Source of the DNA: Paracoccaceae bacterium
GTDB lineage: Bacteria > Pseudomonadota > Alphaproteobacteria > Rhodobacterales > Rhodobacteraceae
Direction: 5' to 3'
Length of the DNA: 44,120 nucleotides
NCBI GenBank assembly: GCA_015487335.1
Contig: WFPZ01000017.1
Span: 1 to 44,120, forward strand
This document shows positions 1 to 44,120 of the stretch, piece by piece. Below the pieces are notes generated by a model. That model did not search any database, was not told the DNA's origin, and saw only the letters and a list, made by a program, of their open reading frames with translations. The stretch's first letter is position 1, and every line of letters begins with the position of its first letter. The position numbers were made by a program, and so were the translations under genes.

Positions 1-48
1 CGGATTGCAAATCCGTGTACACCGGTTCGATTCCGGTACTCGCCTCCA
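1..48 (+). tRNA. tRNA-Cys(GCA), 3' portion (5' part lies outside the window)
   Basis: Anticodon stem-loop CGGA/UUGCAAA/UCCG with GCA at 7-9. T-arm ACCGG-TTCGATT-CCGGT at 21-37. Acceptor 3' strand 38-44, discriminator U at 45 (typical of tRNA-Cys), encoded CCA at 46-48. Confidence 0.85.
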
Positions 49-108
49 AACATTTCAAGGACTTGGCGGACGGGCAGCACGCGAAGGGCGGATGTTTTCA
101 CATCCGTT

Positions 109-657
109 TTCACGTTTCCCGGTTTGGTCACATGCACTGATGAAGAACCGCAGCAGGCTGATCGTGCAGGGCAACCTGACCCGGGCCGACGGCCATGCCG
201 AACGGCGCGCGGCAATGGAGATATCCACCGCCATTCTCCCGCTCGACAAGGCGGCCGACCTTGGGTGCGGACAAGGGCCATGACGCCGCCGGGTCCATCG
301 CCGAACCTCGGCAGGCCTGCGTGACCCCGCATGTCGCAAGAAAATCGCACCACCCGGCACAAGGGCTATGGGCTGTCTTTGAAACATCGCAAGAGGACCG
401 AGGAAGCCTTCGGCCGGGCCAGGACCGTCGGCGGCATGGCCCGGACCGTCTATCACGGGCTTGAGCGCGTCCGAGCCCGCTTCATCCTGGCAATGGCTGC
501 CGACAATCTTGCCCGATTGCCCCGATTGCTGGCAGCGTGAAGCCAGGAAAACTGCCCAGGAAAGCATGACCTTCCCGCAAACGGGCGGATGCCCGCAGAA
601 GCCTGGCTTCCGAAGGAAAACGGTTCTGGCTGCGAGACTTTTTCGGTAGCCTGTCAA
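109..657 (+). mobile_element. Decayed IS5-family DDE transposase remnant (5'-truncated, at least two frameshifts)
   Basis: Consecutive pieces of one transposase C-terminal half lie in three + frames. They are HALMKNRSRLIVQGNLTRADGHAERRAAMEI (ORF 5..283), LGADKGHDAAGSIAEPRQACVTPHVA (ORF 195..464) and RTTRHKGYGLSLKHRKRTEEAFGRARTVGGMARTVYHGLERVRARFILAMAADNLARLPRLLAA (ORF 331..540). No N-terminal half is present. The right boundary near 657 is a guess. Family assigned from memory of IS5-type transposases. Confidence 0.65.
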
Positions 658-742
658 GTTAAGGGGCAGGCCTCGGCCTGCCCCAATGGTGTGGATCTTT
701 CACCTTATCGCGGGAAAGACCACGCCGCTTCTTCTGCTAGGA
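658..742 (-). ncRNA. Candidate tracrRNA (anti-repeat, small nexus-like hairpin, terminator hairpin)
   Basis: Minus-strand RNA 5'-UCCUAGCAGAAGAAGCGGCGUGGUC pairs over 25 bp with CRISPR repeat nt 11-35 (minus orientation). The only two differences are G.U wobbles. UUUCCCGCGAU then pairs with repeat nt 1-7 across a UUU/UUU loop. A sigma-70-like promoter lies upstream and a GC hairpin at 663-684 downstream. The ends are estimates. Confidence 0.75.
663..684 (-). terminator. Terminator hairpin at the 3' end of the tracrRNA candidate
   Basis: ggggcaggcctcggcctgcccc forms a 9-10 bp GC stem. On the minus strand it is followed by TTAACTT, a weak U tract. Confidence 0.55.
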
Positions 743-747
743 ATTGT

Positions 748-777
748 ATTGTAAGCTGACGTCCAATGATTTTTCAA
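748..777 (-). promoter_or_regulatory. Sigma-70-type promoter for the tracrRNA candidate
   Basis: Minus strand reads TTGAAA (777-772), an 18-nt spacer, then TACAAT (753-748). A second overlapping TACAAT lies at 748-743. The predicted start falls at the first anti-repeat nucleotides (~742). Confidence 0.6.
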
Positions 778-795
778 GCCTGGGCAGCTGTCACG

Positions 796-3700
796 ATGTA
801 TCGCTTTGCATTTGATCTGGGGTCCGGCTCACTCGGCTGGGCCGTATTCAAACTCAACGAAAGACAAAAACCCACACAGCTTGTTGACATGGGCGTGCGG
901 ATATTCCCGACCGGTCGCGATCCCAAGTCGAAAGAGTCCAATGCCGCTGGTCGCCGACAACCTCGCCAGCAGCGGCGTCAGATCGATCGGCGCAAGAAAC
1001 GGCGGCAGCGGCTTGAAGAACAGCTGGTGTCGGCGGGGCTGATGCCTGCCAGGGACAGGCCGGAGGAGCGCGCCGCCTTTTTTGCCATCGATCCTTATCA
1101 AGCGCGCCAGCGTGTGGCTCAGGAGAAATGCTCCTTGTATGAGTTGGGACGCGCCATCTGGCACATCTCGAAGCATCGGGGATTCAGGAGCAATCGAAAA
1201 ACCGATCGTGCCAACGAGGAAGAAAGTGGCAAGATCGCCCCTGCTGCCGCTCAGCTCCGCGAACGATTGGCTCAGGAAGGCGCTCCGACCTATGGGGTGT
1301 GGCTTGCAAGACGCCATATGGCGGGCAAGCCGGTGCGCATACACCTGGGTAACGACAAGGGGTATGATTTCTACCCCACGCGCCAGATGCTGGAGGACGA
1401 GTTCGATCATATCTGGCGCGTGCAGGCCCGCCACCATCCGAACCTGACCGACGAAAAGCGCGACGCCATCCGCGACACGCTCTTCTTCCAGCGCCCGCTG
1501 AAGCCGGTCCAACCCGGGCGCTGCACCTTCTTTCCCGAGGATTTCCGCCTGCCAAAGTGGCATCCCCTGGCACAGGAGTTCGTCATTCTCCAGCAGCTCA
1601 ACTCGCTGCGCATCCTTGGCGAAAGCGGCGAACGGGCGCTCGAGCCAACCGCGCGCAACCTGGTCGCCCGACACCTCATGGCCGGCAACAAGCTGACATG
1701 GAAGGGCTTGCGCAGGCTTCTGAAACTGCCCATGGATACCGAGATCAATCTTGAACGCGGCGGACTCAAGGCGCTTGCCTGCAACCAGACTGTCGCCCGA
1801 ATGCTGGGCACGAAGCGCAAGCCGGGACCGCTGGCCGAAAACTGGGACAGCTGGGACGAGGCCCAAAGGCTGCGCCTGCTGGAAATCCTTGATGCCGCTG
1901 AAACCCCTGAAGAGGCCGTTCACCGCCTGATGAATGAATGCGGGCTTGAGCGCGAAACCGCCGCGGCAGTCGAAAAAATCCCCCTGCCCGAGGGCCATAT
2001 CATGCTGGGCGAGCGGGCGGCACGGGCGATCGTGCAGGTGATGCGCGAAGAGGTGATCGTCTACAGCGACGCGGTGCGCATGGCCGGCGAACGCGGCCTG
2101 TTCGGCGAAGGCGCCGTGATCCACCATTCCGATCTGCGCCCCCAGGATGACCCGGGTCTTGACCGCCTGCCGCGCTACAACGAATTGCCAGCGCTTCAAC
2201 GGATGATCGGCACCGGCACGGGCAACCCGGAGGACCCGCCCGACATCCGTTTCGGACGGATCGCAAATCCGACCGTGCACATCGCGCTCGGCCAGTTCCG
2301 GAGGGTGATGAATGCGCTGATCGAGCGCTACGGCAAGCCCGCGCAGGTGGTCATCGAGACCACCCGAGACATGGCGAAATCGGCGCGCGAACTGAACGAG
2401 ATCGAGCGCACGATCAAGGCCAACACGAAGCGTAACGACACATGGCGCGCCGAATTGGAAGCGGCGGGCATTGTCGCCCCGGGCCAACGCATGGGCGATC
2501 GGCTCTTGCGCATGCGCCTGTGGGAAGAACTGGGCCAGACCCCGGCGGACCGCCTGTGCCCTTATTCGGGGCGCCCGATCTCGCTCCATCAGCTTCACTC
2601 CGACGACGTGGAGATCGACCATATCCTGCCCTTCGAGGATACCTTCGACGACACACCCGCCAACAAGACGGTCTGCTTCCGCTCCGCCAACCGCATCAAG
2701 GGCAAGCGCGCGCCCGGCGACGCATGGAGCGACGATGAACTCGTCGCCATCATCGACCGGGTGAAGGCCGCGCCCGGCATGAGGCACAAGCTCTGGCGTT
2801 TCCTGCCCGATGCGCTCGAAAAATGGCAGGAGCAGAAGAGCTTCGAGGATCGGCAACTGCATGCCACCGGCTATCTGGCCCGCGTGGTGCGCGCCTATGC
2901 CGAGGCGCTTTTCCCCAGGGACGGCACGTCGAACATCTGGATGCCCGTGGGGCGCATGACCGCCATGATGCGCCGCCGCTGGGGCATATACCTGCCCGAT
3001 CACAACGCCAAGACCCGCGACGACCACCGCCATCACGCGCTGGATGCGGCGGTGATCGGGGTGATCGACCGGCGCATGATCCAGCAGCTTCAGACCTACG
3101 CCCGCCAGATCGGCGCAGAGGAGCTCGACCGGGTGCTGCCCGCCCCACCCGAGCCGTTCGAGGGCTACCGCGACCAGGTGATGGAACGGGTGCGGCGCGT
3201 GCAGGCCAGCCACCGCCCGGACCATTCCGCCAGCGGCCGCCTGCACGAAGACACCGCCTATGGGCTGATCCGCGATGTGCCCGAGAACCAGGCCGCGCGC
3301 ACCATCGGCAATCTGGTTGTGCGCAAGCCGGTCATCGCGCTGACCGCCAAGGAGATCGGACAGGTGCGCGACGAGAAGATCCGCGAAGAGTTGCTGCGCG
3401 CCACCGAAGGGCTGCGCGGCGACAGGAAGAAGCTGGCCGAGGCGCTCGCGACGTGGAGCGAAAAGAGCGGCCACCGGCGGCTGAGGATCATCAAGCCCGC
3501 CGAGAACGCGCGCCCTGTGCGCGATGCACAAGGCCGCCCCTACAAATGGCTGGTCCCGGATGGGATCGCATGGATGGACATCCTCGAAGCCCCTGACGGC
3601 AGATGGTTCCACCACGCCACCGATATCTGGGCGGCACAGTCCGGAAATGCGCGCGACTGGCGCACGGAATACCCTGATGCCCGTTTCATCATGCGGCTCT

Positions 3701-3981
3701 ACAAGAACGACACGATCCAGCTGTTCGATCTGGGCGATGACGGCAAGCCGATCGAGGGCAACAACAGGATCAAGCGCGTCGTCCGGCTTGAGCCGAGTGC
3801 AAATCGGATGCGTCTCGTCGGGGTCAATGAGGCCGGCGAATACGACAAGCGCCACAATGACCCGGACGATCCCTTCCGCTGGGACTTCGCAACCATCTCG
3901 ATACTGAAGGCCCGTCGTGCCCGCCGCGTTCGGATCGACGAAACGGGCCGGGTGCGGACCATCCCGCACGGTAGAAACTGA
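796..3981 (+). CDS. cas9: Cas9, type II-C (1061 aa from ATG 796; alternative ATG at 766)
   Basis: RuvC-I MYRFAFDLGSGSLGWAV. Arg-rich bridge helix RRQPRQQRRQIDRRKKRRQRLEEQL. HNH motif DVEIDHILPFEDTFDDTPANKTVCFRSANRIKGKRAP. RuvC-III DDHRHHALDAAVIG. Followed by cas1-cas2 and a CRISPR array, with no csn2 or cas4. Confidence 0.95.
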   Translation: MYRFAFDLGSGSLGWAVFKLNERQKPTQLVDMGVRIFPTGRDPKSKESNAAGRRQPRQQRRQIDRRKKRRQRLEEQLVSAGLMPARDRPEERAAFFAIDPYQARQRVAQEKCSLYELGRAIWHISKHRGFRSNRKTDRANEEESGKIAPAAAQLRERLAQEGAPTYGVWLARRHMAGKPVRIHLGNDKGYDFYPTRQMLEDEFDHIWRVQARHHPNLTDEKRDAIRDTLFFQRPLKPVQPGRCTFFPEDFRLPKWHPLAQEFVILQQLNSLRILGESGERALEPTARNLVARHLMAGNKLTWKGLRRLLKLPMDTEINLERGGLKALACNQTVARMLGTKRKPGPLAENWDSWDEAQRLRLLEILDAAETPEEAVHRLMNECGLERETAAAVEKIPLPEGHIMLGERAARAIVQVMREEVIVYSDAVRMAGERGLFGEGAVIHHSDLRPQDDPGLDRLPRYNELPALQRMIGTGTGNPEDPPDIRFGRIANPTVHIALGQFRRVMNALIERYGKPAQVVIETTRDMAKSARELNEIERTIKANTKRNDTWRAELEAAGIVAPGQRMGDRLLRMRLWEELGQTPADRLCPYSGRPISLHQLHSDDVEIDHILPFEDTFDDTPANKTVCFRSANRIKGKRAPGDAWSDDELVAIIDRVKAAPGMRHKLWRFLPDALEKWQEQKSFEDRQLHATGYLARVVRAYAEALFPRDGTSNIWMPVGRMTAMMRRRWGIYLPDHNAKTRDDHRHHALDAAVIGVIDRRMIQQLQTYARQIGAEELDRVLPAPPEPFEGYRDQVMERVRRVQASHRPDHSASGRLHEDTAYGLIRDVPENQAARTIGNLVVRKPVIALTAKEIGQVRDEKIREELLRATEGLRGDRKKLAEALATWSEKSGHRRLRIIKPAENARPVRDAQGRPYKWLVPDGIAWMDILEAPDGRWFHHATDIWAAQSGNARDWRTEYPDARFIMRLYKNDTIQLFDLGDDGKPIEGNNRIKRVVRLEPSANRMRLVGVNEAGEYDKRHNDPDDPFRWDFATISILKARRARRVRIDETGRVRTIPHGRN

Positions 3982-4048
3982 AGGGGGCGGAGGCAGTCAC
4001 TGAAGCACAGGCCAACCTGTCGGGCCTCATCCATTTGAGGAGGTCAGG

Positions 4049-4963
4049 ATGGTTGGACAGATACTGGAACTCACGCGCATGGGGCTGTCCGTGCACAAGC
4101 GCCGCGGCTTTCTGGCCGTCGATGCCGAGGGGCGGGAGGCGGGGCGCCTTGGCCTTGACGACATCGAGGCGGTCCTGGCCGCAAGCCCCGGCGTGATGTG
4201 GTCAAACACCGCGCTTGCCGAACTGGCGGCGCGCGCGGTCCCGGTCATGATCCTGGGCCACAACTTCACCCCGGTGGCCGTTGTGTTGCCGCTTGCAGGC
4301 CACCACGCACAAGGCGAACGTTTCCGCGCCCAGGCCGCCGCGTCGCGCCCGCTGCGCAAACAGGCCTGGGCTGCCATGGTGCGCCACAAGATCGCCGCCC
4401 AGGCCGAGGCGCTCGAGCGGGTCGGGGCTCCCTCCGAGCGGCTGCGCCGGCTGACGATGGCCGTGCGCTCGGGCGACCCTGACAACCGCGAGGCCCAGGC
4501 CGCCCAGGCCTACTGGCCGCTTCTCATGGGCAGGGACTTTCGCCGCGACCGCGAGGCCGAAGGCGCCAACGCATTGCTCAACTACGGTTATGCCGTGCTG
4601 CGCGCCGCCACCGCGCGCGCCATCGTCGCCGCCGGGCTGCACCCTTCCCTCTCCCTGCACCACCGCTCGGGCGGCGACGCGCTGGCGCTGGCCGACGATC
4701 TGATGGAGCCCTTCCGGCCAACCATCGACCTTGCCGTTTGCAGGCTTGTGCGAGGCGGCATCACCAGCGTCGGGGAGGCTCGCGAAGAACTGATCGCCTG
4801 CCTCAATGCCGATTTTCCGACGAAGAATGGTGCGACGCCGCTATCGCACGTGCTTCTCTACCTCGCCCGCAGCCTGGCCACTTCCTTTCTCGACCGCAAG
4901 TTGCGGCTCGATTTCCCGTCCCGCCCGCTGCCGGACGAAGTCGGGGGCACGGCCAATGGCTGA
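4049..4963 (+). CDS. cas1: Cas1 integrase (304 aa)
   Basis: Position between cas9 and cas2. Motifs NALLNYGYAVLRA and GLHPSLSLHHRSGGDALALADDLMEPFRP. SD GAGGAGG lies upstream of ATG 4049. Confidence 0.93.
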   Translation: MVGQILELTRMGLSVHKRRGFLAVDAEGREAGRLGLDDIEAVLAASPGVMWSNTALAELAARAVPVMILGHNFTPVAVVLPLAGHHAQGERFRAQAAASRPLRKQAWAAMVRHKIAAQAEALERVGAPSERLRRLTMAVRSGDPDNREAQAAQAYWPLLMGRDFRRDREAEGANALLNYGYAVLRAATARAIVAAGLHPSLSLHHRSGGDALALADDLMEPFRPTIDLAVCRLVRGGITSVGEAREELIACLNADFPTKNGATPLSHVLLYLARSLATSFLDRKLRLDFPSRPLPDEVGGTANG

Positions 4964-5303
4964 ACGTTACACGCAACTGTCGGGGTATCGGATCATGTGG
5001 GTCTGGGTCCTTTTCGATCTGCCCGTTGGCACGAAGGCCGAGCGCAAGCGGGCCACGCGGTTTCGCAACGACCTTCTCGATCTTGGGTTCGAGATGGTCC
5101 AGTTTTCGGTATACTTGCGCCATGCTTGGAGCCGGGAGAAAGCCGAATCATATGCGCGCAAGGTTGGCGAATGCGTGCCCCCCTCTGGCCATGTTCAGGT
5201 GCTGTTCTTCACCGACAAGCAATATGCGCAGAGCAAAGTCTATCGCGGACGAGCGAAACCGCAATCACCGGACGAAAAACCGCGCCAACTTGCGCTTTTC
5301 TAA
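4956..5303 (+). CDS. cas2: Cas2 (115 aa)
   Basis: MAERYTQLSGYRIMWVWVLFDLPVGTKAERKRATRFRNDLLDLGFEMVQFSVY is a typical type II Cas2 N-terminus. Its ATG overlaps the cas1 stop (ATGGCTGA). Confidence 0.9.
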   Translation: MAERYTQLSGYRIMWVWVLFDLPVGTKAERKRATRFRNDLLDLGFEMVQFSVYLRHAWSREKAESYARKVGECVPPSGHVQVLFFTDKQYAQSKVYRGRAKPQSPDEKPRQLALF

Positions 5304-5345
5304 ACATTTCCTGGCCGGAATCTCGATGCTGGATCCCAAGAAAAT

Positions 5346-5372
5346 CCCCGCGCAACAATGGGTTGCGCGGGG
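5346..5372. terminator. 11-bp perfect hairpin between cas2 and the array
   Basis: ccccgcgcaac-aatgg-gttgcgcgggg. The plus strand continues TTAATCC. The minus strand continues ATTTTCTT, the better U tract, which fits termination of a minus-strand array transcript and also the end of the cas operon. Confidence 0.7.
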
Positions 5373-5375
5373 TTA

Positions 5376-5939
5376 ATCCTAGCAGAAGAAGCAGCGTGGC
5401 CAAACCCGGACTACCTCCGGTGCTTCGTCGACGAGGGTGAGATCCTAGCAGAAGAAGCAGCGTGGCCAAACCCGGACGACCAGTCCATGCTCAAGCTCCC
5501 GGCAGTCATCCTAGCAGAAGAAGCAGCGTGGCCAAACCCGGACATAATCGGCCACGAACGCAGGAACCTCGGCATCCTAGCAGAAGAAGCAGCGTGGCCA
5601 AACCCGGACATAATCGCGCGGCGTCCACTGCGCCCGTCCATCCTAGCAGAAGAAGCAGCGTGGCCAAACCCGGACTATCGGGAGCAGCAGTTGCGCGCGA
5701 ACCGTATCCTAGCAGAAGAAGCAGCGTGGCCAAACCCGGACATGGGCCATGGTCATACAGGGAACGCAGGGATCCTAGCAGAAGAAGCAGCGTGGCCAAA
5801 CCCGGACGTCGTTCAGGCTGTCCCTGGTCGAGACGTCATCCTAGCAGAAGAAGCAGCGTGGCCAAACCCGGACCTCTTGAGGGCGAACTTGACCTTGCCC
5901 TCGATCCTAGCAGAAGAAGCAGCGTGGCCAAACCCGGAC
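5376..5939 (-). CRISPR. CRISPR array: 9 identical 36-nt repeats, 8 spacers of 30 nt (transcription strand inferred as minus)
   Basis: The repeat (plus strand) ATCCTAGCAGAAGAAGCAGCGTGGCCAAACCCGGAC occurs at 5376, 5442, 5508, 5574, 5640, 5706, 5772, 5838 and 5904, an exact 66-nt period. Orientation is inferred from the tracrRNA wobble pattern and the flanking terminator. Confidence 0.97.
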
Positions 5940-6135
5940 TGGGCTCAGAAGCCTAATGCGCGCGCCCTCAAACTCAAAAATGCAGGATAGGCTTCACCTA
6001 ACCCCGTCTCGCTCTAACTGACCCGCAGCAACAGCTGTGTCACCGACTGCTCGGAATCTGCCAGTCAGGTCAGCCTGCTCGCCTCCTGCTCCTCACAGAA
6101 AGTGAATCACTGCCGGTCAGAGATGGAAATCCCGC

Positions 6136-7218
6136 CTATCCGGCCTGTTCCCCGACCTGCGCACCCCACCTTTCCAGCACGTCCTCCGGCGTCAGCGCGC
6201 CCTCTTCGCCGCGCGCCCGGGGCGGCGTGCGCGACAGGCGCGGGGCGGGGTTCGGGCCGTGCGGGCCGAACACGTCTCGCGCCCGCATGTGCGGGGCGCG
6301 CCGGGCCTCGTCGATGGAGAGCACCGGGGTGACGCAGGCGTCGGTTCCCTCGAAGAGCGCGGCCCACTCGTCGCGGGTGCGGGTGGCGAAAACCTCGGCC
6401 AGACGGGCGCGCATGGCAGGCCAGTCGGCCACCGACATCTGCGCCGGCATGTCCACGATCCCCAGCCCCTCCAGCAGCGCGGCCCAGAACTTGCCCTCGA
6501 TCGCCCCCACCGCCACATGCCCGCCGCAGGCGCAGCGGTAGGTGGTGTAGAAGGGCGCCGCCCCGTCGAGCAGGTTGGCGCGGCGCCGGTCCGCCCACAG
6601 GCCCGCCGCGCGCAGCGAGTGGATCATCGCCGAAAGATGCGCCACGCCATCGACGATTGCCGCATCCACCACCTGCCCCCGCCCCGAGCGCGCCGCTTCC
6701 AGCAGCGCGCAAACCATCCCGAAGGCCAGGTAGATGCCACCGCCGCCGAAATCGCCCAGCAGGTTGAGCGGCACCGCCGGCTCTTCGCCGCCGATCGCGT
6801 GCAGCATGCCGGTCAGGGAAATGTAGTTGATGTCGTGCCCGGCCGTGTGCGCCAGCGGCCCCTGCTGGCCCCAGCCCGTCATGCGCCCGTAGACCAGCCG
6901 CGGATTGGCCTCCAGCATCTCGTCGGGGCCCAGGCCGAGGCGCTCCATCACCCCCGGGCGCATGCCCTCGATCAGCCCGTCGGCCCGGGAAATCAGGGCG
7001 CGCGCCGCCTCGCGGCCTGCGGGCGATTTCAGGTCCAGCTCCACGAAGCCCCGGCCCCGGTTGAGGATGTCCACCTCCTGAGGGATCAGCGGCCGCGCGC
7101 CGGGGCGCTCGATGCGCACCACCTCGGCGCCGAAATCGGCCAGGGTCATGGCGGCAAAGGGCGTGGGGCCGAGCCCGGCGATCTCGACGATCCTCACCCC
7201 CGTCAGCGGCCCGCTCAT
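6136..7218 (-). CDS. Family III CoA-transferase (CaiB/BaiF; alpha-methylacyl-CoA racemase-like), 360 aa
   Basis: N-terminus [40 protein letters not shown] and the internal [11 protein letters not shown] motif are typical of this family. Confidence 0.8.
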
Positions 7219-7275
7219 CGCCTCGCCCCTTCATCTTGCCGGAAATACTCATGCCCCGGCCCCGCCACGCGCGCC

Positions 7276-7959
7276 TCACCCATCGCTGATCACCCCGTGG
7301 TCAAGCCGCAGCACCCGGTCCATCCGCGCCGCCAGCTCGAGGTTGTGGGTGGCGATCAGGGCGGACAGGCCGGTTTCGCGCACCAGATCCAGCAGCGTGG
7401 CGAAGACCCGCTCGGCGGTGTCCGGGTCGAGGTTGCCGGTGGGCTCGTCGGCCAGCAGCAGGCGCGGGGCGTTGGCCAGCGCCCGGCAGAAGGCCACCCG
7501 CTGCTGCTCGCCGCCCGAAAGTGCCGCCGGGCGGTGATCGGCGCGCGCCTCCACCCCCACGCGCCCCAGAAGATCGAGCGCCCGCGCCCGCGCCCTGCCC
7601 GGCGCCACCCCGTTGGCCAGCTGCGGCAGGACGATGTTTTCCAGCGCCGTGAATTCGGGCAGAAGGTGATGGAACTGATAGACGAAGCCGATGTCCTCGC
7701 GCCGGGCGCGGGTGCGCTGGCGGTCCGACAGGCCGGTCATCTCGCGCCCGCCCAGCACCACCCGCCCGGCATCCGCCGTGTCCAGCAGCCCGGCGATGTG
7801 CAAGAGCGTCGACTTGCCCGCCCCCGAGGGCGCCACCAGCGCCACCACCTCGCCGCGCGCCAGCGCAAGCGAGGCGCCGCGCAGCACCACCACCTCGCCC
7901 GGCGTGCCGCGCAGATAGGCCTTCTCGATACCCTCCAGGGCCAGCACCGGCTCACTCAT
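7276..7959 (-). CDS. lolD: Lipoprotein-releasing ABC transporter ATP-binding protein LolD
   Basis: Walker [10 protein letters not shown], signature [15 protein letters not shown], Walker [13 protein letters not shown]. Overlaps the upstream LolC/E permease gene by 8 nt. Confidence 0.85.
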
Positions 7960-9238
7960 AGCGCAGCGCCTCCACCGGGTTCATCCGCGCCGCGCGGCGG
8001 GCCGGAAACAGCGTGACCCCGAACGACAGCCCCAGCGACAGCACCACCGCCGAGATCACGTCGCCCGCCTGCAGCTTCGCCGGCAGGTTGTAGATGCCGC
8101 GGATCGACGGATCCCACACCCCGCCGCCGGCCACGTAGTTCACGAAGGAAAAGATCGGATCGATGTACAGGGCGAAAAGCGCGCCCAGCACCACGCCGAA
8201 GGCGGTGCCCAGCACCCCCACCAGCGCCCCGCAGATGAAGAACACGCGCAGCACCGAGCCCTCCGTCAGCCCCATGGTGCGCAAAATGCCGATGTCGCGC
8301 CCCTTGTTCTTCACCAGCATGATCAGCCCCGAGACGATGTTCATCGACGCGATCAGCACCAGGATCGACATGATGATGAACATCACGTTGTCCTCGATAT
8401 CCAGCGCCCGCAGGAAGGCGCCCGAACGGTCGCGCCATGTCCACAGCAGGGCCCGCTCTCCGGCGGCCTGCAGCAGCGCCGGGGCGTAAGCCTCGACGTT
8501 CTCGGGGTCTTCCACCATCACCTCGATCTCGTCGGCCACCCCGTCGCGATTGAAGAACCGCTGCGCCTCCTCGAAGGGCAGGTAGGCGCGGGTGTTGTCG
8601 ATGTCGTAGCGGCCGGCGCTGAAGATGTAGACCACCTCGTAGGCATTGACGCGGGGGCTGGTGCCGAAGGCGGTGCGCACGCCATTGGGCGAGATCAGGC
8701 GGATGCGGTCGCCCACCCGCACCCCTAGCTGGCGCGCCACGCCCGAGCCGATGGCGATGCCCTCGTCGAAACGCTCCAGAGAGCCCCGGGCCCCCTCGCC
8801 CGCGGCGATCCGCGGCAGGCTGCGCAGATCTTCCAGGGAAATGCCGTAGACGTCCAGCCCCACGTTGTTGTCGCGCATGTTGGCCATCACCTGCCCGCGC
8901 ACCAGCGGCGCGGCGCGGGTGACGCCGGGGATGGCGCGGATGCGCGCGGCGATCTCGCGGTAGCCCGAGATCGTGGTGGTCACCTGCCCGGCCTCGTTTT
9001 CATGCACCGGATAATAGACGGTGACATGGGCATTGGCCCCCAGGATGGTGTCCACGAACTCGGCCCTGAATCCCGCCCGCACCGCCAGCGTGGCGATCAG
9101 GGCAAAGACCGCCAGCGTGATGCCGAGAAGGCTGATCCATGTCATCACGCTGACCCCGCCCTCGGCGCGGCGCGCGCGCAGATAACGCCAGGCGATCATC
9201 CATTCGAAACGGGAAAACGGGGCGGTGCGGGTGGCCAA
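7952..9238 (-). CDS. Lipoprotein-releasing ABC permease, LolC/LolE family (428 aa from TTG 9238)
   Basis: [18 protein letters not shown]-terminus, MacB-like periplasmic domain, C-terminal FtsX-type TM bundle. AGGAG lies 6 nt upstream of TTG 9238. The track ORF start at 9373 adds an implausible extension. Confidence 0.8.
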
Positions 9239-9460
9239 GGGCTGCTCCTGCGGTTTTGGCGGAAGGTGCGACGGATGGGCAGGCGGGTCAAGGGCCGTGC
9301 AGGCCCGCAAGCCTCGCCTTTTGCCAAATCCGGCCTTCCCGGCACAAGGGCCGGCACCGGAGTATTTGGGCAAGATGAAGGGGCGCCCGTGTTCTTCTTC
9401 CGCCCTGAAATGCGCGCGCCGCAGCCGAAAGGCCGCCCCCTGCAGGCGGGCATTCTGCCC

Positions 9461-10015
9461 TCAGCCGTTCTCGCGCAGCCAGCCGATCACCTCATCCACA
9501 TGGGCGTCGGGCGGGAAGACCGGGTAGAAGACCCTGGCGATCTCGCCCTCGTCGAGGATCAGTGTGAGGCGTTTGAGAAGCGTCGTGTCGTGCACCTGCA
9601 TGGTGGGCAGGCGCAACGCCTGCGTCAGTTTCATCTCCGCATCCGACAGCAGCGCGAACGGCAGGCGCAGCCTTTGAGCGGCCTCCTGCTGCCAGGCGGT
9701 ATCCTGCACCGAAAGCCCGAACAATGCATCGATCCCGAGCGCGCGCAGCTCTTCGAAATGATCGCGGAAGGCGCAGGATTGCGGGGTGCAGCCGCGCGCA
9801 CCGGGGATCATGTCCCACCCTTCGGGCAGCGGTGTGTCGGGGCGGCCGGTCATCGGATAGATGTAGACCACCGTGCGCCCGGGAAGGCGCGAGAGAGTCA
9901 CCATCCGGCCGTCGGTCGCGGGCAGCGCCACGTCAGGCAGTCTTCTTCCCGGCAGGTGGTCCGCCCCGCCATCGTCCCCGGGCGGCGGGATGCGCGACCA
10001 GTCGACTTGCGACAT
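9461..10015 (-). CDS. Peroxiredoxin/redoxin family protein (AhpC/TSA-type), 184 aa
   Basis: Thioredoxin-fold motif PGARGCTPQSCAFRD with the peroxidatic Cys context. Confidence 0.7.
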   Translation of the reverse strand: MSQVDWSRIPPPGDDGGADHLPGRRLPDVALPATDGRMVTLSRLPGRTVVYIYPMTGRPDTPLPEGWDMIPGARGCTPQSCAFRDHFEELRALGIDALFGLSVQDTAWQQEAAQRLRLPFALLSDAEMKLTQALRLPTMQVHDTTLLKRLTLILDEGEIARVFYPVFPPDAHVDEVIGWLRENG

Positions 10016-10018
10016 CGC

Positions 10019-11416
10019 TCAGAGCCAGGTGTGGAAGGCGCGCCCGGCCATGGGCACGGGCAGGCCCTCGTGGTGGGCGTGATGCGGGGCGTAGATCTCG
10101 GCCACGCGCTCGACGGCGGCCTCGGGGGCGAGTTCCTCGCTTTCTCCGGTGCGCCGGCAGGTCAGCTCCACCACCCCGTTCTTCAGCCCGCGCGGCCCGA
10201 CGGTGATCCTCCAGGGCAGGCCGATCAGGTCCATGGTGGCGAACTTGGCGCCGGCGCGCTCTTCGCGGTCGTCGTAGAGCGTCTCCAGCCCGTGGGCGGC
10301 GAGCGCCTTGTAGATGTCCTCGCAGGCGCTGTCGGCCCCGGGATCGCCCTGGCGCAGGTTGACCAGCCCCACATGGAAGGGGGTCACGCCCTCGGGCCAG
10401 ATGATGCCGCGCTCGTCGTGGCTGGCCTCGATGATCGCCCCGACAAGGCGGCTCACCCCGATGCCGTGGCTGCCCATGTGCACCGGCACGCGTTCTCCCT
10501 TGTCGTTGACGACCATGGCGCCCATCGGCTCGGAGTATTTGGTGCCGAAGTAGAAGATCTGCCCCACCTCGATGCCGCGCGAGCGGCGGCGGCGCTGCTG
10601 AGGGATCTGCGCGAACAGCGCCTCGTCATGGGTTTCGTCGGTGCGCGCGTAGGGGGTCGTCCATTCCTTCGCGATGGCGGCGCATTCCTCCGCATCGTCG
10701 TAATCGATGTGGCGGTCGCCGAGCCTCAGATCGGTCACCGCGCTGTCATAGAAGACTTCCGATTCGCCGGTCTCGGCCAGCACCAGGAATTCATGGGTGT
10801 CGTCGCCGCCGATGGGCCCGGAATCGGCGCGCATCGGTATCGCCTGCAGCCCCATGCGCTCGTAGGTGCGCAGATAGCTGACCATGTGGCGGTTGTAGGC
10901 ATGGATCGCGCTGTCGCGGTCGATGTCGAAGTTGTAGCCGTCCTTCATGTAGAACTCGCGCCCGCGCATCACCCCGAAGCGGGGGCGGATCTCGTCGCGG
11001 AACTTCCACTGGATGTGATAGAGCGTCAGCGGCAGGTCCTTGTAGCTGTTCACGTGGGCGCGGAAGATGTCGGTGATCAGCTCTTCGTTGGTGGGACCAT
11101 AGAGCATCTCGCGCCCGTGGCGGTCCTTGATGCGCAGCATCTCGGGGCCGTAGGCATCATAGCGGCCCGACTCGCGCCACAGGCCGGCCGGCTGCAGGGT
11201 GGGCATCAGCATCGGGATATGGCCGGCGCGCTGCTGTTCCTCATGCACGATGCGCTCGATCTTCTTCAGCACCCGAAAGCCCAGCGGCAGCCACGAGTAG
11301 ATGCCGGCGGCGGCCTGCTTGATCATGCCGGCGCGCAGCATCAGCCGGTGGCTGGCGATCTGCGCCTCGGCGGGCGTTTCCTTGAGCACGGGCAGGAAAT
11401 ATCGGGTAAGACGCAT
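10019..11416 (-). CDS. proS: Prolyl-tRNA synthetase (465 aa from ATG 11416)
   Basis: [35 protein letters not shown]-terminus and class II aaRS motifs ([32 protein letters not shown]). Confidence 0.9.
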
Positions 11417-11541
11417 GTGTGGCGGCCCTTTCGCGTATCGGGATCTGCCGTTTCGTCTATGCCATCGGCCGGAGGCAGGCAAGCGGGGCCTTGATAAGGG
11501 CGGCCATAGCGGCAATACCGGTCGCAAGCGAGAGGAGCAGC

Positions 11542-12609
11542 ATGGGCCTGCCGGTCAGGGAACAGGTGAAATACTGGAGCATCGCCGCGGCGGTGTTCTT
11601 CGCGATTCTGTGGGTGCTGGGAGATGTCATCCTGCCCTTCGTGCTGGGCGGCGCGGTGGCCTATTGCCTCGACCCGATCGCCGACCGGCTGGAGCGGCTG
11701 GGCCTGCCGCGGGTGCTGGCCACGGTGGCGATCACGGCCGCGGCGGCACTGGCGTTCGTCCTCGCGGCGCTTCTGGTGATCCCGGCGCTGGTGAGCCAGG
11801 CCTCCGGGCTGATCGAGACCGCGCCCGCGCTGGTGGAAAATCTCCGCAACTTCCTGATCGAGCGCTTTCCCGCCCTGCTCGACAGCGAAAGCCAGCTTTA
11901 CCAGTCGCTGGCCGTCATCGGCGAGACGCTGCGCGCCAGGGGCGGCGCGTTGCTGACCGGGCTGCTCAACTCGGCCGCCGGGCTGGTCAACGTGGTGGTG
12001 CTTGTGGTGCTGGTGCCGGTCATCACCTTCTATCTGCTGATGGACTGGGACAGGATGGTCGCCGAGGTGGACAGCCTCCTGCCGCGCGATCACGCCCCCA
12101 CCATCCGCCAGCTGGCCCGCGAAATCGACGAAACCCTGGCCTCCTTCATCCGCGGCCAGGGCATGGTGATGGTGACCCTCGGCGCCTTCTACGCCATATC
12201 CCTGATGCTGGTGGGGCTGCAGTTCGGGCTGGTGGTGGGGTTCACCGCCGGGCTGATCTCGTTCATTCCCTACGTTGGGGCGATCGTCGGCGGGGCGCTG
12301 GCCTTCGGTCTGGCGCTGTTCCAGTTCTGGGGAGAGTGGGGCTGGATCGCGGCGGTGGTGGCGATCTTCTTCGCCGGCCAGTTCCTCGAGGGCAACATCC
12401 TGACGCCGAAGCTGGTGGGCAGCAGCGTCGGGCTGCACCCGGTGTGGCTGATCTTCGCGCTGGCCGCCTTCGGCACGCTGTTCGGCTTCGTCGGCATGCT
12501 GGTGGCGGTGCCCGTGGCCGCCGCGGTCGGAGTGCTGGCCCGGTTTGCGGTGGCCCGCTACCGCGAGAGCCTGCTCTACAGGGGCACCTCGGGACGTTCC
12601 GGCAACTGA
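11542..12609 (+). CDS. AI-2E family transporter (PerM/YhhT-like permease), 355 aa
   Basis: Multi-TM protein with [15 protein letters not shown] and [10 protein letters not shown] motifs. SD GAGGAG lies before ATG 11542. Confidence 0.75.
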
Positions 12610-12610
12610 C

Positions 12611-13300
12611 ATGCCCCAGCAGCTTGCCTTCGACCTGCCGACGAAACCGGCGCTCGGCCGCGAGGATTTCTTCGTGGCGCCGGCCAATGCCATGGCGGTG
12701 GCGGCTGTGGAGGGATGGCGCGACTGGCCCCAGCGCAAGCTGCTGCTGGTGGGCCCTCCGGGGGCGGGCAAGACGCATCTCGCCCATGTCTGGGCGGCCG
12801 GAGCCGAGGCGCGGGTGATGTCCGCATCCCGGCTGCGCCGCGCCGAGGTGGCCGCGCTGGTGAAGGACAGCCCGCGCCTGGCGCTGGAAGATGCCGAAGC
12901 CGTGGCCGGCGACGAGGAGGCGGAAGCGGCGCTGTTTCACCTGCACAACCTGATCCTGGCCGAGGGCGGGCATCTGCTGCTCACCGCCGCCGCCCCGCCC
13001 GCCGAGTGGGGCCTCGCCCTTCCCGATCTGGCCAGCCGGCTGCAGGGCACGCCGCTGGCCCGGCTGGAGCCCCCGGACGATGCGCTGCTCTCGGCGGTTC
13101 TACTGAAGCTTTTCGCCGACCGGCAGCTGGCGGTGGATCCGGGGCTGATCGGCTATCTCGTGCCGCGGATGGAGCGCAGCTTCGAGGCGGCGCGCCGCCT
13201 GGTCGAGGCGCTGGACCGCGAGGCGCTGGCCCGCCGGCGGCGGATCACCCGCAATCTGGCATCGGCCCTGCTGGACAACCCGGGCCGGGGGCATACATGA
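12611..13300 (+). CDS. hdaA: DnaA-related regulatory protein HdaA (229 aa)
   Basis: [28 protein letters not shown]-terminus and Walker [11 protein letters not shown]. Small DnaA-domain-III-like protein. Confidence 0.8.
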
Positions 13301-15513
13301 TGCCCCGAACACCTGTCAGGAGCCCCAGCCGCATGCCCGAAATTGCCGGAGACTTTCTCAAGGCCCCCTTCCCCGAGCCGGTTGCCCTCGACAAGGCCGA
13401 GTACGCAGGCCCCAAACGCTTCTTCAACCGCGAGCTCAGCTGGCTGGCCTTCAACCGCCGGGTTCTGGAAGAGGCCGACAACCCCCGCGTACCGCTGCTG
13501 GAGCGGGTGCGCTTCCTGTCGATCTCGGCCACCAACCTCGACGAGTTCTACACCGTGCGCGTGGCCGGCCTGCGCGAGCTGGCCAATGCCGGCAACACCA
13601 CCCCCGCGGCCGACGGGCTGACCCCGGCCGAGCAGCTGGTGCTGATCAACCGCGACGCCCGCGCCCTGATGCAGGCCCAGCAGGAAATCTGGGACCGCCT
13701 CAAGCAGGAGATGGAGGGCGAGGGCATCACCATCTGCACCCGCGCCCGCCTCACCGAAGAGGACCGCCGCCACCTGGAGGACGTCTTCCTCAACCAGGTG
13801 TTCCCGGTGCTCTCGCCGCTGGCCATCGATCCGGCCCACCCCTTTCCCTTCATCCCCAACACCGGGCTGGCCCTGGCGCTGCAGCTGGAGCGCAAGTCCG
13901 ACAGGCGGCCGCTGCAGGCGCTGCTGCCGATCCCGCAGCAGATCGACCGTTTCGTCAGCCTGCCCAGCGCCCCCGGCAAGCGGCGCTTCCTGCCCATGGA
14001 GGAGGTGCTGCTGATCCACCTCGACAGCCTCTTTCCCGGCTACAGGGCCACCGGCAGCTGCGCCTTCCGGGTTCTGCGCGATTCCGACCTCGAGGTAGAG
14101 GACGAGGCCGAGGATCTGGTGCGCGAATTCGAGGTGGCGCTGAAACGGCGCCGCCGCGGCGAGGTGGTGCGGCTGAAGGTTTCGGCCGGCGCCCCGCGGC
14201 CGCTGCGCCGGCTGATCATGGACGAGCTTCACGTCCAGGAGGACGAGGTGGTGGAGGTGCACGGGCTGCTGGGCATGTCGGACCTCTCCGAGCTGGTGCT
14301 CGACGAGCGCCCCGACCTGCTGTGGCCCTCCTTCACCCCGCGCGTGCCCGAGCGCGTTCAGGACCACGACGGCGACATGTTTGCCGCCATCCGCCAGAAG
14401 GACATGCTGCTGCACCACCCCTACGAGACCTTCGACATGGTGGTGCGCTTCCTGCAGCAGGCGGCGCGCGACCCCGACGTGCTGGCCATCAAGCAGACCT
14501 TCTACCGCACCTCGCGCGACAGCCCGATCGTGGCCGCCCTCGCCGAGGCCGCCGAGGCGGGCAAGTCCGTCACCGCGCTGGTGGAACTCAAGGCGCGTTT
14601 CGACGAGGCCGCCAACATCCGCCTGTCGCGGCGGCTGGAGCGCGCCGGGGCGCATGTGGTCTACGGTTTCATCAACTACAAGACCCACGCCAAGATTTCC
14701 GTGGTGGTGCGCCGCGAGGGCGACAGGCTGGTGACCTACACCCATTACGGCACCGGCAACTATCATCCGATCACCGCCCGCATCTACACCGACCTGAGCT
14801 TCTTCACCTGCGACCCGGCGCTGGGGCGCGACGCCACCAAGGTGTTCAACTACCTTTCGGGCTATGCCCAGCCGGTGGGGCTGGAAAACCTGGCGATCTC
14901 GCCGATCAACCTCAAGTCCACCCTGCTGGAGCTCATCGAGCGCGAGGCCGGGTTCGCCCGTGCCGGCAAGCCGGCGGCGATCTGGGCCAAGATGAACGCG
15001 CTGATCGAGCCCGACGTGATCGATGCGCTTTACGCCGCCTCCCGGGCAGGGGTGAAGATCAGCCTGGTGGTGCGCGGCATCTGCGGGCTGCGCCCCGGCA
15101 TCAGGGGGCTGAGCGAGAACATCCGGGTGAAATCCATCGTCGGGCGTTTTCTGGAACATTCGCGCATCGTCTGCTTCGGCAACGGCCACGGGCTGCCCTC
15201 CAGGAAGGCGCGGGTCTACATCTCTTCGGCCGACTGGATGGACCGCAACCTCTCGCGCCGGGTGGAGACGCTGGTGCAGATCAGGAATCCCACCGTGAAG
15301 GCGCAGATCGTCAGCCAGATCATGGCCGCCAACCTCGCCGACGAGGCCCAGACATGGGTGCTGCGCCCCGATGGCAGCTATCTGCGCGCCACGCCCGCCG
15401 ACCCCGAGCACCCCTTCAACTGCCACCGCTTCTTCATGGAATACCCCTCGCTGTCGGGGCGCGGCTCGGCGGGGGCGGCGGACGTGCCCGAGCTGACCCA
15501 TTCCGACGATTGA
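13297..15513 (+). CDS. ppk: Polyphosphate kinase 1 (start 13297, 13300 or 13333)
   Basis: [44 protein letters not shown] is the PPK1 N-domain signature. Two PLD-like C domains are present. ATGA overlap with the hdaA stop. Confidence 0.92.
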
Positions 15514-15559
15514 CGGGGGCGCGCGCCCTTGGCAGGGTGGCGCCAGCGACAGGGGGACG

Positions 15560-17116
15560 GTGCGCATGGACGGCGGCGAACCGCAAAGCGACGACTGGGG
15601 GCCATTCGGCCGCCCTCTCTTCGACGATCCTTCGGCACGGGCGCTCTCGCGCGTGGGCGTGGTGGATGTGGGCTCCAACTCGGTGCGGCTGGTGGTGTTC
15701 GACGGGGCGGCCCGCTCTCCGGCCTATTTCTACAACGAAAAGATCATGTGCGCGCTTGGCGCGGGACTGGGCGAGACGGGCCGCCTCAACCCCAAGGGGC
15801 GGGCCCGCGCCCTGGCCGCGATCCGCCGCTTCCAGCTGCTGGCCGAGGGCATGGGCGCGCTGCCGCTGAGCGCGGTGGCCACCGCGGCGGTGCGCGAGGC
15901 CGAGGACGGCCCGGAGTTCCGCGACGAGGTGGAGCGCGAAACCGGCCTGCGGCTTTACGTCATCGACGGCGAGGAGGAGGCGCGCCTTTCGGCCCAGGGG
16001 GTGCTGCTGGGCTGGCCCGGCGCGGACGGGCTGGTGTGCGACATCGGCGGCTCGTCGATGGAACTGGCCGAGCTGCGCGACGGCGAGGTGGGCCGGTGCA
16101 TCAGCTCTCCGCTGGGGCCGCTGAAGCTGCAGAACATCAGAGGCGGGCGCAAGGCGGTGAAGGCCCATGTGCGCGCGGTGATGGAAGAGCTGGCCGAACA
16201 CATGGGCCGCGAGCACAAGCGGCTGTATCTCGTGGGCGGCAGCTGGCGGGCGATCGCCCGGCTCGACATGGAGCGGCGCGGCTATCCGCTGCATGTCCTG
16301 CACGAATACCGCATGACCCCGCGCGCGGTGACCGAGACCGTGCGCTGGATCGGCGAGCACGAGCTGAGCGAGCTGCGCGCGCGCACCGGCACCTCTCTGG
16401 CCCGGCTGTCGCTGGTGCCGCTGGCGGGGGTGGTGCTCAAGCAGCTGCTGCGCAGCTTCCGCCCGGGCGAGATCGCGGTATCCAGCTACGGCCTCCGCGA
16501 GGGCCTGCTTTACGAACAGATGCCCCAGAAGCTGCGCCGCCGCGACCCGCTGATCGAAGCGGCGCGCTTTGCCGAGGCCCGGGATGCCCGCATGCCCGGC
16601 TTCGGGCGCCAGCTTTACCGTTTCATCGAGCCGCTGTTCAAATCAGCCCCCCCCCAGCGCAAGCGGATGGTGCGGGCCGCCTGCCTGCTGCACGACGTCA
16701 CCTGGCGGGCCCATCCCGACTATCGCGCCGAGGTCTGCTTCGACAACGCCACCCGCGCCAACCTCGGCGGCCTGACCCACCAGGAGCGCATCTGGCTGGG
16801 CCTGGCGCTGCTGCACCGGTACAAGAACAGCCGCGAGGGTTCGCGTTTCGCCCCGCTGTTCGCGCTCATCGACGAAAAGCGCCAGCGCGAGGCCGAGATC
16901 ACCGGCAAGGCAATGCGCTTCGGGGCGATGTTCTCGACCGAAGCGCCGGAAGATCTGGCCCGCCTCAAGTGGCAGCCGAAGAAACGGGTGCTGACGCTGA
17001 CGCTCACGCCGCGCGGGGCGGGGCTGTTCGGCGAGGTGGTGGAGGCGCGCTTTCGCTCGCTGGCAGCAGCGCTGGAGGCCGAGGCCGTGGTTCGCCACGG
17101 CCGAAAGCGGGGCTGA
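15560..17116 (+). CDS. ppx: Exopolyphosphatase (Ppx/GppA family)
   Basis: VGVVDVGSNSVRLVVF and DIGGSSMEL ASKHA-fold motifs, located immediately after ppk. Confidence 0.88.
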   Translation: MRMDGGEPQSDDWGPFGRPLFDDPSARALSRVGVVDVGSNSVRLVVFDGAARSPAYFYNEKIMCALGAGLGETGRLNPKGRARALAAIRRFQLLAEGMGALPLSAVATAAVREAEDGPEFRDEVERETGLRLYVIDGEEEARLSAQGVLLGWPGADGLVCDIGGSSMELAELRDGEVGRCISSPLGPLKLQNIRGGRKAVKAHVRAVMEELAEHMGREHKRLYLVGGSWRAIARLDMERRGYPLHVLHEYRMTPRAVTETVRWIGEHELSELRARTGTSLARLSLVPLAGVVLKQLLRSFRPGEIAVSSYGLREGLLYEQMPQKLRRRDPLIEAARFAEARDARMPGFGRQLYRFIEPLFKSAPPQRKRMVRAACLLHDVTWRAHPDYRAEVCFDNATRANLGGLTHQERIWLGLALLHRYKNSREGSRFAPLFALIDEKRQREAEITGKAMRFGAMFSTEAPEDLARLKWQPKKRVLTLTLTPRGAGLFGEVVEARFRSLAAALEAEAVVRHGRKRG

Positions 17117-17135
17117 GGCCGGGCCTTGCCTTGCG

Positions 17136-17459
17136 CTACAGTTCGATCTCCTCGCCCGGTTCGGGCTCGGCAGGCGGGTCTTGCGGCGCGGGGGGCTCTT
17201 CACCCGGGGGGACCTTGCGGCGGATGATGATGTCGCCGTTGGGCAGGATCTCGGGGGGCTCGTAAAGCGACAGGTCGATGATCCTGCCCTGAATCTCCAG
17301 AAGGATCGGCCCGATCTCGTCGGCCAGGCCGCGCAGCAGCAGCTGCAGCCCTTCCGAAAGCAGCTGCACCCCCTTGCGCATCTCCTCGCGCCCCTCCTGC
17401 GCCACCGCCGGCGAGACCGCCAGCGCCAGGGCAAGCCCGTATGCGGCAATCCGTTTCAT
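17136..17459 (-). CDS. Hypothetical secreted protein (107 aa)
   Basis: Signal peptide MKRIAAYGLALALAVSPAVAQ and a Pro/Glu-rich C-terminus. No recognisable family. Confidence 0.5.
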   Translation of the reverse strand: MKRIAAYGLALALAVSPAVAQEGREEMRKGVQLLSEGLQLLLRGLADEIGPILLEIQGRIIDLSLYEPPEILPNGDIIIRRKVPPGEEPPAPQDPPAEPEPGEEIEL

Positions 17460-17546
17460 GGCCCCAATATAGGCCATGGCGGCGGGCGTGGTAAGGTCAG
17501 GGGGCGAAATCCATGCAGCCCCCCGCGGGGAGGGCGTCAGGCGGCA

Positions 17547-18227
17547 TCAGCCAGCCGCCCCGCTGATCTCTTCCCAGGCGCGGTTGATGGCGACCAGCCG
17601 CTTTTCGGCCAGCTTCACCGCCTCCTCGGGCAGGCCGCGGGCCATCATCCTGTCGGGGTGGGTTTCGCGCACCAGCCTGCGCCAGGCCTCGCGGGCCTCT
17701 TCCAGAGAGGCATCGGGCGGCAGGCCCAGCACCGCGTAGGGGTCGGGCTCGGCATCGGGCACGAAGCGCGAGCGCAGGGCGCGGAACTGGCGCTCGTTCA
17801 GGCCGAAGATCTCGGCCACCCGCTCGAGGAAGGCCTCTTCCTTGGGGTGGTACTGCCCGTCCGCCATGGCGATGTAGAATAGCCCTTCCATCAGGTCGCA
17901 CAACGTGCCCTCGTCGCCGTCGAACATGCGCTTGATGCGGCGGGCGTATTCCTCGAAACCGGCCACGTCGGTGCGCGCCAGGTTGAAGACGCGGGCGGCG
18001 TTCTTCTCTTCGCCGGCGGGGATGGTAAAGACCTCGCGAAAGGCGGTGACCTCGTCGCGGGTGACCAGCCCGTCGGCCTTGGCCATCTTGGCCGAAAGCG
18101 CGATCACCGCGATGGTGAAGGCGATCGAGCGCTCGGGCGGGGTGCGCAGCTTCTCGAACACCGCCGAGAGCGGCTCGCCCTTGCGCAGGGCCGAGAGGGC
18201 TTCACCGATGCGCGACCATAAGGACAT
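17547..18227 (-). CDS. djlA: DjlA-like co-chaperone (TerB-like domain plus C-terminal J domain), 226 aa
   Basis: C-terminal J domain DPYAVLGLPPDASLEEAREAWRRLVRETHPDR. The N-terminal half resembles the TerB/DjlA domain. No N-terminal TM helix was seen. Confidence 0.7.
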   Translation of the reverse strand: MSLWSRIGEALSALRKGEPLSAVFEKLRTPPERSIAFTIAVIALSAKMAKADGLVTRDEVTAFREVFTIPAGEEKNAARVFNLARTDVAGFEEYARRIKRMFDGDEGTLCDLMEGLFYIAMADGQYHPKEEAFLERVAEIFGLNERQFRALRSRFVPDAEPDPYAVLGLPPDASLEEAREAWRRLVRETHPDRMMARGLPEEAVKLAEKRLVAINRAWEEISGAAG

Positions 18228-18236
18228 GCCCCTCTC

Positions 18237-18758
18237 CTAGCGGTTTTTTCCGGGGTTGTCAGGCGGATGGAGAAATTTCTGCATCAGGTGCAGGTCCATC
18301 CAGCGGCCGAACTTGAAGCCCACCCGGGGCAGCACCGCCACCTCGCGGTAGCCCAGGGCGGCATGAAAGGCGATGCCGGCCGGATTCTCGCCGCTGACGC
18401 CGGCAAGGACAGAATGCGCCCCGCCGGCGCGGGCGTGCTCTTCCACCGCCGCCAGCAGCTCTCGGCCCAGCCCGCGCCCCCGGGCGCCCCGGGCCAGGAT
18501 CACCGTGTGTTCCATGGTGCGCGCATAACCCGCGCCGGCGCGAAACTGGGCGTAGGTGGCAAAGCCGAGGATCTCTCTCCCAGCCCCTTCGGCAAGGAAG
18601 AACCCATGCCCCGCGCCCTGGCGGGCCCGGATCATCTGCGCCACCTCCTCCGGGGTCTTCTCCACCGAGTTGAAGGTGATCGAGGTTTCGCGGATCTCGG
18701 GGTTCCAGATCGCGGCGATCGCGGCCGCGTCCCCGGCTGTCGCATCGCGCAGTCTCAT
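18237..18758 (-). CDS. GNAT N-acetyltransferase (phosphinothricin acetyltransferase-like), 173 aa
   Basis: MRLRDATAGDAAAIAAIWNPEIRETSITF N-terminus and acetyl-CoA motif RGARGRGLGRELL. Confidence 0.75.
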   Translation of the reverse strand: MRLRDATAGDAAAIAAIWNPEIRETSITFNSVEKTPEEVAQMIRARQGAGHGFFLAEGAGREILGFATYAQFRAGAGYARTMEHTVILARGARGRGLGRELLAAVEEHARAGGAHSVLAGVSGENPAGIAFHAALGYREVAVLPRVGFKFGRWMDLHLMQKFLHPPDNPGKNR

Positions 18759-19039
18759 TGCAGCACCACACCCCCGCCGCGGGCAGCGGCTACGGCCCAC
18801 CGGCCCGCGCCGCGCCCGACACCGGCAAGCCCTTGCCTGCGGGCCGCAGGATGATCGAATGCCTCCACCATGCCCCGTTGTCCCCTCAACGGGAGCCGCT
18901 TGCAAGCGGATGACAGGCGGATGAAGCGTTGCATCCCTGCGGCACGGTGGCAGATTCGGCCGGTTTGCCCTTGATTGCCGCCCCGGCGCCTTTATGTGGG
19001 CCGCAACGACAAGAAACCCGACAGGAGACCCGTCCCAAA

Positions 19040-20218
19040 ATGCTGCTTCGCGCGATCGACCGATTCTTCCGCCACGACGCCTCTGGCGGAGTTCTGCTCA
19101 TGCTCTCGGCCGTGGCCGCCCTCGTTGTGGCCAATTCCGGACTGCAGCCTGTCTATGACGCCATGCTGAACGCGAAACTGGCGCTCACGCTCAACGGCAG
19201 CGGGCTCGAAAAGCCGCTGGTGCTGTGGATCAACGACGGGCTGATGGCGATCTTCTTCTTCCTCATCGGGCTGGAGCTGAAACGCGAGATGCTGGAAGGG
19301 CGCCTGAAGAACCCGCGCGACGTGGTGCTGCCGGGAATGGCGGCTCTGGGCGGGATGCTCGCCCCGGCGCTGATCTACCTCACGCTCAACCTCGGCAATC
19401 CCGATACCGTGGGCGGCTGGGCCATTCCGGCGGCCACCGACATTGCCTTCGCTCTCGGGGTGCTTGCGCTGGTGGGCGACAGGGCGCCCCCGGCGCTGAA
19501 GGTCTTTCTGCTGACGCTGGCGATCCTCGACGACCTGGGCGCGATCGTGATCATCGCTCTGTTCTACACCGCCGAGCTGAAGCTTTCCTACCTTCTCCTG
19601 GCGCTGCTGCCGATGGCCGGGCTCTATCTGCTGAACAGGCTGCGCCTGCACCGGGTGGCCCCGTTCATCCTGCTTGGCGTGGTGCTGTGGGTGCTGGTGC
19701 TGAAATCGGGCGTGCACGCCACGCTGGCCGGGGTGGTGACGGCCTTCTTCATCCCGATGACCGACAAATGGGGCAAGTCCCCCCTGCACGCGCTTGAAAA
19801 CGCCCTGGCGCCCTATGTGCTCTACCTGATCGTGCCGATCTTCGCCTTCGCCAATGCCGGCGTGGTGCTGGAGGGAATCTCGGTGGCCGGGCTGCTGGCG
19901 CCGCTGCCGCTGGGCATCGCGCTGGGGCTCGTGGCGGGCAAGCAGATCGGGGTGTTCGCGGCCAGCTGGGCGATCGTGAAGCTGGGCTGGGCGCGGCTGC
20001 CGCACGGGGTGGGCTGGCTGCACATCTATGGCGTGGCCTGCCTGGCGGGGATCGGCTTCACCATGTCGCTGTTCATCGGGGCGCTCAGCTTCGAGGATCC
20101 GGAGCTGATGAACCAGGTGCGGCTGGGGGTGATGACCGGCTCGCTGATCTCGGCCGTCGTGGGCTTCACGGTGCTGCGCACGGTCGGCCTGCGCGAGCCG
20201 CTGCCACAGGAAGGCTGA
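19040..20218 (+). CDS. nhaA: Na+/H+ antiporter NhaA (392 aa)
   Basis: WINDGLMAIFFFLIGLELKRE and AIPAATDIAFALGVL signature motifs. About 12 TM segments. Confidence 0.9.
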   Translation: MLLRAIDRFFRHDASGGVLLMLSAVAALVVANSGLQPVYDAMLNAKLALTLNGSGLEKPLVLWINDGLMAIFFFLIGLELKREMLEGRLKNPRDVVLPGMAALGGMLAPALIYLTLNLGNPDTVGGWAIPAATDIAFALGVLALVGDRAPPALKVFLLTLAILDDLGAIVIIALFYTAELKLSYLLLALLPMAGLYLLNRLRLHRVAPFILLGVVLWVLVLKSGVHATLAGVVTAFFIPMTDKWGKSPLHALENALAPYVLYLIVPIFAFANAGVVLEGISVAGLLAPLPLGIALGLVAGKQIGVFAASWAIVKLGWARLPHGVGWLHIYGVACLAGIGFTMSLFIGALSFEDPELMNQVRLGVMTGSLISAVVGFTVLRTVGLREPLPQEG

Positions 20219-20323
20219 ACCCGGTCGGGCGGGGCCTTTCCCGGCCGAAGAAGAGAAAACATGGGCCGCTTGCACCCGGCGGGGCCTGCGGCCTATGTCT
20301 GGGCGACAACAGACGAGGTTCAG

Positions 20324-22147
20324 ATGTCTTCACGCTTTCCTTCCCCCGTTTTCGACGCCGACGCCAGCGGCGGGCGCGATCTCGGCCCCCTGCCCGAGTG
20401 GGATCTTTCCGATCTCTACCCCGCCCCCGACGACCCGCAGATCGAGCGGGACATGGCCTGGCTGGAAGAGGCCTGCGCCAGTTTCGCGGCCGACTACGAA
20501 GGCCGGCTGGCCGATCTCGATGCCGAGGGGATGCTGGAATGCGTGCAGCGCTACGAACGCATCGAGACGGTGGCCGGGCGGATCATGTCCTATGCGGGGC
20601 TGCGCTACTACCAGAACACCACCGATGCCGAGCGCGCCAAGTTCATGTCCGACTGTCAGGACAGGGTGACCGCCCACACCACGCCGCTGGTGTTCTTCTC
20701 GCTGGAGGTCAACCGCCTCGACGACGAGGCGCTGGACGCGATGCTGGCCCGTAGCCCCGGGCTGGCCCATTACCGGCGCATGTTCGAGCGGCTGCGCGCC
20801 ATGCGGCCCTACCAGCTCTCGGACGAGCTGGAGAAGTTCCTGCACGATCATTCCGTGGTCGGCGCCGCGGCCTGGAACAAGCTGTTCGACGAAACCGTCG
20901 CCGGGCTTGAATTCACCATCGACGGCGAGGCGCTGAACCTGGAGGCCACGCTCAACCTGCTTACCGAGCAGCAGCGCGACCGGCGCGAGGCCGCGGCGCG
21001 CGAGCTGGCGCGCGTCTTCGGCGCCAACATCAAGCTGTTCGCCCGCGTCCACAACACGCTGACCAAGGAAAAGGAGATCGAGGACCGCTGGCGCGGAATG
21101 CCCAGCCCGCAGACCGCGCGCCACCTGTCCAACGACGTGGAGCCCGAGGTCGTCGAGGCGCTGCGCAACGCGGTGGTTGCCGCCTATCCTCAGCTGAGCC
21201 ACCGCTACTACGAGCTCAAGCGCAGATGGCTGGGCCTCGACAAGCTGGAGGTGTGGGACCGCAACGCCCCCCTGCCGATGGAGGACACCCGCATCATCGG
21301 CTGGGAGGAGGCCACCGAGACGGTGCTGCAGGCCTATGCTTCCTTCTCGCCGGAAATGGCCGATATCGCGCGGCCCTTCTTCGAGCGCGGCTGGATCGAT
21401 GCCGCGGTCAAGCCCGGCAAGGCGCCCGGCGCCTTCGCCCATCCCACGGTGACCGAGGCCCACCCCTACGTGATGCTCAACTACCTCGGCAAGCCGCGCG
21501 ACGTGATGACGCTGGCCCACGAGCTGGGCCACGGGGTGCACCAGGTGCTGGCCGCCGGACAGGGAGAGCTGATGGCCTCCACCCCGCTGACGCTTGCCGA
21601 AACGGCTTCCGTCTTCGGCGAGATGCTCACCTTCCGCAAGCTCCTGGAGGGGGCGGAAACCACCGACGAGCGGCGCGTGCTGCTGGCCGGCAAGGTGGAG
21701 GACATGATCAACACCGTGGTGCGTCAGATCGCCTTCTACGACTTCGAGTGCAAGCTGCACGAGGCGCGCCGCGCCGGCGAGCTGACCCCCGACGACATCA
21801 ACGCCCTGTGGATGAGCGTGCAGGCCGAAAGCCTCGGGCCGGCCTTCAACTTCATGGAGGGCTACGAGACCTTCTGGGCCTATATCCCGCATTTCGTCCA
21901 CTCGCCCTTCTACGTCTACGCCTATGCCTTCGGCGACGGGCTGGTGAACGCCCTCTACGCCGCCTACGAGGAGGGCGACCCGGAATTCCAGAAGAAATAC
22001 TTCGAGATGCTGCGGGCGGGCGGCTCGCGCCATCACCGCGAGCTGCTGGCCCCCTTCGGGCTGGATGCCTCCGATCCGGCGTTCTGGGACAAGGGGCTGG
22101 GCATGATCTCGGGGATGATCGACGAGCTGGAGGCGATGGAAGGCTGA
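20324..22147 (+). CDS. pepF: Oligoendopeptidase F family (M3B metallopeptidase), 607 aa
   Basis: Zinc motif HELGHGVH; overall M3 layout and length. Confidence 0.85.
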   Translation: MSSRFPSPVFDADASGGRDLGPLPEWDLSDLYPAPDDPQIERDMAWLEEACASFAADYEGRLADLDAEGMLECVQRYERIETVAGRIMSYAGLRYYQNTTDAERAKFMSDCQDRVTAHTTPLVFFSLEVNRLDDEALDAMLARSPGLAHYRRMFERLRAMRPYQLSDELEKFLHDHSVVGAAAWNKLFDETVAGLEFTIDGEALNLEATLNLLTEQQRDRREAAARELARVFGANIKLFARVHNTLTKEKEIEDRWRGMPSPQTARHLSNDVEPEVVEALRNAVVAAYPQLSHRYYELKRRWLGLDKLEVWDRNAPLPMEDTRIIGWEEATETVLQAYASFSPEMADIARPFFERGWIDAAVKPGKAPGAFAHPTVTEAHPYVMLNYLGKPRDVMTLAHELGHGVHQVLAAGQGELMASTPLTLAETASVFGEMLTFRKLLEGAETTDERRVLLAGKVEDMINTVVRQIAFYDFECKLHEARRAGELTPDDINALWMSVQAESLGPAFNFMEGYETFWAYIPHFVHSPFYVYAYAFGDGLVNALYAAYEEGDPEFQKKYFEMLRAGGSRHHRELLAPFGLDASDPAFWDKGLGMISGMIDELEAMEG

Positions 22148-22238
22148 GCCCGCGCGCCCCTGCCCTCCTCTTGGCCGCGGGGCCGGGGTGGCATAACCTG
22201 CGGCGCCGAAACAACGCCGAAACAGGGGAGATCGGGCA

Positions 22239-23411
22239 ATGCGCAGATTCGGCAAGTGGCTCGGGCGGCTGCTGGTGGTGCTGGCACTGGGGCTGGCCGC
22301 ATTCTTCATCTTCGCCCCGGCCTGGGTGGAGAAAAGCCGCAACCAGGTGGTGCAGGAGGCGCCCTGGCCGGTCTCCGACAAGGCGCGCGCCCTGCACGAA
22401 AGCCTGCTGATCGGCGACTGGCACGCCGATTCGCTGCTGTGGAACCGCGATCTGTCGCAGCGCGGCAGCTACGGGCAGGTGGACATCCCCCGCCTGCAGG
22501 AGGGCAATGTCGCCATCCAGGTGTTCACCGCCGTCACCAAGAGCCCCAGGGGCCTCAACTACGAGCACAACGACCCGGACGCCTTCGACAACATCACCCT
22601 GCTTGCCTTCGGCCAGCTGTGGCCGCCGCGCACCTGGACCAGCCTGCTGGAGCGCGCCCTCTACCAGGCCGACAAGCTGCGCCGGGTGGAGGAGGCATCG
22701 CCCGACGCGCTGAAGGTGGTGCGCTCGCGCGCGGCGCTGGAAGAGGTGCTGATACGCCGCCAGCAGGGCGAGAACGTGGTCGCCGGCCTCCTGGGCCTTG
22801 AAGGCGCGCACCCGCTGGAGGGCCGGCTGGAAAACCTCGACCTGCTGGAAGCCGCCGGCTACCGGGTGGTCGGGCTGCAGCATTTCTTCGACAACGAACT
22901 GGGCGGCACCCTGCACTCGCGCGAAAACAACGGCCTGACGGACTTCGGCCGCCAGGTGGTGGCCGAGGTCGAGGCCCGGGGCATGGTGCTCGATCTGGCC
23001 CATTCCTCCACCGCGGTGGCGCGCGAGGTACTGGACATCACCGACATGCCGGTCATCGTCAGCCACACCGGCATCTTCGGGAAATGCCCCACCAGGCGGA
23101 ACTATCCCGACGAGCTGATGAAGCAGATCGCCGCCACCGGCGGGGTGATCGGCATCGGCTACTGGAAGGAGGCGGTCTGCGACGACAGCCCCGCCGGGAT
23201 CGCCGCCATGATCAAGGCCGCCATCGAGCTTCTGGGCGAGGATGCGGTCTCGCTCGGCTCCGATTTCGACGGTTCGGTGAAAACCACATTCGACACCTCG
23301 CAGCTGGCCGCCCTGACCCAGGCGATGCTGGATGCGGGGCTGAGCGAGGCGCAGATCCGCAAGGTGGCGGGCGAAAACATGCTGCGGGTGCTGCGCGCCC
23401 GGCTGAAATAG
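22239..23411 (+). CDS. Membrane-anchored dipeptidase (M19 family), 390 aa
   Basis: N-terminal TM anchor, DWHADSLLW, DLAHSS and VIVSHTG motifs typical of renal-type dipeptidases. Confidence 0.8.
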   Translation: MRRFGKWLGRLLVVLALGLAAFFIFAPAWVEKSRNQVVQEAPWPVSDKARALHESLLIGDWHADSLLWNRDLSQRGSYGQVDIPRLQEGNVAIQVFTAVTKSPRGLNYEHNDPDAFDNITLLAFGQLWPPRTWTSLLERALYQADKLRRVEEASPDALKVVRSRAALEEVLIRRQQGENVVAGLLGLEGAHPLEGRLENLDLLEAAGYRVVGLQHFFDNELGGTLHSRENNGLTDFGRQVVAEVEARGMVLDLAHSSTAVAREVLDITDMPVIVSHTGIFGKCPTRRNYPDELMKQIAATGGVIGIGYWKEAVCDDSPAGIAAMIKAAIELLGEDAVSLGSDFDGSVKTTFDTSQLAALTQAMLDAGLSEAQIRKVAGENMLRVLRARLK

Positions 23412-23584
23412 ACCGCCACGGCGCGCGAATTTCCCGCACCCGCCCGGCCACCCGCCCTGGATGCCGGTTCGGGGTTTGCGTCTGCCTTTCTTTCCAGAAG
23501 GTCACAGGCCGGCAGAAATGGCCGCCGGTCCGGCTTTCATCACGAAGGAATCTTCGTCACTGCCATGGCAGGCCCGGGCGGCCG

Positions 23585-23890
23585 TCAATTCCATTTCGCC
23601 CAGGGGAAGGGCTTGTCATCGCTGCGTCCGGTCTGAAACCGCGCCACCGCCGCCAGCCAGTTCGCCAGCGGCTCTCCGAAATCGGCGATGAACCTGTTCC
23701 TTTCCCCGGCAAACAGAAGCCACAGGAACTGCAGCAGCGCCAGGGCCAGCAGAACGGTCTCGGCCACGGCGAACAGCGCCGCGAAGACCAGCATCTGCAC
23801 ACCCCGGATCCACACCCTCCGGTCCTTCCAGAAAGGCCCGGAAAGGCCATCCGGCGTTGCCTGTCGGGCATGTCCTGCCTCGATGCTCAT
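23585..23890 (-). CDS. Small membrane protein (DUF4389-like), 101 aa
   Basis: Two hydrophobic helices (VQMLVFAALFAVAETVLLALALLQFLWLLF) and a conserved-looking C-terminal tail. The family call is tentative. Confidence 0.5.
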   Translation of the reverse strand: MSIEAGHARQATPDGLSGPFWKDRRVWIRGVQMLVFAALFAVAETVLLALALLQFLWLLFAGERNRFIADFGEPLANWLAAVARFQTGRSDDKPFPWAKWN

Positions 23891-23925
23891 GATTCGTCCC
23901 CTCCTTTCCGTTCCCGTCCGGAAGC

Positions 23926-24369
23926 TCAGAAAACGATATGATCCTCGAAGTGGCGGGGCAGATCGGCCACCGGCACCTTCAGCAGATCCTTGCTCAGATC
24001 CGCCACGAGGTTGGACATCAGTTCGCCGTCCAGCCGCTCGCGCAGCAGCCCCAGCATCTTGGGCGGGGCGGCCAGCACCAGCCGGTCATAGGAGCCGCGG
24101 CGCCACAGCTCCTGCGCGGTCTCGGCAACGCGGCGGGCAAACAGCTCGCGCTCCTGGATTTCCTCGGCATGGCGCGACCCGACCGCATGCTGCGCCATCC
24201 CCGGCGCGGCGCGCGAGCGGCCACGGTCATCGGCATATTCCACGTCGATCCCGGCCTCTTCGGCGCTGATTTCCTTCAACTCGCTCAGCCCCTTGCCGAT
24301 GCCGCGGTTGACCAGAAAGCGCGCGCCCCTGTCATCGGCCAGGATCACCAGAGTCTCGGTCGGTTTCAT
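23926..24369 (-). CDS. Host-attachment-protein family protein (eRF1-like fold), 147 aa
   Basis: MKPTETLVILADDRGARFLVN and DRLVLAAPPKMLGLLRERL match the alphaproteobacterial host attachment protein family, from memory. Confidence 0.6.
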   Translation of the reverse strand: MKPTETLVILADDRGARFLVNRGIGKGLSELKEISAEEAGIDVEYADDRGRSRAAPGMAQHAVGSRHAEEIQERELFARRVAETAQELWRRGSYDRLVLAAPPKMLGLLRERLDGELMSNLVADLSKDLLKVPVADLPRHFEDHIVF

Positions 24370-24469
24370 GTCGTTCCCCCAAAGATCGGTCTGCCTGAAC
24401 TCACGAATTCATACTGGCAACGAGCCGCCGCCCGGTCCTTGACCTTGCTCAATCATGCCGGCATCGGGC

Positions 24470-25366
24470 TCAGGCGGTTTCGAGCATCCCCTTCTCTGCC
24501 GCCAGTTCGCGCATGCGCTTTTGCAGCTTCTCGAAGGCGCGCACCTCGATCTGGCGGATACGCTCCCGGCTGACGCCATACTGGCCGGAAAGCTCTTCCA
24601 GGGTCACCGGCTGGTCCCTGAGCCGGCGTTGCACGAGGATGTCCTTTTCGCGCTCGTTCAGCACGTCCATGGCCTCGGCCAGCAGCTCGCGACGGGTTTC
24701 CAGCTCGTCGCGCTCCTCGTACTGGGCGGCCTGGTCGGCGCTTTCGTCCTCGAGCCAGTCCTGCCACTGGGTCGAGCTGTCGCCGTCGGACCCCACCATC
24801 ACGTTGAGCGAGGCATCGCCCCCCGACAGGCGGCGGTTCATCGAAACCACCTCGTCCTCGGTCACGCCCAGATCGGAGGCGATCTGCTTCACCTTGTCGG
24901 GGTGCAGGTCGCCGTCTTCAAGCGCGCCGATGCGCGCCTTGGCCTTGCGCAGGTTGAAAAACAGCTTCTTCTGGGCGCTCGTGGTGCCCAGCTTGACCAG
25001 AGACCACGAGCGCAGGATGTATTCCTGGATCGCGGCACGGATCCACCACATGGCATAGGTGGCCAGACGAAAGCCCTTGTCGGGATCGAAGCGCTTGACC
25101 GCCTGCATCAGGCCCACGTTGGCCTCGGAAATCACCTCGGCCTGGGGCAGGCCGTAGCCGCGGTAGCCCATGGCGATCTTGGCCGCCAGCCGCAGATGGC
25201 TGGTGACAAGCTTGTGCGCGGCCGAGGTATCGCCATGATCGACCCAGCGCTTGGCCAGCATGTATTCCTCCTCCGGCTCCAGCATCGGGAACTTGCGAAT
25301 CTCCTGCAGATACCGGTTGAGGCCCTGTTCCGGCGACGGCGCCGGAAGATTGTTGAAATTGCCCAT
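24470..25366 (-). CDS. rpoH: RNA polymerase sigma-32 factor RpoH (298 aa)
   Basis: RpoH box region QEYILRSWSLVKLGTTSAQKKLFFNLRK, plus sigma-70 regions 2 and 4. Confidence 0.93.
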   Translation of the reverse strand: MGNFNNLPAPSPEQGLNRYLQEIRKFPMLEPEEEYMLAKRWVDHGDTSAAHKLVTSHLRLAAKIAMGYRGYGLPQAEVISEANVGLMQAVKRFDPDKGFRLATYAMWWIRAAIQEYILRSWSLVKLGTTSAQKKLFFNLRKAKARIGALEDGDLHPDKVKQIASDLGVTEDEVVSMNRRLSGGDASLNVMVGSDGDSSTQWQDWLEDESADQAAQYEERDELETRRELLAEAMDVLNEREKDILVQRRLRDQPVTLEELSGQYGVSRERIRQIEVRAFEKLQKRMRELAAEKGMLETA

Positions 25367-25413
25367 GAAAGCTCTGCCCTCTCCTTGCCCCGAAACGCCG
25401 GGGCCGAATTTCG

Positions 25414-25441
25414 ATATGGTGGCCCGAACCTGCCCTTCAAG
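25414..25441 (-). promoter_or_regulatory. Sigma-32-type promoter upstream of rpoH
   Basis: Minus strand reads CTTGAA (25441-25436), a 14-nt spacer, then CACCATAT (25421-25414). The consensus is CTTGAA-N13-15-CCCCATNT. It lies 48 nt upstream of the rpoH ATG. Confidence 0.55.
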
Positions 25442-25548
25442 ACCGGTTAGCGCCTATACCTTACCATAATGATAAGAAATTGCCATGGCCGGCGGGATAT
25501 TGTTTCGATTCATCACCCTGGCCTGCCAGAGGGCGCAAGAGGGCCCGC

Positions 25549-26580
25549 TCAGCCCCCTTCGCGCAGCACCCCCGCCAGGGCGGCCATGTCGGGGGGCATC
25601 TCCGCCTCGAAGCGCAGGGCCTCGCCGCTGACCGGATGGACGAATCCCAGCACCGCGGCATGCAGCGCCTGGCGAGGAAACCGCGCCGCCGCCCGTGCCG
25701 CCGCCTCGCCCACCGCCGCCGCCTTCAGCCTGCGCCGCCCGCCGTAAACCGGATCGCCGATCAGCCCGTGGCCGGCATGGGCCAGATGCACCCGTATCTG
25801 ATGAGTGCGCCCGGTTTCCAGCCGGCACTCCACCAGCGCTGCCGCCGGGGGCTGGCCGAAGCGCTCGCGCACCCGCACCCGCGTCACCGCGTGACGGCCG
25901 GCATCGAACAGCACCGCCTGGCGCTGGCGGTCGTGGCGATGGCGGGCCAGCCGGGTGGTGATCCGGATCAACCCGCCTGGCTCGAAGCTCACGCCCTTCA
26001 CCCCGCGCAGGCGCGGGTCGGCCGCATCGGGCACCCCGTGCACCAGCGCCAGGTAGGCCCGCTCGGCGCTGTGGGCCTCGAACTGGGCCGCCAGGGCGTG
26101 ATGGGCGCGGTCGGTCTTGGCCACCACCAGCAGCCCGCTGGTGTCCTTGTCGATACGGTGCACGATGCCCGGGCGCTTCTCGCCGCCCACGCCCGAGAGG
26201 CTCTCGCCGCAATGATGCAGAAGCGCGTTCACCAGCGTGCCCGAGGGCGTGCCCGGCGCGGGATGCACGACCATGCCGGCGGGCTTGTTGACGACGATCA
26301 GGTCGTCATCCTCGTGCACCACCTCCAGCGCGATGTCCTCGGGGCCGATATGGCTGGCGGCGGCCTCTTCGAGGGTGATCACGTATTCCTCGCCCTCGGC
26401 CACCCGCGCCCTGACATCCCTCACCGGCCGCCCGGCGCGCGAAACCGCCCCTTCGGCAATCAGCCGCGACAGGCGCGAGCGCGAAAGCGCCGCTTCCTCT
26501 GGCACGTCGCGCGCCAGTGCCTTATCAAGGCGGCGGGGCGGGTTTGGCCCGATGATGACCTTCAACTGCGAGGCCGGCAT
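25549..26580 (-). CDS. rluD: RluA/RluD-family 23S rRNA pseudouridine synthase (343 aa from ATG 26580)
   Basis: S4-like N-terminus (RLDKALARDV...), catalytic motif HRIDKDTSGLLVVAK, and HQIRVHLAH. Confidence 0.85.
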   Translation of the reverse strand: MPASQLKVIIGPNPPRRLDKALARDVPEEAALSRSRLSRLIAEGAVSRAGRPVRDVRARVAEGEEYVITLEEAAASHIGPEDIALEVVHEDDDLIVVNKPAGMVVHPAPGTPSGTLVNALLHHCGESLSGVGGEKRPGIVHRIDKDTSGLLVVAKTDRAHHALAAQFEAHSAERAYLALVHGVPDAADPRLRGVKGVSFEPGGLIRITTRLARHRHDRQRQAVLFDAGRHAVTRVRVRERFGQPPAAALVECRLETGRTHQIRVHLAHAGHGLIGDPVYGGRRRLKAAAVGEAAARAAARFPRQALHAAVLGFVHPVSGEALRFEAEMPPDMAALAGVLREGG

Positions 26581-26887
26581 GGACGAGGCTCCAATCTCCG
26601 AGGCAGAGGCGCGCAACCTGCGGTTCCTGCGCATCCTCGTCACCGTTCTGGCGGTGACCATGATCTTCGGCCTTCTAACCCTGGTCGGGCTGCTTGTCAT
26701 CCGCTTCTCCACCGCGCCCGCCCGGCTGGAACTGCCGGCCACCATCGCCCTGCCCGAGGGGGCCCGGCCGCTGGCCTTCACCCGCGGCGGCGACTGGTTC
26801 GCGGTGGTGACCGACGGCGATGAAATCCTGATCTTCGATGCCGCCTCGGGCGAGTTGCGCCAGCGGGTGCAAGTAAACGGCAAGTAG
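26579..26887 (+). CDS. Small single-TM protein (DUF6476-like), 102 aa
   Basis: MDEAPISEAEARNLRFLRILVTVLAVTMIFGLLTLVGLLVI: one TM helix followed by a small soluble domain. Divergent from the pseudouridine synthase gene. Confidence 0.55.
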   Translation: MDEAPISEAEARNLRFLRILVTVLAVTMIFGLLTLVGLLVIRFSTAPARLELPATIALPEGARPLAFTRGGDWFAVVTDGDEILIFDAASGELRQRVQVNGK

Positions 26888-26890
26888 CCG

Positions 26891-27364
26891 ATGCCCGATG
26901 CCCCGACGCTGGCCCTTCTGATCACCGCATCGGTCCTGCTGGACGGGCATTCCACGGTGCTGGCGCTGCGGGCCGGCCATGTGGAAGCCAACCCCTTCCT
27001 GCGGCGGGCCATGCATCGCGCGCCTTGGCGGGCCACCGCCGTGCTGTGGCTTGTGCTCTCCGGCATGCTGGGGGCCACGCAGGCCGCGCTGCGCACGGGG
27101 ATGATCGCGCCGGGCGGCCAGGTGCATCTGGGGGTCTTCCATTTCCTGACCGTGGCATCCGTGGCCAAGCTGCTGGCGGCGGCGAACAACTACCTGCTGG
27201 TGATGACGGGGGTCTCCCTGCCCGGCATGCTGCGCCGCCGCCTCGGGCGGCCCCGCTCGCGGCTGCTGGACATGCTGGTGCTCGTGGCGATCTTCCTGCC
27301 CCCGACCCTGCTGATCACCGAATGGCTGTTTCCACAATTCAGGGGGCTGCTGCTGCCGCACTGA
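26891..27364 (+). CDS. Hypothetical membrane protein (DUF5658-like), 157 aa
   Basis: Four hydrophobic segments and the LLDGHSTVLALRAGHVEANPF motif. The family call is tentative. Confidence 0.45.
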   Translation: MPDAPTLALLITASVLLDGHSTVLALRAGHVEANPFLRRAMHRAPWRATAVLWLVLSGMLGATQAALRTGMIAPGGQVHLGVFHFLTVASVAKLLAAANNYLLVMTGVSLPGMLRRRLGRPRSRLLDMLVLVAIFLPPTLLITEWLFPQFRGLLLPH

Positions 27365-27451
27365 AACAGGCGTGCGGCCAATCGCAGCCGCCAGGCCCGA
27401 GACGCGCGCGGCCAGCGCCCGGCCGGCGCCCGCTGTCGGCATGAGAAAGGG

Positions 27452-27528
27452 TGGTACCGCCTCCCCGGCTTGAACGGGGGACCTCTGGATCCACAATCCA
27501 GCGCTCTAACCAACTGAGCTAAGGCGGC
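27452..27528 (-). tRNA. tRNA-His(GTG), alphaproteobacterial type without G-1
   Basis: The minus strand folds as a cloverleaf. Acceptor GCCGCCU/AGGCGGU (G1.U72), D-arm GCUC-AGUUGGUUA-GAGC, anticodon arm CUGGA-UUGUGGA-UCCAG, T-arm CCCCG-UUCAAGC-CGGGG, then A73 and encoded CCA. The base 5' of G1 is T. Confidence 0.9.
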
Positions 27529-27539
27529 ACTTGAGGGGC

Positions 27540-27568
27540 GATTTACCGGTGCCGCCCACCGATTGCAA
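27540..27568 (-). promoter_or_regulatory. Sigma-70-type promoter for tRNA-His
   Basis: Minus strand reads TTGCAA (27568-27563), a 17-nt spacer, then TAAATC (27545-27540). It sits ~11 nt upstream of the mature 5' end. Confidence 0.5.
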
Positions 27569-27660
27569 GGGCCGGGTTGGGCGGGCGTGCAATTCGCGCC
27601 CCCTTGCGGGCCTGGCGCGAACGCGCTACCCCGCGCCGGTCAACAGAAAATGGCGGACAC

Positions 27661-27870
27661 ATGGGCATCGACAAGGAAAGCGACATCGCGGCCAATCTGC
27701 AGATCGGTCCGACAAGCCTCGGGATGGTGCGCCTCTACATCGAGGGCGAGGGCATCGAGCTGCCGCTCGACTTCGACCCGGACGAAGCCGAGGAGATCGC
27801 CGAGGAGATCCGCGCCGCCGCCGCCCGCGCCCGGACGATCATGGAAAAGGGCGCGAAGAAAAACAGCTGA
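27661..27870 (+). CDS. Small acidic hypothetical protein (69 aa)
   Basis: MGIDKESDIAANLQIGPTSLGMVRLYIEGEGIELPLDFDPDEAEEIAEEIRAAAARA. Coding-like composition, no recognised family. Its 3' end overlaps the convergent MmcB-like gene. Confidence 0.5.
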   Translation: MGIDKESDIAANLQIGPTSLGMVRLYIEGEGIELPLDFDPDEAEEIAEEIRAAAARARTIMEKGAKKNS

Positions 27871-28312
27871 TCCCCGGATCGCGCAGGGCCTGCAGACGGC
27901 CGGCGGCATGGCGGGCGAAGCGCTGCAGCAGCGCCCGGCGGCGGGATGGCGCCAGCCGCGCCTCGGGGCCCATGCGCAGGATCTCGGCGTCATGGCCGTC
28001 GGCGACGATCAGCCCGGTGTCTGCCGGCAGCAGCTCGGCGGGAAAATCCAGGCCCACCGCCCAGAAGTAGCGGTCGCACCAGGCCAGATAGCCGCGCCAT
28101 TTCGAATCGGCGCGGAAATCGGGCACCGAAGACTTGCACTCAACCACCCAGAACTCGCCCCTCGGACCCAGCGCCATCACATCCACCCGCAGCCCGCGCA
28201 CCGGAACGAATTCTTCCAGGCAGACAAAACCGTGCCCCGGCAGATGGCGGCAGACGCCGCGGGCCAACAGGCGACCGGGCGGCAGGGCGGAGGAATGGGC
28301 ATCCGGCAACAT
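27839..28312 (-). CDS. MmcB-family DNA repair protein (PD-(D/E)xK nuclease fold), 157 aa
   Basis: RVDVMALGPRGEFWVVECKSSVPDFRADSKWRGYLAWCDRYFWAV contains the D...ExK core. Family assigned from memory. Confidence 0.65.
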   Translation of the reverse strand: MLPDAHSSALPPGRLLARGVCRHLPGHGFVCLEEFVPVRGLRVDVMALGPRGEFWVVECKSSVPDFRADSKWRGYLAWCDRYFWAVGLDFPAELLPADTGLIVADGHDAEILRMGPEARLAPSRRRALLQRFARHAAGRLQALRDPGISCFSSRPFP

Positions 28313-28384
28313 GGGGAAACAATGAACGAACGGTGAACGAAGGGCAAGGTCCCCGCACGTCATCGCCCGCCGTCCCGCCGGCGC

Positions 28385-28413
28385 GGCGATTGCCCTTGCC
28401 CGCGGGCGCGCCA
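28385..28413 (+). promoter_or_regulatory. Sigma-32/RpoH-type promoter-like element with no protein-coding gene downstream
   Basis: CTTGCC (28385-28390), a 15-nt spacer, then CCCTATCT (28406-28413). This matches 7 of 8 positions of the CCCCATNT box. Confidence 0.4.
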
Positions 28414-28419
28414 GGCCCT

Positions 28420-28589
28420 ATCTGGACGGTTGGCGGGTTCTGCCCTTCTCGTGAAGAGGTCCAATTCCGGTGGCCTTAAATAATTCCGAGGGAGCTGGCT
28501 CTGTCCGGATCGTGGTCCGGTTACCTGGCGCCCACCTGTAGTTGCAGGTCCTCGGGAATTCGCACACCTCCACGGCCGTGGCGGGCCCG
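28420..28589 (+). ncRNA. Candidate structured small RNA (~170 nt), unclassified
   Basis: P1 pairs 28472-28481 with 28540-50 (10 bp plus one bulge). It encloses hairpins CCGGA/UCCGG (28495-28510) and ACCUG/CAGGU (28524-28539). A single-stranded ACACCUCC follows, then terminator GUGGCGGGCCCGCCAC (28568-28583) plus UUUCUU. No plausible ORF is present. The ends are estimates. Confidence 0.4.
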
Positions 28590-28637
28590 CCACTTTCTTC
28601 CGGCAGAATGCGGGAAATGCCAGCGTGCCCGCCGGGC

Positions 28638-28976
28638 TCAGCCCCGCGGCTGCGGCTCCTGCACGGGGACCGGCACGGCGGCCATCTCGGGGGCCATCGC
28701 GGGGCTCAGCAGCTTGCGCACCCGCTCGCGGCGGCCGCCGGCGGGGGGCTCTTCGGGTTCGGCCATGCGCATGATGGTGATGGCGAACTGCACCCCGGCG
28801 AACACCGCGCCATTGGCGATGAACAGCATGCCCACGGCGATCCAGCCCATGTCGGAGGAGCTGACGAGATGGCCCAGGTTGGCCACGTTCTGCCACAGCA
28901 GCACAGCGACGAAGACCCCCGAGAGAACGTATCCGATGACGATCTCGATGATGTAGAGGCGGACAAGCTTGGGCAT
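28638..28976 (-). CDS. Hypothetical membrane protein (112 aa from ATG 28976)
   Basis: Three hydrophobic helices (LYIIEIVIGYVLSGVFVAVLLW, WIAVGMLFIANGAVFAGVQFAITI). No recognised family. Confidence 0.5.
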   Translation of the reverse strand: MPKLVRLYIIEIVIGYVLSGVFVAVLLWQNVANLGHLVSSSDMGWIAVGMLFIANGAVFAGVQFAITIMRMAEPEEPPAGGRRERVRKLLSPAMAPEMAAVPVPVQEPQPRG

Positions 28977-29077
28977 GGTCACTCCGGTTGCGGGTTGTTC
29001 CTGCATCCAATATGGCGCATCGGACGAGGATGTGAAGAGGCAATCTGGCCGCAGGGGCGGCGGTGGCCCGTTCCCGC

Positions 29078-29548
29078 TCAGAACGCCTCGGGCCGGGCCT
29101 CGCGGGCCATGTGGTCAAGCACCGCGTTGACGAATTTCGCCTCGCGCCCCTCGGGGAAGAAGGCCCTGGCCACGTCCACGAACTCCGAGATCACCACCTT
29201 CGGCGGGGCGGTGCCCTCGATCAGCTCGGCGCCCGCGGCCCGGAACAGCGCCCTGAGCGTGGGGTCGATGCGGTTGATCGGCCATTTCTCCACCAGCGCC
29301 CGGTCGGTCATCTGGTCGATCCGGGCCTGCCAGTTGACGGCCGTCTCGACAATGGTCCGAAACAGCGCCGGGTCGCCCTCGACCATCTGTTCGCCATCGT
29401 AGCTGACCCCGAAGCGGTGCTCCTCGAACTCGCGCAGCACCGCATCCACGGTCTGGCCCGAGGCCTCCATCTGAAACAGCGCCTGCACCGCGTAAAGCCG
29501 TGCCGCCGCCTTCATCTGCCGCTCCTTCGATAGCTTCTTCATGGTCAT
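29078..29548 (-). CDS. nusB: Transcription antitermination factor NusB (156 aa)
   Basis: AARLYAVQALFQME and VLDHMARE motifs. ATGA overlap with the ribH stop. Classic ribH-nusB pairing. Confidence 0.88.
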   Translation of the reverse strand: MTMKKLSKERQMKAAARLYAVQALFQMEASGQTVDAVLREFEEHRFGVSYDGEQMVEGDPALFRTIVETAVNWQARIDQMTDRALVEKWPINRIDPTLRALFRAAGAELIEGTAPPKVVISEFVDVARAFFPEGREAKFVNAVLDHMAREARPEAF

Positions 29549-30090
29549 GCGCCCTGCGGCCCTTCCTCGCCCCCGGCGATCAGGATGGCATCGGGCCTGA
29601 AGCCCACGCCCTTGCGGCCCCTGCCCCATCTGCGGGTCAGCGCCACCAGATGGAGCGCCGCCGCCGCCGCGCCGCCGCCCTTGTCCTGCTGCCCGGGGTC
29701 GGCACGGACGACGGCCTGTTCCATGGTCTCGACGGTGAGGATGCCGTTGCCGATGCACAGCCCCTCCAGGCCCAGATCCATCAGCCCGCGCGAGCTTTCG
29801 TTGCAGACGGTCTCGTAGTGGGTGGTCTCGCCGCGGATCACGCAGCCCAGCGCCACGTAGCCGTCGAAGTTCGACTGCCGGTCGGCGATGCGGATGGCCG
29901 GCGGGATCTCCAGCGCGCCGGGCACCTCCACCACCTCGCAGGTGGCCCCCGCGGCCTCGATCGTGGCCCGGGCGCCGGCCAGCAGGTCGTCGGCCACCGC
30001 ACGGTAGTAGGGGGCAAGCACGATCAGCAGCTTCACCGGCTCGGAAAACGCCGGCAGCGGCAGGGTGTGATGCTCTTCCAGACCGGCCAT
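29545..30090 (-). CDS. ribH: 6,7-dimethyl-8-ribityllumazine synthase (181 aa from ATG 30090; GTG 30093 possible)
   Basis: VPGALEIP, YVALGCVIRGETTHYETV and GNGILTVET motifs. TGATG overlap with the upstream ribB-type gene. Confidence 0.9.
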   Translation of the reverse strand: MAGLEEHHTLPLPAFSEPVKLLIVLAPYYRAVADDLLAGARATIEAAGATCEVVEVPGALEIPPAIRIADRQSNFDGYVALGCVIRGETTHYETVCNESSRGLMDLGLEGLCIGNGILTVETMEQAVVRADPGQQDKGGGAAAAALHLVALTRRWGRGRKGVGFRPDAILIAGGEEGPQGA

Positions 30091-31211
30091 CACTCTGCCT
30101 CCATGGGAATGGGATGGGTGCCCTCGATCGACAGGCCGTAGGCCTCGAGCCCGACCACCCGGGGCGGCGGCGAGTTGGACACCAGGATCAGCCGGCGCAG
30201 GCCGAGGGAGGCCAGGATCTGCGCTCCCAGCCCGTACTGGCGCAAGGTGCGGGGGCTGGCCTCGTCATCCATCAGCAGCTTCATTTCGGTGTCGCGCAGC
30301 AGCACCACCACCCCGCGCCCGGCCTCGCCGATCACCCGCATGGCGTTTTCCAGCTCGTGCGAGGTCTTGCCGATGCCCAGCACGTCCTGCAGCGGATTGA
30401 GCGCGTGCATGCGCACCAGCACCGGCTCGTCGGTGGTGATGTCGCCCTTGGTCAGCACGACATGTTCGGCGCCCTGGGTCTCGTCGGTGAAGACGCGCAT
30501 CATCCAGTCGCCGCCGAAGGCCGATTGCACCGCCTTGCGGGCGCTTTCGTGCACCAGATTGTCGTGGCGGCGGCGATAGGCGATCAGATCGGAAATCGTG
30601 CCGATCTTCAGCCCGTGCTTGCGGGCGAAGGACACCAGATCGGGCAGCCGGGCCATGGTGCCGTCGTCGTTCATGATCTCGCAGATCACGCCGGCCGGAA
30701 TCAGCCCCGCCAGACGCGCGATATCCACCGCCGCCTCGGTGTGGCCGGCGCGCACCAGCACGCCGCCGTCGCGGGCGCGCAGCGGGAAGACATGGCCCGG
30801 CGTGGCGATATCGGCCGCCCCCTTGGAGGCGTCGATGGCGACTGCCACGGTGCGGGCCCGGTCGTGGGCCGAGATGCCGGTGGAGACCCCCTCGCGCGCC
30901 TCGATCGAGATGGTGAAGGCGGTCTCGTGGCGCGAGGAATTCTGCGAGGCCATCAGCGGCAGGCCCAGCGCGTCGATCCGCTCTCCGGTCAGGGCGAGGC
31001 AGATCAGCCCGCGCCCGTGGGTGGCCATGAAGTTGATCGCCTCGGGGGTGGCCATCTGGGCGGGGATCACCAGATCGCCCTCGTTCTCGCGGTCCTCGTG
31101 ATCGACGAGGATGAACATCCGCCCGTTGCGCGCATCCTCGATGATCTCCTCGATCGCGGATACCGCATCGCGCCAGTTTTCCTCTGCCGGGCCGGCGTTT
31201 TCGTTGCTCAT
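30090..31211 (-). CDS. ribB: 3,4-dihydroxy-2-butanone-4-phosphate synthase fused to a GTP-cyclohydrolase-II-like domain lacking the zinc cysteines (RibBX type), 373 aa
   Basis: DHBP synthase motifs DRENEGDLVIPA and THGRGLICLAL. The C-terminal domain aligns to GCH II (PVLVRMH..., GLGAQILASLGL) but reads HALNPLQDVLGIGKTS where SECLTGD...CDCG is expected. Confidence 0.85.
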   Translation of the reverse strand: MSNENAGPAEENWRDAVSAIEEIIEDARNGRMFILVDHEDRENEGDLVIPAQMATPEAINFMATHGRGLICLALTGERIDALGLPLMASQNSSRHETAFTISIEAREGVSTGISAHDRARTVAVAIDASKGAADIATPGHVFPLRARDGGVLVRAGHTEAAVDIARLAGLIPAGVICEIMNDDGTMARLPDLVSFARKHGLKIGTISDLIAYRRRHDNLVHESARKAVQSAFGGDWMMRVFTDETQGAEHVVLTKGDITTDEPVLVRMHALNPLQDVLGIGKTSHELENAMRVIGEAGRGVVVLLRDTEMKLLMDDEASPRTLRQYGLGAQILASLGLRRLILVSNSPPPRVVGLEAYGLSIEGTHPIPMEAE

Positions 31212-31316
31212 CGGGGACTCACCTTCGTTCTCTCCGCGCCCGAATATCCGAACGCCCCGCCAGTTGCCAGATATTGTTGCGCCCGCCCCGGCGGGGCGGC
31301 GAGAGCCCCGGGGCGG

Positions 31317-33458
31317 TCAGGTTTCCGTCCTGCCGCGGGCCTCGCGCACCAGTTTCAGGATGTGCCGCGCCGCCTGCGGGATGTTGGTGCCGGGGCCGAA
31401 GATCGCCTTCACCCCCGCCTGCCTGAGGAAATCGTAATCCTGCTGCGGGATCACCCCACCGCAGATCACGATGATGTCCTCGGCGCCCTGGGCCTTCAGC
31501 GCCTCGATCAGCTTCGGCGCCAGCGTCTTGTGGCCGGCCGCCTGGCTGGAAATGCCGACGATGTGCACGTCGTTGTCCACCGCGTCCTGGGCCGCCTCCT
31601 CGGGGGTCTGGAACAGCGGGCCCACATCGACGTCGAAGCCGATGTCGGCGAAGGCGGTGGCGATCACCTTGGCGCCGCGGTCGTGGCCGTCCTGGCCCAT
31701 CTTGACCACCAGCATGCGCGGGCGGCGGCCCTCTTCCTCGGCGAAGCGCTCCACCTCCTTCTGGATCGCGGCGAAGTCCTCGTCGCCCTCGTAGGCCGCG
31801 CCATAGACGCCCGCGAGCGTCTTCACCTCGGCCCGGTGCCGGCCGAATGCCTTTTCCATCGCCATGGATATCTCTCCTACCGTGGCGCGCGCCCGCGCCG
31901 CTTCCACCGCCAGCTCGAGCAGGTTGCCCTCGCCGGTGCGCGCCGCCCTTTCCAGCGCCGCCAGCGCGGCCTCCACCGCCGCGCCGTCGCGCCCGGCCTT
32001 CACCTTCTCGAGCCGCGCGATCTGGGCCTCGCGCACCGCCGTGTTGTCGATCTCGCGGATCTCGATCGGCTCCTCCCGCTCGGGGCGGAAGCGGTTGACG
32101 CCCACGATCACCTCCTCGCCGCGGTCGATCGCCGCCTGCCGGCGCGCCGCCGCCTCCTCGATGCGCAGCTTGGGCAGGCCCGAGGCCACCGCCCGGGTCA
32201 TCCCGCCCATGGCGTCCACCTCCTCGATCAGCTTCCAGGCCTCGTCGGCGAGATCGGCGGTCAGCTTCTCCACGTAGTAGGAGCCGGCCAGCGGATCGAC
32301 CACCTTCGTCACCCCCGTCTCGTGCTGCAGGATCAGCTGGGTGTTGCGGGCGATGCGGGCCGAGAACTCGGTCGGCAGGGCGATCGCCTCGTCAAACGAG
32401 TTGGTATGCAGCGACTGGGTGCCGCCCAGCACCGCCGAAAGCGCCTCGTAGGCGGTGCGGATGATGTTGTTGTAGGGGTCCTGCTCCTGCAGGCTGACCC
32501 CGGAGGTCTGGCAATGGGTGCGCAGCATCAGCGAGCGCGGGTTCTTCGGGTTGAACTCCGACATGATCCGGTGCCACAGAAGCCGCGCGGCGCGCAGCTT
32601 GGCCGCCTCCATGAAGAAGTTCATGCCGATGGCGAAGAAGAACGAAAGCCGCGGCGCGAAGGCGTCCACGTCCATGCCGCGCGCCAGCGCCGCCTTCACG
32701 TATTCCTTGCCGTCGGCAAGGGTGTAGGCCAGCTCCTGCACCAGCGTCGCGCCCGCTTCCTGCATGTGGTAGCCGGAAATCGAGATCGAGTTGAAGCGCG
32801 GCATCTCGCGCGCGGTATATTCGATGATGTCGGCCACGATGCGCATGCTCGGCTCGGGCGGGTAGATGTAGGTGTTGCGCACCATGAATTCCTTGAGGAT
32901 GTCGTTCTGGATGGTGCCCGAGAGATCCTTGCGCGCGACGCCCTGCTCTTCGCCGGTGACGATGAAGGCGGCGAGAATCGGGATCACCGCGCCGTTCATC
33001 GTCATGGAGACCGACACCTTCTCCAGCGGAATGCCGTCGAAGAGGATCTTCATGTCCTCCACCGAATCGATGGCGACCCCGGCCTTGCCCACGTCGCCCA
33101 CCACCCGGGGGTGGTCGCTGTCATAGCCGCGGTGGGTGGCCAGATCGAAGGCCACCGAAATGCCCTGCTGGCCGGCTTCCAGCGCCTTGCGGTAGAAGGC
33201 GTTGCTTTCCTCGGCTGTGGAAAAGCCCGCATACTGGCGGATCGTCCATGGCCGGCCGGCATACATGGTGGCGCGGGGCCCGCGCAGATAGGGCGGCAGG
33301 CCGGGCAAAGAGCCCAGGTGTTCCAGCCCCTGCGTATCCTCTTCGGTGAACAGCGGCTTGATGTCGATGCCCTCGGGCGTGTGCCAGGTGAGGCTGTCCA
33401 CCGGCCGCCCGCGCAGCTCCTTTTCCGCCAGTTCCTTCCACTTGTCGATGCCGCTCAT
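31317..33458 (-). CDS. mcm: Methylmalonyl-CoA mutase, large single-polypeptide form (713 aa)
   Basis: [37 protein letters not shown], and C-terminal B12-binding [11 protein letters not shown]. Confidence 0.93.
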
Positions 33459-33569
33459 GACGCATCCCCCATCCGTTTGGCCGGCGCGGGCAACTTCCCC
33501 GTGACATTGCCGGCAAAATACTTCGTATTTCCTGCGAACCGCCCTATATCGGTCAGGAACGGAGACAGC

Positions 33570-34064
33570 ATGAAACCACTCTTGGCACTTGTAATCGCGA
33601 CGCTGGTCGGCTTGCCCGCGGCGGCCCAGGAGGCGGGCCAGGGTGCGGGCGATCCGCCGCCTGCGCAGGAGCCGGCCGAGCCCGCCCTCGACATCCGCGA
33701 TGCGGCGGAGGTCACGCTGGAAGAGTTTCTCTGGCTCAAGCGGCTGTTGATCGTCTTCGCCGATACCGAGCGCGACCCCTCCTTCCGCAAGCAGATGGAA
33801 TTCATCCTCGAACGCCCCACCGACCTGATCGAGCGCGACGTGGTGGTGATCGTCGATACCGACCCGGCCAACCCCTCGGCGGTGCGCCGGAAGCTGCGCC
33901 CGCGCGGCTTCGGTTTCGTGCTGATCGGCAAGGACGGGGTGGTGGCGCTGCGCAAGCCCACGCCGTGGGAGACGCGCGAGATTGCCCGCACCATCGACAA
34001 GATGCCGCTGCGGCTCGATGAGATCCGCGCCCGGAAGGCCGCGCAGCAGCAGGAGGCACGCTGA
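33570..34064 (+). CDS. Secreted DUF4174-like protein (164 aa)
   Basis: Signal peptide [20 protein letters not shown], then [11 protein letters not shown]...[13 protein letters not shown], a thioredoxin-like DUF4174 pattern recalled from memory. Confidence 0.55.
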
Positions 34065-34068
34065 GGGC

Positions 34069-34986
34069 TCATGGCGCGCGGCCTCCGGCGCCGGGGGCGA
34101 TCAGCCGCACGCCCGCCAGCGCGCCGTCCTCCAGCGCCCGCACCTCGGCGGCGAAACGCGCCTCCAGCGCCGCCTGCTGATCGGGGGAAAACGGCGCGAA
34201 GGGGGGCGAGTCGGGGCCTTCCTCCGCCTCCAGCCGTTCGCGCAGCTCCCTGCCGGAAAGCCCCGGGCATTCCTTGCGCAGCCGCAGCCCCCGCGCCAGC
34301 GCCTCTGCCGAGGGGCTGGCATTGGACAGGCCCTCGGGCAGGCGCATCCGGCCGGCCACCGGGCCGAGCATCCGCGCCAGCACGCCGGGCAGAACCTGCG
34401 GCGCGCGCTCGTGCACCCAGACGAAGACCGGGCTCTCGGGCAGGGCGGCGCGCAGATCGGCCAGCACGTCGCGCCAGCCGCGGCGCGAGGCGGCCAGATC
34501 CTCGCGCAGATCCCCGAAAGCGGGAAGATCGTTGCGAAGCGCCGCGAAGGCATAGGCCGAGGCCCAGTAGCCGGCATAGCTGCGGATCGAGAAATACACC
34601 GCCCCCGGCGGCCGGGGGAAGAGCTCGCGGATCGCCGCCACCCGTGCCCGCGCCTTCGGATAGAGCGCCCGGCCGCGCAGGTTGCCCACCATGCTGCCCG
34701 GCAGGTTCTCCTCGCTGACCAGCAGCCGCCGCACGCCGCGCTCCTGCAGTTCGCGAATGTCCTGCCGCACCGCCTCCCGGATCCGGTGCATCTGCCGCGC
34801 CGCGCCGTCGTCGCTTGCGGCCCGCCCGGCGATGGTGAAGAAGCTGTCGAGCCCGCGTTCGCGCGTCACCTTCGGCCCCCAGAACGCCTGCCCCGCCCGC
34901 GCCAGACGGCCGGCGTTGCGGTTGCACGCCTGCTGCAGCGCGGTGGTGCCCGTGCGATGGGCCCCCAGATGCAGAACGATCTCCAC
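34069..34986 (-). CDS. Hypothetical protein with an N-terminal sulfotransferase-like P-loop (305 aa from GTG 34986)
   Basis: [18 protein letters not shown] resembles the PAPS-binding loop of sulfotransferase-fold proteins. It starts 15 nt after the pccA stop. The start codon is inferred. Confidence 0.45.
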
Positions 34987-35000
34987 CTGCCCGGCCTCGC

Positions 35001-37001
35001 CTATTCGAACTCCATGATCACCTCGTCCACGCCGAGGCTGTCGCCGGGGGCGGCGTTGATCTTCGCCACCACGCCCCGGCGCTCGGCGCGCAGGATGTTT
35101 TCCATCTTCATCGCCTCGACGGTGCACAGCGGCTGGCCCTCCTGCACCTCGTCGCCCTCGGCCACGTCCACCTTCACGATCAGCCCCGGCATCGGGCACA
35201 AGAGCAGCTTCGAGGTGTCGGGGGGCTGTTTCTCGGGCATCAGGGCGGCCAGTTCCGCCTGACGGGGGGTGCGCACGTGGACCTTCAGGTCGGCGCCGCG
35301 CAGCCGCACCCGGAAGCCGCCCGGGATCCTGGAGACCTTCATCACCAGGGGGCGTTCGTCCACGTCGAGGATGGCCAGCGGCTTGCCCGGGGTCCAGTCG
35401 GATTCGACCCGCATCCTGCGGCCGCCCTCGAAGCGGATGGTGGCGCCGTCGGGATCGGCCTCGATGGTGACCGGGAAATCCTCGCCCTGGGCCGAGACCA
35501 CCCACTCGGTTCCCACCTTGCGCTCGTGGTTGTCCATCCGCCCCGAGATGCGGGCGCGGCGGATTTCGGCAACCCGGTACATGGCCACGCAGGCCGCCAC
35601 CACCCGGCGCAGCAGCTCTTCGGGCAGGTCGACCCCGGAGAAGCCCTCGGGATATTCCTCCTCTATGAAGGCGGTGGTGATCTCGCCGGCAACGAAGCGC
35701 GGATGATCCATCACCGCCGAGAGGAACGGCAGGTTGTGGCCGATGCCCTCGATCTCGAAGGCATCCAGCGCGGTGCGCATGGCCTCGATGGCATGCGCCC
35801 GGTCCGGCGCCCAGGTGCACAGCTTGGCGATCATCGGGTCGTAGAACATGGAAATCTCGCCGCCCTCGTAGACCCCGGTGTCATTGCGCACCACGTAGGC
35901 CTCGGTGGCCACCTCGGCGGGCGGACGGTAGCGCGACAGCCGCCCCGTGGAGGGCAGGAAGTTGCGGTAGGGGTCCTCGGCATAGACCCGGCTCTCGATG
36001 GCCCAGCCGTTGAGGCGGATGTCCTCCTGGGCAAAGGGCAGCGTCTCGCCGGCGGCGATGCGGATCATCTGTTCCACCAGGTCGATGCCGGTGATCAGCT
36101 CGGTCACCGGGTGCTCCACCTGCAGGCGGGTATTCATTTCGAGGAAGTAGAAGTTGCGCTCGCCATCGACGATGAATTCCACCGTCCCGGCCGAGCTGTA
36201 GCCAACCGCCTGGGCAAGCGCCAGCGCCTGCTCGCCCATGGCGCGGCGGGTGTCCTCGTCGAGGAAGGGGCTGGGGGCCTCCTCGATGACCTTCTGGTTG
36301 CGCCGCTGGATGGAACACTCCCGCTCGCCCAGCCAGACCCCGTTGCCGTGGCTGTCGCACAGCACCTGGATCTCGATGTGCCGGGGCTGGGTGATGAATT
36401 TCTCGATGAAGATGCGGTCATCCCCGAAGCTGCTGGCCGCCTCGTTCCTCGAGCTCTGGAAGCCCTCGCGCGCCCCCTCGTCGTTGAAGGCGATCCGCAT
36501 GCCCTTGCCGCCGCCGCCGGCGGAGGCCTTGATCATCACCGGATAGCCGATCTGGCGGGAAATCCGCACCGCCTCGTCGGCATCGGCGATCAGGCCCATG
36601 TAGCCCGGCACCGTGTTCACCCCCGCTTCCTGCGCGAGCTTCTTGGAGGTGATCTTGTCGCCCATGGCCTCGATCGCCCCCCTGGGCGGGCCGATGAACA
36701 CCACCCCCTCGGCGGCCAGCGCCTCGGCAAAGGCGGGGTTTTCCGACAGGAAGCCATAGCCCGGATGCACCGCCTGCGCGCCGGTCTCGCGGATCGCGCG
36801 CATGATGTTGTCGATCACGATATAGGACTGGCTGGCCGGCGGCGGGCCGATGTGCACCGCCTCGTCGGCCATCTGCACATGCAGCGCGTTGCGGTCGGCG
36901 TCGGAGTAGACGGCCACCGTCGCGATTCCCATCTTCCGCGCCGTCCTGATGACGCGGCAGGCGATCTCTCCGCGGTTGGCAATCAGGATCTTCTGAAACA
37001 T
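35001..37001 (-). CDS. pccA: Propionyl-CoA carboxylase alpha subunit (biotin carboxylase plus BCCP), 666 aa
   Basis: MFQKILIANRGEIACRV, ATP-grasp motifs, and the C-terminal biotinyl motif VEAMKMEN. Lies in a cluster with pccB and mcm. Confidence 0.92.
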   Translation of the reverse strand: MFQKILIANRGEIACRVIRTARKMGIATVAVYSDADRNALHVQMADEAVHIGPPPASQSYIVIDNIMRAIRETGAQAVHPGYGFLSENPAFAEALAAEGVVFIGPPRGAIEAMGDKITSKKLAQEAGVNTVPGYMGLIADADEAVRISRQIGYPVMIKASAGGGGKGMRIAFNDEGAREGFQSSRNEAASSFGDDRIFIEKFITQPRHIEIQVLCDSHGNGVWLGERECSIQRRNQKVIEEAPSPFLDEDTRRAMGEQALALAQAVGYSSAGTVEFIVDGERNFYFLEMNTRLQVEHPVTELITGIDLVEQMIRIAAGETLPFAQEDIRLNGWAIESRVYAEDPYRNFLPSTGRLSRYRPPAEVATEAYVVRNDTGVYEGGEISMFYDPMIAKLCTWAPDRAHAIEAMRTALDAFEIEGIGHNLPFLSAVMDHPRFVAGEITTAFIEEEYPEGFSGVDLPEELLRRVVAACVAMYRVAEIRRARISGRMDNHERKVGTEWVVSAQGEDFPVTIEADPDGATIRFEGGRRMRVESDWTPGKPLAILDVDERPLVMKVSRIPGGFRVRLRGADLKVHVRTPRQAELAALMPEKQPPDTSKLLLCPMPGLIVKVDVAEGDEVQEGQPLCTVEAMKMENILRAERRGVVAKINAAPGDSLGVDEVIMEFE

Positions 37002-37042
37002 CTGCGCATCCCTCGTCTCGGCCTGGTCGCATGAAGAAGGGC

Positions 37043-37063
37043 CACCGGAGAGGCGCTCCGGTG
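37043..37063 (-). terminator. Hairpin between the lipoprotein gene and pccA
   Basis: caccggag-aggcg-ctccggtg is a perfect 8-bp stem. On the minus strand it is followed by GCCCTTCTTC. Confidence 0.5.
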
Positions 37064-37112
37064 ACCCGCAGGAGTTGCCCGTCGCCCGGAGGCGCGGGTG
37101 TTCAGTTCGGCT

Positions 37113-37316
37113 TCAGCACAGGTTGGTGCCGGTGTTCTGGCAATACAGGTTGACCCCGGCGCCCACCACCGCGCCCGTGGTGACATCGGCGCCGAGCACC
37201 ATCGCTGCGCCGGCGCCGGCCCCGGCGCCCATGAGCACCTGCTCCAGCGGGCTCTGCCCGCAAGCCGCAAGCACGACCAGTGCCGCGACTGCTCCGATCC
37301 AGGTTTTCCTGCGCAT
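37113..37316 (-). CDS. Small glycine-zipper lipoprotein (67 aa)
   Basis: Lipobox LAAC in MRRKTWIGAVAALVVLAACGQ, followed by a GAGAGAGAAMVLGADVTTGAVVGAG glycine zipper. Confidence 0.6.
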   Translation of the reverse strand: MRRKTWIGAVAALVVLAACGQSPLEQVLMGAGAGAGAAMVLGADVTTGAVVGAGVNLYCQNTGTNLC

Positions 37317-37682
37317 CTTTCACTGCCCTTTCCGATGAATTCTGCAACTGCACCTTTCCCGCCCGGAACAGCGGTCACAAACCCCTTTTCGCCTATCCGG
37401 CCGCTTTCGGCAAGAACCCGCGCCAACCGCGCCGCGGCACGGACCACCGGGGCCGGGCGGCGGCGGCCACGGGGGCGAGGCCCGGCCGGGGAAAGGCCGG
37501 GCCCCGGAGAAGGGGAAGGGTAACGGTTTTGACAATTCGTGGCCTGCGCTCTTCTCACGGCATCGACCACGGCCCGAGCATTGCGGAAAACGGCGCCTTC
37601 GGCAAACCCGGCGGCCGGCAGACCCGCCTTATCGGCCGATTTCCGCCATTTCCCGCATATGCTGAGCAAGATCATGCCTGAA

Positions 37683-38045
37683 CTACCCCTCGATTGCATC
37701 GGGAAAGGAGGCCCGCGCCCTGGCCACGTCGATTCGCAGCAGCGCGGTGTAGCTGGCCGGATCGAAAGGATCCTCGGCCGGAACCACCTCGCGGCCGAAC
37801 AGCCAGGACAGCCGCCCGGCATCGAGATTGCCGCGCTCGAAGGGCTCCTCGCCGAAATATTCCCACAAGGCGGCCATGAAGGCGGCATCGGCGCGCCGGT
37901 CGGCGGGCTTGCGGTCGGCGTGGCGCTCGCGCCGGACAAGCGGCGTGGCCCCGCGCGGGTTGGCCCGGCGAATGGTGAACTGGTAGTCGGTGCCCGGCAG
38001 CCGGCCGGGAAAGCCGCGGTGCTTTTTCATCGGCGGCAGGGCCAT
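37683..38045 (-). CDS. Hypothetical protein (120 aa), translationally coupled to the upstream ORF
   Basis: Its ATG shares one nt with the preceding stop (TGATG at 38047-38043). Sequence [32 protein letters not shown]... has no recognised family. Confidence 0.5.
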   Translation of the reverse strand: MALPPMKKHRGFPGRLPGTDYQFTIRRANPRGATPLVRRERHADRKPADRRADAAFMAALWEYFGEEPFERGNLDAGRLSWLFGREVVPAEDPFDPASYTALLRIDVARARASFPDAIEG

Positions 38046-38428
38046 CAGAAGGGCTCCCACCGGCAGGCGCCATCGGCGACGCTGTAGCTTTCGAACACCT
38101 GCACCGCCTCGGGGACGGGCCGTCCGAATTCCGTCGGACGGTCGGCCAGCGAGATCACGATGCGCTCGGGGCTTGCCCCGGCCTCGGCCAGCGCCGGCAG
38201 GGCGACGGCGTTGCACAGGTATTCGATGTCGGGCTCGAGGGCGGCGTAGTCGATCTCGCGCGGCAGCCACGGCGCGGTGAAACGGAAATGCCAGGTGGGC
38301 ACGTCGGCGGGGGCATCGGCGACGACCTCGAACAGCGTCACGGGCCGGCCCGAGGGCACGGTCAGCCCGTCGCCGGCGGCAAGCGCCGGAAGCTCCGGCG
38401 TGAGGGTTCCCTGGCGTCGTGGCGTCAT
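38045..38428 (-). CDS. Hypothetical protein (127 aa; DUF6497-like), translationally coupled to pccB
   Basis: ATGA overlap with the pccB stop (38428-38425). Sequence contains [29 protein letters not shown]. The family call is tentative. Confidence 0.55.
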
Positions 38429-39957
38429 AGCGGAATGTTGTCGTGTTTCTTCCACGGGTTCTGCAGGCTCTTGCCGCGCAGGGAGGCAAAGGCCCGGCAG
38501 ACCCGCTTGCGGGTGGAGTGGGGCATGATCACCTCGTCGATGAAACCGCGCTCGGCGGCGACGAAGGGGTTGGCGAAGCGTTCCTCGTATTCCTTCGTGC
38601 GCGCGGCGATCTTCTCGGCATCGTCCAGCTCCGAGCGGTAGAGGATCTCCACCGCCCCCTTGGCGCCCATCACCGCGATCTCGGCCGAGGGCCAGGCATA
38701 GTTGAAATCGCCGCGCAGATGCTTGGAGGCCATCACGTCATAGGCCCCGCCATAGGCCTTGCGGGTGATCACCGTCACCTTCGGCACGGTGGCCTCGCCA
38801 TAGGCGAACAGAAGCTTCGCCCCGTGCTTGATCACGCCGCCGTATTCCTGCGCCGTGCCGGGCAGGAAACCGGGGACATCGACGAAGGTGAGAATCGGAA
38901 TCTCGAACGCGTCGCAGAAACGCACGAAGCGCGCCGCCTTGCGGCTGGAATCGATGTCGAGGCAGCCCGCGAGCACCATGGGCTGGTTGCCCACCACCCC
39001 CACGGTGCGGCCCTCCAGCCGGATGAACCCGGTGATGATGTTCTTCGCGAACTCGGCCTGGATCTCGAAGAAATCGCCCTCGTCGGCGACCTTCAGGATC
39101 AGCTCCTTCATGTCGTAGGGCTGGTTGGGGTTGTCGGGCACCAGGGTGTCGAGGCTGGGCTCGATGCGCTCGGGGTCGTCGAAGAAGGGGCGCACGGGGG
39201 GCTTTTCGCGGTTGTTGAGCGGCAGGAAGTCCACCAGCCGGCGGATCTCGGCCAGCGCCTCCACATCGTTTTCGAAGGCCCCGTCGGCGACGGAGGATTT
39301 CTTCGTGTGGGTCGCGGCGCCGCCCAGCTCTTCGGCCGTCACCACCTCGTTGGTCACCGTCTTCACCACGTCGGGGCCGGTGACGAACATGTAGGAGGTA
39401 TCCTTCACCATGAAGATGAAATCGGTCATCGCCGGTGAATAGACCGCCCCGCCCGCGCACGGCCCCATGATCACGGAAATCTGCGGCACCACCCCCGAGG
39501 CCATGATGTTGCGCTGGAACACCTCGGCATAGCCGGCGAGGCTGGCCACGCCCTCCTGGATGCGCGCGCCGCCCGAATCGTTGAGGCCGATCACGGGGGC
39601 GCCGTTCTGCACCGCCATGTCCATGATCTTGCAGATCTTCTGGGCATGGGTCTCGGACAGCGAGCCGCCGAAGACGGTGAAATCCTGGCTGAACACATAG
39701 ACCATGCGCCCGTTGATGGTGCCCCAGCCGGTCACCACCCCGTCGCCCGAAGGCCGGCTTTTCTCCATGCCGAAATCGGTGCAGCGGTGGGTGACGAACA
39801 TGTCGAATTCCTCGAAACTGCCCTCGTCGAGCAAGAGTTCGATGCGTTCGCGCGCGGTCAGCTTGCCCTTGGCGTGCTGGGCGTCGATGCGCTTCTGCCC
39901 GCCGCCCAGACGGGCGGCCTCGCGGCGGCGTTCCAGTTCCTGCAGGATGTCTTTCAT
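38425..39957 (-). CDS. pccB: Propionyl-CoA carboxylase beta subunit (carboxyltransferase), 510 aa
   Basis: [40 protein letters not shown]-terminus and GGARIQEG, typical of the PccB/AccD5 family. Confidence 0.93.
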
Positions 39958-40023
39958 GGCGCTTCTCCGTGGCGATGGAAGATCAATAGCGCGTTTGCCG
40001 CGGGTCCGGAAGGAAACTCTGGA

Positions 40024-40037
40024 AAATTTGCAAATTT
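40024..40037. promoter_or_regulatory. Perfect 14-bp palindrome AAATTTGCAAATTT in the pccB/MFS intergenic region (candidate PccR operator)
   Basis: TTTGCAAA core at 40027-40034. A second, partial CTGCAAA lies at 40068-40074. The site is ~70 nt upstream of the pccB ATG. Confidence 0.5.
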
Positions 40038-40132
40038 CTGAAAACCTCGGATGTTCAAATTGAATAACTGCAAATCATTCCCCCGCAAGCCGTTCCTTGG
40101 CAATCGTTGCCCCCGGGGCTATGGCTGGGAAC

Positions 40133-41353
40133 ATGTCACACAAGCCAGCGGTGCGGTTTCTGGACCGGACCACGCCACCCCATATCCTGACCCTCGTCCT
40201 CATCACCGGCACCTCGGCGATGGTGATGAACATGTTTCTCCCCTCGCTGCCGGCGATGACCGCCTATTTCGGCACCGACTACCGGGTGATGCAGCTTTCG
40301 GTGGCGCTGTTTCTGGGCGCCAACGGGGTGCTGCAGCTGATCGTCGGCCCCCTGTCCGACCGCTTCGGCCGCCGCCCGGTGCTGCTGGCGGGCTTCGCGC
40401 TGTTCATGCTGGCCACGCTGGGCTGCATCTACGCCCCGACGGTGGAGGTTTTCCTGCTGTTCCGCATGGGACAGGCGGCGGTGGTGGTGGCGATGGTGCT
40501 TTCGCGCGCCGTGGTGCGCGACATGGTGCCCGCCGAACAGGCCGCCTCGATGATCGGCTATGTCACCATGGGCATGTCGCTTGTCCCGATGATCAGCCCG
40601 GCAATCGGCGGCGCGCTCGACGAGGCCTTCGGCTGGAAGGCGAACTTCTGGGCGCTCTTCCTCGCCGGCGGCGCCGCCTTCTGGCTGATCTGGCGCGACC
40701 TGGGCGAAACCAACGCCCGCCGGGCCGCCAGCTTCGGCCAGCAGCTGCGCGAATACCCCGAACTGCTGATGTCGCCGCGGTTCTGGGGCTACTGCATGGC
40801 GGCGGCCTTCGCCTCGGGGGCCTTCTTCGCCTATCTCGGCGGCGCGCCCTTCGTGGGCGCCACCGTCTTTGGCATGTCGCCCTCGACGCTGGGCTATTTC
40901 TTCGGCGCCCCGGCGGTGGGCTACATGGCGGGCAACTTCCTTTCGGGGCGCTACTCGATGCGGCTGGGAATCAACCGGATGATCCTGTGGGGGGCGGGCG
41001 TCTCGCTGGCCGGCGGGGCGGCGGCACTGGCGCTGTTCGAGGCGGGGCTGGGCTCGGCGGCGGTGTTCTTCGGGGCGATGGTCCTGGTCGGGCTCGGTAA
41101 CGGCATGGTGCTGCCCAACGCCAACTCGGGGATGCTGTCGGTGCGTCCGCAGCTGGCGGGCTCGGCCTCGGGGCTGGGCGGGGCGATCATGATCGGCGGC
41201 GGCGCGGCGCTCTCGGCGCTGGCCGGCAGCCTGCTGAGCCCCGAAAGCGGCGCCTTTCCGCTGCTGTGGATCATGGCGATCGTGCTGGCGCTTTCGCTGG
41301 CGTCGATCCTTCTGGTGATCGCGCGCGAGAGGCAGAAGGGCATTGCCCGATAG
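40133..41353 (+). CDS. MFS transporter (Bcr/CflA-like drug/H+ antiporter), 406 aa
   Basis: 12 TM pattern, motif A-like GPLSDRFGRRPVLL, and a motif C-like region. Confidence 0.8.
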   Translation: MSHKPAVRFLDRTTPPHILTLVLITGTSAMVMNMFLPSLPAMTAYFGTDYRVMQLSVALFLGANGVLQLIVGPLSDRFGRRPVLLAGFALFMLATLGCIYAPTVEVFLLFRMGQAAVVVAMVLSRAVVRDMVPAEQAASMIGYVTMGMSLVPMISPAIGGALDEAFGWKANFWALFLAGGAAFWLIWRDLGETNARRAASFGQQLREYPELLMSPRFWGYCMAAAFASGAFFAYLGGAPFVGATVFGMSPSTLGYFFGAPAVGYMAGNFLSGRYSMRLGINRMILWGAGVSLAGGAAALALFEAGLGSAAVFFGAMVLVGLGNGMVLPNANSGMLSVRPQLAGSASGLGGAIMIGGGAALSALAGSLLSPESGAFPLLWIMAIVLALSLASILLVIARERQKGIAR

Positions 41354-41365
41354 CCTTTGCAAAGG
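41354..41365. promoter_or_regulatory. Perfect 12-bp palindrome CCTTTGCAAAGG upstream of the regulator gene (candidate autoregulatory operator)
   Basis: TTTGCAAA core at 41356-41363. A second CTGCAAA lies at 41386-41392. The regulator ATG is at 41402. Confidence 0.45.
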
Positions 41366-41401
41366 TTATCCCTGAAGCCGCAAAACTGCAAAGGCACCCG
41401 G

Positions 41402-42802
41402 ATGGCCAACCAGAAACTCTATGCCGGCGCCAAACTGCGCGAAATCCGCACCCGGCTGGGCCTCACCCAGAAGGCCTTCGCCGAGAAGCTGGGCGTCTCG
41501 CTGCCCTATCTCAACCAGATGGAAAACAACAACCGCCCGGTCAGCGCCACGGTGGTGCTGGCGCTGGCGCAGGAGTTCGGCTTCGATGTCACGGAACTGT
41601 CCACCGGCGATGCCGAGCGGCTCGTCTCGGACATGCGCGAGGCGCTGGCCGACCCGGTCTTTGCCGATGCCGCCCCGCCGCTGGCCGACCTGCGGCTTGC
41701 CGCCTCCAACGCCCCGGCCCTGGCGCGCGCCTTCCTGGAGCTGCACCGCGCCTACCGCCAGAGCCAGGAACGGCTGGCCTCGCTCGACGAGGCGCTGGGG
41801 CGCGAAGGCAGCGCGGTGCAGCCCTCGCCCTGGGAAGAGGTGCGCGACTTCTTCCACTACTGCGACAACTACATCGACGCGGTGGACCGCGCGGCCGAGC
41901 ATTTCGCCCAGACGGGCCGCGGCCGGATCGACCCGGAAGAGGCCGCCCTGCGGGTGCTGAAACGGCTCGGGGTCCACGAGGAGCTGGCCGTGCAGCCCGA
42001 GCTGCGCCGCTTTGATGCCGCGCGACGGAAGCTTTCGCTGTCGCGCTATGCCGCCCCCGCCACCCGGCGCTTCCAGCTGCTGCACCAGGTGGCGCTGCTG
42101 ACCCAGGACGATCTGCTGGAGGCCACCCTCGACCTGGCCCGCTTCCAGACGGAAGAGGCCCGCGCCATCGCCAAGATCGGGCTGGCCAACTACTTTGCGG
42201 GGGCGGCCCTGCTGCCCTACCAGGCCTTTCTCGAAGCGGCCCGCGAAACCCGCCACGACCTGGAGCGCCTGAGCGTCATCTTCGGCGCCTCGATCGAACA
42301 GGTGGCGCACCGGCTGTCCACCCTGCAGCGCCCCGGCGCCAAGGGGATTCCGTTCTTCTTCGTCCGGGTCGACCAGGCCGGCACCATCACCAAGCGCCAC
42401 TCGGCCACGCGGCTGCAGTTCGCCCGCTTCGGCGGCGCCTGCCCGCTGTGGAACGTGCACCGCGCCTTCGAGACCCCCGGCCGCTTTCTGCGCCAGCTGG
42501 CCGAAACCCCCGACGGGGCGCGCTATTTCTGCCTGGCGCGCGACGTCTCCAAGCCGGGCGGCTCCTTCACCGCCCCGGTGCGCCGCTTCGCCATCGGGCT
42601 GGGCTGCGAGATCCGCCACGCCGCCGATCTGGTCTATGCCGACGACATGGATCTGACCAACCCCCGCGCCTTCGAGCCGATCGGCATCTCCTGCCGGATC
42701 TGCGAGCGCCGCGACTGCCACCAGCGCTCGGTGCCGCCGCTGGAACGGCGGCTGAGCGTGGACCATTCCGTTCGCGCCACCCTGCCCTACCGGATCGACT
42801 GA
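41402..42802 (+). CDS. pccR: ScfR-family short-chain fatty acyl-CoA regulator (PccR-like; XRE HTH plus ImmA/IrrE-like plus DUF2083-like domains), 466 aa
   Basis: HTH GAKLREIRTRLGLTQKAFAEKLGVSLPYLNQMENNNRPVS, a long C-terminal region ending in CRICERRDCHQR, and proximity to pccB. Confidence 0.75.
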   Translation: MANQKLYAGAKLREIRTRLGLTQKAFAEKLGVSLPYLNQMENNNRPVSATVVLALAQEFGFDVTELSTGDAERLVSDMREALADPVFADAAPPLADLRLAASNAPALARAFLELHRAYRQSQERLASLDEALGREGSAVQPSPWEEVRDFFHYCDNYIDAVDRAAEHFAQTGRGRIDPEEAALRVLKRLGVHEELAVQPELRRFDAARRKLSLSRYAAPATRRFQLLHQVALLTQDDLLEATLDLARFQTEEARAIAKIGLANYFAGAALLPYQAFLEAARETRHDLERLSVIFGASIEQVAHRLSTLQRPGAKGIPFFFVRVDQAGTITKRHSATRLQFARFGGACPLWNVHRAFETPGRFLRQLAETPDGARYFCLARDVSKPGGSFTAPVRRFAIGLGCEIRHAADLVYADDMDLTNPRAFEPIGISCRICERRDCHQRSVPPLERRLSVDHSVRATLPYRID

Positions 42803-42896
42803 ACCGCCGCGGCCGCTGGGCTTCGTCAACGGCTTTCGCCCCGGGGCGGATCGGGCTATTGAAATGGCTCATGCCGGCCATTGCAGGGAGGAATCG

Positions 42897-43400
42897 ATGG
42901 AACTGGAGGGCAACCGCACCATTGCCGCCGAGCGCAGCACCGTCTGGGAGAAGCTCAACGACGCCGAAACCCTGAAGGCCTGCATCCCCGGCTGCGAAGA
43001 GCTGACCGGCACCCCCGAAGAGGGATTCGAGGCGGTGGTCAGGCAGAAGATCGGGCCGGTGCGGGCCACCTTCAGGGGCAAGGTGACGCTCTCCGACGTG
43101 GTGCCGGGCGAGAGCTACACGATCACCGGCGAGGGCTCGGGCGGGGTGGCGGGCTTCGCCAAGGGGTCAGCGGACGTGAGACTGGCCGACGCAGAGGGCG
43201 GCGGCACCGAGCTGAGCTACACCGTGCAGGCCAAGGTGGGCGGCAAGATCGCCCAGCTGGGCAACCGCCTGATCGCCGGTTTCGCCCGCAAGATGGCCGA
43301 CCAGTTTTTCGAGCGCTTCCAGGCCCAGGTGGAAGGGCCGGGCGAAGACGGAACGGACGACGGCGCCGGGACGGAAGGCGGCAGGCCCGAGGACGCCTAG
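42897..43400 (+). CDS. CoxG-like SRPBCC family protein (167 aa)
   Basis: MELEGNRTIAAERSTVWEKLNDAETLKACIPGCEEL and GKIAQLGNRLI motifs. SD GGGAGGA lies before ATG 42897. Confidence 0.75.
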   Translation: MELEGNRTIAAERSTVWEKLNDAETLKACIPGCEELTGTPEEGFEAVVRQKIGPVRATFRGKVTLSDVVPGESYTITGEGSGGVAGFAKGSADVRLADAEGGGTELSYTVQAKVGGKIAQLGNRLIAGFARKMADQFFERFQAQVEGPGEDGTDDGAGTEGGRPEDA

Positions 43401-43412
43401 AAGGCCGCCGGC

Positions 43413-44066
43413 TCAGCGCTGCGCCCTGCGCCAGCCGGCGGCGCGGGCCTCGGCCTCGGTGCAGAACCAGCGCTCGCCCCGTGCCGGGTCGATGCGGGTC
43501 CTGTCGTAGTCGCGCTGGCCCGGCAGGTGGTAGATCCTGCCGTTGCGCGAGATGTTGCCCTTGATCAGGCATTGCCCGGGGGCCGCCTGCGGCGGCGGGC
43601 GGCGGGCGGCGCGGAAGCTTTCGGGGCTTTCCATGCTGCCCGACCATATCCCCCGGCCGGCCAGCGCGGCCTCCTTTTCCACCGCCACGTAGCGGCGGGA
43701 ATAGCGGCGGTAGGCGGTGGCGACGCCCTCGCGCACCAGCACCTCGGCGATATCCGCCCCGCCGGCAAGACAGCGCGCCACGGCGCGGCCGTATCTGTCG
43801 GTGTCGAGGCGGCGGCAACGGGCGGTGCGGCCCTCGAACAGGGCGCGCGCCCGGTCGGTGGCCCAGGCGCCGCAGGGCCAGGGCGTGCCGTCGCTGGCGG
43901 TGCAGGTCTGGTCCTGCTCGGGGGCGTCGATGCCGAACAGCCGCACAAGAGCGCCGCCGACCCTCAGCGTGTCGGCATCGGAAAAGCGCATGCGGCCCGA
44001 AAGCTCCTGCCCCCATGCGGGCAGCGCCACGAGCAGCATCGCCAGAAGCGAAGCAGGCCTGAACAT
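43413..44066 (-). CDS. Secreted thermonuclease (SNase-like) family protein, 217 aa
   Basis: Signal peptide MFRPASLLAMLLVALPAWGQ, then RLFGIDAPE and DRYGRAVARC staphylococcal-nuclease motifs. A C-terminal CLIKGNISRNGRIYHLPG module follows. Confidence 0.75.
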   Translation of the reverse strand: MFRPASLLAMLLVALPAWGQELSGRMRFSDADTLRVGGALVRLFGIDAPEQDQTCTASDGTPWPCGAWATDRARALFEGRTARCRRLDTDRYGRAVARCLAGGADIAEVLVREGVATAYRRYSRRYVAVEKEAALAGRGIWSGSMESPESFRAARRPPPQAAPGQCLIKGNISRNGRIYHLPGQRDYDRTRIDPARGERWFCTEAEARAAGWRRAQR

Positions 44067-44120
44067 CGCACAGCACCCCGTATCCCTCTTGCCGACGCAG
44101 AATCGGCCCCCTCATCCTAG

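Follow-up and report, generated by a model that had tools for sequence, protein, structure and literature searches.

A compact type II-C CRISPR-Cas locus occupies positions 1-6200 of the window, that is, of the whole stretch of 44,120 nucleotides that was analysed. The genes cas9, cas1 and cas2 are contiguous and form a minimal set, csn2 and cas4 are absent, and the remnant of an insertion sequence (IS) lies upstream. As there is no fourth cas gene, the layout is that of type II-C. The CRISPR array begins 73 nt past cas2. The locus is composed of the following features:

131-661, plus strand: remnant of an IS5-family element, 5'-truncated and frameshifted, with its right inverted repeat at about 634-661
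655-742, minus strand: predicted tracrRNA transcript, 80 nt to the hairpin end at 663 and about 85-88 nt with its tail
796-3981, plus strand: cas9, 1061 aa, with the Pfam domains HNH_4, RuvC_III and Cas9_a, a TIGR01865 score of 534 bits and a conserved N-terminus
4049-4963, plus strand: cas1, matching the type II (NMENI) model
4995-5303, plus strand (putative start): cas2, its Cas2 domain lying inside the open reading frame (ORF) 4806-5303
5346-5372, minus strand: intrinsic terminator after the array, an 11-bp stem followed by AUUUUCUU, 4 nt past the last repeat
5376-5939, minus strand (predicted crRNA sense): CRISPR array of nine identical 36-nt repeats and eight spacers of 30 nt

The ORFs of cas9, cas1 and cas2 are all intact. 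The start of cas9 is placed at ATG 796 and not at the in-frame ATG 766, because the N-terminus MYRFAFDLG is invariant across 12 orthologues. The best PDB matches of the protein are compact Cas9 chains of about 1080 aa, for example 6JDQ, which we take to be Nme1Cas9.

Read on the plus strand, the repeat is ATCCTAGCAGAAGAAGCAGCGTGGCCAAACCCGGAC, and its nine copies at 5376-5939 are identical. Outside the array, a single site in 44,120 bases matches the repeat with three mismatches or fewer (none is expected from shuffles). This site, 718-742, precedes cas9 by 54 nt, and its minus-strand sequence (742..718) is TCCTAGCAGAAGAAGCGGCGTGGTC, identical to the plus-strand repeat at 23 of 25 positions. 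In a blastn-short search this anti-repeat is found with E 3.7e-6 and the runner-up with E 0.22. When both strands of the window are scanned for duplex formation with the repeat, it ranks first as well, the next unrelated site reaching -46.9 against a background with a mean of -24.1 and a standard deviation of 5.4. Match, blastn-short and duplex scans together exclude a second anti-repeat in the gap between cas9 and cas1 or beside the array, and within the 44-kb window there is no rival anti-repeat better than 718-742. With high confidence, we predict from the sequence that 655-742 (minus strand) encodes the tracrRNA of this type II-C system. Its putative parts, in the order of transcription, are:

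748-777, minus strand: promoter-like element TTGAAA-N18-TACAAT, matching at 10 of 12 positions, its position kept in relatives
718-742, minus strand: anti-repeat, which forms the upper stem, 25 bp with nt 11-35 of the minus-orientation repeat, two G.U pairs included
715-717, minus strand: 3x3 internal loop, UUU facing UUU of the repeat, the 'bulge' that separates lower and upper stem
707-714, minus strand: lower stem CCCG(C)GAU, which pairs with repeat nt 1-7 (GUCCGGG) starting with G1:U707 and has one bulged C
693-706, minus strand: AA junction (706-705) and nexus hairpin GG-UGAAAGAU-CC (704-693), its GG/CC invariant in the close clade
663-684, minus strand: 3' GC hairpin of 9-10 bp, the terminator stem, GGGGCAGGC(C)-GAG-(G)GCCTGCCCC

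Cofolding of repeat and candidate, a check that the first-pass annotation had suggested, was carried out with RNAcofold and duplexfold. With both RNAs in minus orientation, stems of 25 bp and 7 bp are separated by a 3x3 loop, and the energy is -61.8 kcal/mol. The pairing previously described from the letters of the sequence is thus recovered: 25 bp are formed with repeat nt 11-35, the sole non-Watson-Crick positions being two G.U pairs, and folding reproduces the UUU/UUU loop and the subsequent pairing of CCCG(C)GAU with repeat nt 1-7. The additional claim that the whole 36-nt repeat is engaged is right insofar as both stems pair, but U36 is left unpaired and 32 of the 36 repeat nucleotides take part.

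The element TTGAAA-18-TACAAT is the top promoter-like site in 1-6200, and the transcript is predicted to start at 742-740. Both this element (777-748) and the GC hairpin (684-663) are present as annotated in the first pass, whose coordinates are correct throughout. The distance of 19 nt from the end of the -35 box to the cas9 ATG is right too, ATG 796 being backed by the N-terminus of the 12 orthologues. Downstream of the anti-repeat, the minus strand reads ...CGAU-AA-GGUGAAAGAUCC..., so that the nexus follows AA and its stem opens with G. Folding of a 93-nt RNA gives z = -4.5. An Rfam scan of 1-6200 with E up to 10 returned nothing that overlaps 600-800. As tracrRNAs are described as a family without conservation of sequence or structure (PMC3737331), the absent match does not disqualify the candidate. 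The hits of the Rfam scan in 1-6200 consist only of a truncated tRNA and sub-threshold chance matches.

To place the candidate among its relatives, we draw on a Cas9 profile search with one genome per species, which gave 80 loci, and on a metagenome scan with Cas9, which gave five loci, three of them useful close relatives. Among the 60 array-bearing loci, 48 have their best non-array repeat match on the strand opposite to cas9, 50-410 nt upstream of the gene, and the motif that follows the anti-repeat recurs at this place in most loci without a resolved array. The common order within the units is anti-repeat, mismatch loop of 2-3 nt, lower stem, ...GUUAACAAG, hairpin, CACCAnAU, GC hairpin and usually a U run; after the anti-repeat, they read ...CCGUUAACAAG-hairpin-CACCAnAU-GC hairpin-U run. 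The internal loop is found at the same place in most related loci. Judged by hybrid energies, the anti-repeats track their own repeats across these loci: native repeat:anti-repeat hybrids average -50.8 kcal/mol versus -24.8 kcal/mol for non-native ones. Ranked as a partner, the native repeat comes first in 35 of 51 loci and within the top three in 43 of 51. On the minus strand, a promoter score of at least 9/12 upstream of the anti-repeat is reached in 29% of 48 loci versus 0.9% of control windows (Mann-Whitney p = 1.6e-15).

The close clade comprises ten sequences (the window, L001, L081, L082, L084 and L002-L006), with Cas9 orthologues of 53-84% identity. Within it, the near-invariant stretch starts with the first anti-repeat base and stops with the final base of the hairpin stem; both flanks have diverged. 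In the upstream flank only cTTG and TAnnnT hold their position; the promoter-like site of L081 is TTGAAA-17-TATAAT. All stem cells of the alignment (100%) are paired, two hairpin pairs show compensatory double changes, and the nexus keeps its GG/CC with a variable loop. Covariation extends to 30 distant relatives, in which 9 of the 11 nexus and terminator pairs covary; the stem pair equivalent to that of the nexus, for instance, is CG in 19, GC in five, UG in four and AU in two of them. A covariance model built from these distant relatives places 661-708 on the minus strand at the top of the 44-kb window, with a score (11 bits, E 0.49) that agrees with the assignment but is not significant alone. 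The score is low because the window's clade has moved far in lower stem and junction, which are GUCCGGG/CCCGCGAUAAGG in this clade and GUUGCGG/CCGUUAACAAG in the distant members. The comparative evidence supports the initial proposal of a minus-strand tracrRNA, divergent from cas9, with its own promoter and 3' hairpin. The unit is, as far as its sequence predicts, a standard tracrRNA and an ordinary component of a type II-C system.

The 3' end of the unit adjoins the IS remnant. IS5-family transposase genes from Paracoccus and its relatives share 70-76% identity with positions 131-555. The C-terminal end of DDE_Tnp_1_6 is recognised in ORF 331-540, and the frames upstream of this ORF are broken. 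An intact copy on a Paracoccus plasmid has terminal inverted repeats of 26 nt, the right one ending 123 nt past the stop codon. Alignment of this right inverted repeat to the window places it at about 634-661, so that the element ends 2-5 nt from the hairpin base (663), in line with the earlier observation that the remnant ends a few nucleotides beyond the tracrRNA hairpin. Window and L081 (CCCCTTATTCTTGGG) have CCCCTTA in common, after which the window diverges into the IS end. The tails are UUAUUCUU in L081 and GUUAUUUUC in L001; the window has UUAACUUG, with four U in eight nucleotides, and is the only one among the related loci with an IS5 end in place of the U-tract. We conclude that the element inserted later, at a TTA adjoining the hairpin, and took the place of the native U-tract. 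The GC hairpin 684..663 is not called by a terminator scan, which we ascribe to this insertion having left UUAACUUG instead of the U-tract.

Next, we consider the strand. The first-pass annotation held that the substitutions themselves pick it, because the two mismatches in the 25-bp stem are G.U pairs if the RNAs come from the minus strand and A/C mismatches if they come from the plus strand. This argument stands clade-wide and by energies but is weak for the window alone: two transitions both give G.U on one strand with a chance of about 1/4, and one of the wobbles borders the internal loop. A strict count over 48 loci, which includes only mismatches with three matches on each side and drops adjacent and loop-proximal ones, shows no bias (eight G.U-on-minus versus seven G.U-on-plus). 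As a refutation of the wobble argument this count is too restrictive, and it was replaced by a comparison of energies. The minus/minus hybrid is more stable in 36 of the 49 loci that differ (binomial p = 0.0014, the loci not being independent), and the window's clade favours it by 7-15 kcal/mol. Upper-stem mismatches in seven of the eight closest array-bearing loci amount to 16 G.U-on-minus, with neither G.U-on-plus nor transversions; one of each is present in the eighth, L004. In the close clade the repeats drift, and the anti-repeat core GCGGCGTGGTC hardly varies. The repeats of L082 and L003 are slightly better partners for the tracrRNA of the window than the window's own repeat, which has thus gained a C-to-U change (in crRNA sense) that is tolerated as G.U.

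The array itself carries further signs of direction. On the minus strand each repeat reads TTGGCC-N16-TGcTAGGAT, with a -10-like sequence at its 3' end, and among 58 distinct repeats, TAnnnT forms the 3' end of 48 in minus orientation versus one in plus orientation. The array terminator of L081 has the same hairpin as that of the window, with a compensatory change from GCGC/GCGC to ACAC/GUGU, and a U6 tail. These sequence features fit a transcription of the array opposite to the cas operon, which we infer to start from promoters embedded in the repeats.

Two spacers have plausible targets. Spacer 4 matches a viral contig of IMG/VR at 29 of 30 positions, and exact-seed scans of IMG/VR gave matches for this spacer only. 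For spacer 7, the match is in the integrase gene of Roseobacter phage RDJL6, with 27 of 30 positions identical and the mismatches three bases apart, as expected of codon third positions. It is the one plausible match from blastn of the array against phages and plasmids, in which two further matches look like chance. The two protospacers are unrelated to each other, and yet their flanks on the side that is 3' for a minus-sense crRNA, CAGCATCTGG and CAATATCCGG, are identical at 7 of 10 positions, versus 3 of 10 for the opposite flanks. This hints at a PAM of the N4ATC type, read from two protospacers of which one matches at 27/30 only. It is the architecture, the conserved minus-strand promoter, TAnnnT, the array terminator and the protospacer flanks that fix the strand as minus.

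The predicted arrangement is in line with published rules. In types II-A and II-C, according to Chylinski et al., most anti-repeats lie upstream of cas9 (PMC3737331). According to Faure et al., the repeat nucleotide beside the spacer is paired, the lower stem usually begins with G:U, and a bulge or loop divides it from the upper stem; the nexus comes 1-3 nt past the hybrid, the junction of type II-C is A or AA, and the nexus stem usually begins with G. Type II guide RNAs are oriented by having the anti-repeat at the 5' side and nexus and hairpin at the 3' side (PMC6546382). The window fits these rules with G1:U707, the 3x3 loop, AA, GG and a 5' anti-repeat. Among alphaproteobacterial type II-C systems, the tracrRNAs of Ruegeria alba (L003), Paracoccus pacificus (L002), Palleronia sediminis (L005) and Azospirillum brasilense (L012) have the same position and strand. 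The tracrRNAs of the roughly 60 related alphaproteobacterial type II-C loci also share the order of modules, that is, anti-repeat, loop, lower stem, A-rich junction, nexus, CAC..AU linker and GC hairpin, and the arrays have the same orientation as in the window, with TAnnnT at the repeat 3' end. The window's clade differs from the others in its repeat 5' end, GUCCGGG and not GUUGCGG, and in having CCCGCGAUAAGG and not CCGUUAACAAG.

The type II-C loci of Neisseria meningitidis (Nme) and Campylobacter jejuni (Cje) resemble the window in their minimal cas9-cas1-cas2 operon. In both species, transcription of the array runs against that of the cas operon (PMC3737331), as is predicted for the window. 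Repeat-internal promoters occur in both as well (PMC5965381), and each repeat of the window likewise has a promoter-like element, TGcTAGGAT. Repeat-internal transcription and independence from RNase III are experimental findings in Nme and Cje only and may hold for the window by extension. The repeat promoter element of Nme is TGCTACAAT. The RNA sequences of the window are unrelated to those of Nme and Cje, and the Cas9 proteins are distant (E about 1e-58 to 1e-64, in two stretches). The type II-A tracrRNA of Streptococcus pyogenes shares with the candidate the position upstream of the cas genes, the opposite strand and a stretch of about 25 nt that is almost fully complementary to the repeat, the two having no sequence similarity. 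It has its own promoter and terminator (PMC5965381); the candidate has a predicted promoter and a putative terminator hairpin. In contrast to the window, the S. pyogenes array is co-directional with the cas operon and its processing requires RNase III, the tracrRNA has two promoters that give long and short forms, and the locus includes csn2.

How else might the stretch upstream of cas9 be read? Both RNAs might come from the plus strand, the array by read-through from the cas operon and the stretch complementary to the repeat as part of a plus-strand transcript such as the cas9 leader. The plus/plus hybrid of repeat and candidate is still strong (-50.6 kcal/mol), 13 of the 49 related loci have a slightly more stable hybrid in this orientation, and read-through is conceivable with the array downstream of cas2 on the same strand. 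Yet on the plus strand the anti-repeat runs directly into the start of cas9 instead of into a nexus and terminator, and a promoter scan found no promoter-like site on this strand in 1-6200. Moreover, the conserved promoter, nexus and hairpin all read minus, TAnnnT stands at the repeat end in minus orientation only, and the array terminator is oriented likewise, which makes a plus-strand origin highly improbable. It is also very improbable that 718-742 is an orphan, degenerate repeat left by decay or recombination of an array, with no functional RNA and with promoter and hairpin present by coincidence. Anti-repeats of tracrRNAs are indeed thought to derive from degenerate repeats (PMC3737331), and the adjoining IS remnant shows that the region has been rearranged. 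An orphan repeat would, however, hardly be expected to come with an 80-nt unit that, unlike its flanks, hardly changes among loci whose Cas9 orthologues are 53-84% identical, with compensatory changes in its stems, and with position and strand kept in about 60 loci. Furthermore, the system would then be without a tracrRNA, as there is no other anti-repeat in the window.

A different question is whether a genuine tracrRNA gene lies in a locus that is impaired or silent, the IS5 insertion having taken the U-tract and whatever lay upstream, and cas9 having lost its Shine-Dalgarno sequence. The tail UUAACUUG in place of UUAUUCUU (L081) or GUUAUUUUC (L001) speaks for this, as does the right inverted repeat ending 2-5 nt from the stem. 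In addition, relatives have GGAGG 5-8 nt before the ATG of cas9, whereas the window is without this ribosome-binding site and has GGGCAGCTGTCACG there. Against impairment, the cas9, cas1 and cas2 ORFs are intact and the nine repeats identical, the promoter is the best match in the region, and the hairpin itself is untouched; the 29/30 protospacer in a viral contig suggests fairly recent activity. We regard an impaired or silent locus as unlikely. With the IS remnant adjoining and GGAGG missing before cas9, the locus could still be in early decay with all its parts intact.

As an ordinary tracrRNA gene read from the minus strand, the unit might work as follows. The sigma-70-like promoter (777..748) would start transcription at the first bases of the 36-nt anti-repeat, and the RNA would run on through the AA junction, the small nexus hairpin and the GC-rich 3' hairpin. 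By analogy with established type II biology, the repeat of the crRNA (5'-GUCCGGGUUUGGCCACG...) would anneal to the anti-repeat. The predicted lower stem of this crRNA:tracrRNA pair, 7 bp, begins with G:U beside the spacer and is followed by the 3x3 loop and the 25-bp upper stem. The long upper stem would be a possible target of RNase III, although this enzyme may not be needed, as is the case in Neisseria meningitidis. Cas9 would bind lower stem, loop, nexus and 3' hairpin, and the dual RNA would guide it to DNA with a PAM 3' of the protospacer, both as expected from type II biology.

The value of this assignment is practical and not conceptual, and the understanding of type II systems is unchanged: this kind of tracrRNA is already known, and the locus adds another member. 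The parts list is now complete for an uncharacterised Cas9 of 1061 aa from an uncultured Rhodobacterales-like bacterium, with crRNA sense, repeat:anti-repeat register, nexus and 3' hairpin. Thus, an sgRNA can be designed for this Cas9, with N4ATC as a tentative PAM from two protospacers. Beyond the single locus, one tracrRNA architecture and position is common to a large alphaproteobacterial type II-C clade. The locus also provides a small worked example of when the argument that 'G.U picks the strand' is reliable and when it is not.

Finally, the close spacing raises the question of how cas9 is expressed. Throughout the clade, the predicted tracrRNA start and the cas9 ATG are only about 50 nt apart, and since the tracrRNA promoter fills this gap, cas9 may use an overlapping or tracrRNA-internal promoter. 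On the plus strand of 600-796, neither a promoter scan nor inspection of the aligned relatives by eye revealed a convincing promoter for cas9. The repeat-derived TGCTAGGAA on the plus strand was considered as its -10 box and rejected, as the final T of a -10 box is missing. It is conceivable, if doubtful, that the cas9 promoter overlaps the tracrRNA promoter back-to-back or sits inside the tracrRNA gene, and that the IS5 insertion gives rise to a 3'-extended tracrRNA that runs antisense into the transposase remnant. Neither early decay nor such coupled divergent promoters would change the identification of the tracrRNA. If true, an overlapping or internal cas9 promoter would couple or oppose the expression of cas9 and tracrRNA.

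The predicted tracrRNA gene borders an IS5-family remnant, and the array borders a predicted terminator. The features concerned are the following.

1-48, tRNA, 3' two-thirds, truncated by the start of the window (Rfam tRNA, 30.2 bits)
131-661, IS5-family element, 5'-truncated and frameshifted
5346-5372, minus strand, predicted strong intrinsic terminator, 4 nt past the last repeat

The IS5-family remnant lacks its left end, and its right inverted repeat stops 2-5 nt short of the tracrRNA hairpin. The insertion appears to have occurred at a TTA that is also present in the close relative L081, and it took the place of the terminator U-tract of the tracrRNA gene. Within the remnant lies a weak match to BjrC68, a Bradyrhizobiaceae sRNA family (402-488, plus strand; E 0.078, scoring 20.5 bits where the gathering score is 39), which is probably a chance match to a GC-rich hairpin. 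The CRISPR locus, together with the IS remnant, is directly adjacent to the tRNA gene. Its anticodon loop is UUGCAAA and hence the anticodon is GCA (Cys). tRNA genes are a frequent site of acquired DNA.

On the other side of the tracrRNA gene, the cas9 of the window has no GGAGG ribosome-binding site (766-796), whereas its relatives carry GGAGG 5-8 nt upstream of the ATG. A second in-frame ATG is located at 766, 30 nt upstream of the cas9 start at 796. No plus-strand cas9 promoter was identified in 600-796 by a promoter scan and by-eye inspection of the aligned relatives. Additional repeat-like copies occur in some related loci (L050, ~5660-5800; L073, ~5790-5816; L020; L023), where they lie close to the tracrRNA gene, upstream of cas9. 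These share the orientation of the array repeats and could represent a mini-array or a scaRNA-like element.

On the minus strand, all repeats of the array (5376-5939) contain TTGGCC-N16-TGcTAGGAT, which is predicted to form an extended -10-like promoter at the 3' end of the repeat. Among related repeats, 48 of 58 end in TAnnnT. The copy of the promoter-like element in the anti-repeat, on the plus strand, reads TGCTAGGAA and lacks the final T. The predicted terminator at 5346-5372 would keep array transcripts from reading antisense into cas2; its counterpart in L081 (6545-6575) is conserved with compensatory changes.

Spacer 4 (5610-5639) matches two IMG/VR viral contigs, L088 (1366-1395) at 29/30 and L089 (1781-1810) at 28/30 positions, and for spacer 7 (5808-5837) the match lies in the Roseobacter phage RDJL6 integrase gene (L087, 41-70), at 27/30, with mismatches spaced at 3-nt intervals. 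The flanks of the spacer 4 and spacer 7 protospacers, CAGCATCTGG and CAATATCCGG, suggest a PAM of the N4ATC type (n=2). If the crRNA is minus-sense, the lone mismatch between spacer 4 and L088 falls at the PAM-distal end. Under the same orientation, the PAM-proximal end of spacers 3 and 4 is ATAATCG, the first seven bases of both on the plus strand (5544-5550 and 5610-5616); this common start may reflect chance or related targets.

Follow-up and report, generated by a model that had tools for sequence, protein, structure and literature searches.

A type II-C CRISPR-Cas9 locus of an uncultured marine alphaproteobacterium with a predicted promoter at the end of every repeat

The closest described systems are the type II-C CRISPR-Cas9 loci of Neisseria meningitidis and Campylobacter jejuni. 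The locus of N. meningitidis 8013 was reportedly described by Zhang et al. in Mol Cell in 2013. The Neisseria repeat promoter has been described as an extended -10 element without a -35 element. Promoters embedded in the repeats were shown for both species in 2013 (PMC3656092; reviewed in PMC5965381), and both arrays are read in the direction opposite to the cas genes (PMC3737331). The repeats of N. meningitidis end in TGCTACAAT, and transcripts start at the sixth nucleotide (PMC12477760, PMC5965381). Those of C. jejuni end in GGTAAAAT; primary transcripts start in each spacer, at position 5, and RNase III with tracrRNA forms the 3' end only (PMC3656092). In type II-A systems, such as those of Streptococcus pyogenes and S. 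thermophilus, the array is instead read in the same direction as the cas genes from a single leader promoter, new spacers enter the transcriptionally first repeat, and processing generates the 5' ends of the crRNAs (PMC5965381, PMC12080349). Promoters within repeats are not a new idea; published work already explains II-C arrays in this way, and the mechanism is now treated as general. The mechanism has been shown experimentally only in Neisseria and Campylobacter, and the locus described here adds a high-G+C example from an uncultured alphaproteobacterium. It leaves the current understanding unchanged.

The left end of the window, which is the whole stretch of 44,120 nt that was analysed, holds a compact CRISPR-Cas9 locus. 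The tracrRNA lies on the minus strand and is followed by cas9, cas1 and cas2 on the plus strand and then by a terminator and the array. The protein-coding part of the locus consists of the following genes:

796..3981, plus strand: cas9, of type II-C size, with Pfam HNH_4, RuvC_III and Cas9_a domains and supported by Cas9 alignment
4049..4963, plus strand: cas1 (Pfam Cas_Cas1, E 2.3e-26)
4956..5303, plus strand: cas2 (Pfam CRISPR_Cas2), whose ATG at 4956 overlaps the end of cas1

The longest open reading frame of cas9 begins at 766, and its homologues begin at the ATG at 796. The protein has 1061-1071 amino acids and carries the HNH_4, RuvC_III and Cas9_a domains, as expected for the compact II-C branch. 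A search of the open reading frames and Pfam domains of the operon found no fourth cas gene (csn2 or cas4). Since cas9, cas1 and cas2 domains are present and a fourth gene is not, the locus is by its gene content an ordinary type II-C CRISPR-Cas9 locus of an uncultured marine alphaproteobacterium. Its closest Cas9 relatives are found in Rhodobacteraceae and other Alphaproteobacteria and are 62-84% identical. A scan with a loose tracrRNA pattern gave listed matches that were mostly due to chance, and it was replaced by a Cas9-alignment scan, in which 79 of the best loci listed were II-C loci with 27-84% Cas9 identity. These relatives all have the cas9-cas1-cas2-array layout, and the array comes after cas2 in nearly all of the listed II-C loci in which an array could be detected.

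The tracrRNA was predicted upstream of cas9 on the opposite strand, with these parts:

748..777, minus strand: predicted tracrRNA promoter, TTGAAA at 777-772, 18 nt, TACAAT at 753-748
711..742, minus strand: anti-repeat, 32 nt, 84% complementary to every repeat
655..741, minus strand: predicted tracrRNA of about 85-90 nt, made up of the anti-repeat, CGAUAAGG, a small hairpin and a terminal hairpin
663..684, minus strand: terminal hairpin, GGGGCAGGCC-GA-GGCCUGCCCC

The predicted promoter is the top sigma-70-like site of the whole window in a weight-matrix scan. A second TACAAT, at 748-743, overlaps the first, and relatives have TTGCAA-N17-TAnnnT at the same position. The fold of the tracrRNA is better than those of all 200 shuffled sequences (z-score -3.9). 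More than 15 relatives have this 85-90-nt unit in almost unchanged form, on the strand opposite to cas9 and with a run of T downstream; the U tract after the terminal hairpin is weak in the window (UUAACUU) and clearer in the relatives. The conserved tracrRNA matched 20 RNA sequencing runs, which were kept as contigs without direction. Among these undirected contigs, those of near-identical tracrRNA relatives span 662-745, one beginning at 738 and one ending 9 nt past the hairpin; a search of such contigs turned up no array that could be used. No Rfam family covers the tracrRNA or the repeats.

The array lies close to the end of the operon, with only 72 nt between the stop codon of cas2 and the first repeat. 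The 36-mer ATCCTAGCAGAAGAAGCAGCGTGGCCAAACCCGGAC of the plus strand is found exactly nine times, at 5376, 5442 and so on to 5904, and the nine repeats are identical, as the preliminary description had stated. Read on the minus strand, the repeat is GTCCGGGT-TTGGCC-ACGCTGCTTCTTC-TGC-TAGGAT; the reverse complement agrees exactly with the arrangement given in that description, GTCCGGGT-TTGGCC-N16-TAGGAT. It contains a -35-like TTGGCC, a 16-nt spacer ending in TGC, and TAGGAT as its final six nucleotides, and all nine repeats therefore end in TGCTAGGAT, an extended -10-like box at the 3' end of the repeat. For a repeat that starts at plus-strand coordinate a, the -35-like hexamer is at a+27..a+22, the TG at a+8..a+7 and the -10-like hexamer at a+5..a. 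The positions in the array are as follows:

5376..5939, minus strand: CRISPR array, nine identical 36-nt repeats and eight 30-nt spacers with a period of 66
5376..5411, minus strand: repeat 1, adjoining cas2 and transcriptionally last; -35-like 5403-5398, TG 5384-5383, -10-like 5381-5376, predicted start 5371-5368
5442..5477, minus strand: repeat 2; -35-like 5469-5464, -10-like 5447-5442, predicted start 5437-5434 in spacer 1
5508..5543, minus strand: repeat 3; -35-like 5535-5530, -10-like 5513-5508, predicted start 5503-5500
5574..5609, minus strand: repeat 4; -35-like 5601-5596, -10-like 5579-5574, predicted start 5569-5566
5640..5675, minus strand: repeat 5; -35-like 5667-5662, -10-like 5645-5640, predicted start 5635-5632
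5706..5741, minus strand: repeat 6; -35-like 5733-5728, -10-like 5711-5706, predicted start 5701-5698
5772..5807, minus strand: repeat 7; -35-like 5799-5794, -10-like 5777-5772, predicted start 5767-5764
5838..5873, minus strand: repeat 8; -35-like 5865-5860, -10-like 5843-5838, predicted start 5833-5830
5904..5939, minus strand: repeat 9, distal and transcriptionally first; -35-like 5931-5926, -10-like 5909-5904, predicted start 5899-5896

The parallel with the II-C system of N. meningitidis that the preliminary description drew from the repeat end is apt, and C. jejuni provides a second fitting parallel. Like the locus of strain 8013, the one in the window has an operon of only cas9, cas1 and cas2, 36-nt repeats, 30-nt spacers, an array opposite to the cas genes and repeats that end in TGCTAnnAT (TGCTACAAT in Neisseria, TGCTAGGAT here). 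The predicted starts are about 6 nt into each spacer, and new spacers are expected at the cas2-adjacent repeat. The two loci differ in that the present Cas9 falls in an alphaproteobacterial branch, the best 80 loci of the Cas9 scan not including N. meningitidis, and in that the present locus is known from sequence alone. With the 'minimal' II-C system of C. jejuni NCTC11168 the locus shares the extended -10-like box at the end of each repeat and the array opposite to the cas genes (PMC3656092). However, C. jejuni has an AT-rich genome, and its repeat sequence and PAM are unlike those of the window; in addition, a T stands before the extended -10 G in the window (TG), as in N. meningitidis. The differences from the known II-C promoters are ones of degree: TAGGAT is a weaker -10, but there is a recognisable -35-like TTGGCC 16 nt upstream, and a strong intrinsic terminator abuts the last repeat at a distance of 3 nt. 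Type II-A systems share the tracrRNA, Cas9, an RNase III-type duplex and a mature crRNA made up of a spacer and part of a repeat.

The conservation of the repeat end among relatives suggests that each repeat probably carries a functional promoter. Related repeats, read antisense to cas9, start with GTT or GTC and end with (T/G)GCTAnnnT. Cultured relatives that share the repeat end include Chelativorans intermedius LMG 28482, Ruegeria atlantica HKCCD9103, Ruegeria alba and Paracoccus pacificus. TAnnnT is found at the end of 46 of the 51 distinct full-length related repeats, which are not phylogenetically independent; T-12, A-11 and T-7 are invariant and the middle three bases are free. The G of the extended -10 (-14) is present in 41 of these 46. 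Elsewhere, on either strand, 0.1-0.2% of positions fit this pattern. The anti-repeat can be regarded as a paralogue of the repeat that is bound by the same need to pair. Among 48 pairs it has TAnnnT in only 12 and the final T in 16, so that tracrRNA pairing does not explain the conservation. In one relative (L009) the repeat has shifted from TAGGAT to TATGAT, towards the consensus, and its tracrRNA lacks a compensating change. In 24 of the 46 repeats a TTG precedes the -10 by 16-17 nt, compared to 3.2 in shuffled sequences; this TTG sits in a part of the repeat that is also contacted or constrained by tracrRNA and Cas9. A pattern of T, A, three free bases and T with an upstream G is, in these alignments, that of a -10 element. 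The conserved terminal bases could also partly serve integration, at the leader-repeat junction for Cas1-Cas2. The claim of the preliminary description that every repeat has a promoter-like element is borne out by the conservation of G-14, T-12, A-11 and T-7 across loci with 27-84% identical Cas9 proteins, by the lack of such conservation in the anti-repeat and by the behavior of distal repeats.

Distal repeats decay unevenly. In 19 arrays with a decayed distal repeat, positions 1-15 carry 81 mismatches, positions 16-27 carry 9 and positions 28-36 carry 2. Such preservation of the promoter end alone would be expected if transcription of the oldest spacer is all that the distal repeat still has to do. 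Feussner et al. found the same bias in distal repeat decay and gave the same explanation (PMC12080349). Repeat 9 of the window is the 'extra' repeat of its array, and its only expected role is that of a promoter for the oldest spacer. The distal flanks of the arrays of relatives are unrelated to each other, and no conserved external leader was found among them. Together with the comparison of repeat and anti-repeat, the survival of positions in distal decay provides an argument from sequence comparison for the generality of repeat promoters in this II-C branch.

Three candidate features at the distal end of the array received no support. One of them had been proposed in the preliminary description as a further promoter on the leader side:

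5950..5977, minus strand: leader-side candidate, TTGAGT-N16-TAGGCT

This sequence is present at 5977-5950 as described, but its reading as a promoter is unsupported: about 19 background sites score as well, and relatives do not share this stretch of DNA. For a degenerate tenth repeat past 5939 the alignment score was 25, compared to a mean of 24 for shuffled sequences, and this candidate was rejected. The third candidate, a hairpin upstream of repeat 9 that would sequester the guide of an extraneous crRNA, gave z-scores of -0.5 and -0.65, which are not significant.

The explanation that best accounts for these results, and a likely one, is that of a type II-C locus with a minus-strand array and a sigma-70-type promoter at the end of each repeat. 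RNA polymerase would recognize TTGGCC, the 16-nt spacer, the extended -10 TG and TAGGAT, and would start about 5-8 nt into the downstream spacer. The resulting short primary transcripts would have a 5' end that is already the 5' end of the guide and would contain about 22-25 nt of spacer. The next repeat would pair with the anti-repeat of the tracrRNA, Cas9 would bind the duplex, and RNase III would probably trim the 3' side of the crRNA. Transcripts that pass through the last repeat would stop at the hairpin and U tract at 5372-5338, before running antisense into cas2. No crRNA is expected from repeat 1, since its predicted start at about 5371-5368 falls inside the terminator hairpin. We infer promoter activity, start sites and RNase III-independent 5' ends from N. 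meningitidis and C. jejuni.

An unlikely alternative, and the one that fares best, is that the minus-strand array is expressed mainly as one long precursor, which is made from an external promoter or by read-through from a neighboring gene and is cut by RNase III with tracrRNA. The repeat end would then be kept for integration or for binding of Cas9 and tracrRNA, and its likeness to a promoter would be incidental. The neighboring gene is the following:

6136..7218, minus strand: CoA-transferase family III gene (Pfam CoA_transf_3, E 1e-77), co-directional with the array

The gene ends 197 nt upstream of repeat 9, and a search of the DNA that separates it from the array found no Rho-independent terminator. 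Read-through could therefore come from this gene, since it is co-directional and is followed by no recognisable terminator before the array. A precursor paired with tracrRNA would also be a good RNase III substrate, as the anti-repeat pairs with almost the whole repeat, and the two hexamers have only four of six matches each. The upstream flanks of relatives are unrelated, however, so that there is no conserved leader promoter, and repeats are promoters in both of the II-C systems that have been tested. Binding of tracrRNA does not account for a pattern of free and fixed bases like that of a -10 element, which the anti-repeat copy does not keep. Integration does provide a reason for conservation, since the last base of the repeat is the leader-repeat junction in II-C systems (PMC12080349, PMC12477760). 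For the final one or two bases this is a serious alternative. It fails to account for the result for the distal repeat, which is never an integration site or a crRNA handle and keeps positions 28-36 while positions 1-15 decay. A read-through precursor may coexist with internal promoters, but it does not explain the pattern of conservation.

The promoter-like elements are weak by consensus, and it is conceivable, but very improbable, that their likeness to promoters is accidental and that the locus is inactive or decaying. The repeat was passed over by a plain sigma-70 consensus scan, in which the threshold was 9 of 12 hexamer positions and the repeat reached 8; TAGGAT and TTGGCC each match the consensus at four of six positions, and the spacer between them is 16 nt rather than 17. 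On the other hand, the composite TTG-N16-18-TGnTAnnnT is found in nine of nine repeats, all on the minus strand, and at none of the 86,940 positions elsewhere. The element was also scored with a rough weight matrix for sigma-70, which was self-made with frequencies from the E. coli literature, in this window of 68% G+C; 5 of 86,870 background positions match or beat it (top 6e-5). The nine identical copies count as one independent observation, and therefore the real case against chance is the conservation among relatives, which is family-wide. Decay is also hard to reconcile with intact cas genes, repeats that are identical to one another, and protospacers that match perfectly or nearly so, both in the vent metagenomes that contain the locus and on a viral contig.

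The array is almost certainly read on the minus strand, antisense to cas9-cas1-cas2. This is supported by agreement between the strand of the tracrRNA, the asymmetry of G:U pairs, a conserved terminator and, more weakly, the flanks of protospacers. CGAUAAGG and the hairpins follow the anti-repeat on the minus strand and not on the plus strand. The duplex of repeat and anti-repeat has a predicted energy of -61.8 kcal/mol with a minus-sense crRNA and -50.6 kcal/mol in the opposite reading, a difference of 11 kcal/mol. The two mismatches in the core of the duplex are G:U pairs only with a minus-sense crRNA; the plus reading gives C:A and A:C. In 53 related repeat/anti-repeat pairs, 48 transitions are compatible with wobble pairing in the antisense reading only and 13 in the sense reading only. 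The preliminary description had proposed an array antisense to the cas operon, and the tracrRNA strand, the duplex energy and wobble pairs, and the covarying terminator all agree with it.

Protospacers point weakly in the same direction. Two vent metagenome contigs, of 1258 and 6797 nt, match spacers 1 and 3, with 30 of 30 positions and with one mismatch, respectively, and an IMG/VR viral contig matches spacer 4 at 29 of 30 positions. Scans of IMG/VR for protospacers with the 3' 22 nt of seven spacers gave a match for spacer 4 alone. The flanks of the three protospacers have NNG(A/C)AT in common, and it lies 3' of them in the minus sense only, which favors this sense because the PAM of Cas9 must lie 3' of the protospacer. 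From these three sites NNG(A/C)AT on the 3' side is suggestive as a candidate PAM. It is extremely improbable that the array is instead co-transcribed with cas9-cas1-cas2 as in type II-A, with ATCCTAGC...GGAC as the crRNA repeat: the array does lie directly downstream of cas2 on the same DNA, and the hairpin at 5346-5372 lacks a plus-strand U tract and need not stop cas transcripts, but this reading is contradicted by every orientation test applied to the sequence, with the minus strand carrying the tail, promoter and terminator of the tracrRNA in every relative, a duplex weaker by the amount given above in which C:A and A:C replace G:U, the U tract of the array terminator on the minus strand in 12 of 12 relatives, and no common motif at the three sites on the protospacer side that it requires.

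The direction of the array matters in practice, since the spacers, PAM and guide length come out correctly only if the array is annotated on the strand that lies opposite to the cas genes. If this Cas9 is used heterologously, a single unit of repeat, spacer and repeat should express itself.

Minus-strand transcripts of the array have a predicted end beside cas2:

5338..5372, minus strand: predicted intrinsic terminator of array transcripts, hairpin 5372-5346 and tail AUUUUCUU at 5345-5338

The preliminary description had noted a cas2-proximal hairpin with its U tract on the minus strand, and a terminator scan recovered it, with ATTTTCTT on the minus strand and 11 pairs of which 9 are G-C. The hairpin and U tract begin 3 nt past the last repeat and are kept in 12 of 12 close relatives. 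In the consensus stem of these relatives 6 of the 11 pairs have changed on both sides in a compensatory manner, and the run of T does not vary. Of 57 more distant loci, about half have a similar structure after their last repeat, as judged by a cruder scan.

Within the hairpin there is also a position-fixed motif, AAC-N4-TG (5364-5356), which is conserved and starts 12-13 nt from the repeat at which new spacers are expected to be integrated. This motif on the cas2 side and the decay of relatives' repeats at the other end lend indirect support to the expectation that new spacers enter at the cas2-adjacent repeat.

The hairpin could have a double role in this II-C branch, as a tentative suggestion that is rather doubtful. 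It would terminate crRNAs, and its AAC-N4-TG would act as a leader motif that steers Cas1-Cas2 to the cas2-adjacent repeat. The repeat itself would then be coding in three ways, with the -35 TTG in an unpaired internal loop of the crRNA:tracrRNA duplex, the -10 in the part removed by RNase III, and the last base as the integration junction. Transcription from the promoter of the last repeat would run straight into the hairpin, and no guide would be made.

In a search of sequencing runs, the DNA of the locus was matched in hydrothermal-vent metagenome DNA runs only, and neither the array nor the locus was found in RNA runs. The vent metagenome contigs, from six DNA runs, contain many alternative spacers, but they break or collapse at the repeats. 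One vent contig joins 5375 to 5904, which is probably a collapse by the assembler.

A short motif with a fixed position at the cas2-proximal end of the array may be a signal that overlaps the terminator. The motif is found in the hairpin predicted to end the array transcript:

5356-5364, minus strand: motif AAC-N4-TG, inside the hairpin at 5346-5372

In 23 of 57 type II-C loci (from L003-L210, the related loci compared), AAC-N4-TG starts exactly 12-13 nt past the last, cas2-proximal repeat, against 27 of 342 controls, where it was counted anywhere within a 30-nt window. Many other loci have variants, for example AAG-N4-TGAT. The motif is located at the end of the array where II-C spacers integrate, and its role may therefore be that of a leader or an integration signal.

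In vent metagenome run X3 there is a diverged strain (depth 118) with many SNPs, and it lacks the 93 nt (5246-5338) that lie between the cas2 3' end and the hairpin. One contig from run X1 connects 5375 to 5904, leaving a single repeat, and this junction is probably an assembler collapse.

The flanks of the protospacers suggest a PAM of approximately NNG(A/C)AT. Three spacers have protospacers, and a site in L211, one of the sequences compared, is listed alongside them:

5412-5441: spacer 1
5544-5573: spacer 3
5610-5639: spacer 4
L211, 1369-1398: site listed with the spacers

The protospacers of spacers 1 and 3 are on contigs without the array (1258 and 6797 nt) from the same vent metagenomes, and a viral contig in IMG/VR carries that of spacer 4 (29/30). 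Read in crRNA sense, the protospacers have the 3' flanks TGGAATGG, GCGAATGC, and CAGCATCT, and the PAM is proposed from these three sites. Spacers 3 and 4 also share the 7 nt CGATTAT (crRNA sense) at their PAM-adjacent ends (5544-5550 and 5610-5616). These two spacers may be aimed at one site, shared by homologous genes in two related elements.

On the distal side, the array follows a gene on the same strand:

within 5940-7218, minus strand: CoA-transferase family III gene, 3' end 197 nt upstream of the distal repeat

No terminator was found in the interval that separates this gene from the distal repeat. The distal repeat carries no mutations, and of the three mechanisms published for suppressing an extraneous crRNA, none is evident in the window. 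Three of the related loci (L135, L137, and L006) have 9-17 consecutive G and then CGA(C/T)(T/C)TCA just upstream of their arrays in crRNA sense, about 25-45 nt past the distal repeat; nothing similar is found in the window.

The left flank resembles the setting of a genomic island. Two features precede the tracrRNA:

1-45: tRNA gene, 3' part only, truncated at the edge of the window (Rfam score 30 bits)
331-540: short ORF encoding a fragment of a DDE transposase domain (DDE_Tnp_1_6), between the tRNA gene and the tracrRNA

This places the CRISPR locus next to a tRNA gene and the remnant of an IS. At the tracrRNA locus, a copy of the repeat end lies on the plus strand at 733-745 and reads TGCTAGGAA. 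In the window and in most relatives the last T of its -10 box is substituted, and because of this change the plus-strand repeat paralogue is not expected to promote transcription towards cas9.

The longest cas9 ORF begins at 766, and every homologue starts with MYRFAFDLG, corresponding to the ATG at 796. The ATG of cas2 is at 4956 and overlaps the end of cas1. Elsewhere in the window, Rfam identifies two RNA genes:

27455-27528, minus strand: tRNA gene
28434-28591, plus strand: 6S RNA gene (52 bits)
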